64,000 nt of DNA from Candidatus Latescibacterota bacterium (GTDB lineage: Bacteria > Latescibacterota > UBA2968 > GCA-2709665), in the NCBI GenBank assembly GCA_965116875.1, contig OZ220733.1, positions 3,584,001-3,648,000 on the forward strand, read 5' to 3'. Positions 1 to 64,000 of the stretch are shown here, piece after piece (positions within the stretch are counted from its first letter, which is position 1; each line of letters starts with the position of its first letter). The position numbers and the translations under genes were made by a program. The notes under the pieces were generated by a model. That model did no database searches. It was not told the origin of the DNA and saw only the letters and a list, made by a program, of their open reading frames with translations.

Positions 1-1
1 T

Positions 2-667
2 GAACCGGGGGACTATCATCTCATCGCCGAGGTGCGGGACCGTCGGACCCGGTCCATCGGGACGTTCGGGGACACGTTCGCCTTTGCAGCGGAAGATACC
101 TCGCCCGCGATGAGCGATTTGCTGGTGGCAACCGGCATCGAGATGGACGATCCGTTCCCCGAGCGGCGGGACGATCTGAGGGTAGCGTCGAATCCCCTCC
201 ACGCGTTTTATCGCTCGGAGTCCGTGTACGTCTATTTCGAGGTCTACAATCTGACGCGGGATGATTTCGGTCGGACGAAATACGAGATCACCTATGGGAT
301 CGGACAGCCGGAAGAGACGGAGGTGGTTCCCGGGAGATTCGAGGCCGTGGCGCTGGCGGAACCGCCCGGGAAGGTGCGTTTACGGATTGGAGCGGTGAGG
401 GAGGACGGGCCCGTCGAATACCAGGTGAGGTACATTCCTGCCGAACGGGACAGGGTTTCGAGGATGTTTCAGAAGTTCGAAAGTGAGTCGGGAGAAACCG
501 CGGTTACCGTTCGTTACGAAGGAGACCGGGCGGATGATTTCACCTATCTTCAGATCGACCTGGAAAGCGTGCCGTCGGGGGTCCACGCCCTGTCGGTAGA
601 ACTGAAGGACCTGAACAGTGGGGGCAAGGGGGACGAGAGACGCGTGTTGTTCCGCGTGATCGAGTGA
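2..667 (+). CDS. Partial (5'-truncated) protein; C-terminus resembles GWxTD-domain proteins
   Basis: The frame is open from base 2 (EPGDYHLIAEVRD...). The segment VYVYFEVYNLTRDDFGRTKYEITY resembles C-termini of GWxTD proteins, but the GWxTD motif itself is not in the window. Confidence 0.55.
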   Translation, partial: EPGDYHLIAEVRDRRTRSIGTFGDTFAFAAEDTSPAMSDLLVATGIEMDDPFPERRDDLRVASNPLHAFYRSESVYVYFEVYNLTRDDFGRTKYEITYGIGQPEETEVVPGRFEAVALAEPPGKVRLRIGAVREDGPVEYQVRYIPAERDRVSRMFQKFESESGETAVTVRYEGDRADDFTYLQIDLESVPSGVHALSVELKDLNSGGKGDERRVLFRVIE

Positions 668-718
668 ACAGGCAAGACGTGATACGGCAGACGGCAGAGG
701 TCCACCCCTCGCCCGGAG

Positions 719-1516
719 TTATTCCACCCGAATGACGTCGCCGGGCACATTCAGTTGAAACCGGCGATCCGGAACGCCGGAATTGACTTTCCGGCTGATG
801 ACCTGAATCCGGATCCGGTTTCCGCCCTGAACGATCTCCATCCGGCGCGGAAGGGCGATGCCGTTCTGAAGCTGGTATTCGGAGAGGATTCGGCGGGAGA
901 TCAACACACCCTGAGGCGAGAAGACCTGTTCTTCGAGAAGGACCGCCGTGCGGGGATCGAATCGAAGGCGGCGCGTCCACAGCGGTTCGATAATCTCCAC
1001 GACAAGACTGTCGCGGTGGGTCACATATTCGCCGATTCGCGGCAGACTCAGTGGAGAAAGATTGACGAGGCCCAATATCGCCTCTCGCGCGCCGTAGGGC
1101 GTGAGATCCACTCCGGTAACGGTGCGCAGCACGTCCTCCGAAGGTCCCACTATGTGGTGGTTGGTCCTGGCCAGGTATACCGCGAGCGAGTCGCCGCTGG
1201 CAAGCGCGGAGAGTACGCTGCTGAACAGCACCTTCATCTCGATCTTCAGAGCGTCCGGCGACCGGTGGAAGAGGACGACAATGCCGTTCTGTTTGACGCC
1301 GTCAACCCGCATGTTGATTTTGGCGCGTACCTCAAGGTCCTGAAGGCTGTCGGACCTAGAGGAGACGGTGCGCAGCAGGTCGGAGGGGGTGGAAAGGGGT
1401 GCGACTTCCGGTAGACGGGAAAGGGACGCGGCGCATCCCGAAAGCACGAGAAGGAAGAAACAAAGTGCGGGTGTCGACGCGATGGAACGCGTTCCGGACC
1501 TCTGCCGACGTACCAT
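719..1516 (-). CDS. Lipoprotein, DUF4292/LolA-like outer-membrane sorting fold
   Basis: Start taken at ATG 1516, just after the upstream stop. Lipobox LVLSGC; beta-rich body ending NGIALPRRMEI...FQLNVPGD. Confidence 0.6.
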   Translation of the reverse strand: MVRRQRSGTRSIASTPALCFFLLVLSGCAASLSRLPEVAPLSTPSDLLRTVSSRSDSLQDLEVRAKINMRVDGVKQNGIVVLFHRSPDALKIEMKVLFSSVLSALASGDSLAVYLARTNHHIVGPSEDVLRTVTGVDLTPYGAREAILGLVNLSPLSLPRIGEYVTHRDSLVVEIIEPLWTRRLRFDPRTAVLLEEQVFSPQGVLISRRILSEYQLQNGIALPRRMEIVQGGNRIRIQVISRKVNSGVPDRRFQLNVPGDVIRVE

Positions 1517-1517
1517 T

Positions 1518-3428
1518 TCAGGGTCCGCTTGCGTCGTTTGGACGGAACGATTGCAGTTTGCGCCGGATGGATTCGTTGCCGGGAGCCAGATCGGCGGCCC
1601 GCCGCCAGTGTTCGAGGGCTTCGTCGACATTGCCCAGGGCCCGTGCGGCATCGCCGACGTGGTCCAGAATGATCGACAGATTTTCAAGCTGACCGGTTGT
1701 CCGGAACTCCTTTTCGATCGTGTTCAGCCTGCTTTCCTCGGCCTGCAATGCGCGCTTGAGAAATCGCATTGCTTCCCTGTATCGCTGTTGCTGGAAATAG
1801 ACCCAGCCCATGCTGTCCAGGTACGCGCCGTTCTTCGGGTCGCCCTTCAATGCCCGTTCGATATATTCCTCAGCTTCGCCAAGGCGAACGCCTTTTTCCG
1901 CGTACATGTACCCCAGATAGTTCAGTGCCCGGTGGTTATCCGGCGCCCGGGCCAGAAGGCGCTGGAATACGGCGACGGCGCTATCGAACCGCCCTGCGCG
2001 CTCGTAGCCGTGACCCAGGTCGTACAATACGTCCTCCAGGAGTTCGGTGTCGTCTTCGAGCCGGCTCAGAAGGCTTTCGAGTTCCGGAATCGCGGATTCC
2101 CAGTCCTTCTCTACCAGATAGGTGCGGCCAACCGCCAACCGAAAGCGAAGGTCTTCCGGCCGGGCGTTAACGGCCTGGCTGTACACCTCTCTGGCCTGTG
2201 ACGTACGACTGCTCGCCTCGTACGCCCGCCCGAGATTGAACGCGATCCGGGTGTAGAGTTCGGAGTCGGCCGGCGTCTCGCCGAAGAGTCCATTGAGAAT
2301 CCCGATGGCGGGCTCCCAGTCCCGTTGGTTCAGATAGCTGTGGGCAACGCCCAGGCTGTACATCGGATCGGACCTAAGAGATATCGCCTGTCGGAAGAGG
2401 TCTCGTGCCTCGCCGGAGCGATTCGTGTCGAGAAGCAGCGAGGCCTTCCGCCCCAGCAGGTCGTGTCGTTCCGGAAACACGCCGATCAGGCGATCCAAAA
2501 CGGCTTCGGTATGTCCGTATCGGCGCTTCTTCAGTTCGCTTTCGCCATCGGAACGCGGAATGCTCTGCGGGAGGTGAAGTGACAGCCGGTCCAGGAAGAG
2601 CGTGTCCGGTGGCGTTTCCGAAATCAGGTCTGCCAGATGGTCTTCACGATCGTAAATCACAATCAGTTTCTTCCAGAGCGTGAGCGTGGTCTTGTTCAGG
2701 CGGTGCTGAGCGTGCGCCAGGCCGGAGCGGTATATCGTTGCGGCCTCCAGCGTGTCTCCCCCGGCGAGCGTCAGGTCGCCGAGGAGATTCCAGATCGGGA
2801 CCTGTTCCGGGTCGCGATGCAGGATACGGCGATAGATGGCGCCCGCCATGAGGGGCAGATTCAGCCGCTGATAACCGTCGGCGATCAACAGATCGAACCG
2901 GATGTTCGGCGTTGGCACGGACGCGGCCCGGTCCAGGATCCGGAGGACGTCCTGGCGCTGGCGTCTGGCCGTGTAGATCTGGAGAAGGAGGGTATAAGCC
3001 CTGAAATCCGCGGGATTCAGGCGCGTGATGGCCTCGAGCTGAGCCGTTGCCAGCAGGGTATCCCGCTTCCCTTCGACAAGGGTGTCGTACAGCAGCCATC
3101 GATGGGCCGCGGACCGGGGTTCCAACTGCACGGCTTTTCGTGCCGCTTCGTCTGCTTCGGCGAGGCGGTTCAAGGCGATCAGATTGTGAGCGAGCGAATT
3201 GTACAGCGTGGCGGCGGTGGAATCGATGGCAATGGCCGCCTCCAGCGACGCTACGGCTTCTTCGATCTGCCCTGCAATCTTGAACCTCTTGGCGTCGATG
3301 AAATGACCCAGCGCCCGGGAATCCGTCCCGCGGAGTTCGGCCCGGGGAGGATCGACGGCACTTCCGGGCGCGGCGCAACCCGCGAGGCCCGTGAAACCGA
3401 GGAGGATGAGGACTGTGCGTGTTTTCAT
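1518..3428 (-). CDS. Tetratricopeptide-repeat lipoprotein
   Basis: Lipobox GLAGC; many TPR helices; C-terminal ALNYLGYMYAE...AYLDSMGWVYF. Confidence 0.85.
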   Translation of the reverse strand: MKTRTVLILLGFTGLAGCAAPGSAVDPPRAELRGTDSRALGHFIDAKRFKIAGQIEEAVASLEAAIAIDSTAATLYNSLAHNLIALNRLAEADEAARKAVQLEPRSAAHRWLLYDTLVEGKRDTLLATAQLEAITRLNPADFRAYTLLLQIYTARRQRQDVLRILDRAASVPTPNIRFDLLIADGYQRLNLPLMAGAIYRRILHRDPEQVPIWNLLGDLTLAGGDTLEAATIYRSGLAHAQHRLNKTTLTLWKKLIVIYDREDHLADLISETPPDTLFLDRLSLHLPQSIPRSDGESELKKRRYGHTEAVLDRLIGVFPERHDLLGRKASLLLDTNRSGEARDLFRQAISLRSDPMYSLGVAHSYLNQRDWEPAIGILNGLFGETPADSELYTRIAFNLGRAYEASSRTSQAREVYSQAVNARPEDLRFRLAVGRTYLVEKDWESAIPELESLLSRLEDDTELLEDVLYDLGHGYERAGRFDSAVAVFQRLLARAPDNHRALNYLGYMYAEKGVRLGEAEEYIERALKGDPKNGAYLDSMGWVYFQQQRYREAMRFLKRALQAEESRLNTIEKEFRTTGQLENLSIILDHVGDAARALGNVDEALEHWRRAADLAPGNESIRRKLQSFRPNDASGP

Positions 3429-3516
3429 ATTTTACGCGTCGAATCTCCGGCACAATGGACGTTCGACAGGAAGAGCGACCGGATGGAAGGGGATTCAGAC
3501 AGTTTCACGATTCGGA

Positions 3517-4929
3517 TCAGAAAAGGTTGCCCGCCCTTTTCTCGAGCAGCAGCTTGCCGGCCTCGTTTTCGATCGGGATCGGATAGTCCTGCGTAAAGCA
3601 GGCCGTGCAATACTGGAGCGAGGAGTTGGGGGCCACGCCGAGCATGCCGTCGAGTGAGAGATAGCCAAGGCTGTCCACGCCGAGATGTTCTCGGATTTGT
3701 TCCACGGTTTTGGCGCTGGCGATCAGTTCCTTTTCGGTTTGAAAGTCAATTCCGTAAAAGCACGGACCCACAATGGGAGGGCAGCTCACGCGTACGTGGA
3801 CCTGGCGGGCGCCCGCTTCACGCAACATTCGTACCAGGTGTTTGAGGGTGGTGCCCCGCACAATCGAATCTTCCACGACGACCACCCGTTTCCCGCTCAG
3901 AACGCCCCTGACCGGGTTGAATTTGAGGCGGACCTTGGACGATCGACTGTCCTGCCCGGGAGTGATGAACGTGCGCCCGACGTAATGGTTGCGAATCAGG
4001 CCGATTTCGTGTTTGATGCCGGACTGGTTGGCGTAACCCAGCGCCGCGGTATTACTGGAGTCCGGAACGGATATCACGATGTCCGCGGTGGCGGGCTGTT
4101 CCAGGGCGAGTTGTCTGCCGAGCCGCCGCCGGGTCTTGTCCACGTTGTCGCCGAAGATTATGCTGTCGGGCCGTGAAAAATAGATGTACTCGAAAATGCA
4201 GAATGCGTGGCGATCGGCTTCCGACGTCGTATAGGCGCGGAGACCGTGCGAATTGATCGTCACGAGTTCGCCGGGTTCGATGTCGCGAATATAGCGTGCC
4301 GAGATGATGTCGAGCGCGCACGATTCGGAGGCGACGATCCAGGCATCGCCCAGCTGACCCAGGCACAAGGGACGGAATCCGAAGGGATCGCGCGCCGCGA
4401 ACAACTGGTTTTCGGTGGCAAGGACGAGCGAATACGCGCCCTCGATCCGCTGTAAGGCGTCCATAATTCGATCGGCCATCTTCTCTTCTCTGGATCTGGC
4501 GACGAGGTGCAGGATCAGTTCGCTGTCGGTCGTCGTCTGGAAGATGGCGCCGTCGTCCTGCATCCCGTTGCGGAGTTCGGCCGTATTCGTGAGGTTCCCG
4601 TTGTGTGCGACGGCGACGAACGCGTCCCGGCATTCCGCCAGAAAGGGTTGGGCGTTGGTGAGGGTGTCGGATCCGGTGGTGGAGTACCGATTGTGCCCGA
4701 TGGCGAGGTGGCCCGGCAGCCGATCCAGCACGGCGCCGTCGCCGAACACGTCGGCAACCTGGCCCATTTCGGTATGGCGAAACAGGGTTTCGCCGTTACC
4801 GGAAACGATGCCGCTGCTCTCCTCACCCCGGTGCTGCAGGGCGTGCAGGCCCAGCGTGGTCAGTTTCGCCGCATCGCTGTCCCCATAGACGCCGAAGATA
4901 CCGCAAAAGTGTTTCACATTCTGATCCAT
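3517..4929 (-). CDS. purF: Amidophosphoribosyltransferase (propeptide and Fe-S type)
   Basis: CGIFG after a short propeptide; LQHRGEES, GHNRYST, VVVEDSIVRGTT PRPP motif; CIFE, CFYG and CTAC Fe-S ligands. Confidence 0.97.
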   Translation of the reverse strand: MDQNVKHFCGIFGVYGDSDAAKLTTLGLHALQHRGEESSGIVSGNGETLFRHTEMGQVADVFGDGAVLDRLPGHLAIGHNRYSTTGSDTLTNAQPFLAECRDAFVAVAHNGNLTNTAELRNGMQDDGAIFQTTTDSELILHLVARSREEKMADRIMDALQRIEGAYSLVLATENQLFAARDPFGFRPLCLGQLGDAWIVASESCALDIISARYIRDIEPGELVTINSHGLRAYTTSEADRHAFCIFEYIYFSRPDSIIFGDNVDKTRRRLGRQLALEQPATADIVISVPDSSNTAALGYANQSGIKHEIGLIRNHYVGRTFITPGQDSRSSKVRLKFNPVRGVLSGKRVVVVEDSIVRGTTLKHLVRMLREAGARQVHVRVSCPPIVGPCFYGIDFQTEKELIASAKTVEQIREHLGVDSLGYLSLDGMLGVAPNSSLQYCTACFTQDYPIPIENEAGKLLLEKRAGNLF

Positions 4930-4944
4930 CGGCCCTCCTGCCTG

Positions 4945-7110
4945 TCAATACCTGCGTCGCCTGCGTCTTCCGGGTTTATTTCTGCGGTTTCGCCCACGTT
5001 CCGGCCTTGAGCCGCCTTCCTTCAGCAAAAAGTCGAGCCGGCGGAATCTCCTGTCCGCCCGTACGAGCCGGACCACCACCGGGTCGCCCAGACGGAACCG
5101 TCTGCCGGTACGTTTTCCAATCAGGGCGCCTTCGCTTTCATGATGCACGTAGTAGTCGTCGCCGATTGTACTGACCCTGACCAGGCCGTCAACCAGGTAG
5201 TCGGTAAGCTCCGCGAAGAAACCGATGGACCGGACGCCGACGATGACCGCATTGAATTCATCGCCCACGCGTTCTTCCAGAAAGCGGATCTGTTTGACCT
5301 TTACGGACGCCCTTTCCGCCTCCTGAGCCACGCCTTCCCTGCCGGTTACGACGTCGCCCAGCAGCGGAAGTCGTTCCCGGAGCCCGTTCTTTCGTTCTTC
5401 GGTCAGCCCTGCGGCCTCTTTCAGGAGCCGATGGACCAGCAGGTCGGGGTATCGTCGAATGGGGGAGGTGAAGTGGGTGTAGGTGTCGCAGGCGAGTCCG
5501 AAGTGACCGACGTTGTCCGGCGAATAGACGGCTTTCTTCATGGACTGTAACAACCTGGCGTTCAGCACCTGACCGAAGCGCTTTCCTTCCACCGAGGCCA
5601 GGAATTTCTGAATATCGGCAGCGGTGATCCGGTCCCGCCGCGGAAAGCGCATCCCGAAGGCGGCGGCCGTGTCTGCGAATTCCGCGAGCTTTTGCGCGTC
5701 CGGCTTTTCGTGAACGCGGTAGAGGCCCGGCAGATTCCGGTCTCGAAGATGGCGCGCCACGGTCTCATTGGCCAGCAGCATGAATTCCTCGATGATCCGG
5801 TGGCTGTCGAGGCGTTCGCTCTTGCGGATTTCGGTGACGCGGCCCTCGCCGTCCACGACAATGCGCGGTTCGGCTATGTTGAAATCGATGGCGCCCCGCT
5901 TCATTCGCCGGTTGGTGATGTGCCTTCGCAGCGTGTCCATCTTCCGCAGTACGGAGACGTGTGGCGCAGGATCGGCCGACCGGCTTCCATTGAGAAACTG
6001 CTGGGCCTGACGGTAGGACAGCCTTGCCCTGCTTCTGACCACGGAGGGTACGATCCGGGATTCCAGCGGCCGGCCGTTCGCATCCAGGTCGATCAGTACG
6101 CTGACGGCAAGCCGGTCCTTATCGGGAAGCAGGGAGCACAGGTGTCCGGAGAGGCGCTCCGGCAACATGGGAATCACCCGGTCCGCGAGGTAGATGCTGG
6201 TCCCTCGCGCCAGGGCTTCGTGGTCCAGCGGGCTGCCTTCTCTTACGTAATGGCCAACGTCGGCAATGTGTACGCCCAGCCGAAATCCGCCTTCAGGGAT
6301 ATTTTCCAGAGAGACCGCGTCGTCGTGGTCCCGGGCGTTTTCAGGATCGATGGTAACGCAGTGGAGATGACGCAGGTCCAGCCGGTTACGGGTTTCTGCC
6401 TGGGGGATCCGGTCCGGAAACTCGTCTGCGGCCGCAAGTACCTGCGGGGGAAATTCGATGGGCAGGTCGTACTCTTTGACGACGGAAAGGGTGTCGATGC
6501 CCGGGTCGCCGGATTGCCCCAGAACTTCGACGACCTCGCCTTCGGGATTGGCATGTCCGGGGAGCCAGGGCCGGAGCCGGACAACGACAAGCTGGCCGTC
6601 GCGGGCGCCTCCGGCATCTTCGGAGGAAATGTGGAGATCCCGCGGAAATCGGGGATCGTCCGGTTCCACAAAGCTGAAATTGGATCCCGAGCGATAGACC
6701 CCCACGATCGATCTGGCGCCGCGTTCGAGTACACGGTTTACCTCGCCCTCGGGTTTGCCGCCGCGCCTTCGGGATAACCGGACCACGACACGGTCGCCAT
6801 GCAACGCGCCACGCAAGCCTCCGGGTCCGACAAAGACGTCCGGATTCCCGTCTTCCCGGCAGACGAAGCCGAACCCCTCGGGGTTGACGCTGAGAAGACC
6901 CGCTGCAAGCTTGAGACTTTCCGGTGGGCCGAACCGGTTGTTGCGAAGCCGGATGATGGCGCCTTCCCGTTCGAGCTGGACGAGCAGGCGTCGGAATCGC
7001 CGATAATCGCTTTCGGGCACTTTCAATGCCCGGCTCAGCTCACGAGGTTTGAGCGGGCGCCCCGATTCACTTCGGATAAAATCCAGAACGCGGTTGCGGG
7101 TTATGGACAT
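4945..7110 (-). CDS. rnr: Ribonuclease R
   Basis: N-terminal HTH and CSD; TIDPENARDHDDA; HFTSPIRRYPDL; S1 domain; basic tail. Confidence 0.96.
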   Translation of the reverse strand: MSITRNRVLDFIRSESGRPLKPRELSRALKVPESDYRRFRRLLVQLEREGAIIRLRNNRFGPPESLKLAAGLLSVNPEGFGFVCREDGNPDVFVGPGGLRGALHGDRVVVRLSRRRGGKPEGEVNRVLERGARSIVGVYRSGSNFSFVEPDDPRFPRDLHISSEDAGGARDGQLVVVRLRPWLPGHANPEGEVVEVLGQSGDPGIDTLSVVKEYDLPIEFPPQVLAAADEFPDRIPQAETRNRLDLRHLHCVTIDPENARDHDDAVSLENIPEGGFRLGVHIADVGHYVREGSPLDHEALARGTSIYLADRVIPMLPERLSGHLCSLLPDKDRLAVSVLIDLDANGRPLESRIVPSVVRSRARLSYRQAQQFLNGSRSADPAPHVSVLRKMDTLRRHITNRRMKRGAIDFNIAEPRIVVDGEGRVTEIRKSERLDSHRIIEEFMLLANETVARHLRDRNLPGLYRVHEKPDAQKLAEFADTAAAFGMRFPRRDRITAADIQKFLASVEGKRFGQVLNARLLQSMKKAVYSPDNVGHFGLACDTYTHFTSPIRRYPDLLVHRLLKEAAGLTEERKNGLRERLPLLGDVVTGREGVAQEAERASVKVKQIRFLEERVGDEFNAVIVGVRSIGFFAELTDYLVDGLVRVSTIGDDYYVHHESEGALIGKRTGRRFRLGDPVVVRLVRADRRFRRLDFLLKEGGSRPERGRNRRNKPGRRRRRRY

Positions 7111-7383
7111 GGCGTCAATCCATCCCGATCGCGGTAAATTCCCATATTCTCCCGAAACGTCGGCGCCGCCGCTATTTTCTTGATGCGGCGGGGCGATTTC
7201 CGTATTTTTGGGCGGCTGTCCGAGTTCGCGTTAAATATATAAGTTAGTCAGCAGAAAATCAAAAACAAAAGGGGGAAAAAACGGAAATTTCCATCTCAAG
7301 AGAGGAACGCCGCAAAGCAGATCACTCTGATTCATCGTATTTCGCGCCCTGTATCCGATAATCTTCACCAAAGGAGCACCGTT

Positions 7384-7845
7384 ATGAGACGTCTGTATCC
7401 CTTTGTTCTTCTTCCGTTATTTCTGTTGGCTTTCCACGGGTCCGTGTATGCGCATTGCGAAATCCCCTGCGGCATCTATGGCGACCAGGCCCGGTTCGCG
7501 GCTATAGAGGAAAACCTGAAGACCATTGAGAAGTCCATGAACCAGATCAACCTGCTTTCGGCTGAAGCGGGCAAAAACACGAACCAACTCGTTCGGTGGG
7601 TAAACAACAAGGAAATGCACGCGGATCAGATTCGGGATATTGTTGCGCAGTACTTCCTTGCGCAGCGCATCAAGGCGCCTGCGAACGACGATCCGACCGC
7701 CGTAAAGGCGTATTCCGACAAGCTGGCGCTGCTTCATCAGATGATCGTTTCGGCGATGAAATGCAAGCAGACAACCGATACGGCCCATGTGAAGAAGTCG
7801 CGAGAACTGTTACGGTCGTTCGAGACGCTGTACATGAAAAAATGA
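7384..7845 (+). CDS. sodN: Nickel superoxide dismutase with Sec-type signal peptide
   Basis: Nickel hook HCEIPCGIY directly after a hydrophobic leader ending VYA; NQLVRWVNNKE and YFLAQRIK. Confidence 0.92.
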   Translation: MRRLYPFVLLPLFLLAFHGSVYAHCEIPCGIYGDQARFAAIEENLKTIEKSMNQINLLSAEAGKNTNQLVRWVNNKEMHADQIRDIVAQYFLAQRIKAPANDDPTAVKAYSDKLALLHQMIVSAMKCKQTTDTAHVKKSRELLRSFETLYMKK

Positions 7846-7889
7846 AGCGCCGCGGGCCTGTTTTGTCCCGATTCAGCCGGAAACACCAC

Positions 7890-7924
7890 GCCGGGTCTGT
7901 CCATCAAGACCCGGCTGTTTTTTC
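7890..7924 (+). terminator. Intrinsic terminator after sodN
   Basis: GCCGGGTCT-N8-AGACCCGGC followed by a T-rich tract. Confidence 0.7.
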
Positions 7925-7940
7925 AAATGTCAGATTTTGC

Positions 7941-7969
7941 TTGCCATGAATACGCCGGTTTGATATATT
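7941..7969 (+). promoter_or_regulatory. Sigma70-type promoter of groESL
   Basis: TTGCCA-17bp-TATATT with an extended -10 TG, immediately upstream of CIRCE. Confidence 0.7.
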
Positions 7970-7974
7970 GCTTG

Positions 7975-8001
7975 CTGGCACTCAATATGTCAGAGTGCTA
8001 A
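7975..8001 (+). promoter_or_regulatory. CIRCE element (HrcA operator)
   Basis: CTGGCACTC-AATATGTCA-GAGTGCTAA versus consensus TTAGCACTC-N9-GAGTGCTAA, upstream of groES. Confidence 0.93.
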
Positions 8002-8076
8002 CAACGAGCTGTTAACCATTTAAAATCAATACATTCAACGCCGGTCCCGTCTCAACTATTCAAGGAGGTTAGAGAC

Positions 8077-10031
<1,955 letters not shown>

Positions 10032-10191
10032 CAGCCCGTTGAAAAAGTCCATCCGGGCTACGGCCGGCCCTTGCGGTCGAAATACTGCGTTGCGCTCCCT
10101 CGCCGAATCGAAGGATGGGACTCGGTCGCGCGCCTTGTCTTCGTCCACAATGGCTCGGCCTCGCCTGCAGAGCGACTTTATCAACGGACTT
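10032..10191 (+). mobile_element. 160-bp MITE-like element, family A, copy 1
   Basis: Imperfect terminal inverted repeats CAGCCCGTTGAAAAAGT...ACTTTATCAACGGACT. About 9 mismatches (manual alignment) to the inverted copy at 43716-43875. Starts directly after the groEL TAG. Confidence 0.8.
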
Positions 10192-10239
10192 CAAGAGAAG
10201 TGATGCCTCCGTCAGCTGTGAAGGAGGCCGAAGAAAAAG

Positions 10240-10276
10240 AGAAACGCGCCTTTTTTCAAAGGCGCGTTTCTTTTTT
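10240..10276. terminator. Bidirectional intrinsic terminator between groEL and moeZ
   Basis: AGAAACGCGCCTTT/AAAGGCGCGTTTCT stem flanked by A- and T-tracts. Confidence 0.8.
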
Positions 10277-10352
10277 GATTCGCCAGGTGTGTTAACCTTG
10301 ATTCGCGATGATTCGGGGATCCGGATGTCGATTATATACAGAAGAACAGAGG

Positions 10353-10376
10353 CGGATGGACTTTTTCAACGGGCTG
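10353..10376 (-). repeat. Solo left end of MITE family A
   Basis: CGGATGGACTTTTTCAACGGGCTG is the exact reverse complement of the first 24 bp of the element. It abuts the moeZ TAA. Confidence 0.8.
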
Positions 10377-11558
10377 TTAATCGTCCGCGGCTTCCTGCTG
10401 CGTCACGCCGCTGCAGAAGGCGACGTAGTCGATGAGTTCGGTAATCTCGGGATTGTCGCCGCAAACCGGGCAGCCGGGGTCGCGACGGATTTTGAACGTC
10501 CGGAAACTCATCGCCAGCGCATCGTACATGAGCAGCCTGCCGATAAGCGGTTCACCCTGGCCGAGAATCAGTTTGACGACTTCGGTCGCCTGAATTAACC
10601 CCACGGTTCCCGGAAGCACGCCAAGGACTCCCGCGTCGGCGCAGGACGGCGCCAGCTCCGCGGGCGGGGGTTCCGGATAGAGGCACCGGTAGCACGGACC
10701 CTCCAGGTCGCAGGGATAGATGGTCACCTGCCCCTCGAACCGGAAGATGCTTCCGTCTACGATGGGTTTGCGCGCGAATACGCAGGCATCGTTGACCATA
10801 TAGCGCGTGGGAAAGTTGTCACATCCATTCACCACGATGTCGTAGTCCGCGATGATGTCCATCACGTTTTCGGAACTCAGGTACTCAACGTACGGGACCA
10901 CCTTGCATCCCGGATTCAGGTCCTGCAGGGTTTCCCGTGCGGATATGGCCTTCGGCCTGCCCAGGTCGGATGTGCCATGCAGGATCTGGCGCTGAAGATT
11001 CGTGACGTCCACGACGTCCGCGTCCACGATTCCCAGGGTGCCGACACCGGCCGCGGCAAGATAGTAGGCCGCGGGGCTGCCCAGTCCGCCGGCGCCCACC
11101 ATCAGCACCTTTGCATCCAGCAGCTTTCCCTGGCCCTTTTCGCCCACTTCGGGGACCAGGAGATGCCTGGAGTACCGGTGAACTTCGGCCTTGCTGAGCG
11201 CCCGGTCCTGCTGAACCGGCAGACCCGCCTCCACCCACGCGTTGAAACCGCCGTCGATGTAGTGGACGTTTTCATATCCCATATTCTGCAGGTCTCTCGC
11301 GGCCAGCAACCCCTGGCTTTCGTCCCCGTAGACGATGATGGCGGTTGAGCGGTCGTTCGAGAGGGTCTCGATGCGCAGTTCGAGGAATCCCCGGGAGAGG
11401 TTCTCCGCGCCTTCGATATAACCCCCGGCGTAGTCCTCCCGCTCCCGTACGTCCAGCAACAGGACGCCGTCCATCCGCTCCCTGGCTTCTTCCGGCGAGA
11501 TACCCCGGACTTCGCTCCTGACACGCTCCATAAGCGATTCAAATGCCGTGCTCATCAT
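10377..11558 (-). CDS. moeB: MoeB/MoeZ-family sulfur-carrier adenylyltransferase with N-terminal rhodanese domain
   Basis: RYSRHLL, GAGGLGSP, NLQRQILH, CYRC and CPVC zinc motifs, SCADAGVLG. N-terminal LLDVRE...GGFNAW rhodanese fold. Confidence 0.93.
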   Translation of the reverse strand: MMSTAFESLMERVRSEVRGISPEEARERMDGVLLLDVREREDYAGGYIEGAENLSRGFLELRIETLSNDRSTAIIVYGDESQGLLAARDLQNMGYENVHYIDGGFNAWVEAGLPVQQDRALSKAEVHRYSRHLLVPEVGEKGQGKLLDAKVLMVGAGGLGSPAAYYLAAAGVGTLGIVDADVVDVTNLQRQILHGTSDLGRPKAISARETLQDLNPGCKVVPYVEYLSSENVMDIIADYDIVVNGCDNFPTRYMVNDACVFARKPIVDGSIFRFEGQVTIYPCDLEGPCYRCLYPEPPPAELAPSCADAGVLGVLPGTVGLIQATEVVKLILGQGEPLIGRLLMYDALAMSFRTFKIRRDPGCPVCGDNPEITELIDYVAFCSGVTQQEAADD

Positions 11559-11640
11559 GTTCCCCCCGGTGCAAAGTTGCGGTAACCATGTCCTGATAAT
11601 GTATCCAAAACCAGCCTGGAAGGCAAAAGTTTATGCGCAA

Positions 11641-11860
11641 GGAAAAAGGAAGAAGGTAGAAGGATGAAGAGCGGGGAGACGGAAGAGGTGAGACGGCAGA
11701 AGAAATCCTTGCCAGATCAGAACTTCCTCTATGCCTTTGGCACGAGAAGAATCGTCAAAAGGCAGGGCAATCCCTCCCTTCTCCCGTCTCGCCTCTCACC
11801 CGGTGGTGAGGTGTGGTGTGTTCCTCTACCGGCTCCCGTCTCACGTCTTCCCGGTTTCTC
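11641..11860. repeat. Composite repeat copy 1: purine heptamers, octamers and ~100-bp core (11701-11800)
   Basis: GGAAAAA|GGAAGAA|GGTAGAA|GGATGAA, then GGGAGACG-type octamers with complementary CTCCCGTC downstream. The core is about 80% identical to 13990-14088. Confidence 0.7.
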
Positions 11861-12677
11861 ACGATATCGTAATCTTCGGCCCGGGTTGCTCGTGTGCGTC
11901 GATCCGGTCCATGATCTTCTGCGCGATTTCGAGAAAGGTCCGGGACTCGCCGGATTCGCCTGTCGCAATCGGATCGCCTTCGTCGCCGCCCTTGCGAATG
12001 GCCGGCAGAATGGGCAGCTGACCGAGCAGAGGGACGTTGAATGCCTGGGCGATCCGGTCGCCGCCGCCGGTTCCGAAGATCGCCGCGGATTCGCCGCAGC
12101 AGGGACAGATGAAGGCGCTCATGTTTTCCACGGCGCCCAGAATGGGGACGTCCACCTTACGGAACATTTCGACGCTTCGCGTTACGTCTTCCAGGGCCAC
12201 GTCCTGCGGCGTGGTGACGATCACCGCGCCGCTGAGCGGAACAGTCTGGGCGAGTGTGAGTTGTGCGTCTCCGGTTCCGGGCGGAAGATCGACGACGAGG
12301 AAATCCAGCGCGCCCCACGCGACGTCCGTCATGAATTGCTGGATCATCTTCCCCACGATCGGGCCGCGCCAGATCACGGGTGTGTCCTCTCCGGCGATGA
12401 GTCCGAGAGACATCAGTTTCACGCCGTGGTTTTCGAGCGGGATGATCTTGCCGCCAACGGCCCGGGGTTGCTTTGCGGCGCCCAGCATCATCGGGACGTT
12501 CGGTCCATAGATGTCGGCATCGAGCAGACCGACGGTCTGACCCTGGCGCGCCAGGGCGACGGAGAGGTTCACGCTGACGGTGGTTTTGCCCACGCCTCCC
12601 TTGCCGCTGGAAACGGCCACGATATGCTCTACTTCGGGTATGGGGCGAGGTTTCGGCATGCCGGGTGGCATTTGCAT
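11859..12677 (-). CDS. apbC: Mrp/NBP35 (ApbC) Fe-S cluster carrier ATPase
   Basis: SGKGGVGKTT, DADIYGPN, WRGP, DLPPGTGD, VTTPQ, ENMSAFICPCC. Confidence 0.93.
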   Translation of the reverse strand: MQMPPGMPKPRPIPEVEHIVAVSSGKGGVGKTTVSVNLSVALARQGQTVGLLDADIYGPNVPMMLGAAKQPRAVGGKIIPLENHGVKLMSLGLIAGEDTPVIWRGPIVGKMIQQFMTDVAWGALDFLVVDLPPGTGDAQLTLAQTVPLSGAVIVTTPQDVALEDVTRSVEMFRKVDVPILGAVENMSAFICPCCGESAAIFGTGGGDRIAQAFNVPLLGQLPILPAIRKGGDEGDPIATGESGESRTFLEIAQKIMDRIDAHEQPGPKITIS

Positions 12678-12730
12678 GGGTTCATTCCTTGAAGGTTGTT
12701 TGATTGTCAGGATCTAAATAGGGAGTCGAT

Positions 12731-13909
12731 CTAGGTTCCCCGCCTCTTTGCGCCGGAGTATGGTGATATGTTGCGCAGGCGTCCGACTTCCTCGATGACG
12801 CGACCCGCCGCCCGGTCGATTTCGGCCCCGGTGTTGAATCTTCCAATCCCGAACCGGATACTGCCCTCGGCAAGGCGGTTCGGCACCCCGAGCGCGCGCA
12901 GAACGTACGAGGGTTCCAGCGAGGCCGACGTGCATGCGGAGCCGGACGAAAGCGCGATTTCCCCCAGGCCCACCATGAGGCCCTCGCCGTCCACGCCTTC
13001 GAAGCTGACGTTCAGGTTTCCATCCAGGCGCTTCTCCGGATGTCCGTTGAGATGGATATCGTCCACACCATCGAACAGACGTTTTTCCAGCCGCTCACGC
13101 AACTCGCGCAGCCGGGTTCCTTCAGCGGCCATTTCCGCTCGCGCAAGTTCGCAGGCCGCCCCGAGACCCACGATGCCGGGCACATTGAGTGTGCCCGACC
13201 GCATGCCGCGTTCGTGACCGCCTCCGTCGATTTCCGCCACGAGGCGGACCCGCGGCCGGCTGCGAACGTAGAGTGCGCCAACGCCCTTGGGTCCGTACAG
13301 TTTGTGGGCTGAGATCGAGAGCATGTCAATGCCGAGAGTCTGCACGTCGACGGGCAGCTTGCCGACGGCCTGGGCTGCGTCGCAGTGGAAGAGGACGTCG
13401 CGTTCCCTGCAGACAGCCCCGATCTCGTCCAGCGGCTGTATCGTACCGATTTCGTTGTTGGCCGCCATGATGGTAACGAGCACGGTGTCTTCCCGTATCG
13501 CGTCCGAAACGGCTGCCGGGTCGACCTGTCCAAAACAATCTACGGGAAGGACGGTGACGTCGAAACCGCGCCGTTGGAGCGCTTTACACGAATCGAGGAC
13601 GGCGTGGTGCTCCGTGGCCTGGGTGATGAGGTGTCCGCCCTTGTCCCGGCGCACGGCGGCCACGCCCTTGATGGCCAGATTGTCCGACTCCGTCGCGCCG
13701 CTTGTAAAGATGATCTCCCTCGCGTCCGCATGGATGAGTTCCGCGATCTGTTCCCGGGCCCGGTCCACGGCGGCTTCGGCGGCCCACCCGAAGCTGTGGG
13801 TACGGCTGGCCGCGTTGCCGAAATCCTCCCTGAAAAAGGGCAGCATTGCGTCCAGTACCCTGGGGTCGACGGGTGTGGTGGCCTGGTTGTCGAGATAGAT
13901 ATGGGACAT
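12731..13909 (-). CDS. iscS: Cysteine desulfurase, IscS/NifS class
   Basis: Start [13 protein letters not shown]; [16 protein letters not shown] (PLP Lys), SSGSACTS. The ORF-track extension upstream is repeat-derived. Confidence 0.96.
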
Positions 13910-13920
13910 ATCGAGAATCG

Positions 13921-14110
13921 GGTAGAAAGAAAAAGGAAGAAGGTAGAAAGAAAAAGGATGAAGGAAGAAGGAAAAAGGAAGAAGGAAGCAGAAATCCTTG
14001 CCCGATATTTTATTCCACGATGCCTGCGGCACAAAGAGAATCCTCAAGAGGCAGGCAATCTCTCCCCTCTCCCGTCTTGCGTCTCACCGCTTTTACCCTT
14101 CATTCCCCTT
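13921..14110. repeat. Composite repeat copy 2: ten purine heptamers plus core (13990-14088)
   Basis: Ten 7-mers of type GGAAGAA/GGTAGAA/AGAAAAA at 13921-13990, then the AGAAATCCTTGCC...TCTCACC core shared with 11701-11800. Confidence 0.7.
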
Positions 14111-15032
14111 CGAACAATGCCGTGACGAAGGCTTCCGGTTCGAAGTCGCTCAGATCGTCCTGGCCCTCTCCCATGCCGACCATACTGACGGGGAGACCGA
14201 GTTCGTCGGCAATGGCAATGACCACGCCGCCCCTGGCCGTGCCGTCCAGTTTCGCCAGAACCAGGCCGGTAACTCCAATGTCCGCGTGAAATTGCCGGGC
14301 CTGCGCGACGGCGTTCTGTCCGGTGGTCGCGTCCAGGACAAGCAAGGTTTCGTGAGGCGCGTCCGGCAGGCACTTACCCAGGACGCGACGGATTTTCTTG
14401 AGTTCCTCCATCAGATTGATGCTCGTGTGCAGGCGCCCGGCAGTGTCGATAATGACGACGTCCATATCGCGGGACCGGGCGGCGTCAAGCGCGTCGAAGG
14501 CCACCGAGGCGGCATCCGCGCCGGGCCTGTGGCGAACGATATCGGCACCCGAACGTTCGGACCAGATCGATAGCTGGTCGATCGCGGCGGCCCGGAAGGT
14601 GTCGCAGGCGGCCAGGAGCACCCTCTTACCGCTTGCGCCGTACCGGCAGGCCAGCTTTCCGATTGTCGTCGTCTTGCCTGATCCGTTGACTCCGGCGACC
14701 AGGATGACGTGAGGTCTGGCGCCAGAAGGCCCGCGGCCCGGAGGCTGGGCAGCGCGGAGGATCCCCAGCAGTTCGTCTGCCAGCCGCGCCCGCACCCAGT
14801 CTTCCGTCCGCTCGGGCGCCGGCCCGTCCCGCAGGCGCTCGCGGAGACGGTCGATGATCCGCAGGGTTGCGTTGACACCCACGTCGGCCCGGATCAGGAT
14901 TTCTTCGATCTCCTCGAGGGTTTCCTCATCCAGTGCGGGGCTGCGCCGCAGGACCTCGCTGATTTTTCCGGACAGTCCCTCTCGGGTCTTTGAGAGGCCC
15001 TGTTTGAATTTTTGCAGGAAATTTCCGAGCAT
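14100..15032 (-). CDS. ftsY: SRP receptor FtsY
   Basis: GLSKTR, GVNGSGKTTTIGK, DTFRAAA, DTAGRLH, KLDGTARGG. Start taken at MLGNFLQK. Confidence 0.96.
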   Translation of the reverse strand: MLGNFLQKFKQGLSKTREGLSGKISEVLRRSPALDEETLEEIEEILIRADVGVNATLRIIDRLRERLRDGPAPERTEDWVRARLADELLGILRAAQPPGRGPSGARPHVILVAGVNGSGKTTTIGKLACRYGASGKRVLLAACDTFRAAAIDQLSIWSERSGADIVRHRPGADAASVAFDALDAARSRDMDVVIIDTAGRLHTSINLMEELKKIRRVLGKCLPDAPHETLLVLDATTGQNAVAQARQFHADIGVTGLVLAKLDGTARGGVVIAIADELGLPVSMVGMGEGQDDLSDFEPEAFVTALFEGE

Positions 15033-15143
15033 GCTGCCGCCGGCTCCTCGTGTGGCGCGCGGATTCGCCCCGTGAACGGCCATAATCAGAAGGGGCACGG
15101 CGCACCGTGCCCCAGGGCGGACTGCTGCGGTGGCGGTCAGCCC

Positions 15144-16049
15144 TCAGTACGACGTTTCCCTGAGGAGGTCCAGGATGCGCTCCAGATCGTCGTCTGTATA
15201 GAACTCGATTTCGATTTTTCCCTTTTTGCCCCGGCGGTTGATATTCACGCCCGTGCCGAACCGGCGCTGCAGGTCTTCCTCGAGCGACAGGACCTGAGGG
15301 TCCTTGCCGCGTTGCGACGGTCCGGAGGGTTCGCGGCGCCCTGCCTTACCGGCCTTGACAAGACGCTCGACCTGCCTGACAGAGAGGCCGTCCGAAATGG
15401 TTTTCCTGCAGAGATTCGCCTGCATCCGGTCGTCTTCCAGGCCCAGGAGCGCGCGCGCGTGGCCCATGGAAATCTTTTTTTCCTGCAGGGCGTTTCTGAC
15501 TTCCTCCGCCAGGTGCAGAAGCCGCAGCGTATTGGTCACGGTGGACCTGTTCTTGCCGACTTTCTGCGCCACCTCTTCCTGGGTCAGGAAGCAGGATTCC
15601 ATCAGGGCCCGGTAGGCCTTTGCTTCTTCAATCGGATTCAGGTCTTCCCGCTGCACGTTTTCGATGAGCGAGATTTCCATCATCTCCTGGTCCGATCCCA
15701 CGTCAAGCAGGATCGCGGGCACGGTCTCCAAACCCGCCTCTTTCGCGGCGCGGAGACGTCTTTCACCCGCGATGAGCTGGTATCCGGTCCGGTCGCGCCG
15801 GACAACGACGGGCTGGATGACCCCTTTTTCCCTGATCGAGTCCGCCAGTTCCCGGACGGGTTCCGGCTCGAACTCCTCCCGGGGCTGGTGCTTGTTCGGC
15901 CGGAGGTCTCCAACCGCGACGTCGAAAATCCGCGCCTCGGGGTGGGTGTCGCCCGCTGCCGTCGATCCCTCGGTCTGTTCCGGGGTCGACTCATCCGCGC
16001 CGGGGATCAGTGCGTCGAGGCCTCTGCCGAGGGCCTTACGCCTGGCCAT
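15144..16049 (-). CDS. parB: ParB/Spo0J partition protein
   Basis: LGRGLDALI, GERRLRA, ENVQREDLNPIEEA, HTH. Confidence 0.96.
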   Translation of the reverse strand: MARRKALGRGLDALIPGADESTPEQTEGSTAAGDTHPEARIFDVAVGDLRPNKHQPREEFEPEPVRELADSIREKGVIQPVVVRRDRTGYQLIAGERRLRAAKEAGLETVPAILLDVGSDQEMMEISLIENVQREDLNPIEEAKAYRALMESCFLTQEEVAQKVGKNRSTVTNTLRLLHLAEEVRNALQEKKISMGHARALLGLEDDRMQANLCRKTISDGLSVRQVERLVKAGKAGRREPSGPSQRGKDPQVLSLEEDLQRRFGTGVNINRRGKKGKIEIEFYTDDDLERILDLLRETSY

Positions 16050-16803
16050 GGTTGATTACCTCCCCTGCCAGGCTCATGTAGTTCCGGGCTCCTGGCGACA
16101 TAATGTCGTACAGGATGATGGGCTTGCCAAAACTCGGCGCTTCGCCGAGTTTGACGTTGCGGCCGATGACGGTGTTGTAAACGCGGTCTCCGAAGTGGTG
16201 ACGGGCTTCATCCACGACCTGTCTGGATAGATTGAGCCGGGTGTCGAACATCGTGAGCAGAACGCCTTCAATTCTGAGCGGGGGATTGAGACGGCGCTGG
16301 ACCAGCCGCAGGGTATTCAACAGCTTTCCCACACCCTCCAGCGCGTAATATTCGCACTGTATCGGAATGAGGACGGATCCGGCGGCGGTGAGCGCGTTGA
16401 GGGTGAGCAGCCCAAGGGACGGCGGGCAATCGATCAGCAGGAACTCGTAGTTTTCGCCAGCCTTCTCCAGCGCAACCCTGAGCCGGTGTTCCCGGGCGCC
16501 AAGGTTTACCATCTCGACTTCCGCACCTGTGAGCCGCACATGCGACGGGGCCACGTTCAGGTAGGGAATCTCGGTTTCTCTGGCGATGTCGGCGAGCGGG
16601 TGCTCCTGAACGAGAACCTCGTAGATGCAGGGGTCCTCTCGTGCTATTGATACGCCGAAGCTGCTGGTGGCGTTCGACTGCGGGTCGAGGTCGACCAGGA
16701 GGGTCTTCTTTTCCGCGGCCGCCAGGCAGGCGGAAAGGTTGACGGCTGTCGTGGTCTTTCCAACGCCGCCCTTCTGGTTGGCAATGGCAATGATTCTCGG
16801 CAT
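16036..16803 (-). CDS. parA: ParA/Soj ATPase
   Basis: NQKGGVGKTTT, DCPPSLG, PIQCEYYALEG, EAPSFG. Confidence 0.97.
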   Translation of the reverse strand: MPRIIAIANQKGGVGKTTTAVNLSACLAAAEKKTLLVDLDPQSNATSSFGVSIAREDPCIYEVLVQEHPLADIARETEIPYLNVAPSHVRLTGAEVEMVNLGAREHRLRVALEKAGENYEFLLIDCPPSLGLLTLNALTAAGSVLIPIQCEYYALEGVGKLLNTLRLVQRRLNPPLRIEGVLLTMFDTRLNLSRQVVDEARHHFGDRVYNTVIGRNVKLGEAPSFGKPIILYDIMSPGARNYMSLAGEVINHGQA

Positions 16804-16853
16804 GAATGGAAAACCCTGTACGGCGCCGCGCCTCTGTTTTTATTGAATTGGGG

Positions 16854-19508
16854 CTATTCGATGGCGGCCTGGGCGGCGGCCAGACGGGCGATGGGCACCC
16901 TGTAAGGCGAGCAGGAGACGTAGTCTAGGCCGACGTCGTGACAGAACTTTACGGAGTCAGGATCGCCGCCGTGTTCGCCGCAGATGCCCACTTTCAGCGT
17001 GCTGCGCGCCGACCGCCCCCGCTCGGTCCCGATGACCACCAGCTGTCCCACGCCTTCCTGGTCCATGCTCAGGAACGGGTCCTGTTCGAGGATGCCCTGT
17101 TCGATGTAGGCGGGCAGGAATTTGCCGGCGTCGTCGCGCGAAAAGCCGAAGGTCATCTGCGTGAGGTCGTTCGTACCGAAGCTGAAGAATTCGGCGGATT
17201 CCGCGATGGCGTCGGCCACGAGGGCAGCGCGCGGGACCTCGACCATGGTGCCGACGAGATAGTCGATTTTGATCCTGCCCCCGCCCATGACCTCGTCGGC
17301 GACGCGGTCGACGAGGTTTCTGAGCTCGGCGAACTCCTTGACGGCGCCCACGAGGGGGATCATGATCTCGGGAATGACTTTGATCCGCCGCCTGCGCACG
17401 TTCACGGCCGCTTCAAAAATGGCGCGCGCCTGCATCTCGTATATTTCCGGATAGGTGATACCCAGGCGGCAGCCGCGGTGCCCCAGCATGGGGTTGAATT
17501 CATGCAGGCTGTCCACTTTCTTGCGAATCGTTCCGAGCGGGACGCCCATCTGCCGCGCCATTTCCCGCTGTTGTTCGCGCTCGTGGGGCAGGAACTCGTG
17601 CAGAGGCGGGTCCAGCAGACGGATCGTAACCGGAAACCCCTTCATGGCCCTGAAGATGCCTTCGAAGTCTTCGCGCTGAATGGGCAGGAGCTTGTCCAGG
17701 GCTTTTCTTCTTCCCGATTCATCCGCGGCGAGGATCATTTCCCGTACTGCAAGAATGCGGTCGCCTTCGAAGAACATGTGCTCGGTGCGGCAAAGGCCGA
17801 TTCCCTCCGCGCCGAACTTCCTCGCGATTTCCGAATCCTGCGGCGTATCCGCGTTGGTGCGTACGTCCAGTTGCTTTATCTCTTCCGCCCATTTCATGAT
17901 GGTATTGAAGTTTCCGGATAACTTCGGGCTCAGCGTGGGCACGCGGCCCAGCATCACTTCCCCCGTGGAACCGTCCAGAGAGATCCAGTCGCCCGCCTTG
18001 ACCGTTGTGCCATGGACCTCAAACAGGTCCGCATTGTAATCGACTGTGATTGCTCCGCAGCCGGCCACGCAGCACTTGCCCATCCCGCGCGCCACCACGG
18101 CGGCGTGACTGGTCTGCCCGCCGCGGGCTGTCAGAATGCCCTTTGCGGCGTTCATCCCGCCGATGTCTTCGGGCGATGTCTCCAGCCGGACGAGGATGAC
18201 GTCTTCGCCGTCTTCGGCCATCGTCTCGGCATCGTCGGCCGTGAAAACCGCCCTGCCCGATGCCGCTCCGGGTGAAGCGGGAAGGCCGGTCGCCAGGACT
18301 TCGCGCGGGGCGTCGGGATCGAAGGTGGGATGCAGGAGGTGATCCAGCTGGGCCGGATCGATTCGGGCGATGGCTTCGTCCCTGGTAATCAGACCCTCTT
18401 TCTCCATGTCTACCGCGATCTTCAGCGCGGACGCCGCGGTGCGCTTGCCCGTTCGGGTCTGCAGCATCCAGAGTTCGCCTTCCTGGACGGTAAATTCGAT
18501 GTCCTGCATCTCGCGATAGTGCAGTTCCAGTTTCTTATATATCTTTTCGAGGGTTCTGTAGGCGTGCGGCAGCTGCCGTCTCATTTTCGCGACCGGCTCA
18601 GGCGTGCGGACCCCCGCCACGACGTCTTCACCCTGTGCGTTGACCAGGTATTCGCCATAGAATTTCTTCGCGCCCGTGGACGGATCCCGGGTAAACGCCA
18701 CCCCCGTCGCGCAGTCGTCGCCCATATTGCCGTACACCATGGATTGCACGTTGACGGCGGTTCCCCAGTCATGGGGAATATCGTTTATGTTTCGGTATAC
18801 GATCGCGCGGTGGCCGTTCCATGAGTCGAATACGGCGTTTACGCTTCCCCACAACTGCTCCAAAGGGCTCTCGGGGAAGGAACGGCCGGCGCGTTTTCTG
18901 ACAATGTCCTTGAAGACGTCAACGAGTTCGCGCAGGTCGCCGGACGTAAGGTCGGTGTCCAGTGCGATTCCCCGCCTGCCCTTTACGCTGTCGATTGCGA
19001 CTTCGAACGGATCATGTTCACGTTCTTCGGGCTGTATACCCATCACAACGTCGCCGTACGTCTGAATGAAACGGCGGTAGACGTCCCAGACAAAGCGTTC
19101 GTTTCCTGATTTCGCAATCAGTCCATCGGCAATCTCGTCGTTCAGGCCGAGGTTGAGTACGGTCTCCATCATTCCCGGCATGGAGACGCGGGCGCCGGAC
19201 CGGACGGAAACGAGCAACGGATTCGCCGGATCTCCGAACCGCCCGCCCATCGCCTGCTCGACTCTTCCAATATTCGATATGACCTGGCTCTTTAGCGTTT
19301 CCGGGTACTTCTTCTCATGGCCGTAATAATAGGTGCAGACGTCTGTGGTGATGGTGAAGCCGGCGGGGACGGGAATTCCGATGAGAGACATTTCAGCCAG
19401 GTTTGCGCCCTTGCCTCCCAGCAGATTGCGCTGCCGGCCGTCGCCGTCGGCCTCTCCGCCGCCGAAGAAGTAGACGTATTTCTCATTTTTCGAAGGCTGC
19501 TCCGACAT
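16854..19508 (-). CDS. ppdK: Pyruvate, phosphate dikinase
   Basis: GGKGANLAEM, RSGARVSMPGMM, GGQTSHAAVV, GLCRTEHMF, GICGEHGG. Confidence 0.98.
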   Translation of the reverse strand: MSEQPSKNEKYVYFFGGGEADGDGRQRNLLGGKGANLAEMSLIGIPVPAGFTITTDVCTYYYGHEKKYPETLKSQVISNIGRVEQAMGGRFGDPANPLLVSVRSGARVSMPGMMETVLNLGLNDEIADGLIAKSGNERFVWDVYRRFIQTYGDVVMGIQPEEREHDPFEVAIDSVKGRRGIALDTDLTSGDLRELVDVFKDIVRKRAGRSFPESPLEQLWGSVNAVFDSWNGHRAIVYRNINDIPHDWGTAVNVQSMVYGNMGDDCATGVAFTRDPSTGAKKFYGEYLVNAQGEDVVAGVRTPEPVAKMRRQLPHAYRTLEKIYKKLELHYREMQDIEFTVQEGELWMLQTRTGKRTAASALKIAVDMEKEGLITRDEAIARIDPAQLDHLLHPTFDPDAPREVLATGLPASPGAASGRAVFTADDAETMAEDGEDVILVRLETSPEDIGGMNAAKGILTARGGQTSHAAVVARGMGKCCVAGCGAITVDYNADLFEVHGTTVKAGDWISLDGSTGEVMLGRVPTLSPKLSGNFNTIMKWAEEIKQLDVRTNADTPQDSEIARKFGAEGIGLCRTEHMFFEGDRILAVREMILAADESGRRKALDKLLPIQREDFEGIFRAMKGFPVTIRLLDPPLHEFLPHEREQQREMARQMGVPLGTIRKKVDSLHEFNPMLGHRGCRLGITYPEIYEMQARAIFEAAVNVRRRRIKVIPEIMIPLVGAVKEFAELRNLVDRVADEVMGGGRIKIDYLVGTMVEVPRAALVADAIAESAEFFSFGTNDLTQMTFGFSRDDAGKFLPAYIEQGILEQDPFLSMDQEGVGQLVVIGTERGRSARSTLKVGICGEHGGDPDSVKFCHDVGLDYVSCSPYRVPIARLAAAQAAIE

Positions 19509-19568
19509 GGTGTTCCTTTTGAAAAATGGTAGAAGCTGTTATAAAAATACCGGTGAGTTCCCGATCGG

Positions 19569-19601
19569 CCTGCCTGCAGCGCAGTACGCTGCGCAGGCAG
19601 G
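19569..19601. repeat. 33-bp palindromic element, intergenic copy
   Basis: CCTGCCTGCAGCGCAGTACGCTGCGCAGGCAGG; 31/33 identical to 49570-49602. Confidence 0.8.
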
Positions 19602-19647
19602 CGCCTTTGCAGCCCTGCGAAGACCGCTGGAATTTTCAGACCGCTTT

Positions 19648-20883
19648 TCAGGGATTCCCCTCCCGTGCCGAGCCAGGGGCCGGATCTGCCGGAGTGACGC
19701 TCCCGGACGACGTTGTCATTCCCGTGTCAGACACGGATTGACGGGTTGGGCGAGGCTGTGCGCCGTCACTTCCGGCCGGATCACGAAGCGCCGCGCGACT
19801 GGCCCGGACCACGTCGCGGTCTTCGATATTCAGCAGGGTCTTGAGGATGCTGCGCCTGCCCACGACAATCCGCAGATCCGCCGTGGAGCCGTATTTGAGT
19901 GGCAACGGGGTTTCCAGAATGCGAATTTCCAACTCAAAGGTGCGGACGCCGCCGGCGTGCACCGCGTATCCGGAGAACCCGGAGATTTCGCCGGCGCCGA
20001 CGAAATCTTCGCGGTCGGTGAAGAGATTGCTCAGGATTTCAACGGGGTTTCCCAGCCGGATCTTCCAGGCGTTGGTTTCGGGAACCCACGCGTCGATCGT
20101 ATCGTCCCCTCCGTCGCCGGCGATGATGAGTACGATCTGCCCCTGTTCGGCCAGCATTCCGGGATGGAGGTCTCGCCTGGCCACAATTCCGCTGACGGGC
20201 GACCTCATGGTTGTCAATTCGAGGCCTTCACGGGCGCCCTTGAGGCTGCTGCGGGCTTTTGCGAGCACCGCGCGAGCCTGGCGGACCTCGGCCGTCGCCT
20301 GTCTGAGTTCGGCGGGCGACGCTCCTCGCCGGGTGAGGTTGAGTTCCTCGGCTGCGACTTTAAGATTGGATTCCGCGAGCTGCTGGTTGGTTTTGGCGCG
20401 TTCCAGCTCCTCGATGCTCCATAGCCGTTCGCCGAAGTAGAGGGTTTTGGCGCGCTGGAGTTCCTGCTTGCGGGCCTTCAGCGCAATCCCTGCCTGTTCT
20501 ACCCTGGATTCCGCGATTTTCAGCGCTTCAGCAGTGGGTTTTTCCTTCAACAGCGCCAGATTGGCCCGCGCATGTTCCAGATTGGCTTCGCCGCGCTGGA
20601 CCTCCTTTCCGGCCGCTTCGACGGCGGAAAGAAGGTCGCCGTTGTAGAGCTGGACCACCGGCTGTCCGGCCTTAACCGGCTGTCCGGGCTCGAAATGGAT
20701 GGCTTCGATGACTCGCTTCAGCGGCGAATCGATATAAATCTTCGTCCCGGGCTCGACAATGCCCTGGGCTATGACCACGTCGTCAATTTCAATCAGCGAC
20801 AGAGTGACAAGAACAGCCGCCAGCACACCTCCGACCCACAGCATCCACTTCAACACGCGGTGCCTGCGTCGCCTGCGCATCAT
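19648..20883 (-). CDS. HlyD-family membrane-fusion (periplasmic adaptor) protein
   Basis: N-terminal TM; lipoyl-like halves (PGQPVKAGQPV and MRSPVSGIV) around a long coiled coil. Confidence 0.85.
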   Translation of the reverse strand: MMRRRRRHRVLKWMLWVGGVLAAVLVTLSLIEIDDVVIAQGIVEPGTKIYIDSPLKRVIEAIHFEPGQPVKAGQPVVQLYNGDLLSAVEAAGKEVQRGEANLEHARANLALLKEKPTAEALKIAESRVEQAGIALKARKQELQRAKTLYFGERLWSIEELERAKTNQQLAESNLKVAAEELNLTRRGASPAELRQATAEVRQARAVLAKARSSLKGAREGLELTTMRSPVSGIVARRDLHPGMLAEQGQIVLIIAGDGGDDTIDAWVPETNAWKIRLGNPVEILSNLFTDREDFVGAGEISGFSGYAVHAGGVRTFELEIRILETPLPLKYGSTADLRIVVGRRSILKTLLNIEDRDVVRASRAALRDPAGSDGAQPRPTRQSVSDTGMTTSSGSVTPADPAPGSAREGNP

Positions 20884-20900
20884 TACGGAAACCCTTTTCC

Positions 20901-20929
20901 TTGACAGGGGAGAATGGCTTGTCTATATT
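20901..20929 (+). promoter_or_regulatory. Sigma70-type promoter for tRNA-Lys
   Basis: TTGACA-17bp-TATATT. Confidence 0.75.
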
Positions 20930-20983
20930 CATCACTTTGCCCGATCGCGTACTGGTTTTCCCAGTCTGATCCGGGAATGGAAT

Positions 20984-21055
20984 GGGCCCGTAGCTCAGGG
21001 GTAGAGCAGCGGCCTTTTAAGCCGTTGGTCGAAGGTTCAAATCCTTCCGGGCTCA
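20984..21055 (+). tRNA. tRNA-Lys(TTT), CCA not encoded
   Basis: Acceptor GGGCCCG/CGGGCTC; D arm TAGCTCAGGGGTAGAGC; anticodon stem GCGGC/GCCGT with loop CTTTTAA; T loop GGTTCAAATCC. Confidence 0.97.
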
Positions 21056-21094
21056 TTTAACTTTCTAAAAATAAAGTACTTGCATTATAAAACG

Positions 21095-21123
21095 GCCCGT
21101 ATCGCAACCGATCGGGCTTTTTT
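21095..21123 (+). terminator. Terminator after tRNA-Lys
   Basis: GCCCGTATCG-CAAC-CGATCGGGC-TTTTTT. Confidence 0.7.
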
Positions 21124-21297
21124 GTTTCCTGCACCGGACGGTTCCGCGTTGCTGCGAAACTCCAGCGAAATTTAGTCCCGTAAATTATCACATCTCCTGC
21201 CAAAAGTCAAGGCGATTTCGGGCCTGGATCGTGGGGGAACTGACCGCGCTTCGGGGTGAGCCGACTTTCAGGAATGCCGGATTTCTTCAGAAAACCC

Positions 21298-21351
21298 TTG
21301 ACAAGGCCGATCCATTGTATTATTGTTGACTAACTTGATCAACAATATAAT
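21298..21351 (+). promoter_or_regulatory. cys operon promoter overlapped by an Rrf2-type palindromic operator (21322-21346)
   Basis: TTGACA at 21298 and TATAAT at 21346. ATTGTTGA-CTAACTTGA-TCAACAAT resembles IscR/CymR-type 25-bp operators. Confidence 0.7.
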
Positions 21352-21369
21352 AAATCGCGTCGAAAGAGG

Positions 21370-22125
21370 ATGCGCATGGACGGGAATCAGGAAGAATTCA
21401 GCCGACTTGCAGATGAACTGGATGGCGCGCCGCCCAATGAAATCCTGGCGTGGGCCTGGCGGGAACTGGGCCCTGCCGTGGCGATGAGCACGGCATTCGG
21501 GCCCAGCGGCGTGGTTCTCGTGGATATGGCGCAGAGGGTGGTCCCGCAACTTCCTGTATTTACAATCGACACGGGGTACCTCTTCTCCGAAACTCTGGCA
21601 TTGAAAGAGCGAATCGAGGCGCGTTACGATTTTCAGATCGAGTCGTTGCGTCCCCGCCTGAGCGTACCCGAGCAGGACAGCGTGTGCGGCCCGGAGCTGT
21701 ACAGCAGGGATCCGGATCGTTGCTGCGCGATGCGCAAGGTGGAACCGCTGCAACGGAAGCTGGCGGGCCTGGACGGTTGGGTTGCCGGGCTGAGGAGAGA
21801 TCAATCCGACACGCGGGCGGGCGTACGCGTCGTGGAAGGATACCGGATCAGCGGTGGAAAGACCATCGCCAAGGTCAATCCGCTCGCCGCCTGGACCCGC
21901 AAGCACGTATGGGACTACATCGCAGACAATGATCTGCCGTACAATTCGCTGATGGACCAGGGGTATTCCAGCATCGGCTGTTGGCCCTGCACGCAGCCGG
22001 CGGCGCCAGGCGCGGACGAACGCGCGGGCCGATGGGCCGGCACTCGCAAAACGGAATGCGGGATGCACGTCTCGTTAATGGATGTCGAGATACCCGAAGC
22101 GGAGGGGCAACTGGCGGCGGGATGA
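21370..22125 (+). CDS. cysH: APS/PAPS reductase, Fe-S (APS-reductase) type
   Basis: IDTGYLF, DRCCAMRKVEPL, GLRRDQS, SIGCWPCT, C-terminal ECGMH. The CC...CxxC pattern indicates a 4Fe-4S enzyme. Confidence 0.93.
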   Translation: MRMDGNQEEFSRLADELDGAPPNEILAWAWRELGPAVAMSTAFGPSGVVLVDMAQRVVPQLPVFTIDTGYLFSETLALKERIEARYDFQIESLRPRLSVPEQDSVCGPELYSRDPDRCCAMRKVEPLQRKLAGLDGWVAGLRRDQSDTRAGVRVVEGYRISGGKTIAKVNPLAAWTRKHVWDYIADNDLPYNSLMDQGYSSIGCWPCTQPAAPGADERAGRWAGTRKTECGMHVSLMDVEIPEAEGQLAAG

Positions 22126-22258
22126 TCGGGGCTGAATATGCAAACGGTCCTGGCATCGGACCGAATCGTCATCGGCGGAAGCCTTACCGGCTTCCGCCGT
22201 TGTTATTTGTACGGAAATCTCGCGAAACCGCGGGCCATTCCACGCCACACGGGATTTC

Positions 22259-22283
22259 GTAGGGGCAACCCTTGTGGTTGCCC
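22259..22283 (+). repeat. GTAG-type REP palindrome
   Basis: GTAG-GGGCAACC-CTTGT-GGTTGCCC; single copy in this window. Confidence 0.6.
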
Positions 22284-22302
22284 GCCTTTCCCCCGTTTGC
22301 GC

Positions 22303-22330
22303 TTGACAAAGCCAGTCGCAAACATATATT
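22303..22330 (+). promoter_or_regulatory. Sigma70-type promoter upstream of the higB remnant and higA
   Basis: TTGACA-16bp-TATATT. Confidence 0.55.
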
Positions 22331-22397
22331 GTCACCTGCTGCTTGGTCCCGGGCACCACGGGGCCATTTTTGTACGTGAACGCGGGGTGTAAGCCGG

Positions 22398-22475
22398 ATG
22401 CGTTCGGGGTTTGAATCGCGTTTCCGCTGGACGGACGATGGTGCGTGCGACGTGGAGATCACGGACTACCATTGA
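22398..22475 (+). pseudogene. higB: C-terminal remnant of a HigB (RelE-family) toxin
   Basis: Translates MRSGFESRFRWTDDGACDVEITDYH*, matching the HigB tail FxWxxGxAxDVEIxDYH. Ends 11 bp before higA. Confidence 0.75.
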
Positions 22476-22486
22476 GAGGCGCGAAC

Positions 22487-22792
22487 ATGAACGCGACGAA
22501 TGGGATGAGACCGGTTCATCCGGGTGAGATACTTCGCGAGGAACTCGACGCGCTCGGGCTGTCGGCCAACGCCCTGGCGAAGGCACTGGGCGTGTCGGTG
22601 AATCGCATCACAATGATTCTGAATGGTCGGCGCGGGGTAAGCGCGGATTCGGCATTGAGGCTGGCGCGCTACTTTGGGACGACCCCTCAGCTTTGGCTCA
22701 ATCTGCAAACGTCATGGGAGCTTCGCAGGGCGGAAATTGAAGCGGGCCACGAGATCGCTGCAAGCGTAACGCCCCGTCAAAGGGTACAATAG
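22487..22792 (+). CDS. higA: HigA-family antitoxin
   Basis: RPVHPGEILREE, Xre HTH, ALRLARYFGTTPQLWLNLQ; RBS GAGAGG. Confidence 0.93.
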   Translation: MNATNGMRPVHPGEILREELDALGLSANALAKALGVSVNRITMILNGRRGVSADSALRLARYFGTTPQLWLNLQTSWELRRAEIEAGHEIAASVTPRQRVQ

Positions 22793-22834
22793 AAATATGA
22801 TGCCCTATTGTCCGCCGCTGACCGGACGAAAGTT

Positions 22835-23125
22835 ATGACCATGAACGACATTGAAAACAGTCGTGTCGGACCCATGCTGAACCCGCCGCACCTGGGCGAA
22901 TTGATTCGCGAGAGCATGGATGAGGTTGGCTGGAACGTCACCGAGACGGCTGTACGCCTCGGCTGTGAGCGAGGCACGCTGTCGCGCGTGTTGAACGGCA
23001 AGGCGGGGGTGTCCGCGAAGATGGTGCTGGCGCTGGAAGATATCGGCTGGGGCGCCGCCGACCACTGGATGCGGATGCAGGCGAGTTTTTCGCTTGCGCA
23101 GGCCCGCCGGGAGCACGTTGTGTAA
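22835..23125 (+). CDS. higA: Second HigA-family antitoxin
   Basis: MLNPPHLGELIRES...LSRVLNGKAGVS...HWMRMQASF. Start is 22835 or 22841. Confidence 0.85.
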   Translation: MTMNDIENSRVGPMLNPPHLGELIRESMDEVGWNVTETAVRLGCERGTLSRVLNGKAGVSAKMVLALEDIGWGAADHWMRMQASFSLAQARREHVV

Positions 23126-23284
23126 AGACCATTTCGCCTGGTCACTTATGCAACTCGGATGGCTATAGAGCGAGCCGTATGGCTCCAGATTGATGGCTGT
23201 TTCCGCCGGTTTTCGCTATCGGGTCGTAGGGGCATAATAGTCGTGCGGGCTTTACGCTCCCGCACGATCCTGAAGAGGTTATTT

Positions 23285-24232
23285 GTGGGTCATCAGGTTC
23301 CGAGTACGGACGTCGGTTCCGGAATTCAGCCGACGGTGGTCGAACACATCGGAAAGACGCCGCTGTTGCGTATCCGGAAATTCGCGGACCACCTGGACGG
23401 CGTTGAGATCTTCGCGAAAATGGAGATGTTCAACCCGGGCGGATCGGTGAAGGACCGGCCGGCGCTGCAGATGATCCGCGACGCAATCGCATCCGGGGAG
23501 TTGACACCGGACAGGGTGATCATCGATTCCACGTCCGGCAATACGGGAATCGCGTACGCGATGATCGGCGCGGCGCTGGGGTACCGGGTGGAACTGGTGA
23601 TGCCCGGCAGCGTGAGCGTGGAGCGCCGGCACGTGATCCAGGCCTACGGGGCCAGCCTGGTGCTGAGCGACCCGCTGGAGGGATCCGACGGCGCCATTCT
23701 GAAATGCAGGGAGATTCTGGCGGCCAATCCGGAGCGGTATTACAAGCCGGACCAGTACAACAACCCTTCGAATCCCAGGGCGCACTATCTGCAGACCGCG
23801 CCGGAAATCTGGCGGCAGACGCGGGGGAGCGTGACCCACTTCGTGGCGACGCTCGGCACCAGCGGCACGTTGATCGGTACCGGCCGGCGGCTGAAGGAAT
23901 ACAACCCCGACATTCAGATTGTCGCCGTGGAACCGCCAGAATTTCACGGCATCGAAGGACTGAAGAATATGGACGTGTCCATTGTGCCGGGCATCTACGA
24001 TCCTTTGGTCTGGGACGAGAAAATCCGCGTGGAGACCGAAGACGCCTATGAAGCCGCCAGAGGATTGACGCGCGAACTCGGCGTTCCCGCGGGGCAGTCA
24101 TGCGGCGCGGCCTTTGCCGGCGCGCTGCGCGTGGCCGAGGAGGAACGGGAAGGGGTTGTGGTTACCCTCTTCCCGGACAGCGGCGAGAAATACATGAGTA
24201 CGCCGCTGTGGCGGCTGGATGAGCCTGATTGA
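23285..24232 (+). CDS. cysM: Cysteine synthase, CysM-like (probably sulfur-carrier dependent)
   Basis: NPGGSVKDR, STSGNTG, LGTSGT, HGIEGLKNM. GTG start after GAGG; adjacent to mec and cysO. Confidence 0.85.
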   Translation: MGHQVPSTDVGSGIQPTVVEHIGKTPLLRIRKFADHLDGVEIFAKMEMFNPGGSVKDRPALQMIRDAIASGELTPDRVIIDSTSGNTGIAYAMIGAALGYRVELVMPGSVSVERRHVIQAYGASLVLSDPLEGSDGAILKCREILAANPERYYKPDQYNNPSNPRAHYLQTAPEIWRQTRGSVTHFVATLGTSGTLIGTGRRLKEYNPDIQIVAVEPPEFHGIEGLKNMDVSIVPGIYDPLVWDEKIRVETEDAYEAARGLTRELGVPAGQSCGAAFAGALRVAEEEREGVVVTLFPDSGEKYMSTPLWRLDEPD

Positions 24233-24713
24233 GGGAGGCGCGAAATTGGATCGGGCGGTCTGGAGAGAAATTCACGAACACGCGCGAAGGGATTATCCTT
24301 CCGAATGCTGCGGGATCGTGGCGGAGGGCGCTGACGGCGCCTGTAGCGTTCATCCGTGCGAGAACATACAGGACCGGCTGCACGCCCGAAATCCGAAGGA
24401 GCATCCGCGCACTTCGAAAAACGCCTACCGGATGGACGATCTGGAGGTTCACCGGATTTTTTCTGCAACGGAGAGCGAGGGCGGACGCGTCGTCGCGTTT
24501 TATCATTCGCACATCGACTGCGGCGCCTACTTCTCCGAGGAAGATCGTCAGGCAGCCATGTTCATGGACCAGCCGGCCTTTCCGGAAGTCGTGTACCTGG
24601 TGGTCTCCGTCGTACAGGGCGCTGTACGGGAAGCGGCCGGGTTTGCATGGGACGAACGGACGAAGACGTTTGTGGAGAAGGTGCTGGAGGGATACGATCC
24701 GGCAATCCGATAG
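24219..24713 (+). CDS. mec: M67/JAMM metallopeptidase (Mec-like)
   Basis: YPSECCG ... FYHSHIDCGAYFSEED, the JAMM E...HSH-x7-S-x2-D motif. Confidence 0.9.
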   Translation: MSLIEGGAKLDRAVWREIHEHARRDYPSECCGIVAEGADGACSVHPCENIQDRLHARNPKEHPRTSKNAYRMDDLEVHRIFSATESEGGRVVAFYHSHIDCGAYFSEEDRQAAMFMDQPAFPEVVYLVVSVVQGAVREAAGFAWDERTKTFVEKVLEGYDPAIR

Positions 24714-24843
24714 AGTCCGGATCGTACCCGGGAACGGCAATCGCGCGTGGGTCACGTCATGGCAGGGTGGTAGGGTGGCAGAATCGACGCATTCAAGGTT
24801 AACTCCTGCAACTCATTTCAACCAGAATCAGGAGGCTTTTACG

Positions 24844-25128
24844 ATGGGCCTGACCGTACGCATTCCAACGCCGTTGCGAAAATTCACCGGCGATCACGCG
24901 GACGTTGAAGCCAGCGGCGCAACGCTGGGCGAACTGCTCGACGATCTGGAATCGAAACACCCCGGCATCAAGGAGAACCTGGTCGACGCCGGCACCGGAA
25001 ATCTGCGTCGATTCGTGAACGTGTACGTCAACGACGAAGACGTTCGTTTTCTGGACGGAACGGAAACGCCGCTCAATGACGGCGACAGCGTGACGATCGT
25101 TCCGGCCATCGCCGGGGGGCGATGTTGA
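24844..25128 (+). CDS. cysO: Ubiquitin-like sulfur carrier (MoaD/ThiS/CysO family), ending GG-RC
   Basis: MGLTVRIPTPLRKFT...LRRFVNVYVNDEDVRFLDG...IVPAIAGGRC; RBS GGAGG. Confidence 0.9.
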   Translation: MGLTVRIPTPLRKFTGDHADVEASGATLGELLDDLESKHPGIKENLVDAGTGNLRRFVNVYVNDEDVRFLDGTETPLNDGDSVTIVPAIAGGRC

Positions 25129-25183
25129 TCGTGGGGCATCCGCGGCGGAAGTCCGTTGCCGCACCGTTTCTATGAGGCCGTGT

Positions 25184-25612
25184 ATGTATGTTTCCTCGAA
25201 GGGCAACTACGGACTGCGGGCCGTCCTGGATCTCGCGCTGCACTACGGCGAAGGGGTTGTGCAGAGCGCGGAAATCGCCTCACGGCAGGATATTCCCGAA
25301 TCCTATCTCGTACAGCTGTTGAATCCATTGCGTAATGCCGGCCTGGTGCGCAGCGTCAGAGGTCGAAAAGGCGGCCACGAACTGATCCGGCGCCCGGAGG
25401 AGATTACCGTGGGGGCTGTACTGGAGGTCCTCGAAGGTCCGGTACAACTCGCGGCGGAAGACAAGGAAGTCGCGGACGGCGCGCCTGACGTGCTGCGGGA
25501 TGTCTATGAGGAGATGGAGGCGGCGGTTGAGGAGGTACTGGGCACCGTTACCTTTGGCGACCTGTGCAGGAAATATCGGATGGAAAGCGGGCGCATCGTG
25601 TTTCGCATCTAA
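25184..25612 (+). CDS. cymR: Rrf2-family regulator, CymR-like
   Basis: SSKGNYGLRA, YLVQLLNPLRNAGLVRSVRGRKGG. Lacks the three IscR cysteines; ends IVFRI. Confidence 0.8.
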   Translation: MYVSSKGNYGLRAVLDLALHYGEGVVQSAEIASRQDIPESYLVQLLNPLRNAGLVRSVRGRKGGHELIRRPEEITVGAVLEVLEGPVQLAAEDKEVADGAPDVLRDVYEEMEAAVEEVLGTVTFGDLCRKYRMESGRIVFRI

Positions 25613-25650
25613 ACTTGCGCCGGTCCGCGCCCACCCTCACGGAATGAACC

Positions 25651-26577
25651 ATGGATGTCCCCAGAACAGGCGACAACATTCTGGAACTTATTGGCGCAAC
25701 GCCCATGGTCCGGCTGAATCGTGTGGCGGATCCCGATGGTGCGGTTGTCTGGGCCAAGCTGGAGGCGTTCAACCCCGCGGGAAGCGTGAAAGACCGGACG
25801 GCGCTGGCCATGATCGAGGCGGCGGAAGCGCGCGGCGATCTGAAGCCCGGGATGAGGATCATAGAGCCCACAAGCGGGAATACGGGCATCGGCCTTGCGA
25901 TGGTGGCTGCCGTGAAGGGGTACAGGCTCACGATCACGATGCCGGAAGGCGTCAGCGACGAGCGCCAGAAACTGCTCAGGGCGCTTGGCGCCGAGGTGGT
26001 GTTGACGTCGACGTACGAAGGGATGCAGGGCACGATAAAGAAGGCGCTGGAACTGGTTGAGGATGGTACGGAATGCTATATGCCGCAGCAGTTCGAGAAC
26101 CCGGCCAATCCGGAGATTCACCGCCGGACCACCGCGCGCGAGATTCTGATGCAGATGGAAGGGGCGCCCGACGCATTCGTCGTGGGCGTGGGGACGGGAG
26201 GCACGGTCACCGGCGTGGGAGAGGTCTTGAAGGCGGAGGATCCGGGAACCTGCATTGTCGGCGTTGAACCGGAGGATTCCGCGGTGCTTTCGGGCAGACA
26301 ACCCGGACCCACGGAGATCGACGGGCTGGGGGCCGGGATGATCCCGGACGTCCTCAATGTGGACATTCTGGACCGCGTCGTTCCGGTTACCAATACACAG
26401 GCGCGACGGATGTCACGCAGGCTGGCGAGGGAAGAGGGCATCCTGGCAGGCATTTCTTCGGGGGCGGCAGCCCACGCGGCCGCAGCGATCGCCGCAGGTA
26501 TGTCGCCGGATGAACGCGTGGTCGTGATCCTGCCGGATACCGGCGAACGCTACATGGGCGCATATCTCTATATGTGA
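25651..26577 (+). CDS. cysK: Cysteine synthase A
   Basis: NPAGSVKDR, EPTSGNTG, QQFENPANP, GVGTGGT, IDGLGAG, PDTGERY. Confidence 0.92.
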   Translation: MDVPRTGDNILELIGATPMVRLNRVADPDGAVVWAKLEAFNPAGSVKDRTALAMIEAAEARGDLKPGMRIIEPTSGNTGIGLAMVAAVKGYRLTITMPEGVSDERQKLLRALGAEVVLTSTYEGMQGTIKKALELVEDGTECYMPQQFENPANPEIHRRTTAREILMQMEGAPDAFVVGVGTGGTVTGVGEVLKAEDPGTCIVGVEPEDSAVLSGRQPGPTEIDGLGAGMIPDVLNVDILDRVVPVTNTQARRMSRRLAREEGILAGISSGAAAHAAAAIAAGMSPDERVVVILPDTGERYMGAYLYM

Positions 26578-26586
26578 GCGAATCCC

Positions 26587-26640
26587 GAAAAGAAAAACGC
26601 GCCTGATGTCTCCAGGGACACCGGGCGCGTTTTTCTTTTC
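26587..26640. terminator. Bidirectional terminator between cysK and rpsT
   Basis: GAAAAGAAAAACGCGCC...GGCGCGTTTTTCTTTTC. Confidence 0.8.
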
Positions 26641-26652
26641 AAGGGGTTGCGC

Positions 26653-26904
26653 CTACAAGGAATTCGCCCGCCGCGCGAGGTCCGATTTGTATCGGGCAGC
26701 GGTGTTTCGATGTAGGACGCCTTTTTTCACACTCCTGTCGATGACCGATACGGCCTGCGGCATCAGCGTTTCCAATTCCCCTCTGTCGCTGGTACTCGAT
26801 GCTTTCTTGAGGGCGGTTCTCAGCTCGGAACGCGCGCTCCTGTTACGCAGACGGGCTCTTCGGTTCTGCCGGAGCCTCTTGTGGGACGATTTGAGCGTGG
26901 GCAA
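26653..26904 (-). CDS. rpsT: 30S ribosomal protein S20
   Basis: PTLKSSHKRLRQ...KGVLHRNTAARYKS; TTG start with GGAGG RBS. Confidence 0.95.
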   Translation of the reverse strand: MPTLKSSHKRLRQNRRARLRNRSARSELRTALKKASSTSDRGELETLMPQAVSVIDRSVKKGVLHRNTAARYKSDLARRANSL

Positions 26905-27136
26905 CGCCTACCTCCTTCGTGCTCCCGCATACGGGAACGGACATTTCAAAAAAGATCAGAAATCGAAACAAGACAATGTAACAGAAAACGGTACGTTACA
27001 CAACCGTTTTATTGAAATCCGCGATGTCGGTGTTCCGGCGATGCTTCAGGTTACGGGAGATGAACGAGACCTCTCCCGTCTCCCCGCATTCAGGCTCTCT
27101 GTCGCCAATTTGACGGCTGTTTTTCTTGAGTCGAGG

Positions 27137-28057
27137 TCAATTGACTTTCAGCAACTCAACGTCGAAAATGAGGGTCGAGCCCGGAGGAATGCGCGCGTTC
27201 GGCCGGTCGCCGTAGGCGAGGCTGGAAGGAATATAGAAGGTGTATGCGGCCCCTTCCTTCATCAATTGCAGGCCTTCGGTCCACCCCCTGATGACGCGGT
27301 TGAGCGGAAACGTTGCCGGTTGTCCGCGCTTGAAGGAACTGTCGAATTCGTTGCCGTCCAGGAGGGCGCCCCGGTAGTGTACGGTCACTGTGTCTGTGGC
27401 GGAGGGCGATTTACCGGAACCCTCCCGGGTTACTTTGTACTGAAGGCCGCTGGGCAGCTCCACGACGCCGGTCTTTGTCCTGTTTTCCTCCAGAAACCGC
27501 CTTCCCTCCTCTTTGTTCTTCATTGCCATTTCTCCAATGTTTGGCCGCGGGCCCCGCGCCTTCATCTGTTCCTGCTGCCGGGCGATCATTTTTTGCCTCA
27601 GCGACGCCATGGCCGCCTTGATCTCGTCTTCGTTCATGCGGCCGTCTGCCTTCGTTACCCGGTCCTTGACTCCAAGCGAGAACGCATCGGGATCAACCTC
27701 AACTCCGGCGTTCTGGCGCAGTCCGTTTACAATGTCCCTGCCTACGGCGTAACCGAGTGAATAGTTGAGTTTCCGGCTGTCCTGCACGTCTTTCTCCTGG
27801 CGAAAGGCCAACAGGGTCTGCTCGATTTCTTCGCGGGTGTACTGGGTCCCACCGCCCGCCGCAGCTTCCCTGACGCCTTTTCCGTATGCATCGGCGTCGA
27901 GTGCGATCTGCGTTTTCTCCAGGCCTTTCGCAACTTCCTCGCCAATCGTGAATCCCAGGCTGTAGCTGGTTCTCTCGTCTTCCGTTGCCAGTTCCTTCTT
28001 TTCCGCTTCGCAGGCGAAGAGAAGCAGCGAAACAAGCAATATCCATCCTTTTCTCAT
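27137..28057 (-). CDS. FKBP-type PPIase lipoprotein (FkpA/Mip family) with two FKBP_N domains
   Basis: Lipobox LLFAC; two SYSLG/NYSLG modules; LPSGLQY, VHYRG, FDSS, VIRGWTEGL, IPPGSTLIFDVEL. Confidence 0.92.
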   Translation of the reverse strand: MRKGWILLVSLLLFACEAEKKELATEDERTSYSLGFTIGEEVAKGLEKTQIALDADAYGKGVREAAAGGGTQYTREEIEQTLLAFRQEKDVQDSRKLNYSLGYAVGRDIVNGLRQNAGVEVDPDAFSLGVKDRVTKADGRMNEDEIKAAMASLRQKMIARQQEQMKARGPRPNIGEMAMKNKEEGRRFLEENRTKTGVVELPSGLQYKVTREGSGKSPSATDTVTVHYRGALLDGNEFDSSFKRGQPATFPLNRVIRGWTEGLQLMKEGAAYTFYIPSSLAYGDRPNARIPPGSTLIFDVELLKVN

Positions 28058-28173
28058 TGAACTCTCCTGACTGATGACGTGATGACGCGAGGTTTTTCGG
28101 CCCTGTCGAACTGGATCGCGAATGAAATGGGTTCGACGCCGGGCGCCCGATTGCAAATAGATGCCGGTTACCT

Positions 28174-28941
28174 TCAACGGATGTAGATCCCGCCGTTGGC
28201 GTCGATAATCTCGCCCGTAATGAAGCTGCCCTGTTCGGAGGCGAGGAGCATGACGGCGCCGACCATTTCCTCAGCCCGGCCGACCCGCTTCAGCGGTGTG
28301 GCTTGTCCGAAGGATTCAAGCTGCTCCGGTGTGGAGTGCCGGTGCTGCATCGGCGTGTCGATCACGCCTGGCGCCAGGGCATTGACCCGGATGCCGAACG
28401 GCGCAAGCTCCTTTGCGAGTCCCCGTGTGAACGTATTGACCCCGCCCTTTGCCGTGCCGTAGGGCAGGGTGCCTCCCCCTCCGCCCGTATGGCCGGCAAC
28501 GGAGGAAATATTGACGATTGCGCCGGAGCCGTTCTTCTGCATGGCGGGTATGGCCGCGCGGCAGCACAGGAACACACTCTTCAGGTTGACGTTGATCATA
28601 TGGTCCCAGAGTTCTTCCGGGCACTCGGCAATGCGCGCCTTGTCCATCCACTGTCCGGCGTTGTTGATAAGCACGTCCAGCCGGCCGACGAAGGTTTCCA
28701 TGGTATGGTCCACCATTCGCTGGACGTCCGCCCCGCTGCAGACGTCCGTCTTCAGGGTTTCAACGCGGCCTTCCAACGACGCGGCCTCTTCACTAAGCGC
28801 GTCCGCGCCGGCCCTGTTGCTGTTGTAGGTGGCCACGACAGACGCGCCTTCGCCTGCAAGGGCGAGTGCGACGGCCCTCCCGATTCCGCTGCTGGCGCCT
28901 GTAACGATTGCGACTTTCCCTGTGAACTGCCCGTGGCTCAT
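28174..28941 (-). CDS. SDR-family oxidoreductase
   Basis: TGASSGIG, NNAG, YGTAK. Confidence 0.92.
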   Translation of the reverse strand: MSHGQFTGKVAIVTGASSGIGRAVALALAGEGASVVATYNSNRAGADALSEEAASLEGRVETLKTDVCSGADVQRMVDHTMETFVGRLDVLINNAGQWMDKARIAECPEELWDHMINVNLKSVFLCCRAAIPAMQKNGSGAIVNISSVAGHTGGGGGTLPYGTAKGGVNTFTRGLAKELAPFGIRVNALAPGVIDTPMQHRHSTPEQLESFGQATPLKRVGRAEEMVGAVMLLASEQGSFITGEIIDANGGIYIR

Positions 28942-29001
28942 ATCCGTCCTCTCTCCGCGCCGAACTCCATAATATCCGCTTGCCGTGTCGGCGAGATCGT
29001 C

Positions 29002-29790
29002 TCAGTCCTTGTCAAAGAGCTTCTTCCAGTCCGAAAACGCCATCTGTCCGCCGTCCGCAACGAGGGTCTGTCCGGTGATGAACCGGGCGTCGGCGGTCGT
29101 GAGAAAGTGTACGATACCCGCGATTTCCCCGGGTTCGCCGTAGCGGCCCTGCGGTATCAACTTGAGGTAGTTGTCCAGGGTTTCCGTGTCGTCCAGCAGG
29201 TCGTCGTTCGCCGGCGTGTTGATGACGCCCGGGCATATGGCGTTCACGCGTACGTTGTGCGGCGCCAATTCTCCCGCGGCGGTCCGGGTAAGGGCCACAA
29301 GCGCCGCTTTGGATGAGTCGTACGCGGCGGAGCCCTTGCTGGACACCATGGCATTGCGGGAAGCGATGTTGACAATCACGCCGTCGCCCCGCTCGATCAT
29401 CCCGGGCGCCACTTCGCGTGTCAGGATGAACGGGGCCGTGGTATTGATCCGGTAGATCTCCTCCCATCGGTCCAGGGCGATGTCGACCAGGGGTTCGTAG
29501 CACCAGGCGCCTGCGTTGTTGACGAGTACGTCGATGGCGCCATGCGCCCTGACGAGCCCGGACACCAGGTCGGGGATGGCCTCGAGGTCGTTCAGGTCGA
29601 AGACGCACGGGATGGTGTTGGGAACACTTCCGGCCAGTTGCTTCAGCGCGCGCCCGGAACGATCCAGGGCGATAACCCGGCGCCCCTCATCGGAAAACCG
29701 CCTGGCAATGGCTTCGCCGATGCCGCTGGCGGCGCCCGTGACGAACGCGAGGGTGCCCGATCTCTCCATGGACTGACCTTGATGCGTCAT
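29002..29790 (-). CDS. SDR-family oxidoreductase
   Basis: TGAASGIG, NNAG, YDSSK. Start may be 29769. Confidence 0.92.
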   Translation of the reverse strand: MTHQGQSMERSGTLAFVTGAASGIGEAIARRFSDEGRRVIALDRSGRALKQLAGSVPNTIPCVFDLNDLEAIPDLVSGLVRAHGAIDVLVNNAGAWCYEPLVDIALDRWEEIYRINTTAPFILTREVAPGMIERGDGVIVNIASRNAMVSSKGSAAYDSSKAALVALTRTAAGELAPHNVRVNAICPGVINTPANDDLLDDTETLDNYLKLIPQGRYGEPGEIAGIVHFLTTADARFITGQTLVADGGQMAFSDWKKLFDKD

Positions 29791-29818
29791 TTCTCAGGGA
29801 CATTCAATGGAAAATCCG

Positions 29819-29846
29819 TTTCGTAGTCTCGTATTCTCGTAGCTTC
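29819..29846. repeat. Short TCGTAGTC octamer array
   Basis: TCGTAGTC TCGTATTC TCGTAGCT, just after the Gfo/Idh/MocA stop. Confidence 0.6.
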
Positions 29847-31049
29847 TTACAGCCACCCCGCAACGGTCCACATGGCGCTGAGGCGGCCGAAGGAGGCGTT
29901 GAGCAATCCATTGGCGTCGGCCACGGGATCGCCCCCGTAGTAGCGGTTGAATTCGGCGCGAATGCGCTCTTCCAGGCCCGTGGTCCCGTTCAGCGGGATG
30001 TCAACCCAACCGCCTCCGGTTTCGGCGCTCTCGCGTAACGCCACCCACATTTCATAGTCCAGCCGTCCGCCCTCCGCACCGTACCGGAGGCCGGCGTTCC
30101 GCGTGACGGCCGTGTGGAGACTCTCCACAATGGCGGCTTTGGCCACGTCGTCCTGGCTGGAAATCCTGCACTGTTTGTAGGGGTTTTCCCAGGCGATGGG
30201 AGGATCCGTGTCCACCTGTACCCTGGCGAGGACCCGTTCGCCGTCGACTTCCTCGTGAATCTCACGGATGGGGTACGTGTTGCGCCCGTCTGTACTGTAA
30301 AGGGTCAGCTCGCCGCCGGACAGGTAGCCGTTGACCCCTTCTATGTCCCAATTCATGCCGGACGCCGCGCCGGGTGTGGTGGGCATTTCGTAGATGCACG
30401 CCACATCGTTCTCGAATTCGATCACGCCGCTTTCCCACCAACGGGTTGTTTCATCTCCCCCGCCGTAGTTTCTGTAGGGCGGAACCTCGACGGCCTGTGC
30501 GTATCCCATCGCTCGTCTCGGCTTGCTGTCCAATATCATGCGGACGGCGTTCAGGCCGTGGTAACTGCCGGCCGGATACCGGAGACGCGCGTGGGTGAGC
30601 CTTCCCAGGACGCCGGCGCGCGCGATTTTCTGTTTGAGTTGCTCGTTGGGCCAGAGCCAGACGTTTTCCGCGACTTCCCATTTCAGACCCTTCCCGCTTG
30701 CCGCGCGGGCGATTGCGTCACCCATGTCCAGCGTGAGCGCGTAAGGGATTTCGGTAATGACGTGGCAACCGTGTTCAATGCCCGCAAACGCTGCAACCGT
30801 CTGGCCGTCGGTGGGGAGCAGGACAAAGAAGACATCGGGCTTCTGTTCATTCAGCAGTGATTCAATGCACGTGTAGCGCGCCGGAACGTCGAACAAATCA
30901 CCCGCCGCGTTCAGGGCCTCTTCACCGGCGTCGCAGATGGCGCAGAGGTCGTACAGGTGCGATAGCTTCTTTATCGTGGCGAGGTAGCCTCTGGCGCGGG
31001 AGCCGGCTTCAACGCCGACACCGGCGACGGCCATCCGCAACGTGGGCAT
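29847..31049 (-). CDS. Gfo/Idh/MocA-family oxidoreductase
   Basis: N-terminal Rossmann fold (LRMAVAGVG, LCAICD); HVITEIP (EKP variant); VAEN; YHG. Confidence 0.8.
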   Translation of the reverse strand: MPTLRMAVAGVGVEAGSRARGYLATIKKLSHLYDLCAICDAGEEALNAAGDLFDVPARYTCIESLLNEQKPDVFFVLLPTDGQTVAAFAGIEHGCHVITEIPYALTLDMGDAIARAASGKGLKWEVAENVWLWPNEQLKQKIARAGVLGRLTHARLRYPAGSYHGLNAVRMILDSKPRRAMGYAQAVEVPPYRNYGGGDETTRWWESGVIEFENDVACIYEMPTTPGAASGMNWDIEGVNGYLSGGELTLYSTDGRNTYPIREIHEEVDGERVLARVQVDTDPPIAWENPYKQCRISSQDDVAKAAIVESLHTAVTRNAGLRYGAEGGRLDYEMWVALRESAETGGGWVDIPLNGTTGLEERIRAEFNRYYGGDPVADANGLLNASFGRLSAMWTVAGWL

Positions 31050-31070
31050 GGGACGGGTTCCTCAACTCTA

Positions 31071-31233
31071 GTGTTCTGTCCCGGAAATTCCTCACCATTC
31101 GGCCGCCGATTCATCCCGTCTCGCTGCGTTCCCCTCGCTCGCCGACCATACGCAGGTCGCCTGCGCTCGGGCGCCTTGCGAGCCGGGCGACTCGGCGGTC
31201 GAATTCAGGCAACTTATTTCCGGGACAGAACAC
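31071..31233. mobile_element. 163-bp MITE-like element, family B
   Basis: Perfect 18-bp TIRs GTGTTCTGTCCCGGAAAT/ATTTCCGGGACAGAACAC. A solo 15-bp end occurs at 32662-32676. Confidence 0.75.
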
Positions 31234-31277
31234 GAACTTTCGTTTACGCCCGGCTTGACGATACCAACCACGGATTT

Positions 31278-31398
31278 TTCGTAGTCTCGTCTGTTCGTAG
31301 TCTCGTTTGTTCGTATTCTCGCAGCCTCGATTTACGAAGCTACGAAAGAGCAGAAATACATCATTCGTCTTCTGGTTTTCTCGTAGTCTCGTAGTTTC
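31278..31398. repeat. Degenerate TCGTAGTC/TCGTxTGT octamer array
   Basis: Six or more tandem 8-mers, an inverted CTACGA copy, then two more units. Confidence 0.65.
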
Positions 31399-31401
31399 AT
31401 T

Positions 31402-32208
31402 TCAGACATGGTCCTCCGCGCGGTCCTGGGGGACAAAACCGAGAACCTCTCTGGCATGACCCATGTCCACCCAGCAATACCTGTTGTTGGAAATGGCGTA
31501 GAATATGTCGAAACGGAGATCGTCAGACGCGTTGATACTGTCTTCTGTGATCTTCACGACGTCGCGCTGGCTGCACCACACCGCGGCGAGTTCCGGGCTG
31601 GCCGGCCGGTCTTCGGCGTTTACCGCACCGATCCGAAGCGAGATGCATGAAAGCCCATGTGCGTCCGAGTAGAATCGGCACAGGGCCTCACCCCAGACCT
31701 TGCTGGCGGAATAGGGTTCCGTGGGCCAGGTCGGGTGTTTGTGGGTGACGATGGGGATTGGATCGGGAACCTCGTCGAACCGGCTTTCTTTTATGGCCTT
31801 GTAGGGTTCCTGGGTCTGATAGCCCCAGTTGGTCATGATGGAACTGGCGTAAATGATTCGTCTTACGCCCGCGAGGCGGCAGGCTTCGAAGACGTTATAG
31901 GCTCCGATCACATTGCTGTTCAGTATGTTGTCCCAGCTGGCTTCAGGCCGTGGATCGGCGGCCATCTGAACGACGGTGTCCATGCCGTCAACCGCGTTCC
32001 GCATGGCATCCATATCCGCGAGATCGGCAAGGTGGAATTTCTGGTCCGGGATGTCGAGCACCCTCCCGTCGGGCGCCCGGTCCGAAGGATAGCGCCTGCG
32101 CGCGAGTGCGTAGGTGTCGTATGCGCCGGGCGACCGGACCAGATGCTCGTATATGGCGCCGGGGATCAGTCCGTATACGCCGGTGACGAGGACTTTTCGG
32201 GGCGGCAT
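31402..32208 (-). CDS. NAD-dependent epimerase/dehydrogenase (uronate-dehydrogenase-like)
   Basis: VLVTGVYGLI, YASS, YSASKVWGEAL, LRIG, ISNN...LGFVPQD. Confidence 0.82.
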   Translation of the reverse strand: MPPRKVLVTGVYGLIPGAIYEHLVRSPGAYDTYALARRRYPSDRAPDGRVLDIPDQKFHLADLADMDAMRNAVDGMDTVVQMAADPRPEASWDNILNSNVIGAYNVFEACRLAGVRRIIYASSIMTNWGYQTQEPYKAIKESRFDEVPDPIPIVTHKHPTWPTEPYSASKVWGEALCRFYSDAHGLSCISLRIGAVNAEDRPASPELAAVWCSQRDVVKITEDSINASDDLRFDIFYAISNNRYCWVDMGHAREVLGFVPQDRAEDHV

Positions 32209-32556
32209 GTCACCTCCATGGAGGGATGGGTTCGAGATAGGACCGGGAACGGTTGAAGTTCAGGAAGCTATTGATAAAGCGATTTATAATTAACGACTTG
32301 GATACATACCTGGGGAACTCCTGACACGTCAGGTCGTCCCCGCCGTTTCGCTTCGAACGGCGAGTCAAGTTAACGCAGGGCCGTGAAATAGGAAAGAGAA
32401 AAACCCACTGCTTGCCTCGCCGTCGGGTTCTGTGAAGGCAGCTGAAATCCCAGGGCTTCCGGTCATCTGACGCTCGCGAATGGCGGCCGGGCAACACGGA
32501 GCGGCGCACCCGATGCCGGCGTGGAACCCGCGCGTTACGGGAGGGGTTTAATTTCG

Positions 32557-32584
32557 TTGACACACGGCGCAGCCCGTCTATATT
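32557..32584 (+). promoter_or_regulatory. Sigma70-type promoter upstream of pyrH-like-purD-purE
   Basis: TTGACA-16bp-TATATT. Confidence 0.6.
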
Positions 32585-32780
32585 TAACCTGTACGGATTG
32601 CAGGGCTGCGCTTCTTTGCGGCGTTCCGTTTTCCGGACTCCCGATATCCCCGTCGGGCATCGTGTTCTGTCCCGGACACAGATTGCCGGAATCCGGCTGT
32701 CGAGTCACATCCGAATCTCTTTCTCACCCGGCTTTTGCCCTTTTTCTGTTCCCAACTGTACCCCGGAGCCAATCAGAAAA

Positions 32781-33515
32781 ATGAGATACAGGCGGATTGT
32801 GCTTAAGTTGAGCGGCGCGGCCGTGGCAGGTGACAGGGAGTTCGGTTTTGACCCGGTTGCGCTGGAGTATATTGCCGATGAAATCCTCGCCGTTCACAGG
32901 CTGGGCGTTGGCGTTGGCGTTGTCATCGGCGGCGGAAACATCTTCAGAGGGATGCTTGGCGCACAGTGGGGCATCGAAGAGTCGGAGGCACACAACATCG
33001 GAATGCTCGGCACCATCGTCAACAGCCTGATGTTGCGCGGCGTGATGACGGCCAGGAGCGACGCCGAAGTACGCGTGATGACGGCGATTCCCATCAACGC
33101 GGTTGCCGAACCCTTCATCCGGCTGCGGGCCATCCATCATATCGAAAAGGGATATATCGTCATCTTCGCCGGTGGCATCGGAAATCCGTACGTCACAACG
33201 GACTATCCCGGCGTCCAGCGGGCCCTCGAAATCCGGGCCGACGCCATTCTCTTCGCAAAACACAAGACCGCCGGCGTCTATACCGACGATCCGAACAGGA
33301 GTCCGGATGCGCGATTGTATCGCAGCGTCGGATACGACACCGTGGTGCAGGAAAACCTGGGCGCGCTGGACCAGTCGGCCGTGATCCTCGCCCGGGACAA
33401 CCGGCTCCCCATCCATGTCTTCGATTTTGACAAACGCGGGACCATGCGGCGGATTCTGGAAGGCGAAGACCTGGGCACGGTGATCGCGCATGGTTCCGAA
33501 GACGAGTTGGAGTAG
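32781..33515 (+). CDS. pyrH: UMP kinase family protein (divergent pyrH paralog)
   Basis: RIVLKLSG, GGGNIFRG, GNPYVTTD, GVYTDDP. Start at MRYRRIV. Confidence 0.85.
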   Translation: MRYRRIVLKLSGAAVAGDREFGFDPVALEYIADEILAVHRLGVGVGVVIGGGNIFRGMLGAQWGIEESEAHNIGMLGTIVNSLMLRGVMTARSDAEVRVMTAIPINAVAEPFIRLRAIHHIEKGYIVIFAGGIGNPYVTTDYPGVQRALEIRADAILFAKHKTAGVYTDDPNRSPDARLYRSVGYDTVVQENLGALDQSAVILARDNRLPIHVFDFDKRGTMRRILEGEDLGTVIAHGSEDELE

Positions 33516-33544
33516 TAAGACTTCAATCCGGGAGTTCCGTACAG

Positions 33545-34825
33545 ATGAGAGTGTTGATCGTGGGAAAGGGGGGGCGCGAGCACGCGTTTGCGTGGAAGAT
33601 CTCACGGAGTCCGAGGGTGAGCCGCGTCTATGCCGCGCCGGGAAACCCGGGAATGGCCAGGCATGCCACGTGCGTGGATATCGGCGTGGACGACCTGGAC
33701 GGACTCGTGGAATTCGCACAACGGGAACGCATCGACTTAACGGTGGTGGGACCCGAGGACCCGCTTGCACTCGGTCTTGCGGACCGGTTCGAGGCGGTGG
33801 GACTTCGGGTGTTCGGACCCTCGCAAAAGGCCGCGCAGATCGAGGCCGATAAGGACTTTGCGCTTCGCCTGATGCACAGGTACGGCATTCCCACGGGCCA
33901 GTATCGGACGTTTTCGGACCCGGACGCCGCGCGGAGTTTCGTGCGGGACTGGGGCGCGCCGGTGGTATTGAAGGCATCGGGTCTGGCCGCCGGAAAGGGT
34001 GCGCTGGTGTGCCACACGTTGGATGAGGCGCTGCGGGCCGTGGACCGGGTGCTCGTGGACCGGGAGTTCGGCGCCGCGGGAGAGAAGCTGGTGCTGATGG
34101 AGTATCTCGAGGGAGAGGAGGCGTCGATTACCGGGTTTACCGATGGGGAACACGTGGCGTGCATCGTCCCCTCCCAGGACCACAAGACTGCGGGCGAGGG
34201 AGATACCGGCCCGAATACGGGCGGCATGGGCGCCTACGCGCCTGCCCCCGTTGTGACCCGGGAGATGCAGAAGGTGATTCTGGAGCGCGTGATGTTGCCC
34301 ACGGTGAAGGCGCTCGCCGCCGAGGGGCGGCCGTACAAGGGGATTCTCTATGGCGGCTTGATCATTACCGAAAGCGGACCCCGGGTTATCGAATTCAACT
34401 GCCGCCTGGGCGACCCGGAGGCGCAGGTCGTGTTGCCGCTGCTGAAGACGGACCTTGTTGACGTCATGGAGGCCGTGTCCGCGGGCGCCCTCAAGGACCT
34501 GTACGTCGAACTGGACGACAGGGCCGCGACCTGCGTGGTACTGGCTTCGGGGGGATATCCGGGGGCGTACGAAACGGGCGCTGCAATTTCGGGGCTGGAC
34601 GTGGCGGAGGCCGGAGACGACGTGCTGGTGTTTCACGCCGGTACGGCGCGGCAGAGAGATACGACGGTTACGGACGGCGGCCGTGTCCTGGGGGTCACGG
34701 CGGTCGGCGAAAATATCAGGGCTTCCGTCGATCGGGCTTACGAGGCGGCCGACAAGATTCAGTTTGAGAACGCGTATTTTCGAAGGGACATCGCACACCG
34801 CGCGCTGGCGCGTGGGGAGAACTGA
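33545..34825 (+). CDS. purD: Phosphoribosylamine-glycine ligase
   Basis: GKGGREHA, KASGLAAGKG, GPNTGGMGAY, EFNCRLGDPE. Confidence 0.97.
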   Translation: MRVLIVGKGGREHAFAWKISRSPRVSRVYAAPGNPGMARHATCVDIGVDDLDGLVEFAQRERIDLTVVGPEDPLALGLADRFEAVGLRVFGPSQKAAQIEADKDFALRLMHRYGIPTGQYRTFSDPDAARSFVRDWGAPVVLKASGLAAGKGALVCHTLDEALRAVDRVLVDREFGAAGEKLVLMEYLEGEEASITGFTDGEHVACIVPSQDHKTAGEGDTGPNTGGMGAYAPAPVVTREMQKVILERVMLPTVKALAAEGRPYKGILYGGLIITESGPRVIEFNCRLGDPEAQVVLPLLKTDLVDVMEAVSAGALKDLYVELDDRAATCVVLASGGYPGAYETGAAISGLDVAEAGDDVLVFHAGTARQRDTTVTDGGRVLGVTAVGENIRASVDRAYEAADKIQFENAYFRRDIAHRALARGEN

Positions 34826-34900
34826 CGCGATTCCGGCAGGATAGATCTGTCATCAATACCACAACAAACCGTTCAACCGTCACGAAGGAGGAAGAGGATC

Positions 34901-35347
34901 GTGGTTGGCATAATCATGGGCAGCAAATCCGATGAACCGATCATGCAGAAGGCAGTCCCCGTCCTGGAAGAGCTGGGGATCGCATACGAGATGACCGTGT
35001 CGTCCGCGCACCGGAATCCCGACCGGACGGGCGAATACGGTCGCACCGCCGAGGCGCGCGGACTGAAAGTGATTATCGCGGGGGCGGGACTGGCGGCGGC
35101 GCTTCCGGGCGTGATGGCGGCGCACACGACGCTGCCGGTTATCGGCGTGCCGATTGCCTCCGGCGCGCTGAACGGGATCGATTCGCTCTATGCGATCGTG
35201 CAGATGCCGCCCGGTGTGCCCGTGGGCTGCGTGGGGATCGACAACGCGCGAAACGCCGCCGTCCTGGCGGCGCAGATCGTCGCGCAGACCGATCCGGAGG
35301 TCAAGGCGAAGCTGGAGGCCTACAAGCAGGCCCTCGCGGCGGGATAG
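34901..35347 (+). CDS. purE: N5-CAIR mutase
   Basis: [31 protein letters not shown]. Confidence 0.96.
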
Positions 35348-35369
35348 GAATTGAGGGGCCGCATTGGAG

Positions 35370-35400
35370 AAAGGCGCATCCCGAAAGGGTTGCGCCTTTT
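35370..35400. terminator. Terminator after purE
   Basis: AAAGGCGCATCCC-GAAA-GGGTTGCGCCTTTT. Confidence 0.8.
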
Positions 35401-35426
35401 GTCATTGAGAACGACGGGGATTTGCG

Positions 35427-36554
35427 TCAGGCTGGGGGCGTGAGGCGGGAGGCGTCGGTGAGTTCCCGTACGACGGAGCGGGCATCGCCTGTTTTCTTCA
35501 GGATATCCACCTGCCTCTGCGCCCAGGTCGGGCAGGACGCCAGGTCCAGAGTCCGCTCGAGGTAGGGAACGCAATCCAGGTCCTGCGCGGCGGGCATCAG
35601 TTGATCGACGAGGCGCCGCACGAGTTCACGCGCCGGCAGGAGCTGGTAGGTGTCCGAGTCTACAAGTTGAGCGTCGAGTCCGTAGCGGGCCGCGCGCCAC
35701 TTGTTCTGCCGAATGAGCATGGGGTGGCAGTCGTGTTGGTAGATTCCGTGGTCGATGTGGTCGGACAGGTATTTGATGAGGGACTGCATCATGGCCACAA
35801 GGCCGAGTGTATCGTGGAAGCTGCCGGGAATATCGCAGATGCGGACCTCGACCGTGCCGAATCTGTTGTGGGGGCGAACGTCCCACCAGATTTCCCGTAT
35901 GGTCTCGATGTACCCTGTTTCCACGAGGTGATTCACCAGCCAGACGTATTCGCTCCAGTTTCGCATCAGCGGGGGCAGGCCGGCGGTGGGAAGGCCATCC
36001 ATGATCTTGGACCGCCACGAGCAGACGCCCGTGTCGCGTCCTTCCCAGAACGGGCTGTTGCAGCTCAGCGCCAGCAGGAGCGGCATGTATCGCAATATGA
36101 ACTCGCAGATCATCACCGCCTTGTCGCCGCTGTCCACGCCCACATGCACGTGCAGACCGAACGTAACCAGTTGGCGAGCCGTGTCCTGCAGCAGGTCGAC
36201 CAGGCCCGCGTAGCGTTTGTTGGGTGTGATTTCCTGGTCCTGCCACGTGGAAAACGGATGAGTTGCCGACCAGTATAGCCGCACGCCCTCCCGATCGGCG
36301 ATGGCCTCCAGCGCGCACAGTTTCTTTCTGAGGTCCGCCTCGACCTCCTGCAGCGTCATGCAGACATCTGAATTGATTTCCACGTAACACTGCATCAGCT
36401 CCGGCTTGATCGTTCCCTGCAGTTGCGGTGGAACGCGCTCCAGAAGCCTCTGGCTGGCGCTGCACAGCGCCATCGTTCGACTGTCCACCAGCGCCAGTTC
36501 GATCTCCACGCCAACCGTGGGTTCGCGGCTGGGGTTGAATTCCATCCGACTCAT
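35427..36554 (-). CDS. YbdK-family carboxylate-amine ligase (GCS2)
   Basis: TVGVEIE, FGLHVHVG, NSPFWEG, WWDVRP, TVEVRICD, NKWRAARYG. Confidence 0.92.
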   Translation of the reverse strand: MSRMEFNPSREPTVGVEIELALVDSRTMALCSASQRLLERVPPQLQGTIKPELMQCYVEINSDVCMTLQEVEADLRKKLCALEAIADREGVRLYWSATHPFSTWQDQEITPNKRYAGLVDLLQDTARQLVTFGLHVHVGVDSGDKAVMICEFILRYMPLLLALSCNSPFWEGRDTGVCSWRSKIMDGLPTAGLPPLMRNWSEYVWLVNHLVETGYIETIREIWWDVRPHNRFGTVEVRICDIPGSFHDTLGLVAMMQSLIKYLSDHIDHGIYQHDCHPMLIRQNKWRAARYGLDAQLVDSDTYQLLPARELVRRLVDQLMPAAQDLDCVPYLERTLDLASCPTWAQRQVDILKKTGDARSVVRELTDASRLTPPA

Positions 36555-37795
36555 CGCTTCGCCTCTTTTTCGTAAGTTTTCGGTTCCGACCAGCGCACGA
36601 CCGCTCGTGCCAGAATCTTTGCGCCAATGCCCAGCGCGCGTTCGTCAACGTCGAAATCAGGGGTATGCAGGCCCGTCGCCCTGGCCCCGGGTCGCGAGCA
36701 TCCGAGGCGAAACAGACTGCCGGGAACGCGTTTGAGATAATGGGCGAAATCGTCGCCCCCCATGCTGGGCTCTCCGATGTACTGGACCCGGTCGGCCCCG
36801 AGCAGATCGACCGCGCACTCCCGGACCAGATCGGTGAGACCGGGATCGTTCATGACCGATGGAGGTCCCGATCTGAATGTAACTTCAATTTTCGTTCCGG
36901 AAGCCCGGGCGACGCCGTCCGCTACCTCCCGCACGCGTTCAACGGCCCGGCGGCGCGCGTTTTCGTCGAGGCTGCGTACGGTGCCCTTCAGCACCGCGCG
37001 ATCGGGAATTGCATTGTACCGTTTTCCGGCTGTTATGGAACCAACCGTCAGGACAACGGTATGCCGCGGGTCCAGCGACCTCGGCACGGCCACGTACAGT
37101 CCATTGATCAACTGGGCCGCGGCGGCAATGGGGTCTCTTGACTCGTAGGGGCGGGCAGCGTGACCGCCGCTGCCCCGGACGAGGACGTGCATCTCGTCGC
37201 AATGGGCGGTGAGGACGCCCGAGCGATGCCCAATGGTTCCAGCCGGCCTCGAGGGATCCACATGCAGCGCCAGCATCGCGCCGACGCCCTCGAGTGCGCC
37301 GGCCTCGATCATTTCCAGGGCGCCCTGGTTCGTCTCTTCCGCGGGCTGAAAGATAGCCCGCCAGATAACGGGCCAGGGCAGATTCCCGGACGTACGTGCG
37401 GCGTCGAGCGCCAGCGCGGCCCCAAGGACAACTGCCGCATGGGCGTCGTGGCCGCAGGCGTGCATCACGCCGCTCACGCGGCTGCGATAGGCTACGGATT
37501 TGGCGTCCTGGATGGGCAGCGCGTCCAGGTCGGCCCTCATGGCGATTCCGGGCCCGGACCCGTTTCCTGCAGATTCGGCGATCACCCCCCGGGCTGTGGG
37601 TCCGGTGCGGACCTTTACACCGTCCGACGCCAACTGTTCTTCCAGGTACCGCGTGGTCCCCGTTTCCTCGCCGCTTATCTCGGGATGGGTATGGAGATGC
37701 CGCCTGGCCTGCACCATACGGTCCTGAAACGCATCGACGGTCTTGTCGAGTTGCCGGGGCCATTCATTTCGATCTGGCATTGACGACGTGTTCAT
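36551..37795 (-). CDS. M20D amidohydrolase
   Basis: RADLDALPI, MHACGHDAH, FQPAEE, GGHAARP, LHTPDF. Confidence 0.93.
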   Translation of the reverse strand: MNTSSMPDRNEWPRQLDKTVDAFQDRMVQARRHLHTHPEISGEETGTTRYLEEQLASDGVKVRTGPTARGVIAESAGNGSGPGIAMRADLDALPIQDAKSVAYRSRVSGVMHACGHDAHAAVVLGAALALDAARTSGNLPWPVIWRAIFQPAEETNQGALEMIEAGALEGVGAMLALHVDPSRPAGTIGHRSGVLTAHCDEMHVLVRGSGGHAARPYESRDPIAAAAQLINGLYVAVPRSLDPRHTVVLTVGSITAGKRYNAIPDRAVLKGTVRSLDENARRRAVERVREVADGVARASGTKIEVTFRSGPPSVMNDPGLTDLVRECAVDLLGADRVQYIGEPSMGGDDFAHYLKRVPGSLFRLGCSRPGARATGLHTPDFDVDERALGIGAKILARAVVRWSEPKTYEKEAKR

Positions 37796-37969
37796 TCGGG
37801 AAGCGTGCGTTCGATATGGTTTGTACCGATGTGACCGTGTATTGAAAGAAACGCACCGGAACCGGATGATTCACCATACTGCGAATCGGTCGGTTCGGTG
37901 CGTCTGTCATTCGAACGGATTTACGGGAAGACACCCGATCGCGTCCGGACGGATCGGTGGATTCCCCAA

Positions 37970-39940
37970 TTAACCCGCGACCTCTTTGGCGATGGCGACG
38001 CATTTGGCGGCAAAGCCGTCGTAGGCGGCGCGGAACTCGGCGCTGGTTTTCTGCACGGAGCCGAAACCGGGCCAGTCGCCGGGTTCCAGGCCCCGGGTCT
38101 GCCAGCCGGAAACGTCAATGCCAACGACGTTCAGGAGGAAGTCTTTGAGGGACGGCGTGAGGTCGTAGCCGCGGCAGAAGTCCGGAAGTTCGCGAAGGCG
38201 CTGATCCACGCCTGGTTCGTACGTATCCAGCACCGCGTCCCTGAAGTCTTCGAGGTTGAACCCCTCCGCTTCAGAAGCTTCCTGAACGGCTCTCGCGTGA
38301 TTCGGGAATTCGGTATTGCACATATTGGACGCGCCCAGCGTGTGGAAGGAGTCTTCGGGAATGCGCTTGGAGGCCGGAAGTACATCCATTGAATCCACGA
38401 TCCACCGCGCCTGGCCGTCCGTGAGGCCGTACGTCTTTCGAAGATAGTCGGCCCACTTCGGTCTGTTTTCCTGACTGAAGAAGACCCGGTAGACGCGTCG
38501 CGCCACCAGCGTGCCCGCTTTCTTGAGGTCTTCTTCCAGAAGCCGGATGGCGTCAGCGGACTGGCCTGCGGATTCGGCTGCGGCCAGGACGATGGGATGG
38601 TCGAGGGTTTTGAGATTTGCGTACGCGCAGACCGCCCGCGCCCGGTCGGACAGTGACCCTCCGGCCGGATCTTCCGTGCCCAGATCGGCGGCCAGGGCGC
38701 CAAGGAGTTCGCTCGCCTTGCCTTCGCCGGTTCTTGCAGCGGCGGCGAGAAAGATCTTCTCGGCTTCGACTTCACGCAGGTGGCTCACGAACCGGCCGCC
38801 CATGTTGGTTTCGTAGGTGCGCACCACCTGTTCGCCCGCCTTCGCGGCACGGGCCTTGCCCTCGAACGCGTCCAGTATCAACTGGACTTCCTGGGCCACG
38901 GTGTAGACCACGGTGTTATTGGAGCCGATCGCATTGCTGTTGAGCGTTGTGGTGATTTTGCGCGCGGCCTCGTGGCTGGCGGCGACTTTGAAGACGATGT
39001 TGGGCCTGACCCGGCCGGAAAGGTCGCCCAGACCCAGAAGGCGGTCGTATCCTTCAAGGAAATCGGCGGCCAGCCGATATGCATTCCGTGCGTCTTCGAT
39101 GCTCTCGTCGGCCTGATCGGCGATGTTGGGATTCAGCTGGAAGCTGACCATGTAGTCCTTGAGGTCCGTATGCACCGCAAGCGGCCGGAAGATGGACAGG
39201 TTGGGCCAGAGGGCGATGAGGGTGGCCGCCATGGCGATTTCATCGGCGTGCGCTTCCGGGTCTCGCTTCCACTCGTCGTGTTTTTCGATTTCGCTCGTGA
39301 GTTGTTCGGCGAGCGAACCGTCTTCGTCGAAGGCCTTGGCGGCAAGCACCGGGTTCGTTGACACCTGGCAGAATCCATAGTGGCGCAGGTATTCGAGGCC
39401 ACGCGCATAGTCGTTGCCGAATTTACAGTAGTTGTCGCCGACCATCCTCCAGTAGACGCCGCCGCGCATCTGTTGTTTGAGCAGCGTCAGAAACGAACGG
39501 CCCGGGATTGCGTTATTCAGCTCCGCCTCGATGCGTTCGGCCAGAAGGCCCGAGAGGCTGTCGTTCAGGTTTACGGAATTCATATCGGCCAGAAATTCAG
39601 CCACCACGTCTGCCATAACGGACCCTTCGAGATCGTCGATGACGGCCAGTACCTGATCCAGCGCACGGTCGGACTCGTCCGCGTGGTATCCCACGATTTC
39701 CGCGTCCCGCCCCACGAAGTTCATGCCGAGCCGGATCAGCGTGCGGCACACCTCGGCGGCAGGGTAATCGTTGTTCTGCAGGACCGACAGGAGTTCCTCC
39801 ACGCGGGCGGACAGAGCGCCCGGCTGCGGATCGATGAGAACCTGGTCCGCCGCGGCGAGGGACTGTCCGTTTCCCATCGCTTCCGCGACGGCGGAGATGT
39901 CGATTGCCATTCTGGGGCCTCCCTTCACATCGTTATTCAT
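37970..39940 (-). CDS. Large atypical transaldolase-family protein
   Basis: GNDYA, STNPVLA, SFQLNP, VFKVA (putative Schiff-base Lys), NNTVVYTVAQ. ATGA overlap with dapB; alternative start 39910. Confidence 0.7.
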   Translation of the reverse strand: MNNDVKGGPRMAIDISAVAEAMGNGQSLAAADQVLIDPQPGALSARVEELLSVLQNNDYPAAEVCRTLIRLGMNFVGRDAEIVGYHADESDRALDQVLAVIDDLEGSVMADVVAEFLADMNSVNLNDSLSGLLAERIEAELNNAIPGRSFLTLLKQQMRGGVYWRMVGDNYCKFGNDYARGLEYLRHYGFCQVSTNPVLAAKAFDEDGSLAEQLTSEIEKHDEWKRDPEAHADEIAMAATLIALWPNLSIFRPLAVHTDLKDYMVSFQLNPNIADQADESIEDARNAYRLAADFLEGYDRLLGLGDLSGRVRPNIVFKVAASHEAARKITTTLNSNAIGSNNTVVYTVAQEVQLILDAFEGKARAAKAGEQVVRTYETNMGGRFVSHLREVEAEKIFLAAAARTGEGKASELLGALAADLGTEDPAGGSLSDRARAVCAYANLKTLDHPIVLAAAESAGQSADAIRLLEEDLKKAGTLVARRVYRVFFSQENRPKWADYLRKTYGLTDGQARWIVDSMDVLPASKRIPEDSFHTLGASNMCNTEFPNHARAVQEASEAEGFNLEDFRDAVLDTYEPGVDQRLRELPDFCRGYDLTPSLKDFLLNVVGIDVSGWQTRGLEPGDWPGFGSVQKTSAEFRAAYDGFAAKCVAIAKEVAG

Positions 39941-40743
39941 GCGATGCCCAGCACGTCTCTCATGCTGAACATCCCCCGCGGCGAGTTCACAGCAAAGCGG
40001 ATCGCCTGAATCACCCCTACGGCGTAGGAATCCCGGCTCTGGGCACGGTGTACCAGCTGAAAGACTTCGCCGGTGCCGCCGAAGATGACGGTATGCTCCC
40101 CGGCCAGGTCTCCCGCGCGGATTGCGTGGATGCCGATTTCATCGCCCGTGCGCGCGCCGACCTCACCGTGGCGTCCGTAAAGGGCCACGTCGTCGAGGTT
40201 TCGGCCCAGACCCCTGGCCGCGGCATTCGCCAGCGCGAGGGCGGTACCGCTGGGTGCGTCGGTCTTGAAGTGGTGGTGGGCCTCGACGATTTCCACGTCG
40301 TACGCGCTACCCATCATCCGTGCGGCGTCTTCCACCAGTTGGGTCAGTACGGTCACGCCAATGCTGAAGCTTGGGGCGAAGACGCAGGCGACGTCCCTGA
40401 CGGCCGTTTCGAATTCAGCAAGTTGCCGTGTCGACATGCCCGTGGTGCCCACCACCATCGGCTTGCCCGTTTTACCCGCGATACGAGCGGCGTCCAGCGT
40501 ACCGTCCGGGGGCGCCGTGAAGGCAACGACCACGTCCGCGTTTTCGATGACGGATTCCAGGTTGTCGACAACGTGGATGCCCGCGCGCTCCGTTCCCAGG
40601 AGCTCGCCGATGTCCCGCCCGATGGCCGGGTTGCCGGGCGCCTCCACGCCGCCGGCGACGTTCAGATCGCCGCTATCCATCGCCAGGTGGGCGATGCGGC
40701 CGCACATGCGACCCGCGATGCCGCAGATAACCAGGTTTGTCAT
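39937..40743 (-). CDS. dapB: 4-hydroxy-tetrahydrodipicolinate reductase
   Basis: GIAGRM, VGTTG, EAHHHFKTDAPSGTA, GEHTV. Confidence 0.95.
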   Translation of the reverse strand: MTNLVICGIAGRMCGRIAHLAMDSGDLNVAGGVEAPGNPAIGRDIGELLGTERAGIHVVDNLESVIENADVVVAFTAPPDGTLDAARIAGKTGKPMVVGTTGMSTRQLAEFETAVRDVACVFAPSFSIGVTVLTQLVEDAARMMGSAYDVEIVEAHHHFKTDAPSGTALALANAAARGLGRNLDDVALYGRHGEVGARTGDEIGIHAIRAGDLAGEHTVIFGGTGEVFQLVHRAQSRDSYAVGVIQAIRFAVNSPRGMFSMRDVLGIA

Positions 40744-40807
40744 GTGGATTCTCCGCTGAAATTGACCTGCCTGGAGACACGCAACGGAAATGTCTGTCCG
40801 TTCTTGT

Positions 40808-40832
40808 CCGGATGGACTTTTTCAACGGGCTG
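40808..40832 (-). repeat. Solo left end of MITE family A
   Basis: CCGGATGGACTTTTTCAACGGGCTG abuts the pckG TAG. Confidence 0.8.
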
Positions 40833-42626
40833 CTATGCGCTCAACCGATCCTCGAGGGCGTTGAGCTCAGTCAGCAGTCTCGCGGGCAGCCGATTTTCGA
40901 ACCCCGCGTAGAATTCGCGGATATCGGGCAGTTCGGCGCGCCAGGCGTCCGGGTCCACGGAAAGCAGCGCTTCAACGTCGGCTTCCGGGATGTCCAGGCC
41001 GTCCAGATCGAGGGCATCGGGGGTGGGCACGTAGCCGATCGGGGTTTCAACCGCATCGGCCGTGCCGTCAATCCGTTCGCAGATCCACTTGAGCACGCGG
41101 CTGTTCTCGCCGAATCCAGGCCAGAGCCAGTTCCCCTCGGCGTCTTTGCGAAACCAGTTCACATAGAAGATTCTGGGCGCGTTTTCGCCCAGCATGGCGC
41201 CGATTGCGAACCAGTGATTGAAATAGTCGCCCATATTATAGCCGCAGAAGGGGAGCATTGCGAAGGGATCTCTCCGCAGCTTGCCCACGGCGCCGGCTGC
41301 CGCGGCCGTGGTTTCGGACGCCATGATGGAACCGAGGAATACCCCATGCGTCCAGTCCAGCGCTTCGAAAACCAGAGGAACGACCGTTGAGCGCCGACCG
41401 CCGAAAATGAATCCGGACATCGGCACCCCGTCCGGATTCTCCCATTCCGGATCGATGACGGGGCACTGTGCCGCGGGTGCGGTGTACCTCGCGTTGGGAT
41501 TGGAAGCATTGTCTTCCGACGACGGCGTCCATTCGCGCCCTAGCCAGTCCTCCAGCCGGGCCGGCGGGTCGTCTGTCATCTCCTCCCACCAGACGTCGCC
41601 TTCGGGGGTGAGGGCCGTGTTGGTGAAGAGACTGTTTTTTTCAAGCGCCGCCATCGCGTGACCGTTGGATTTGAGGCTGGTGCCCGGCGCCACGCCGAAG
41701 AATCCGGCTTCCGGGTTGATCGCCCGGAGCGTGCCGTCGGGACCCTGGCGCATCCATGCGATATCGTCTCCGACGCAACTGGCCTTCCAGCCCGGGACCG
41801 TGGGCTGCAGCATGGCCAGGTTCGTCTTTCCGCACGCGGACGGAAAGGCGGCGCCGATATAATGTTTCCTGTTCTCGGGAGACGTGAGGCCCAGGATGAG
41901 CATATGCTCGGCCATCCATCCTTCGTCGCGGGCCATTGTCGATGCGATGCGAAGGGCGAAACACTTCTTGCCAAGCAGCGCATTGCCGCCGTAGCCGGAG
42001 CCGTAGGACCAGATGGAGGGCTCGTCGGGAAAGTGTACGATGTATTTCTGATCTGCGTCGCAAGGCCAGGAGACATCGGACTGTCCCGGCTCGAGCGGAG
42101 CGCCCACGGAATGCATGCAGGGGAGGAAGTCGCCGTCACCCAGGGCGTCCAGCACCGGATCGCCCGTTCGGGTCATAATGTGCATGCTGCAGACGACGTA
42201 AGGCGAGTCGGAGATTTCCACCCCGATTTTGGAGGTCGACGAACCGATGGGGCCCATGGAAAACGGGATGACGTACATCGTCCGGCCGCGCATGGAACCG
42301 TCGAACAGGCCCTTCAACGTACGTTTCATCTCGACCGGCTCCCGCCAGTTGTTGGTGGGTCCCACGTCCTCTTCGTCCGGCGTACAGATGTAGGTGCGGT
42401 CTTCCACTCGGGCGACGTCGCCCGCATCCGAGCGGGCGAGAAAGCTGTTGGGGCGAAGGTCCGGATTCAGCCGGATGAACGTCCCGGACCGGCACAGCAA
42501 ATCGGCAAGCCGATCGTACTCTTCGCTTGAACCGTTGCACCAGTAAACGTCTTTCGGTTGGCAGAGCCTGGTTGCTTCGTTGACCCAGTCCAGCAGTTTG
42601 CGGTTTGTGGTTCTTGCGTTTCTCAT
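40833..42626 (-). CDS. pckG: Phosphoenolpyruvate carboxykinase (GTP)
   Basis: [55 protein letters not shown]. Confidence 0.97.
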
Positions 42627-42652
42627 TCGACTCCTTCCAGGGATTCATGGGG

Positions 42653-43690
42653 TCAGTCGGCGTACGCCAGGTCTTCCAGAACCGAGGCGTCCGCGACACG
42701 GCTTGATATGTCCACGTTGAAGAATTGTTCGATCGGGGCGAACAGTTCCGGATTGTTGCGCTGAACGGTTCGTGCGATTTCAAGTACCTGTTTCAGTCCC
42801 GCCCGATTCATTCGACCCAGCGGCCGCCTGCACGGACCGGCGGGCATGCCGAGTATATTCATCAGTGTCTTTATTGGCACGGGGTTGCGGGCCTTGACCT
42901 GCGTCGTCCCAAAGGGCGTCTCTTCGTTCGAGAGAACCGTGACCATTCCGAAAAGGGGTTTGAGCGCATCCGCCAGACGATCCGCTTCAGCCATATCGCC
43001 TTCCAGAATCGCCTGCGTAAAACGCTGAATGGGACCGGGAACCACATTGGACATGACGGAAATGACGCCGGTTGCGCCGATGCGGGCGTCTGTCATCATC
43101 GCGTAGGTGACGTCGTCGTCTCCGGAGAGTATATAGAAATCGTCGCCGCAGACTTCACGGGTCCGGGCCATGTTTTCCAGGTCGCCCGTGGCTTCTTTGA
43201 CGGTGTTGACGTTTCCGTATTCGCGGTGCAGGATGGCCAGGTCTTCCGGAAGCAGTTTTGTTCCCGAACGGCCGGGAATGACATAGGAGACCATCTGGAT
43301 TTCCGGGAAGGCTTCGGCGACCGGCGCGATGTATTCCCGGCGGATTTCAAGCGAACTGGGGCCGTTGTAATATGGATCTACCAGCAGCGCGGTATCGGCT
43401 CCGGCGTGTGCGGCGTGTTCCGTTGCGCGCAGGGTTTCCTCGGTGGAATTGCCGCCGGTGCCGGCGATTGCCCGGCATTGCCCTCCGGTCAGCGAGCAGA
43501 CCCGTTCGGTGACGCTGTTGTGTTCCCCGCTGTTGAGGGTTGGGCTTTCCCCGGTGGTGCCGACTGCCAGTACACCGTTAACTCCTTGCGAAACCTGAAA
43601 TTGGACGAGATTCTCCAACCCTGGTTCATCGACGCCTTTGTTGGGATCCAGGGGTGTGATGAGGGCCGTGTAACATCCGCTGAATAACAT
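42653..43690 (-). CDS. dapA: 4-hydroxy-tetrahydrodipicolinate synthase
   Basis: GCYTALITP, GTTGESPTL, PYYN, YVIPGRS, VKEATG, SGDD, NPVPIK. Confidence 0.9.
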   Translation of the reverse strand: MLFSGCYTALITPLDPNKGVDEPGLENLVQFQVSQGVNGVLAVGTTGESPTLNSGEHNSVTERVCSLTGGQCRAIAGTGGNSTEETLRATEHAAHAGADTALLVDPYYNGPSSLEIRREYIAPVAEAFPEIQMVSYVIPGRSGTKLLPEDLAILHREYGNVNTVKEATGDLENMARTREVCGDDFYILSGDDDVTYAMMTDARIGATGVISVMSNVVPGPIQRFTQAILEGDMAEADRLADALKPLFGMVTVLSNEETPFGTTQVKARNPVPIKTLMNILGMPAGPCRRPLGRMNRAGLKQVLEIARTVQRNNPELFAPIEQFFNVDISSRVADASVLEDLAYAD

Positions 43691-43715
43691 GGGTTCACCT
43701 CCGGAATGAGTTACG

Positions 43716-43875
43716 CAGTCCGTTGGAAAAGTTGCTCTGCAGGCGAGGCCGAGCCATTGTGGTCGAAGACAAGGCGCGCGACCGAGTCCCATCCTGCGAT
43801 TCGGCGAGGGAGCGCAACGCAGGTTTTCGACCGCAAGGGCAGGCCGTAGCCCGGATGGACTTTTTCAACGGGCTG
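43716..43875 (-). mobile_element. 160-bp MITE-like element, family A, copy 2
   Basis: Reverse complement of 10032-10191 (about 94% by manual alignment); TIRs match at 15/17. Confidence 0.8.
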
Positions 43876-43888
43876 TTTAGGGGAACCC

Positions 43889-43932
43889 AAAAAAAACAGC
43901 CGGTTCCCGTTGGGGATGGAGGCAAGGCCGGC
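43889..43932 (-). terminator. Riboswitch expression-platform terminator
   Basis: On the minus strand, GCCGGCC...AACCGGC followed by TG and eight T. Confidence 0.6.
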
Positions 43933-43956
43933 CGTGCAAGTTCCAGCATGGATGGC

Positions 43957-44133
43957 GCAAGAGAGCACTCCACGGAGCTTTCCGTGACAGTCCAGAGGAT
44001 CTTATCCGATTGGACCAGCCCCTGTCTGCGGCGAAACAGATTCGGGACTTCGGCAGGTTCACCCTTTCACCGATGAGCCGATTACGCCTCGCATTCACCG
44101 GGTACTGTTGAAAACCTGCGCCTCTACCCTTGC
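43957..44133 (-). ncRNA. Lysine riboswitch (L-box)
   Basis: Minus strand GCAAGGGT-AGAGGCGC...AGTA...GAAAGG...GCCGAAG...CTGG...ACTGTC...GGAGTGCT-CTCTTGC gives the L-box motifs in order, upstream of dapA. Confidence 0.9.
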
Positions 44134-44147
44134 CTTTCGAAAGCAAC

Positions 44148-44176
44148 AAATTAGACAATGGGCGGGTCCGTGTCAA
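44148..44176 (-). promoter_or_regulatory. Sigma70-type promoter for the riboswitch leader
   Basis: Minus strand TTGACA-17bp-TAATTT. Confidence 0.65.
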
Positions 44177-44372
44177 GTGGAAAGATGAATTTCGGGGCCT
44201 CAGGTCGTCAGACAGCGGAGAATGAGCATTTTCCAGGCCGGAGAATGTGCAATTCGGCGCCAAGTTTTACTTTCGCGTAACGAATTCGTAGCCTATATTC
44301 CGATTTTTGTTTTCGTGCGTTGTGTCGGACGGAACCGTGCCGCCCGCATGGCATTTCCATGGAAGGTCGACT

Positions 44373-45611
44373 ATGCATTCATCTGAACCTCAGCGACACA
44401 CCCTGAAGAACGGAATTGAAGTCGTCGCCGAGTCCTTGCCCGGCGCCCAATCCGTTGTGGTTGCCTTCCGGTTCGGCTTCGGGGCGCGCGACGACCCTGC
44501 CGATCGGCTCGGGTTGGCCTGGGCTGCCGAAGAGACACTCCTCAAGGGAACGCCGGATCGCGACGCGCGCTCGATTTACGACGCTTTCGATTCCCTGGGC
44601 GCAAGACGCGGTTCGGCGACAGCCGTTGAATTCACGGAGTTCCAGGTGCAGCTCCTGCCCAGGCATTTTCCGAGGGGTTTGCGACTCTACGCCGAAGTGT
44701 TTTGCGGCGCATCCTTTCCGGACGAACAGGTTGAGGTGGCGAAAACGCTTGCGTTGGAGGAACTCAAGCGCCTGGAGGACAATCCGACCCACCAGGTTAT
44801 GTATATGACCTATCAGGCCGGGCTGGGGGATCCGATGGGGCGCAATCCGCTGGGAGAGGCGCCGACCATCGCGGCGATCGAACCGGGCGACGTACGCGGG
44901 TTCTGGCGGCGGCTGTGCAGCCCGCAGCGTCTTCTGATATCCGTGGCCGGCGGCCTCGGAACGGAGGAGATGTTCCGTGCCGTGGAAGAGGCGTTCGGCG
45001 GCTGGGAGAGGTCCGGGCCGCCGCCCGGGGATCCACTGCCGATTTCCGTGGCGAACCGGACGGTGCATCACACCAAAAAGTCCGAACAGGCGCACATCTG
45101 TCTGCTCTTCGGCGCCGCGCCGAGGGGACACGCGCTCTATTATCCCACGCAGCTCGCGGTTGCGGTACTCTCCGGCAGCGGGTCCAGCAGGCTGTTCACC
45201 GAGGTCCGGGAGAAGCGGGGGCTGGCGTACAGTGTCTCGGCCTCGTATCGCGCCCGTCGAGGCGGCGGATTGATTGCGCTGTATGCCGGTACCACGGCCG
45301 ACCGGGCCGACGAAACCCTGTCCGTGTGCCGGAAAGAGGTTGGGCGGGTCGCGGAGGATGTGACCCAGGCCGAGCTCGACAGGGCAAAGACTGTCCTGAA
45401 GGGACAGCTTTTCACAGCCGGTGATTTGCCGGAGGGTCGCGTGGGCAGTATGATGGACGGCCTGTTTATCGATGGGCGTCCGCGTTCCTTGCAGCAGATC
45501 GCGGCGGGTATAGACGGCGTGACATTGGACCGGATAACAGCCAGCCTGGAGGCCTTTCCACCGTCTCCTTCCACGATTGTGACCCTCGGGCCGCGGGCCC
45601 TGGGGTCGTAG
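44373..45611 (+). CDS. M16B peptidase, non-catalytic subunit
   Basis: HxxEH is replaced by WAAEE; SSRLFTEVREKRGLAY is retained. Confidence 0.85.
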   Translation: MHSSEPQRHTLKNGIEVVAESLPGAQSVVVAFRFGFGARDDPADRLGLAWAAEETLLKGTPDRDARSIYDAFDSLGARRGSATAVEFTEFQVQLLPRHFPRGLRLYAEVFCGASFPDEQVEVAKTLALEELKRLEDNPTHQVMYMTYQAGLGDPMGRNPLGEAPTIAAIEPGDVRGFWRRLCSPQRLLISVAGGLGTEEMFRAVEEAFGGWERSGPPPGDPLPISVANRTVHHTKKSEQAHICLLFGAAPRGHALYYPTQLAVAVLSGSGSSRLFTEVREKRGLAYSVSASYRARRGGGLIALYAGTTADRADETLSVCRKEVGRVAEDVTQAELDRAKTVLKGQLFTAGDLPEGRVGSMMDGLFIDGRPRSLQQIAAGIDGVTLDRITASLEAFPPSPSTIVTLGPRALGS

Positions 45612-45642
45612 CGGGACTCGTCAGGATTTACGGGAGATTTGC

Positions 45643-46875
45643 ATGCAGTCACCGTTTTCCACCCATACGCTCGACAACGGGCTCCAGCTGGTGTTCGAGT
45701 CCATTCCCAGGATCAACTCCGCGGCGATCGGATTCTACGTGCATACCGGCTCGCGGGACGAACCGGCAGAACTTGCCGGCGTGTCGCACTTTCTCGAACA
45801 TATGTGTTTCAAGGGCACGGCCAACCGCGACTGGCGCCAGCTGAGTCTCGACGTAGACGATCTCGGCGCCATGTGGAACGCGTATACCTGGTGGGAGGGT
45901 ACCGCCTATTTTCACTGGGTGCAAAGCGAACGGGCGGGAAGCTCGGCGGAGATCCTTGCAGATATGATGCGGTCCACGCTTCCGGAAGACCAGTTCGACA
46001 TGGAGAAGAAGGTCATCCTGGAAGAGATCGCAATGTATCGCGACCGGCCGGACGCGCTGATTATTGACGAACTGATCCAGGAGGCATTTGCGGGGCATCC
46101 GCTCGGGCAGAGCGTTCTGGGGACCGAGGAAACGATCGGCCCGATCTCCAGGGAGCAGATGGCGGACTATTTCAACAGGCGATACGCGCCGGACAATATG
46201 ACGCTCGTCATTACCGGCAGATTCGATCGGGACTCGATGATTCGCACGGCTGAAACGCATTGCGGCGGATGGGAACCGGGGAAGGCCATTCGGGAGCAGG
46301 TGGAGCCCTCATTCCACCCGACCACGCGTGTGCTGGAGCGCCCGAACGTGATCCGCGAGCATATCGCAATGGCGTTTCCCGCACCCTGCGACTCGGATGA
46401 CTGGGCGACGACCGCGGACCTGCTCGCCCACTATCTCGGTGCGGCCAGCAACAGCCGTCTTTACTGGTCGGTTGTACAGAAGGGGCTCGCCGACGAGGCC
46501 TCGGCGGATTTCTACGGTTTCAGCGATACCGGTCTGTTCTACGTGTATGTCTCCGTCGATCCGGAAAACGTCCCGCAGGTGCTCGAGATTGTACGGAAAG
46601 AAATCGACGGCCTGAAGGGGGGAATCAACGGAGAAGCCCTCGCCAGATCCAGGACCAAACAGGCGACTGCCCTGGTTGTCGGCGGCGAACACGGACTCCG
46701 GCGATTCTCACAGATTGTTGGAAGCCTGAGTACGGAGACGCCGCTGAGGACGCTTGAAGAAGAGTTGGCCGAGATCGACGCCGTTACGCCGGAACGGGTG
46801 GCCGAATACCTGGAGCGTTTCCCTCTGGACAGCGACCCGGCGGTGGTGGCGCTTGGGCCGCTGGCGTCCATCTGA
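45643..46875 (+). CDS. M16B peptidase, catalytic subunit
   Basis: GSRDE...GVSHFLEHMCFKGT, NAYT, EKKVILEEI. Confidence 0.92.
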   Translation: MQSPFSTHTLDNGLQLVFESIPRINSAAIGFYVHTGSRDEPAELAGVSHFLEHMCFKGTANRDWRQLSLDVDDLGAMWNAYTWWEGTAYFHWVQSERAGSSAEILADMMRSTLPEDQFDMEKKVILEEIAMYRDRPDALIIDELIQEAFAGHPLGQSVLGTEETIGPISREQMADYFNRRYAPDNMTLVITGRFDRDSMIRTAETHCGGWEPGKAIREQVEPSFHPTTRVLERPNVIREHIAMAFPAPCDSDDWATTADLLAHYLGAASNSRLYWSVVQKGLADEASADFYGFSDTGLFYVYVSVDPENVPQVLEIVRKEIDGLKGGINGEALARSRTKQATALVVGGEHGLRRFSQIVGSLSTETPLRTLEEELAEIDAVTPERVAEYLERFPLDSDPAVVALGPLASI

Positions 46876-46999
46876 CTGACGATGTTGAGGTTGGACGATG
46901 CCCGTCAGGAGGCGGTGGCGGGCCCCGGGAAGGTCCGTATCCGCGCCGACTCAAAGACAGGGTTCCGGAACCGGGGATTTACAGGCCGGGACCGGCCGC

Positions 47000-48223
47000 T
47001 CAGGCGTAGCAGGCGAGGACGTCGTCGAGGGATCGGGTGGGTTCGAAGAAGGAGAGCACGCGCAGAAGCACGTCATCGACAATGGCGTCGGGGCACGAAG
47101 CACCTGACGTCAGCGCCACGCTCAGGGGGCGTTTGTCCGGCAGCCAGTCCGTTGTATGGGCGGCTTTTTTTGCGTCCAGGCTGAAATGGCGGATCAGGGT
47201 TTCCGAACGGATTTCATCCGCGCCTTTGATAAAATAGGTGGGCATCTGCTCGAGACAGAGTTCGACGATGTGGGACGTATTGGACGAGTTGTACCCGCCC
47301 ACGACCAGCGCCAGATCCGCATCCTGTTCGACGAGGACATACGTCGCGTTCTGGTTTTCATTGGTTGCGTAGCACAGGGTATCCGAAGTGTCGGCATAGT
47401 GATTCAGGATGTTTTCCTCTCCGTAACGGTCCGCCAGCGCGTCCCGGAGGATTGTTGCGATGTGCCGCGTTTCGGTTGCCAGCATGGTTGTCTGATTGAC
47501 GATTCCGATGCGATGGAGGTGTCGGTCCGGGTCAAAGCCCTCCGAGCATTTGTGGCCGAAGCGTTCGTAAAAAACGCTGCGATCCGCCTTGCCCCTGATG
47601 ACGTCTGCAAGCTCATGCGCCTCTTTCATGTCCAGCACCACGACCGTGGGCGCGTCTCGGACGCTGTGAGAGAAAGTGGCGCGCGTCTCCTGGTGGGTGT
47701 CGTTGCCGTGTACGACCACGGAGAATCCCGACTCACCCAGTTTGGCGCTTCGGTTCCAGACCCGCTCCACAAAGGGGCAGGTTGTGTTATACGTGTAAGC
47801 GTCAATGCCGCGGGACGCAAGCGCTTCCTGGATTTCAACCGTTGTGCCGAACGCGGGAACCACGACGATATCTTCCGGCGCAAGGTAATTCCACGGGATG
47901 AGCTGCATTCCGTACGGGTCGAATATGAATTCGACGCCCCTGTCCTTCAGGTCGTTGTTGACGTTCGGATTGTGGATCATTTCGTTGAGGAAATAGATGC
48001 GCCGGTCCGGGTGTTTCTCGAGCGTCCGGTAGGCGATTTCAATGGCGTTTTCCACGCCGAAACAGAACCCGAAATGACGGGCCAGGAGAAATCGGACCGG
48101 GCCGAAGTCGAGTACCGAGGGAGAAAGATCCCGTTTGCGCATGTCCTGCATCTGCCTGTACGCCTTCACGCGCGATATGACGGGACTCTTGTAAAATTCA
48201 GGAATGTCGAATTTGCGTGCCAT
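47000..48223 (-). CDS. ispH: HMBPP reductase (long form)
   Basis: FGFCFGVENA, IHNP, TTCPFV, NQTT, DTLCYAT, VGGYNSSNT, SGASCPD. Confidence 0.95.
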   Translation of the reverse strand: MARKFDIPEFYKSPVISRVKAYRQMQDMRKRDLSPSVLDFGPVRFLLARHFGFCFGVENAIEIAYRTLEKHPDRRIYFLNEMIHNPNVNNDLKDRGVEFIFDPYGMQLIPWNYLAPEDIVVVPAFGTTVEIQEALASRGIDAYTYNTTCPFVERVWNRSAKLGESGFSVVVHGNDTHQETRATFSHSVRDAPTVVVLDMKEAHELADVIRGKADRSVFYERFGHKCSEGFDPDRHLHRIGIVNQTTMLATETRHIATILRDALADRYGEENILNHYADTSDTLCYATNENQNATYVLVEQDADLALVVGGYNSSNTSHIVELCLEQMPTYFIKGADEIRSETLIRHFSLDAKKAAHTTDWLPDKRPLSVALTSGASCPDAIVDDVLLRVLSFFEPTRSLDDVLACYA

Positions 48224-48233
48224 AGCTAACCAG

Positions 48234-48290
48234 GATTCGTCGGTTTTCGGGGACGTTAACCTTGATTCGTAAGTCTTCGGGGACGTTAAT
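48234..48290. repeat. 30-bp period tandem repeat (2 units)
   Basis: GATTCGTCGGTTTTCGGGGACGTTAA and GATTCGTAAGTCTTCGGGGACGTTAA. Confidence 0.65.
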
Positions 48291-48615
48291 TCGAATATGT
48301 GCTTGTAAATAAGGGCGATTAAACTGCTGATTACCAGGATACACCAGGACACTGTACGTGAACGGAAAAAATGTCCTTCTTTACGTCGATAACTCCCCGT
48401 TTCGGAGGGTTTTATCGCGTCGCCGCGTTGCTGTTTTTTCGGATTGAGGTTAATTCGTTATATGTGCAAGTCGATAGGGGCGATTAGACTGCAGATTACC
48501 AGGATACACCAGGTAAGCAGGACGTGAACGAAAAAGATGCCCTTCCTGACGACCATTTCGGCCCGTATCGGGTAGTTTCGTCGGGGTGCCGCGTTGCGGA
48601 ATCTGCGTAATTGAG
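48285..48615. repeat. Degenerate ~165-bp tandem duplication between dut and ispH
   Basis: Units begin GTTAATTCG at 48285 and 48449. Identical core GATTACCAGGATACACCAGG at 48329 and 48494; shared ACGTGAACG and GCCGCGTTGC. Confidence 0.75.
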
Positions 48616-48686
48616 TCTGATAAATCGTAGTGGAATCCCCGCGCCCGGTAACGCGGCGGAATCTCCTTGACGGTTGCTCCTGCTCC

Positions 48687-49136
48687 TCAATCCTGCCCGG
48701 TACTCCCGAACCCGCCTCGATCGGGCGCGTCGAGGCGTTCCGTTTCATCCCAGTCGGCCTGGACGATGCGTACGAATATCCCCTGTGCAAGCCGTTCACG
48801 CCGCCGGACACGTACCGGGCCGTCTGTAAAGTTGTAAACCTGGACGTGGATTTCGTCATTGGGCCCGCGGTAATCCTGATCGACTATGCCCATGCCGTTC
48901 GGTACCATCAGGCCCTTTCTGTGCGGCAGGCTGCTTCGGGCGGCAAGCAGGAGCATGTATCCCGGTGGAACGGCAACGATGAGATTGGCCGGGACAAGCC
49001 GGATTTCGCCCGGCGGGACCACGACGTCCTTCCTGCAGAGCAGATCGAATCCGACCGAGCCGGGAGTCTGGTGGCGCGGTAGAGGGAGCGACGGGTCCAC
49101 CCTCCTGATCCGGATTTTCTTTCGGTACTCGCCCAG
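48687..49136 (-). CDS. dut: dUTP diphosphatase
   Basis: GSVGFDL, ARSSL, GIVDQDYRG, RLAQ, RGGFGSTG. Start is CTG 49136 or GTG 49100. Confidence 0.92.
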   Translation of the reverse strand: MGEYRKKIRIRRVDPSLPLPRHQTPGSVGFDLLCRKDVVVPPGEIRLVPANLIVAVPPGYMLLLAARSSLPHRKGLMVPNGMGIVDQDYRGPNDEIHVQVYNFTDGPVRVRRRERLAQGIFVRIVQADWDETERLDAPDRGGFGSTGQD

Positions 49137-49405
49137 CGTGGCGCTTCCTTTATCTACGGCCTGTCATCAGCAGGTTTATCAATGAAACCATATTAACCAT
49201 CTGCTCGATTGCTGTCAACAGTTTTCCTGAAATTGACGCGAAAAACCGTCGTTACGGACTGCCGTTATGGCTTGACTTTCCGGTACCCCGTCGCAATCAT
49301 ATACAGCGTAAATCCGATGCGTACAGAAGCCCGCGGACACCAACGCGTCGGCGTGTAAAACGCGGTGTCGGCGCGGCCGAAACCATTCTGTGGATTGGAT
49401 GAGAG

Positions 49406-51391
49406 ATGGAAGATCGTTTCGAGCGATGGAAGCGTTTTCTGCTGCCCCTTCCGCATGAGATCACATTCGAGGGGGACGTTGACTGCCGCCCGGAGGCGGT
49501 TTCGGTTGAGGTGAGACCGGGAGCGGAACCGGCCGAGAAGAACGCGGCAACGATGCTGGAAGCGCTGTGCCTGCCTGCAGCGCAGGACGCTGCACAGGCA
49601 GGCGCCGTGGAGGCGGGGGACGCATCCACAGGCGGCGCATTTGTTATTGCGATCGGTCTGGTGGATGGCGGGCCGGATGCCGACAGGCTGAGAAAGTTGC
49701 CGAATTGCGAGCAGGCATATACGATCCGTCCGGAGGGGCGGCGTCTGGTGCTGGCCGCGTTGTCCGGACGCGGGATCACGTATGCCGCCCGTACCCTTCA
49801 CCAACTCCTTGAACCGGGTTTGTCGCCCGGCAGGATCCGTATTCCGCTTGCATCGGTGACCGATTGGCCGGACCTGGAGGAACGGGGAATGTGGAATTTC
49901 CCCACGCCGGAGGAATGGATCCCCTGGATGGCATCGATGAAGTTGAACTACGGCAAGATGGACTCCACGGAGCTGTCGACGGTGGTGCGCGGGAAGCCCA
50001 ACCACGCCCGGATCAATCGTGCGCTTATGGAAAAGGCGCGACTGCTCGGATTCAACTATGTGCCGCTCATCACCCATCTGAACTTTCTGCATGACCGCGG
50101 CCTGTACCGTGCCTATCCCGAACTGGCGGGCAAGGGCGACGGCGCGCTGGCGGGACGTTATTTCGCCCACAAGGAAGGCAACCGGCATCGGGCGCCGTGC
50201 GCGTCCCATCCCGTTCTGGTGGATATTCTGGAAGAGTGGATGGCGGATATCGCCTCGCAGGGCGCGTCCGAGGTGGGTTGCTGGCTGACCGAACGACCCG
50301 CCCAGTGTGGTTGTGACGACTGTACGGCCCTCGGGCAGTTTGTCCTCGAATCCCGGGCGTTCGTGAATGCCTGGAAGCGTATTCGACCGCGGTTTCCGGA
50401 CTTCGACCTTCGCATTTTTCTGTCCACGACGACGTCCCAGCGGGATTACCGCGTCCTGGCGGAGTTGCCTCCGGAGGTGAAAGTCGGGCGGGCATGCGCT
50501 ACCGAAATGGAACGGGTGCTGCATCTGCCCAGGGATCTCACGGCCAATCCCCTGCTGGATTACCACGCTTCGCAGGGGCGATGGATCGCGAGCTACGACG
50601 TGCCGGTCAATGCCAACGGACGGGTGGAGACCCCCGAATTCAAGGTGCCGCAGTCCTCGCCGCACCGGATCCGGGATTTTGTGGGTCATCTGATTCGACG
50701 GAATTACAGCGGCGCCTTCGGGATGATGGCGTGGGTGACCATGGGCAGGGAGACGTGCGGATACAATGTTGCGGCCCTGGCAGAGTACTCCTGGAACCTG
50801 AACGGGCGCACCGAAAGGGAGTTCGCCATCGCGTGGGCCACGAGGGAAGGGTTCGCAAGCGTCGAGGCGTTTGCGGACTGGTCTGAACTGACAGGCCCCG
50901 TTGCGTTCGACGTCTACGATTCCGACTTTCCGGTCTGCTATTCGTGGGGGAAGGCAGTTGAGATGGTTCGCCGCAAACAACGACCGTATCTCGGCGAGGG
51001 CATGTTCCGGTATTACGAAAGTGAAGCGTCCTTCGAGGAAAAGGCCGACGCATGCCGCCAGGCGATTCAGATTGCGTCTGAATTCGAGAGCCCGGATTGC
51101 GCCAATGAGACCCGCGTCGTCATGACCTACGTGGAACTTGCCCGGCGCGTCTATCTCGTTGCGGAGTCGGTGGCGACGCAAGACCTGGCCGACCCGGTCG
51201 TTCAGGCCGGACTTCAGGCGGCGCTCGAGTCGCTCGAGGCCGCCGGCGAGGCGAACGTCGCCGCGATCCGTCACTGGCGAGGGACGCTTGGGCCCGAGCC
51301 GTGGCATTTTCGGGTCCACGACGCGATTCGAGGCACGGAAGCAACCGTTCGAGAAATCGCCCGGTTCCTGCGCGAACGGTACATCAATTAA
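49406..51391 (+). CDS. Uncharacterised protein with GH20 domain-2-like (zincin) N-terminus and probable TIM barrel
   Basis: LLPLPHEI...EQAYTI...GITYAARTLHQL...VTDWPDLEERG is typical of GH20-like domain 2. Contains CGCDDC. Confidence 0.6.
   Translation: MEDRFERWKRFLLPLPHEITFEGDVDCRPEAVSVEVRPGAEPAEKNAATMLEALCLPAAQDAAQAGAVEAGDASTGGAFVIAIGLVDGGPDADRLRKLPNCEQAYTIRPEGRRLVLAALSGRGITYAARTLHQLLEPGLSPGRIRIPLASVTDWPDLEERGMWNFPTPEEWIPWMASMKLNYGKMDSTELSTVVRGKPNHARINRALMEKARLLGFNYVPLITHLNFLHDRGLYRAYPELAGKGDGALAGRYFAHKEGNRHRAPCASHPVLVDILEEWMADIASQGASEVGCWLTERPAQCGCDDCTALGQFVLESRAFVNAWKRIRPRFPDFDLRIFLSTTTSQRDYRVLAELPPEVKVGRACATEMERVLHLPRDLTANPLLDYHASQGRWIASYDVPVNANGRVETPEFKVPQSSPHRIRDFVGHLIRRNYSGAFGMMAWVTMGRETCGYNVAALAEYSWNLNGRTEREFAIAWATREGFASVEAFADWSELTGPVAFDVYDSDFPVCYSWGKAVEMVRRKQRPYLGEGMFRYYESEASFEEKADACRQAIQIASEFESPDCANETRVVMTYVELARRVYLVAESVATQDLADPVVQAGLQAALESLEAAGEANVAAIRHWRGTLGPEPWHFRVHDAIRGTEATVREIARFLRERYIN
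49570..49602. repeat. 33-bp palindromic element, in-frame intragenic copy
   Basis: CCTGCCTGCAGCGCAGGACGCTGCACAGGCAGG, read as LPAAQDAAQAG. Confidence 0.8.
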
Positions 51392-51424
51392 GCGGGTGCA
51401 GACAACACGATTCGGGGAAAGTCG

Positions 51425-52480
51425 ATGCCAATCTTTCCACATCTCAATTTAAGGCAATGCGGATACGCGATATTCGAGGCCGCCGGGCTGCCGGAGGACC
51501 AGGCGCGGACGGTAACGGACCATCTTGTGGACGCGAACCTCGTGGGGCACGACTCTCACGGAATACACCGGATGCCTGGCTACGCGCGCGGCGTCCGGGA
51601 CGGCGCCATCAAGCCGGCCGGAGGCCACAGGGTCGTCCGTGAAACGCCTGTTTCAATGACCATCGACGCTGGAGGCGGGATCGGAATCGCGGTGGCCGGT
51701 CTGGCGATGCGCATGGCGGTCGACCGTGCCGTTGAACACACAATCGGGGCCGTGGCCGTCCATCGTTCAGGCCATATCGGCCGGCTGGGCGAGTTCCCAT
51801 CGATCGCAGCGGAGCGGGACTGTATCGGCATATTGATGTTGAACGGCGGGGGTCGGTTCGCGGCGCCGTTCGGCGGCACGGGCCAGCGGTTGCCTCCCAA
51901 CCCGATCTCGATCGGCGTCCCCACGGGAGACGGGCCGCCGATGACACTGGATATAACCACCTGCATCGTGGCGGGCGGCAAAGTCGACATGTGCCGTATA
52001 CGGGGGCAACCGATGCCCGGAGACTGGATGGTCGACCGGGACGGAAACCCCGTAACCGATCCCGAGGAACTATACTCTGGAAACGCGGCCATGTTGCCTC
52101 TCGGCGGCGCCTATGGCCACAAGGGATACGGCCTGGCGATGATGATCGATGCCATCGCTGGCGGCCTTTCCTGGGCCGGGTGCAGCGCGGAGGCGCCCAC
52201 GCGAGGCGGGAGCGGATATCTGGCGCTTGCAATCAAGATCGAGAGTTTCACCGATGTGGACGACTTCAAGTCAGAGGTGCGGAAGCTGATCGACTGGGTG
52301 AAGTCGTCGCCGACGATGCCGGGAGTGGAGCGGATTTACGTACCGGGAGAAATCGAGACGGAGACCCGGAAGAAGCGGATGTCGGAGGGCGTGTTTCTGG
52401 AGGAGGCGACGTGGCTGGAGATCCGCTCCGTGGCCGAAGAACTTGGCGTGTCGTTGTTGGAAACGGGCGCAGTGGCGTAA
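51425..52480 (+). CDS. Ldh_2-family oxidoreductase (type II malate/lactate dehydrogenase family)
   Basis: GHDSHG, HIGRLG, NPISIG, GHKGYGL, YVPGE. Confidence 0.92.
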   Translation: MPIFPHLNLRQCGYAIFEAAGLPEDQARTVTDHLVDANLVGHDSHGIHRMPGYARGVRDGAIKPAGGHRVVRETPVSMTIDAGGGIGIAVAGLAMRMAVDRAVEHTIGAVAVHRSGHIGRLGEFPSIAAERDCIGILMLNGGGRFAAPFGGTGQRLPPNPISIGVPTGDGPPMTLDITTCIVAGGKVDMCRIRGQPMPGDWMVDRDGNPVTDPEELYSGNAAMLPLGGAYGHKGYGLAMMIDAIAGGLSWAGCSAEAPTRGGSGYLALAIKIESFTDVDDFKSEVRKLIDWVKSSPTMPGVERIYVPGEIETETRKKRMSEGVFLEEATWLEIRSVAEELGVSLLETGAVA

Positions 52481-52666
52481 GAAGCTGTCTTAAAATTCCC
52501 AGCGGTCTTCGCACGGCTGCAAGAGCGCCGGTCAGCGTTGGTCAAACCCACCCGTATAGACAAATATGGGCGGGTTTTCCCGCCTTGACCGCCACTCTTT
52601 CGCTCGCGCTCGGGAGCTCACCGGTAATTTTAAGACAACTTCTAAATTTCCCGATGGAGATTTCAT

Positions 52667-55294
52667 ATGCCGGATCGGCCTGGTTCGGTCATCGACTTCT
52701 GTAAGGCGGTCCTGCCGCTGCTGAACGCGAGTACGGACGGCAAACGGGTTCTGGAGGACGTGCGTGCCGTAGTGGCGACGGACCGATGGAACTCGTTTGA
52801 CCGGTTCCGGGAAACCACCGAATATCTGGTGAGCCGCTTCGAAGAATCAGGCGCGAAGGCGGAAGTGCATACCATGCGTACCGGTGGGTCCATCGGATCG
52901 GGGAGATGGATCATCCATAAGGCCGCAGACGTGCGTTCGGCGACCTTGGATGTGATTCATCCGGTAAAGAAGCGCATTCTGGACTATCGGGAGAATCCCT
53001 GGCACGTGATTCAATGGAGCGGCGCCACGCAGCCCGGAGGGATGGAGAGCGAACTGGCTGTCGTGGATTCCAGGGAGGCCCTGAGTCGAGTTTCCCGGGG
53101 CGGGCTGGACGGAAAGACGGTACTCACGCGAATGGACCCGCGCGGAATGTTGCGGTCTTTCGCGGAAGCCGGCGCGGCGGCGGTGGTCACGGATCACCCC
53201 GTGCCGAATCTGCCCAACGCGACCGCATGGACGAAATTCGGATGGGGAGGCGTACCGATTCAGGACGCGGCTGTTCAGATGGTGGGCCTGGTCCTGTCCG
53301 AAAACCAGGGCAAACGGCTGCGCGGGCTGTTTGGCAGACACGGCTCGCTGACGGTCCGGACAGACGTGGATATCCGGCATTACGCCGGCACTCACGGTCA
53401 GGTGAGCGGGGTTGTGCCGGGTGCGGCCGACCCGCAGGACGAAGTATGGGCGCTTGCGCACAGCGCGGAGCCGGGCGCGATCGACAACGCATCCGGCGTG
53501 GCGCTGTGCCTCGAGATCGCCCGCGTGCTCGAGCAGCTGATCGCAGCCGGTAAGCTGCCGCGGCCCCGCCGCACCATTCGCCTGATGAGTGCATACGAAT
53601 GTCACGGGTTCTTCAAGTACCTCGAGGATACGCAGCGTCTGCAAACCCCTCTTGCGGGCGTCGTGATCGATTCGGTGGGAAGCAAACCGTCTGTCTGCGG
53701 CGGCCGGATCGAATGGCATGCCACGATTCCGATGTCGGCCGGCTTCGTGGACAGGCTGGGCGAGACGATTCTGACGGAAACGCTCCGGCTGCGGAATCCC
53801 GGATATCGTCTGCATTTGGAGCCGTTTCAACCCACGTCCGATACGCTGATCGGCGATCCGAAATATGGGTTTCCGTGTCCCTGGCTCACCACGCATCACC
53901 ACAAGCCCGGGCGGGGGTTCGACGCGTACCACTCATCCGCGGATACGCCGGACCTGTTGAGTACAAGGGGGCTGGCTGCCTGCGCGACGGCCATGACGGG
54001 TTATCTGTACTGGCTGGCGGACGCGGGCACAGCGGAGATTGAGGACGTCGCCGCCGCGGAGACCGCACGGACGGTCGGGCGGTTGACAAGGGGGAACCCA
54101 TCGGTCGCGCAGGTCGACTACGAACGCGAGCAGCACCGGGTCATCCTGGAGAAACTTGAACGCTGGATGTGGGGCGGGCGGCGGCGGGACCTCCTGGCCG
54201 GGTTCGCCAGCCACGAGCGGGAGGTGAGGGAAGCCGCCCGGAGCGCGTCAAAAGGCAAAAGAAGAACGCGTCGCAGGCGCGTTGAAGGCGGAGACCGGAT
54301 ACCGAGGCGTACCCGTTTGCTGTCACCCATAGGTGAGAATACGCCGCCCGGGATCGCCGGCCGGATCGGCGGGACGGGGCTATCGCCCTGGGCGCTGTTC
54401 TGGGCGGACGGCAGCCGTACGCTGCACGAGATCGCGCAGGCCGTAGCGAGCGAAACCGGGAGCACGGTCAGGACGGAGCACGCAATCGAATATTTCGAAG
54501 CCCACAGTGAATTGGGATACGTGGAACTTATCGACGAATCGGAGCGGGTGACGCGCGAGGGCCTGATGAAGGACCTTGACGCGCTGGGCCTCGCCAGGGG
54601 CATGGACGTCATGGTGCACAGTTCCCTGTCATCGATCGGACACGTGGTGGGCGGCGCGGATACCGTAATCGAATCGCTGCTGGCGGTGATCGGAAAGCGC
54701 GGCACCCTGATGATGCCGTCGTTCAATCACCGGGCCGCACAGGTGTACAATCCGATGACAACGCCGACGACCAACGGAGCGATCCCTGATGCGTTCTGGC
54801 GGCGCCCGGACGCGGTCAGAAGCGACCATCCCACGCACGCCGTGGCTGCCGTGGGGCCGCGGGCCGAAGCCTATTGCAGGGACCACGGCAAAAAGGGACT
54901 CTGGACGCCTGACAGCCCGATCGGCCGGCTCGTACACGGAAACGGACACATCGTCCTGCTCGGTGTCGACCACAACGCCACAACCGCTTACCACGTGGCG
55001 GAGTTATCCGTGCCCTGCGGCTGCATCGACCCGTTCGGGAATACCTATCGAGTCGTATCGGCCGATGGCAACGTGCGCAGGGTCCGGGGGCTGGCGTTCA
55101 GATCGGCGCTGTGTCCGGTGCCGCCGGGAAAGCTGAACAGGGCTCTGGATCGCAGGGGGAAGCAACGCCGCGGAAAAGTGGGTAAGGCCGATTCGATCTT
55201 CGTCCCGGCAATAGAGGTCTGGAAGGCGCGGCGGGACCATCTCCGGCGCGTATGTCCGACGTGTGACATCAAGCCCGCTATCGTGGCGCCATAG
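52667..55294 (+). CDS. Fusion: M28/DUF4910-like metallohydrolase plus AAC(3)-family N-acetyltransferase
   Basis: AHSAEPGAIDNASG, YECHG, IDSVG, YHSSADT, then a wHTH. From about aa 628: VMVHSSLSSIG, GTLMMPSF, RSDHPTHAVAA, LLGVDHNATTAYHVAE. Confidence 0.8.
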   Translation: MPDRPGSVIDFCKAVLPLLNASTDGKRVLEDVRAVVATDRWNSFDRFRETTEYLVSRFEESGAKAEVHTMRTGGSIGSGRWIIHKAADVRSATLDVIHPVKKRILDYRENPWHVIQWSGATQPGGMESELAVVDSREALSRVSRGGLDGKTVLTRMDPRGMLRSFAEAGAAAVVTDHPVPNLPNATAWTKFGWGGVPIQDAAVQMVGLVLSENQGKRLRGLFGRHGSLTVRTDVDIRHYAGTHGQVSGVVPGAADPQDEVWALAHSAEPGAIDNASGVALCLEIARVLEQLIAAGKLPRPRRTIRLMSAYECHGFFKYLEDTQRLQTPLAGVVIDSVGSKPSVCGGRIEWHATIPMSAGFVDRLGETILTETLRLRNPGYRLHLEPFQPTSDTLIGDPKYGFPCPWLTTHHHKPGRGFDAYHSSADTPDLLSTRGLAACATAMTGYLYWLADAGTAEIEDVAAAETARTVGRLTRGNPSVAQVDYEREQHRVILEKLERWMWGGRRRDLLAGFASHEREVREAARSASKGKRRTRRRRVEGGDRIPRRTRLLSPIGENTPPGIAGRIGGTGLSPWALFWADGSRTLHEIAQAVASETGSTVRTEHAIEYFEAHSELGYVELIDESERVTREGLMKDLDALGLARGMDVMVHSSLSSIGHVVGGADTVIESLLAVIGKRGTLMMPSFNHRAAQVYNPMTTPTTNGAIPDAFWRRPDAVRSDHPTHAVAAVGPRAEAYCRDHGKKGLWTPDSPIGRLVHGNGHIVLLGVDHNATTAYHVAELSVPCGCIDPFGNTYRVVSADGNVRRVRGLAFRSALCPVPPGKLNRALDRRGKQRRGKVGKADSIFVPAIEVWKARRDHLRRVCPTCDIKPAIVAP

Positions 55295-55329
55295 GCGGAC
55301 ATCCCCACACCTGGAGAGAGTAGAACGCC

Positions 55330-56625
55330 ATGAATACGGCGCGATCCGCAGCGCTCTTCGATTCGAGTTCTCGCTACCTCGCGATGGGTGTGTCATCCGG
55401 GATGAGACGCGCCGTGACCTCTCCGCCGCTTTTCTTCGAGCGGGCTGACGGGCCATATTACCACGACGTGGACGGGAACCGATTGCTGGACTACACACTG
55501 GCGTGGGGACCGTTGATCCTTGGTTCGAACCACCCGGAGCTGAACGCGGCGGTGACGGCGGCGGTCCGGAGTTCATACACCCTGGGCGCCCAGCATCCGG
55601 GCGAGATCGCGTTCGCAAAGCTGCTGGTGGAAACACTTCCGGGCGTGGACCAGGTGATTTTCTCCAATACGGGTTCCGAAGCCGTTCATGCGGCGCTGCG
55701 GCTTGCCCGCGCGGCCACCGGACGGGCAAAATTCGTCAAATTCGAGGGGCACTATCACGGCTGGTTGAACAATATTCTGGTGAGTTACCACGAATCCGAC
55801 GAAGCGCTTGGCCCTCCGGAGGCGCCCCGGGTCGTGGCCGCGTGCGGCGGGCAGCCTGCGGCGGAGTTCGCGGAGACGGTAACGCTTCCCTGGAACCGTA
55901 TCGACCTGCTGGAAGACCTGTTCGCCAGGAGGGGCGGGGAAATCGCGGCGGTGATCACCGAGCCGGTGCTGGCCAACTCCGGATCGATCATGCCCGGGGA
56001 GGGGTTCCTGAAAGGAATGGTCGACCTGTGCCGGAACTATGGCGCGGTTTCGATATTCGACGAGGTCATCACGGGTTTCCGCCTTGCGCTTGGCGGCGCG
56101 CGGGAATACTTCAACGTCATCCCGGATCTGTCGGTCTACGCAAAAGCCCTCGCCGGCGGCTTTACACTGTCCGCCGTTGCGGGCTCGCGGAGCATGTTCG
56201 ACGCACTCAGAGACGGCGCGACGATCCACGCGGGAACGTACAACGGCAGCACGGTCAATCTGGCCGCGGGGCTTGCGACGGTGAAGATTCTCGGCGCAAA
56301 TCCCCTGGCTTTCCGGCAGATGCATGGGCATGGATACGCGATTCGGCAGGCGATCGAATCGGCCGCGGTTTGCAGGGGAATACCGGTATGCACCTCGGGA
56401 GCAGGTACCGTCTTCAACGTTCACTTTGGCGTGCAGTCTCCACCCGCGCACTATCGGGAACTGAGGAAAACGGATATGGCGCTTTACAACCGGTTCCGGG
56501 CCGGCATGCTGGAGGAGGGTATACAGTTGTTGCCCGATGGCCGCTGGTACGTGGGCCTGACTCACGGCGACGAGGAATTGAACCTGGTGCGTGGGGCGGT
56601 TCGGTCGGTGGTCGCGGGGCTCTAG
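55330..56625 (+). CDS. Class-III PLP aminotransferase (GSA-aminomutase-like)
   Basis: DVDGNRLLDY, NTGSEA, FEGHYHG, FDEVITGFR, YAKALAGG, HAGTYNG. Confidence 0.88.
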   Translation: MNTARSAALFDSSSRYLAMGVSSGMRRAVTSPPLFFERADGPYYHDVDGNRLLDYTLAWGPLILGSNHPELNAAVTAAVRSSYTLGAQHPGEIAFAKLLVETLPGVDQVIFSNTGSEAVHAALRLARAATGRAKFVKFEGHYHGWLNNILVSYHESDEALGPPEAPRVVAACGGQPAAEFAETVTLPWNRIDLLEDLFARRGGEIAAVITEPVLANSGSIMPGEGFLKGMVDLCRNYGAVSIFDEVITGFRLALGGAREYFNVIPDLSVYAKALAGGFTLSAVAGSRSMFDALRDGATIHAGTYNGSTVNLAAGLATVKILGANPLAFRQMHGHGYAIRQAIESAAVCRGIPVCTSGAGTVFNVHFGVQSPPAHYRELRKTDMALYNRFRAGMLEEGIQLLPDGRWYVGLTHGDEELNLVRGAVRSVVAGL

Positions 56626-56663
56626 TCGGCGTTGGGCCAGCAGTATCTGTACGGTCAAAATCC

Positions 56664-56692
56664 TTGACAATGTCGGGGCGTTATGGTAAAAT
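56664..56692 (+). promoter_or_regulatory. Sigma70 promoter
   Basis: TTGACA-17bp-TAAAAT with extended TG. Confidence 0.75.
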
Positions 56693-56756
56693 CACAAAGA
56701 ATCCCGGAATACCCGTTCGATTCCAGGTTCAGACGGGAGTCTGGAGGAAATTGTCT

Positions 56757-57533
56757 ATGGGGATGGATGACATTCAGCCACTTCTGGATAGCTGGCCCTT
56801 CGAGCCCGACAAACTCTGTGTGAGGCGAATCAAGGGGAAGGACGGCACGGAGAAGATCCAGCTCCGGGTGGAGATGGGTATCCTGCAGATGGAGGTCGCC
56901 GGACGTCCTGACGGGCAGCGTCCTCACGGTTGTGAATCTCTGCTCCACTACTACAAGGAGAAAGCCGGGACGGCGCTGCGGGACTCGAAGTCGTTCAACC
57001 TCGATCCCGATGTCTGCCTTACGCTTCAGGTTGAAGGGCTTCAGTATTACCACCGGCGGATCAGCTTTCTGGAGCTCGGTGAATATCGACTTGCGCAGGA
57101 GGATGCTCAACGAAACCTCGACATGTTCGACTTCGTCAAGGAATTCGCGCGGGAAGAAGAAGACAGCATGGTTCTCGAGCAGTACAGGCCCTTTGTAATC
57201 GGGCATCGCATTCGCGCGGTGGTTCTTCAGGAACTTGAAGCTGAGAATTTCGATCGGGCGCTTCTGGAGATCAACAACGGCATCGAGGAGATCCAGGGCT
57301 TTTACAAAGACTACGACCGGCCCGACCTGGTGGAAGACAGTGAAGAGGTGGTATTTCTGAAGGAGTGGGCGGAGGAGATCCGAAAGGATCGGCCTAGGCC
57401 CCTTTTCCAGGACCTGAAGGAACAACTCAGCGAGGCCGTTGCCATTGAAGATTTCGAACGGGCCGCGCAGCTTCGGGACCAGCTCCAGGCGCTTTCTCCA
57501 GGGGCGGAGAGACAGCCCGGAACCCGCAAATAG
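56757..57533 (+). CDS. Conserved hypothetical protein with C-terminal UVR (UvrB/C) motif
   Basis: IQLRVEMGILQMEVAGRPDG, QYYHRR, EQYRPF, AVAIEDFERAAQLRD; RBS GGAGG. Confidence 0.8.
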   Translation: MGMDDIQPLLDSWPFEPDKLCVRRIKGKDGTEKIQLRVEMGILQMEVAGRPDGQRPHGCESLLHYYKEKAGTALRDSKSFNLDPDVCLTLQVEGLQYYHRRISFLELGEYRLAQEDAQRNLDMFDFVKEFAREEEDSMVLEQYRPFVIGHRIRAVVLQELEAENFDRALLEINNGIEEIQGFYKDYDRPDLVEDSEEVVFLKEWAEEIRKDRPRPLFQDLKEQLSEAVAIEDFERAAQLRDQLQALSPGAERQPGTRK

Positions 57534-57581
57534 GGCCGGGCGCCGGGCGCGCCTCTGAGTGCAGGGGAGGAGAACCTTCAA

Positions 57582-58883
57582 TTGGCAGTTCACGAACGTA
57601 TCACGAGGAAGGAGCCGGAACGCGCGATTCTGGTGGGGATGGAGCAGCCGGGCCATACATCCTGGGATGCAATCGACACCCTGAATGAACTTGCGTTGCT
57701 CGCGGATACGGCGGGAGCGCAGGTTGTGGACCGGGTCGTGCAGAAGCGGGATCGCATCGATCCGGCTTTTTTTATCGGTCGGGGAAAGGCTGGGGAACTT
57801 GCGCTCCGCGTGAAGCAACTCAGCGCGCAACTGGTGATTTTCGACGATGACCTGTCGCCCGCCCAGTTCAAGAATCTGGAAGAACTCGCGGGAGTCAACG
57901 TAATCGACAGGAGCCGGCTGATTCTGGACATTTTCGCCGGCAGGGCGAAGACCCGCGAAGCGCAGACACAGGTGGAGTTGGCGCAACTCAACTATCTGCT
58001 GCCGCGTCTGACGCGCCGGTGGACGCATCTGTCGCGCCAGGCCGGTCACGGCGGAACAACCGGCGGAATCGGGACACGCGGGCCGGGCGAGACCCAACTG
58101 GAAGTGGACCGGCGGGCGCTGCGGAGTCGTATCGGGGTACTGTCCAGAGCGCTGAACAGAATCACCCGTCGCCGCGTGCTCGGACGCAAACAGCGAACGG
58201 ATGGGTTTCGTGTCTCCCTCGTGGGCTATACAAATGCAGGAAAGTCAACACTGATGCGCGCACTTTCCGGCGCCGACGTTCTGGTCGAAGACCGCCTGTT
58301 CGCAACGCTGGATTCCACAACCCGCCGGGTTTATCTGGGGTACAATCGTGAGGTCCTGCTGACCGATACGGTCGGCTTCATTCGAAAGCTCCCTCATCAC
58401 CTTGTCGCATCGTTCAGGAGCACCCTCGAAGAGGCCGTGGATGCGGACCTGTTGCTGCATGTTGTCGACGTCAGTCATCCCAGGTGCGAGGATCAGATCG
58501 CGTCGGTGTATGAAACCCTTCAGGGTCTGGGCATTGCGGAGTATCCCACGTTGATGGCTTTCAACAAGATCGACCGGTCTGGCGACCCGGCGATGCAGCG
58601 GCGCCTGCGATCCGCGTTTCCCGATGGCATCTGGGTGTCCGCGCAGGAAGCCCAGGGCCTGGACGAACTTCGATGGGCGATTTACGACCGGCTCGAGGGC
58701 CAGCGAACGGTGATGAATCTGCGCATTCCACAGGCGGAAGGAAAGCTGCTCTCGGAACTGTATCGTGTCGGCGAAATTCTGAATACAGCCTATGAAGGAA
58801 ACGACGTGCTGCTGGAGATTAAACTGAGCCAGCAGAATACACGGCGGCTTCTGCCGGATGGAAGATTTCGGATCAAACGGTAA
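57582..58883 (+). CDS. hflX: GTPase HflX
   Basis: ILDIFA, QVELAQL, GPGETQLE, GYTNAGKST, DTVGF, NKID. Confidence 0.96.
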   Translation: MAVHERITRKEPERAILVGMEQPGHTSWDAIDTLNELALLADTAGAQVVDRVVQKRDRIDPAFFIGRGKAGELALRVKQLSAQLVIFDDDLSPAQFKNLEELAGVNVIDRSRLILDIFAGRAKTREAQTQVELAQLNYLLPRLTRRWTHLSRQAGHGGTTGGIGTRGPGETQLEVDRRALRSRIGVLSRALNRITRRRVLGRKQRTDGFRVSLVGYTNAGKSTLMRALSGADVLVEDRLFATLDSTTRRVYLGYNREVLLTDTVGFIRKLPHHLVASFRSTLEEAVDADLLLHVVDVSHPRCEDQIASVYETLQGLGIAEYPTLMAFNKIDRSGDPAMQRRLRSAFPDGIWVSAQEAQGLDELRWAIYDRLEGQRTVMNLRIPQAEGKLLSELYRVGEILNTAYEGNDVLLEIKLSQQNTRRLLPDGRFRIKR

Positions 58884-58956
58884 GCTGAAGCTCGGACGGA
58901 TCGCGTACAGGCGGGTTCGACCGACGGAATGCAGCATCGAGGATTGAGTTACAATA

Positions 58957-59005
58957 AACAGATAGAGGCGTTTGCGGCAGGAAACCGCAAACGCCTCTAT
59001 CTGTT
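58957..59005. terminator. Perfect 21-bp-stem hairpin between convergent genes
   Basis: AACAGATAGAGGCGTTTGCGG-CAGGAAA-CCGCAAACGCCTCTATCTGTT. Confidence 0.7.
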
Positions 59006-59024
59006 GTTCGGACGCGTGTTGTGT

Positions 59025-59444
59025 TCAGGGCGATGCTTCCTGGGGTTCGCCGGCTCCGACTTCCTCTGTCTCGGCTGCCGGCGAAAACTCGTTGTCGTTA
59101 CCGGCGGTACACTTGCCCCTTATGATGGCGCCTTCTTCGACAACGATCGAACGCGCGGCGATATCTCCGGAAAAAACGGCGCTGGCTTCCAGCTTGACAC
59201 TGCCATCGGCTTCAAGATTTCCCGAGACTTCCCCGCCGATGACCGCGTCTCTTACCCTGAGGATTTCAGCTTCGACCTTTCCGGAAGGCCCGATGACGAG
59301 GGTGCCGGAGGCATGTAACTCGCCCTTGAGGGTCCCGTCCAAACGGATACTCTCTTCGGATTTTACAGAACCTTCCATTACCGTGTCTTTGCCAATCACC
59401 GTTTTGATGGCTTCCTTTTCCAGCTTCTGTTTGAACCCTAACAT
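59025..59444 (-). CDS. Bactofilin (polymer-forming cytoskeletal protein)
   Basis: TVIGKDTVMEG...IRLDG...LVIGPSGKVEA...VEEGAIIRG. Confidence 0.92.
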   Translation of the reverse strand: MLGFKQKLEKEAIKTVIGKDTVMEGSVKSEESIRLDGTLKGELHASGTLVIGPSGKVEAEILRVRDAVIGGEVSGNLEADGSVKLEASAVFSGDIAARSIVVEEGAIIRGKCTAGNDNEFSPAAETEEVGAGEPQEASP

Positions 59445-59445
59445 T

Positions 59446-59910
59446 TCAATGCCCGCTTGAGCGTGTTTCCCTCGTTTCTGGTGTCTGAGAATTCAACCGG
59501 TTTTGCGCTTCGCTGCCGAACGCCGGCACGCCTTCCTTTCCATTCCCCTCGGTGAGCGCCGCTGGACCGGTATTCGGGTATGCTGTCGGCGCCGATCCGG
59601 AATCGGGCAATAACATGTTACGCAGTTTCTGATCGGTTCCCTGGATTCGCTTCAGGGCGAGCGCCAGTTCTTCCACCCGGGCGACTTCCGCGTGCAGCCT
59701 TCTGTTTTCTCCCGTGAGCGCGCGCGCCGTCTGCCTCCACTCCTGAATCTTCCAGATGAAGGCGAATTCAACAGCCAGCATGACAAGAAACAGGAGAAGC
59801 GCGCCGGCTGCCACCCTCAGCTGCCAGTAGCCGAGTTTCAACACGACTGTACGGGAACCGTCATCGGGAACAAACAGGACCGACGTCTGCCTGCGTTTTC
59901 GTGTGGGCAC
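59446..59910 (-). CDS. Membrane-anchored coiled-coil protein resembling the N-terminus of bactofilin-associated M23 peptidases
   Basis: SVLFVPDDG, TM, coiled coil, DQKLRNML; no M23 HxxxD/HxH motifs. Confidence 0.55.
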   Translation of the reverse strand: MPTRKRRQTSVLFVPDDGSRTVVLKLGYWQLRVAAGALLLFLVMLAVEFAFIWKIQEWRQTARALTGENRRLHAEVARVEELALALKRIQGTDQKLRNMLLPDSGSAPTAYPNTGPAALTEGNGKEGVPAFGSEAQNRLNSQTPETRETRSSGH

Positions 59911-60169
59911 GCAATTCGTCTCCTATTCGGATGATTTCGATTGCCACCGGGCGACAGGCCAAGCCGCAGGCTCCCGTATCTACCGGATGACGCAAAGCCG
60001 AAAATTTACCCGGATTCCGTTTTTGAACCGATCCCGCCTCCGCGACGGTACTCTATTGAGGTTAGGCTCCATGCCCGGCTTTGTCAAGAGGTTTACGACC
60101 CGGGCGCCGCGGGTGGGCGGAATCAGATTCCACGAAAGCGGCGTGGCGATCGAACCCCCGGACTGGCGT

Positions 60170-60331
60170 CTATGCACGTCTTTGCAGCAGCCAGCCGGCC
60201 AGAAAAATCAAGCCGCCGATGATGGCAAGGCGCAGCTCCCGGCCAATGTCTTCTTCGTACAGGCCGACGAACAGGCCGTATCCCATGTAGATCAGACCCG
60301 CGAGTTGAAGGGTGCGAGCAAGCAGACGCAT
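60170..60331 (-). CDS. Small two-TM membrane protein
   Basis: MRLLARTLQLAGLIYMGYGLFVG...IIGGLIFLAGWLLQ; RBS GAGG. Confidence 0.6.
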   Translation of the reverse strand: MRLLARTLQLAGLIYMGYGLFVGLYEEDIGRELRLAIIGGLIFLAGWLLQRRA

Positions 60332-60608
60332 TTGACACCTCGTCCCCGCCTCCACCCGTCTCGTACGAATCCGGGTTGTCGAAACCGGGGAAGGCTTCCG
60401 ATATCTATCGAGACATTAAGAACTCGATGCCTTGCAGTCAATAGTTCATGTCAGCAGTGCGGCGGAATCCTGAGAGGCAAATGTTAAAGCCGACATCCGA
60501 AGACATCGGCTTTTCGTTTCGCAATCCGTGCGCTGTATTGATTTCCGGCCACCCTGTTCCCGATTGCACGGGGGAATTGACGGGGACGTGGCACGTAGAG
60601 AGGCGTGA

Positions 60609-61073
60609 CTAAAATGCCTTGTTGAGATTCAGGCGAACGCCTCGGGTCTTGAGGTCGCCGTTGACGGCTACGCCTATGCCCTTCATTTCGACGAGATTGG
60701 CGTTCTTTTCAGGGGGCGGAAGCTCCTCGCCTTCATCGGAAAGGAAGAGATGGACCGAGTATGCCAGGGTGCCCAGGCCGAGTCCGAGCATGATGGCGGC
60801 CCTGGTGTCGTCGGACTTGCTCTCGTTGTAAAGGTCTCCGGCGGTCTGGGAGGATGTCGCCGCTCTGTACTGTTCGAATGCGTTGTTCGCGTCCTTCCTG
60901 GAAGCGTGCGCCTCCGTGAAGAACCAGATGCTCGCCCCCAGCGAGAGCGCGCCATAGAACTTTTTGGAATAGAGGAAGTCCTTCGTTTTCTGCTGTGCCT
61001 TCGCGGGGACGGCTGAAACAAGAATCGCGATGACGGCGAGGGCGAGCGCGAAGGCACGTTTTCGGCTGTCCAT
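60609..61073 (-). CDS. Hypothetical exported/membrane protein
   Basis: Signal peptide ending AKA, two hydrophobic segments, C-terminal beta strand ending in F; RBS GGAGG. Confidence 0.65.
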   Translation of the reverse strand: MDSRKRAFALALAVIAILVSAVPAKAQQKTKDFLYSKKFYGALSLGASIWFFTEAHASRKDANNAFEQYRAATSSQTAGDLYNESKSDDTRAAIMLGLGLGTLAYSVHLFLSDEGEELPPPEKNANLVEMKGIGVAVNGDLKTRGVRLNLNKAF

Positions 61074-61116
61074 GAGTCCTCCGGATATCGAATGGCGCTT
61101 TACATTGTCTGTCGCT

Positions 61117-62493
61117 TCATTCGTCGGCTTGAACAAGCGACCCCCCTACGTGCTGTTCCAGTTGAGCCAATTCGATCTGATACTGGAATCTGTCCTGCAC
61201 CAGCTGGTTGCGGGCCGAGAAGAGCTGTAGCTGCGCCTGCTGACGTTCCAGAAAGGTGCCGCCGCCCAGGTTATACCGCTGGTCCTGAAGTCTGAAGTTT
61301 TCTTCAGTGGCTTTCACCGCGGCTTCGTTCGCGGTTATGCTTCGCCGCAGCCGTTCGAGGTTCAGGAACGACAGCCTGATATCCATGGCCTGCTGCCGTT
61401 TTGCCTGGTCCAGCTGCTCCCGGCTCCTCAGGTACTCCAGCTTCTGGATTTTGACGGTGTTTACGGTATTCAAACCGTTGAATATGGGGATCCTGACACT
61501 GATACCCGCGTTGTACGAATAATTCTTGACGAAGAGATCGCTCACGCCGGCGAAACTGTCGCCCTGGTTCAATCGCCAACTGTACCCTGCACTGCCCGTA
61601 ACCGACGGAAAGCGAACATTGTATTTGGTGGCTTTCAGCGCATCCCTGCTCGCGAGCATTCTGTGTCGTTGCGCCAGGATCTGGGGGCTTCCCTTTTCCG
61701 CCCGTTCCAATGACTCCCGGTACGTGATGGGCGGCGGCGAGACCGAAAACGTCTTCTCAGTCGGCGAAATGTTGACATCGGGACTCAGCCCGAGGGAAAA
61801 CCCAAGTTGGGCGCGTGCGATGGCAACGTCGTTTTCCCTGGCGATCAGCGCCACGCGATCGCCTGCCAGTTGAGACTCTGCGCTCAGGACGTCCGCGATC
61901 GTGCGGGAGCCGATTTCATACATCGTTTTTTCGCGCCGCAGGCTCTCCTCCGAAACGCTTACCTGTTCTTTGGCCAGGTCGAATTGCTCGATTCTCTGCA
62001 GGAGGGTGAAATATCGCTGCTTCACCTGGAACGTGGTCTGCTGCCGGCTTACCGAGAGGTCCATCTCCGCTGCCCGCGCCGTCTTCTTGTTTGCCGCAAG
62101 ATTCGCGAAAGTCGCGGCATTGAAGATGGAGATGCTCAGGGACGAACCTACGGATTGAGACCCGCCCACGCGGTCTTCGCCCAGCGTTGTGATGATTGTT
62201 TGCGTGGTCTGGTCGAAGATGGCGCCTTCCCTGGGGCCCGTGATGCTTCTCGAAAGACCGTAGTTGCTGCTCAACTGCGGCAGAAAGCTGTTACGACTCT
62301 GGTCGATTCTCGCGACCGCGATTTCCCGCGAAAAACGGGACTGGGCGATTTCAGTGTTGTTGGCCAGCGCGATTTCGATGCATTCTGAGAGGCTGAGATG
62401 CATGTCTTTGGTTGTCGTTTCCTCCGCCGCGACCGGCGTGGAGAGGACTGCGGCAATGGTGAAAAGCAGCGCTGTTTTCAGCACGTATGACAT
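61117..62493 (-). CDS. TolC-family outer membrane efflux protein
   Basis: Signal peptide; LSLSECIEIALANN; two OEP repeats (YEIGSRTIADVL and YNLGGGTFLE). Confidence 0.9.
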   Translation of the reverse strand: MSYVLKTALLFTIAAVLSTPVAAEETTTKDMHLSLSECIEIALANNTEIAQSRFSREIAVARIDQSRNSFLPQLSSNYGLSRSITGPREGAIFDQTTQTIITTLGEDRVGGSQSVGSSLSISIFNAATFANLAANKKTARAAEMDLSVSRQQTTFQVKQRYFTLLQRIEQFDLAKEQVSVSEESLRREKTMYEIGSRTIADVLSAESQLAGDRVALIARENDVAIARAQLGFSLGLSPDVNISPTEKTFSVSPPPITYRESLERAEKGSPQILAQRHRMLASRDALKATKYNVRFPSVTGSAGYSWRLNQGDSFAGVSDLFVKNYSYNAGISVRIPIFNGLNTVNTVKIQKLEYLRSREQLDQAKRQQAMDIRLSFLNLERLRRSITANEAAVKATEENFRLQDQRYNLGGGTFLERQQAQLQLFSARNQLVQDRFQYQIELAQLEQHVGGSLVQADE

Positions 62494-62804
62494 ACCGGGC
62501 GCTCCTGTAATCATCTGAACTCCTGCAGGCTTTTTCGAACTCATGCAGATAGACGTACAACCGGAAAGCGGGGACGCCGGATCGACTCTCCTCGACACCA
62601 ACACGACCGGCCCGACGCCGGCCATTCATTTAGACAGCACGAATTGAGAAAAGTTACGGAAAAACTGCCTCGCGCCGCTGTCGACGGAATAAAAAGAAAA
62701 CAGAATTCTGCGGAAAAGGAAAGCGAAAACTTCCGTGTATTCGAACACCGAACCGTCGCGGCGGCGTGGGATCGGAGGCTGTGCGCCGGTACCCCGTGGG
62801 GGCG

Positions 62805-64000
62805 TCAATCCCCTCGATCCAGGAGTGAATAGACGGTTGGGATGACGATGAGCGTGAGCGCGGTGGAACTGATGAGCCCGGCAACAACGGTAATGGCCAT
62901 GGGGGTGCGAATTTCAGATCCCTCGCCCAGGCCCAGCGCCATGGGAAGGAGTCCCAGAACGGTGGTTGCAGTGGTCATCAGAATCGGTCGCAGCCGCACC
63001 GAGCCGGCCTGTACGATCGCGTCGGTCCTGGACCGGCCGTTGGCCCGCAGGTGGTTGATGTAATCGACAAAGACAATGGCGTTGTTTACGACGATTCCGG
63101 CCAGCATGATCAGGCCCAGGAAAACCACGACGCTGAAAGAGATGCCGGTTACGTAGAGCGTGAACAGCACGCCGATCAGGGCCAGTGGAATCGTAAATAT
63201 GATGACGAAGGGATGGACGAAGGATTCAAACTGGGAGGCCATGACGATGTAGACCAGAAAGACCGCAAGACAGAGTGCGAAGATCAGGCTCTGCAGCGAT
63301 GTCTGCATCTCGCGGTTCTGGCCTCCGATGACGAAGGACACGTCCGCGGGGATGTCGACTTTCTCCAGGGCCCGCTGGATCAGCCCCGTTGCGGTTCCCA
63401 GATCGATGCCGGCGACGTTTGCGGAAACCAGCACCGCGCGCTGTTGGTCGATGCGCCGGATCTCGCTGGGGCCCTCCCGCACCTGGATGTCGGCCACGGC
63501 GGAAAGATAGATCGGGGCTTCGCCCTCCGGGTTGACGACCAGGCGTTTCAGATCCGACACTCCGGACCGATCGGATTCGTCCACGCGAACGAGGACATCG
63601 ATGCGGCGGTCGGCCTCTCTGAAGCGGGTGACCACGTCTCCCTGCACTTTTTCCCGGACCAGCGTGGCAACGCTTCGCAGATTGAGGCCATAGGATGCGA
63701 GCAGGTCTCGCCTGTAGACGATCTGTACTTCCGGACTCCCCCGCTGGAGGCTGGACTTCACGTCGTACAACCCTGGAATTCCTGAAAGGGCGAGTTCCAC
63801 GTCCCGTCCCAGCCTTGCGAGGTCATCCAGATCGTAGCCTCGAATCTCCAGCTCCACCGGCGTCTTGAACGTAAACATCGCCGGCCGGGAAAAATCCACG
63901 GTGACCTGCGGGAGATCGCTGAGACTGTCCCGCAGCCGGGACATGAGGTCCGCCTCTCGTTTTGCCAGAAACGTATTGCCGGAAATACCCGACCAGACTC
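62805..64000 (-). CDS. RND (AcrB-family) efflux permease, partial
   Basis: The frame is open to the window end; ASQFES, GIVVNNAI, RLRPILMT, GLLPMAL. Confidence 0.93.
   Translation of the reverse strand, partial: VWSGISGNTFLAKREADLMSRLRDSLSDLPQVTVDFSRPAMFTFKTPVELEIRGYDLDDLARLGRDVELALSGIPGLYDVKSSLQRGSPEVQIVYRRDLLASYGLNLRSVATLVREKVQGDVVTRFREADRRIDVLVRVDESDRSGVSDLKRLVVNPEGEAPIYLSAVADIQVREGPSEIRRIDQQRAVLVSANVAGIDLGTATGLIQRALEKVDIPADVSFVIGGQNREMQTSLQSLIFALCLAVFLVYIVMASQFESFVHPFVIIFTIPLALIGVLFTLYVTGISFSVVVFLGLIMLAGIVVNNAIVFVDYINHLRANGRSRTDAIVQAGSVRLRPILMTTATTVLGLLPMALGLGEGSEIRTPMAITVVAGLISSTALTLIVIPTVYSLLDRGD

Follow-up and report, generated by a model that had tools for sequence, protein, structure and literature searches.

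What a metallohydrolase and an N-acetyltransferase accomplish together within one polypeptide, and whether the genes beside them take part, is the question raised by this locus. It lies in a 64,000-nucleotide stretch of DNA (hereafter, the window) that comes from an uncultured, probably sponge-associated bacterium. Fusions of this kind are so far unstudied. The original prediction proposed an enzyme exchanging one acyl group for another within an amino-compound editing cluster, and the four open reading frames (ORFs) were found where it had placed them, all on the plus strand and separated by gaps of 33, 186, and 35 bp. The features are as follows, in window positions.

49406..51391, plus strand: 661-aa GH20b-like protein (Pfam Glyco_hydro_20b, 31.5 bits, residues 12–154)
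51425..52480, plus strand: Ldh_2-family dehydrogenase (Pfam Ldh_2, 339.8 bits)
52481..52642, no strand: MITE-like dispersed repeat of 162 bp containing a hairpin (terminal inverted repeats, target-site duplication, copies)
52667..55294, plus strand: 875-aa fusion protein P0001, M28-type metallohydrolase module plus AAC(3)-type N-acetyltransferase (ORF, translation, Pfam)
52667..54532, plus strand: N-terminal module, residues 1–622 (Foldseek, VIA-align, profile search)
53459..53485, plus strand: H265...E268...D273, motif AHSAEPGAIDNASG, predicted first metal His and bridging Asp of the M28 site
53597..53602, plus strand: E311-C312, presumed general-base Glu, then Cys at the canonical position of the second metal-binding Glu
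53669..53671, plus strand: D335, presumed metal ligand
53930..53944, plus strand: H422...D426 in AYHSSADT, predicted last metal His of the M28 site
54533..55291, plus strand: AAC(3)/Antibiotic_NAT acetyltransferase domain, residues 623–875 (Pfam PF02522, PDB sequence matches, VIA)
54983..55003, plus strand: TAYHVAE (T773–E779), the family's Tx(Phi)H(Phi)AE catalytic His/Glu motif
55013..55264, plus strand: cysteines C784, C786, C816, C863, and C866 (last two in CPTC), candidate structural metal site
55330..56625, plus strand: class-III aminotransferase, glutamate-1-semialdehyde-aminomutase-like paralogue (Pfam Aminotran_3)

The fusion is genuine and is neither an assembly chimera nor a singleton. 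Its ORF begins with ATG, with GGAG 8 nt upstream, and the domain junction near 54530 was bridged by contigs from independent runs (X4, 54470–54876; X20, an RNA library, 54434–54678). Among the matches listed, 118 of 120 homologues covered at least 97% of the query at 55%–93% identity, and a full-length fusion copy was present in 88 of 168 genomes of the phylum. The ORF list, the full-length homologues, and the bridging contigs together bear out the prediction of a single uninterrupted reading frame joining two enzymes.

The fusion is also old and widespread. All nine of the long distant relatives tested (865–942 aa) had both domains, and fused forms only 25%–29% identical to the window protein were found at six metagenome loci. 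Fused C-terminal domains were near-monophyletic (16 out of 17 in one set; three changes on a 76-row tree) and shared at most about 45% identity with their nearest stand-alone proteins. Sequence comparison thus points to a fusion that is ancient and recurrent. The unfused family, with proteins of about 650 aa, was far larger than the fused set, and an AAC(3) gene occurred in the flank of only 2 of 52 unfused metagenome loci, about 7 kb distant. Since most of the family lacks a fused AAC(3) domain and flanking AAC(3) genes are rare, coupling of the two activities is not obligatory.

The N-terminal ~620 residues are modeled, with high fold confidence, as a metallohydrolase of the M28 clan, built in three lobes like glutamate carboxypeptidase II (GCPII) and the transferrin receptor. 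In the AlphaFold model of the fusion protein (pLDDT 91.2, pTM 0.91), an M28 catalytic core (~240–455) and an inserted PA-like lobe (~86–240) are accompanied by a helical region (433–528), a basic linker (528–548), and a small alpha/beta lobe (545–622), all limits being approximate. Foldseek matched the module to GCPII, GCPIII, NAALADL, and the transferrin receptor (E ~1e-19 to 1e-20, 700–760 columns). VIA-align gave Z 28.8 against the Vibrio/Aeromonas aminopeptidase and LapA (261–265 residues aligned) and Z 27–28 against TfR/GCPII (402–453 aligned), and profile A2 matched NAALADL 4twe (E 6.9e-6). The module had been labeled M28/DUF4910-like, and the M28 part of this label held, by the GCPII-type fold and by Pfam Peptidase_M28 (29.2 bits against a cut-off of 21.3, over a match of only 42 residues), but DUF4910 scored 18.6 bits, under its cut-off of 26.6. 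Several distant relatives, unfused and fused, exceeded that DUF4910 cut-off (e.g., 68, 57.5, and 40 bits).

Like GCPII, NAALADase, and the transferrin receptor (MEROPS M28B; 3fee, 2oot, 4twe, 1de4), the fusion protein combines an M28 core with an inserted apical PA-like lobe and a helical lobe; the Pfam PA and TFR_dimer models gave no match on it. Unlike that group, it has a C-terminal acetyltransferase and no membrane anchor or signal peptide. It is likely to be cytoplasmic, since it would need acetyl-CoA and inspection of its translation revealed no hydrophobic N-terminus.

The apparent metal ligands that had been pointed out are strongly conserved. HMMER aligned AHSAEPGAIDNASG with the H...GAxDxxSG motif of NAALADL, GCPIII, 2EK8, and 3IIB, and AYHSSADT aligned with the yHtpnDt motif of 2EK8 and 3IIB; both the H...GAxDxxSG and yHxxxD motifs are shared with the GCPII group. 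The motif register, together with the location of E311-C312 between strand and helix in the model, suggests that these two residues correspond to the M28 "EE" pair. Across 110 family representatives, spanning roughly 25%–90% identity and including unfused forms, the expected residue was retained at H265 in 109, D273 in 108, E311 in 109, D335 in 110, H422 in 108, and D426 in 107. H265, D273, E311, C312, D335, and H422 were invariant across 58 full-length close homologues, and H265, D273, E311, D335, and H422 were also kept in AAC(3)-less paralogues. Position 312 was variable among the 110 representatives (C in 54, M in 13, I in 10, F in 7). As judged from these alignments, the M28 metal site is reduced or altered, with His, Asp, Glu, Asp, and His retained and the second Glu replaced by Cys. 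This departs from the GCPII group, and the hydrophobic residue found at that position in many relatives makes classical two-zinc peptidase chemistry doubtful.

Sequence and model agree in identifying the C-terminal ~250 residues as an acetyl-CoA-dependent N-acetyltransferase of the AAC(3)/YokD/FrbF type with an intact His/Glu dyad, and the domain is complete, as predicted. Pfam Antibiotic_NAT (PF02522) matched residues 649–857 at 164.5 bits, PDB sequence matches included YokD, AAC(3)-IVa, and FrbF (E 2e-25 to 1e-22), and VIA gave Z 28–30 with rmsd 2.2–3.0 across 233–245 residues. With AAC(3)-IVa, YokD, BA2930, and FrbF (Antibiotic_NAT fold), the domain shares a whole-domain structural match at 22%–32% identity, the conserved VHSS His, and the Tx(Phi)H(Phi)AE dyad, which one study defines as the catalytic motif of the AAC(3) family (PMC8956665). 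It differs from them in that fused C-terminal domains form their own near-monophyletic branch and in that its scores lie below all resistance-family cut-offs. Within TAYHVAE, H776 and E779 were invariant in 58 homologues and T773 was present in at least 90%. The CPTC terminus noted earlier is there (...VCPTC..., with C863 and C866); C786, C816, C863, and C866 were invariant in the 58 homologues, C784 was kept in at least 90%, and the C-terminal CxxC was nearly invariant even among fused forms at 24%–32% identity. These five cysteines possibly form a structural metal site.

The neighboring genes fared less well as pathway partners. The upstream gene described as GH20-like lies in the expected position and strand, but the match of the 661-aa protein is confined to GH20 domain 2, which is non-catalytic, and Pfam, NCBIfam, and PDB comparisons revealed no catalytic GH20 domain. 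It has no obvious signal peptide, its PDB matches were limited to weak, N-terminal ones to the GH84 enzyme BT_4395, and its atlas neighbors were "hypothetical protein" clusters with GH20b alone. Within the order, 20 of the 53 genomes had the gene, nearly all of them in the window's own family; in family f2, a single genome out of 31 had it. The Ldh_2 assignment was confirmed, with the protein falling under every NCBIfam equivalog cut-off. Its orthologues (57%–91% identity) were present in 50 of the 53 genomes, including all 21 of the fusion-less genus g11, and Ldh_2 is therefore a syntenic neighbor, phyletically independent of the fusion. The class-III aminotransferase does follow the fusion by 35 bp. 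It is not HemL, as the hemL model gave 333.6 bits against a cut-off of 527 and a different gene of this genome is the true hemL (609.7 bits). Its orthologue occurred in 24 of the 53 genomes, in no case without the fusion, but most genomes with the fusion lack it: five such genomes in the order, and 75 of the 76 genomes in f4, the largest family that has the fusion. Elsewhere in the window's genome, a paralogous class-III aminotransferase gene shares a 4-bp overlap with a stand-alone AAC(3) gene.

A dedicated four-gene pathway in which the GH20-like, Ldh_2, fusion, and aminotransferase products jointly edit an amino compound thus appears very unlikely, and for Ldh_2 it is largely refuted. The genes are co-directional with short gaps (the Ldh_2–fusion gap is just 21 bp in MITE-less relatives L001, L003, and L005–L008), and the block is retained in 17 loci. 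However, those loci represent a single clade that also retains the housekeeping neighbors M16, LytB, and HflX, which indicates vertical synteny. Both genomes of genus g2 lack the GH20b-like gene, the fusion, and the aminotransferase, and one (G040) also lacks Ldh_2, but joint deletion of adjacent genes is expected regardless of function. The neighborhood is poorly conserved: none of the three neighbors adjoined the fusion in 49 of 70 fetched loci, and when neighbor sequences were clustered, no family reached beyond 4 of the 52 metagenome units.

We favor, at a probability of roughly 0.5, a self-contained cytoplasmic bifunctional enzyme that would combine amide hydrolysis with N-acetylation of amino compounds released by glycan or glycoconjugate breakdown, such as amino sugars or glyco-amino acids. 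Both sites would act successively on one small amine-bearing molecule, one cleaving an amide, to take off an aminoacyl or acyl group or to shorten a peptide, and the other capping a free amine with acetate. Such "acyl-swap" chemistry, as originally proposed, remains reasonable because both halves retain their catalytic signatures. The fusion would act on its own and not as a set step in a four-gene cluster, and the aminotransferase may have been recruited beside it in the window's order, perhaps supplying or removing the amine.

Genomic context across unrelated lineages gives a weak glycan or amino-sugar signal. GH123 genes overlap the family gene in one fused (L028) and one unfused (L139) locus; in the window's family it adjoins a GH20b-like gene, and in genus g31 it has BNR sialidase-like, PIG-L, and Amidohydro_2 genes on its flanks; at L051 and L097 it is followed after 10 bp by a DHDPS/NanA-like gene. 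Glycosidase genes were nearby in about 6–7 of roughly 22 evaluable units in a first set and in 8 of 38 metagenome units in a second (GH2, GH3, GH4, GH35, GH94, GH127, or 3-keto-disaccharide hydrolase, at most two genes away), frequencies that may be near background in these CAZyme-rich phyla. HGSNAT, the lysosomal heparan-alpha-glucosaminide N-acetyltransferase, is a membrane enzyme that N-acetylates a sugar amine, free or unusually substituted, which has to happen before an N-acetylhexosaminidase can act. It has no sequence or fold relationship to the fusion, and the analogy is one of logic only; if the amino-sugar reading is true, HGSNAT-like logic would explain the GH123 and GH20b-like adjacency.

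Peptide-type neighbors were also seen (M19 dipeptidase, M55, gamma-glutamyltranspeptidase, AstE/AspA, MR_MLE), and the enzyme might instead process peptides or amino acids. The GCPII-like module would trim a small peptide, possibly N-blocked, gamma-linked, or containing D-residues, and the AAC(3) domain would acetylate the alpha-amine of substrate or product, as in the NAAG/N-acetyl-aspartate pair or the last two steps of the mercapturate pathway. In overall build the nearest enzymes are PA-domain aminopeptidases and GCPII/NAALADase, whose substrate is N-acetyl-Asp-Glu. AAC(3)-less paralogues lie among GNAT, DAO, M55 D-aminopeptidase, gamma-glutamyltranspeptidase, AstE/AspA, and MR_MLE genes, L027 and L019 have M19 dipeptidase genes close to the fusion, and other AAC(3)-like genes of the window's genome adjoin S15, S9, and M55 peptidase genes. 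We nonetheless consider this unlikely: the contexts come from few loci, partly of paralogues, the characterized AAC(3) members compared here act on aminoglycosides or a phosphonate nucleotide rather than peptides, and the canonical second zinc ligand is absent. In another reading, only the acetyltransferase would be catalytic and the M28 module would be a binding, oligomerization, or regulatory scaffold, like the transferrin receptor; the second-Glu position is unconserved, and the fold is as near to the non-catalytic transferrin receptor as to GCPII.

A relevant comparison for the scaffold reading is CA_C2195 of Clostridium acetobutylicum (3K9T; DUF4910 + DUF2172 + HTH_47), which likewise has a divergent M28-like domain with His/Asp/His metal binding. 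Its authors judged the family's conserved pattern unlike known peptidase sites, and described some gene fusions and a genomic link of the DUF4910/M28 family to amino-sugar N-acetyltransferases and amino-sugar modification loci, in line with the association cited in the original prediction (PMC4000134). That family occurs in biosynthetic glycan loci, whereas the fusion does not; 3K9T was only a marginal profile match (E 0.07) and was not among the chains listed by Foldseek and VIA-align for the fusion model, and neither DUF2172 nor HTH_47 was found in the fusion protein at E up to 5. The conservation of H265, D273, E311, D335, H422, and D426, in unfused forms too, is hard to explain without a metal-dependent function, which leaves a non-catalytic M28 module distinctly improbable. 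Least credible is a role in aminoglycoside resistance, as an AAC(3)-type enzyme bearing an accessory domain. Automatic source names read aminoglycoside 3-N-acetyltransferase and AAC(3)-IVa is among the nearest solved relatives, but scores fell far under every NCBIfam AAC(3) cut-off (129 vs 420, 124 vs 270), inheritance is vertical and wide in uncultured environmental lineages with no mobile-element context, and the domain is fused with a conserved hydrolase.

The hairpin at about 52544–52577, proposed as possibly splitting the cluster, is a real structure (81 nt, −39.6 kcal/mol, z = −6.9), but it is the core of a MITE rather than a dedicated terminator. The 162-bp repeat has terminal inverted repeats matched at 17 of 18 positions and is flanked by a TAA duplication (52478–52480 and 52643–52645), which places the insertion exactly at the Ldh_2 stop codon. 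Forty scored copies were 92%–100% identical, and 75 copies of at least 140 bp, on both strands, had a median identity of 92.7%. Word depth in three DNA runs was 48–272 in the two MITE bins, compared with at most about 10 over the remaining stretch, and in run X3 one contig passes directly from 52477 to 52643 with the intervening 165 bases missing, which is the empty site.

The 875-residue protein carries two folded catalytic modules in one chain, with conserved catalytic signatures, and the fusion is ancient and widespread. As originally predicted, the ORF list gave a single uninterrupted frame with a class-III aminotransferase gene 35 bp after it on the same strand. The four co-directional ORFs are separated, in order, by 33, 186 and 35 bp, and further out Pfam identified two M16 peptidase genes, LytB (opposite strand) and HflX.

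Features of the fusion locus (ORF list, with Pfam scores)
49406-51391, + strand: GH20b-like gene, 661 aa
51425-52480, + strand: Ldh_2 gene, 351 aa (Ldh_2, 339.8 bits)
52481-52642, 162 bp: miniature inverted-repeat element (MITE), flanked by TAA at 52478-52480 and 52643-52645, the left TAA being the Ldh_2 stop codon
52667-55294, + strand: fusion gene, 875 aa
55330-56625, + strand: class-III aminotransferase gene, 431 aa (Aminotran_3, 192.4 bits)

The fusion is neither a chimeric assembly nor a singleton, both of which were ruled out by full-length homologues, genome counts and contigs across the junction. Searching 5.8 billion proteins through a word index gave 400 matches; among the 120 matches listed, 118 spanned 97% or more of the query with identities of 55-93%, and 119 carried the acetyltransferase domain PF02522. 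A scan of species-representative genomes yielded 74 loci, many on complete chromosomes. Within the phylum, 130 of 168 genomes matched at E <=1e-20, a count that includes genomes with AAC(3) paralogues only, and 88 of 168 had a full-length match with E = 0. Matches occurred in 74 of the 76 genomes of one large family and in none of the 21 genomes of one genus. Contigs of two independent public runs also bridge the domain junction near nt 54530 (X4, 54470-54876; X20, an RNA library, 54434-54678). This evidence applies to the contig-covered parts of the stretch, and the X20 contigs, which cover parts of the fusion gene, are not proof of transcription. Public runs holding the locus were labelled sponge or coral-reef metagenomes. 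The fusion is present in most genomes of one whole class of uncultured bacteria, as well as in far more distant metagenomic lineages.

The AlphaFold2 model of the fusion, built with 58 homologues, had a mean pLDDT of 91.2 and a pTM of 0.91, which points to a defined domain arrangement. For the N-terminal ~620 residues, Foldseek retrieved human glutamate carboxypeptidase II and III (GCPII, GCPIII), NAALADase L and the transferrin receptor (E ~1e-19 to 1e-20; 700-765 columns against the GCPII/transferrin receptor group), along with the PA-domain bacterial aminopeptidases 2EK8, PaAP and 3IIB. VIA-align placed 402-453 residues on the transferrin receptor and GCPII (Z 26.9-28.3), and 261-265 residues on the M28 aminopeptidase fold of the Aeromonas/Vibrio aminopeptidase and Legionella LapA and LapB (Z 28.2-28.8, rmsd 2.6-2.7). 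The module therefore has the three-lobed structure of GCPII and the transferrin receptor, but the PA and TfR-like dimerisation domains are not recognisable by sequence, with no PA or TFR_dimer Pfam match at E <=0.01, nor on sub-regions at E <=5.

The fusion had been described as M28/DUF4910-like, and the M28 part of that description stands: Peptidase_M28 (PF04389) scored 29.2 bits, above the Pfam cut-off of 21.3, although it covered residues 266-307 only, and distant relatives fill nearly the whole model (P0345, positions 1-192 of 193, 64.7 bits). The DUF4910 part does not hold for the fusion itself, where PF16254 scored 18.6-20.6 bits, below its cut-off of 26.6. The founding DUF4910 structure, CA_C2195 (3K9T; PMC4000134), was absent among the Foldseek and VIA-align chains listed and reached only E 0.07 in the search with the N-terminal-module profile, versus 6.9e-6 for NAALADL; its companion domains DUF2172 and HTH_47 gave no match in sub-regions of the fusion at E <=5. 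DUF4910 scored above cut-off in several more distant relatives, so the fusion family bridges M28 and DUF4910, and the two families grade into each other.

The canonical M28 co-catalytic site consists of His, Asp, a Glu-Glu pair, Asp and His, in which the second Glu binds zinc. HMMER aligned AHSAEPGAIDNASG (H265, D273) and AYHSSADT (H422, D426) with the metal-binding motifs of NAALADL, GCPIII, 2EK8 and 3IIB. Five of the six predicted metal-site residues were near-invariant, and the counts across 110 wider-family representatives were 109 for H265, 108 for D273, 109 for E311, 110 for D335, 108 for H422 and 107 for D426. The apparent metal ligands were thus conserved, and the place of the second Glu is apparently taken by Cys312. 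This Cys was present in 58 of 58 close homologues, while the 110 representatives had C in 54, M in 13, I in 10 and F in 7, with V also occurring. The register of the Glu pair was read from the motif pattern and the strand-to-helix position in the model rather than from an alignment; canonical M28 proteins of the same genome, sought for aligning the Glu pair, gave weak or partial matches throughout. Based on this register, E311 may serve as the general base, and the site would bind either one metal or, in the window's subfamily, a second metal via the Cys.

The C-terminal domain matches the Antibiotic_NAT/AAC(3) family in whole-domain sequence, fold and catalytic motif. Antibiotic_NAT (PF02522) matched residues 649-857 with 164.5 bits, spanning model positions 1-229 of 232, and the protein ends with the predicted CPTC (C863-P-T-C866). 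Foldseek retrieved FrbF, YokD, AAC(3)-IVa and meta-AAC0038, and VIA-align gave Z 28-30 over 233-245 residues for AAC(3) enzymes, BA2930, YokD and FrbF. According to PMC8956665, the catalytic His/Glu dyad sits in the family motif Tx(Phi)H(Phi)AE. The corresponding motif in the fusion is T773-A-Y-H776-V-A-E779, and H776 and E779 were invariant in 58 sequences, as was H651 of a VHSS motif. Five cysteines (C784, C786, C816, C863 and C866) were invariant or nearly so among the 58 homologues, and the C-terminal CxxC was kept in fused forms of 24-32% identity; these cysteines may form a structural metal site. The domain has no close stand-alone relative; whole stand-alone proteins reached at most ~45% identity. 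Short matches of at least 53% identity, most of them from short contigs, appear to be fragments. One apparent Peptidase_S9-AAC(3) fusion (P0186) was set aside as a probable artefact: its single 3-kb contig encodes an amino-acid-kinase-like start, an AAC(3) fragment and an alpha/beta hydrolase end.

Further AAC(3)-like genes were observed in the same genome (C1). A second aminotransferase/AAC(3) pair lies at C1:1990572-1993261 (L089:5772-8461, minus strand), where a 630-aa class-III aminotransferase protein with a ~200-aa N-terminal extension of no assigned domain overlaps a 266-aa AAC(3)-like gene by 4 bp. This paralogous pairing modestly supports a recurring aminotransferase-acetyltransferase logic. 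A 519-aa protein encoded at C1:2750359-2756119 (L086:759-6519, minus strand) carries an AAC(3) domain (residues 25-230), and its ~290-aa C-terminal half is without an assigned domain. Its gene is followed on the same strand by genes for an S15 X-Pro dipeptidyl-peptidase, a Kelch-repeat protein and an M55 D-aminopeptidase, and a metallo-beta-lactamase-fold gene lies upstream.

Searching the N-terminal-module profile against 1.84 billion cluster representatives (50%-identity clusters) gave 1952 proteins at E <=1e-3, with 489 at E <=1e-30. Among the best 150 of the 1952, 87 were 600-699 aa and 21 had an AAC(3) domain, 13 of these at full length (865-942 aa). Pfam confirmed both domains in nine out of nine long distant members, and 12 shorter members had M28 and/or DUF4910 without PF02522. 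Fused proteins sharing no more than 25-29% identity with the window protein are encoded at six metagenome loci. In a tree of 76 AAC(3) domains (17 fused and the 59 nearest stand-alone), 16 of the 17 fused domains grouped together with good support, in a set that included just one stand-alone row; the remaining fused domain was nested among stand-alone proteins, giving three changes between fused and unfused. The fused state was scattered in the N-domain tree (10 changes, at least nine of them forced), but some "unfused" rows may be truncated at contig ends, so this count is not evidence of repeated fusion. The history is most simply read as a single old fusion, after which the C-terminal domain was lost repeatedly and re-fused at least once. 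Complete chromosomes carry unfused forms that end in proper stop codons beside a full-length copy (L026 with L014, L064 with L012), and forms of this type retain all metal residues. A Rosetta-stone arrangement of an unfused relative next to a separate AAC(3) gene was ruled out, as such a gene occurred in only two of 52 loci, ~7 kb away.

Some members of the family differ in length or copy number. In two genera the fusion frame stays open 300-500 codons further upstream (L095:4092-7655 and L097:2427-6575; 1187-1382 aa), and open frames of 958-1382 aa in genera g28 and g31 had no extra Pfam domain; these may be real N-terminal extensions or open frames in G+C-rich DNA. Distant unfused relatives (~695 aa) form tandem arrays of two or three copies in L103:3850-8066 and L104:3700-10512, where they follow genes for a RhaT-like sugar transporter and a URO-D-like protein. 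In L125, L143 and L150, too, unfused relatives have a URO-D-like gene next to them.

The original prediction had the fusion acting with the GH20-like, Ldh_2 and aminotransferase genes as one pathway, and the patchy presence of these neighbours argues against it. We compared the window's neighbours by tblastn with 70 fetched loci holding the fusion. The GH20b-like/Ldh_2/fusion block was present in 17 loci, 15 of which also had the aminotransferase; of the other two, one reached its contig end after the fusion and one lacked the aminotransferase. Three loci had Ldh_2 and the aminotransferase without the GH20b-like gene, one had the aminotransferase as sole companion, and 49, some with short flanks, had none of the three. 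The 17-locus group formed one clade of the fusion tree (16 rows, support 98). The four partial loci fell into another clade, and none of the three neighbours occurred in the largest one (34 rows). Since the 17-locus clade also keeps M16, LytB and HflX, we interpret its block as vertical synteny.

Genome-wide counts separated the three neighbours. Aminotransferase orthologues (62-96% identity) occurred in 24 of the 53 genomes of the order, all fusion-bearing; five fusion-bearing genomes (genera g4, g8 and g10) lacked it, 24 genomes lacked both genes, and only one of 76 genomes of the main fusion-bearing family had it. Because it was never found without the fusion and was often missing, the aminotransferase is a lineage-restricted companion conditional on the fusion. 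Of the 53 genomes, 50 carry an Ldh_2 orthologue (57-91%), among them all 21 genomes of the fusion-less genus, and Ldh_2 is thus independent of the fusion. The GH20b-like gene, found in 20 of 53 genomes and in one of 31 in a second family, is a family-level neighbour. Tblastn of the window's neighbours in 74 loci, clustering of 889 and 608 neighbour ORFs in two sets, and Pfam on neighbours identified no conserved operon partner, and the largest neighbour family by sequence clustering occupied at most four of 52 metagenome units.

Of the predicted upstream genes, Ldh_2 was confirmed, whereas the GH20 resemblance extended to domain 2 and not to the catalytic domain. The sole Pfam match of the 661-aa protein was the non-catalytic, N-terminal Glyco_hydro_20b (31.5 bits); Pfam found no catalytic GH20 domain (PF00728), and an NCBIfam GlcNAcase model scored 27 against a cut-off of 1000 bits. 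The protein shows no obvious signal peptide. In the Atlas, the closest clusters are "hypothetical proteins" from Planctomycetota and Latescibacterota, and clusters bearing DUF4838 and GH67N are more remote. The downstream aminotransferase is not HemL, with 333.6 bits against the TIGR00713 cut-off of 527.3; the true hemL of the genome is at C1:2218580-2219845 (609.7 bits).

The hairpin predicted near 52544-52577 is real as a fold (81 nt, -39.6 kcal/mol, z = -6.9), but it belongs to a mobile element and is not a dedicated terminator. The 162-bp repeat that contains it is a MITE: its many near-identical copies are dispersed, it has terminal inverted repeats and a target-site duplication but no coding capacity, and an allele with the empty site exists. 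The repeat had 40 scored copies at 92-100% identity (98 candidates), and 75 copies of at least 140 bp (median 92.7% identity) lie on both strands of the 5.45-Mb genome; the terminal inverted repeats match at 17 of 18 bases. In three independent DNA runs, word depth over two element bins was 48-272 versus at most ~10 elsewhere in the stretch, and loose contig ends fell at both element boundaries. One contig of metagenome run X3 joins 52477 to 52643 and so represents the empty site, and relatives without the insertion (L001, L003, L005-L008) have a gap of 21 bp between Ldh_2 and the fusion. A dedicated terminator or riboswitch was ruled out by this identity together with Rfam, which found nothing in 48200-57700 at E <=1 except a sub-threshold Cyano-2 on the other strand, and a terminator scan, which found no + strand site at 52544-52577.

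At the Pfam level, neighbours of the wider family showed two diffuse themes, one glycan/amino-sugar and one peptide/amino-acid. For the first, a GH123 gene overlaps the 3' end of both a fused form (L028) and an unfused relative (L139; GH123_N, 899.7 bits), and this double adjacency in distant members is the most specific context item. The GH20b-like gene adjoins the fusion in the window's family, and in L051 and L097 the family gene is followed after 10 bp by a DHDPS/NanA-like gene, a sialate O-acetylesterase gene being close by. Genus g31 has large BNR (sialidase-like) proteins upstream and Amidohydro_2 and PIG-L deacetylase genes downstream, and BNR genes also lie near L020 and L060. GH2, GH94, GH3, GH4, GH35, GH127 or 3-keto-disaccharide hydrolase genes were within two genes in eight of 38 units, and GFO/IDH/MocA and xylose-isomerase-like genes recurred. 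These phyla are CAZyme-rich and a glycosidase among four neighbours is not rare, so the glycan signal is suggestive only. For the second theme, M19 dipeptidase genes lie near L027 and L019, S15, S9 and M55 peptidase genes adjoin other AAC(3)-like genes of the same genome, and GNAT, DAO, M55, gamma-glutamyltranspeptidase, AstE/AspA and MR_MLE genes surround unfused paralogues.

The N-terminus of the fusion has no hydrophobic signal-like stretch and the C-terminal domain needs acetyl-CoA, which together suggest a cytoplasmic enzyme. We consider it about evenly balanced (probability about 0.5) that the fusion combines amide hydrolysis with N-acetylation. The M28 module would act as a metal-dependent amidohydrolase, the AAC(3) domain would N-acetylate a primary amine, and both sites would work in sequence on one substrate, whether by an acyl swap, by cleaving and then capping, or by acetylating and then cleaving, as in N-acetylated dipeptides. 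Clan MH also includes N-acyl-amino-acid deacylases. Within this two-step reading, glycan-derived amino compounds are favoured. A more specific and clearly less probable proposal casts the fusion as an "N-substituent normalising" enzyme in glycan breakdown. An amino sugar, an oligomer of amino sugars or a nonulosonic acid would lose a non-acetyl N-acyl or aminoacyl group at the M28-like site, or the substrate might arrive already de-N-acetylated, and the AAC(3) site would re-acetylate the freed amine at once. Enzymes needing a 2-acetamido group (GH123, GH20-type hexosaminidases, NanA-like lyases) could then finish the breakdown; genes of these three types adjoin the fusion in separate lineages.

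Other readings are each less probable than the two-step one. Processing of peptides, which the M28 fold and peptidase-type neighbours would suit, is possible but doubtful. The M28 module could instead be a non-catalytic scaffold; Cys312 in place of the second Glu would be compatible with this, while five near-invariant metal-site residues, retained also in unfused forms, point to a working site, and we regard a scaffold as unlikely. A dedicated four-gene pathway would explain the short gaps and the block of the 17-locus clade, and given the 49 loci without any of the neighbours it is quite improbable. An aminoglycoside resistance enzyme is the least probable reading: the fold and motif are those of AAC(3) enzymes, but scores fell far below the NCBIfam cut-offs of the resistance subfamilies (AAC_3_IV 129 versus 420, AAC_3 124.1 versus 270, AAC_3_II 75 versus 480).

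Both halves come from well-studied families, GCPII/PSMA being a drug target and imaging antigen and AAC(3) proteins antibiotic-resistance enzymes, and a fusion naturally points to two reactions that belong together. Once known, the substrate would provide an annotation for ~2000 clusters of related proteins, and it could bring to light a new step by which amino-sugar or peptide-like compounds are turned over. If the normalising proposal is true, the fusion would be a soluble bacterial counterpart of the lysosomal acetylation step in heparan sulfate breakdown and would give a first function to the M28/DUF4910 family, a large and so far uncharacterised group of cytoplasmic proteins (1952 clusters at 50% identity). 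A promiscuous acetyltransferase with a vestigial peptidase domain would be of modest interest. A full-text search, judged on titles and abstract starts, found no paper on an M28-AAC(3) fusion, although the supplementary tables of PMC4000134 might list one. Database names of homologues are generic ("AAC(3) family N-acetyltransferase", "DUF4910 domain-containing protein", "M28 family peptidase"), and the label "aminoglycoside N-acetyltransferase" probably misleads resistance-gene surveys of environmental and sponge metagenomes. We consider the fusion of moderate interest for its breadth, clean architecture and likely mislabelling as a resistance gene.

Several minor observations concern the flanks. 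Long ORFs at 47156-48229 (+) and 56655-58097 (-), antisense to LytB and to HflX with the gene before it, had no Pfam match and were less conserved than the genes they shadow (e.g., 91% versus 97% in L001); they are probably not genes. Throughout the window's clade, the interval between the aminotransferase and HflX encodes a protein of ~250-370 aa whose C-terminus bears a UvrB/UvrC (UVR) motif (L001:11859-12797; in the window, between 56625 and 57582). HflX is downstream of the fusion in this clade (window 57582-58883), and in several clades an ABC-F type ATPase (two ABC_tran plus ABC_tran_Xtn) is just upstream (L028:7983-9875, L048:6375-8276, L051:5477-7426, L058:7953-9920, L097:7662-9608 and L167:2380-4338). 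Both are ribosome-associated factor families, and their position beside the fusion may reflect plain housekeeping synteny or a real link.
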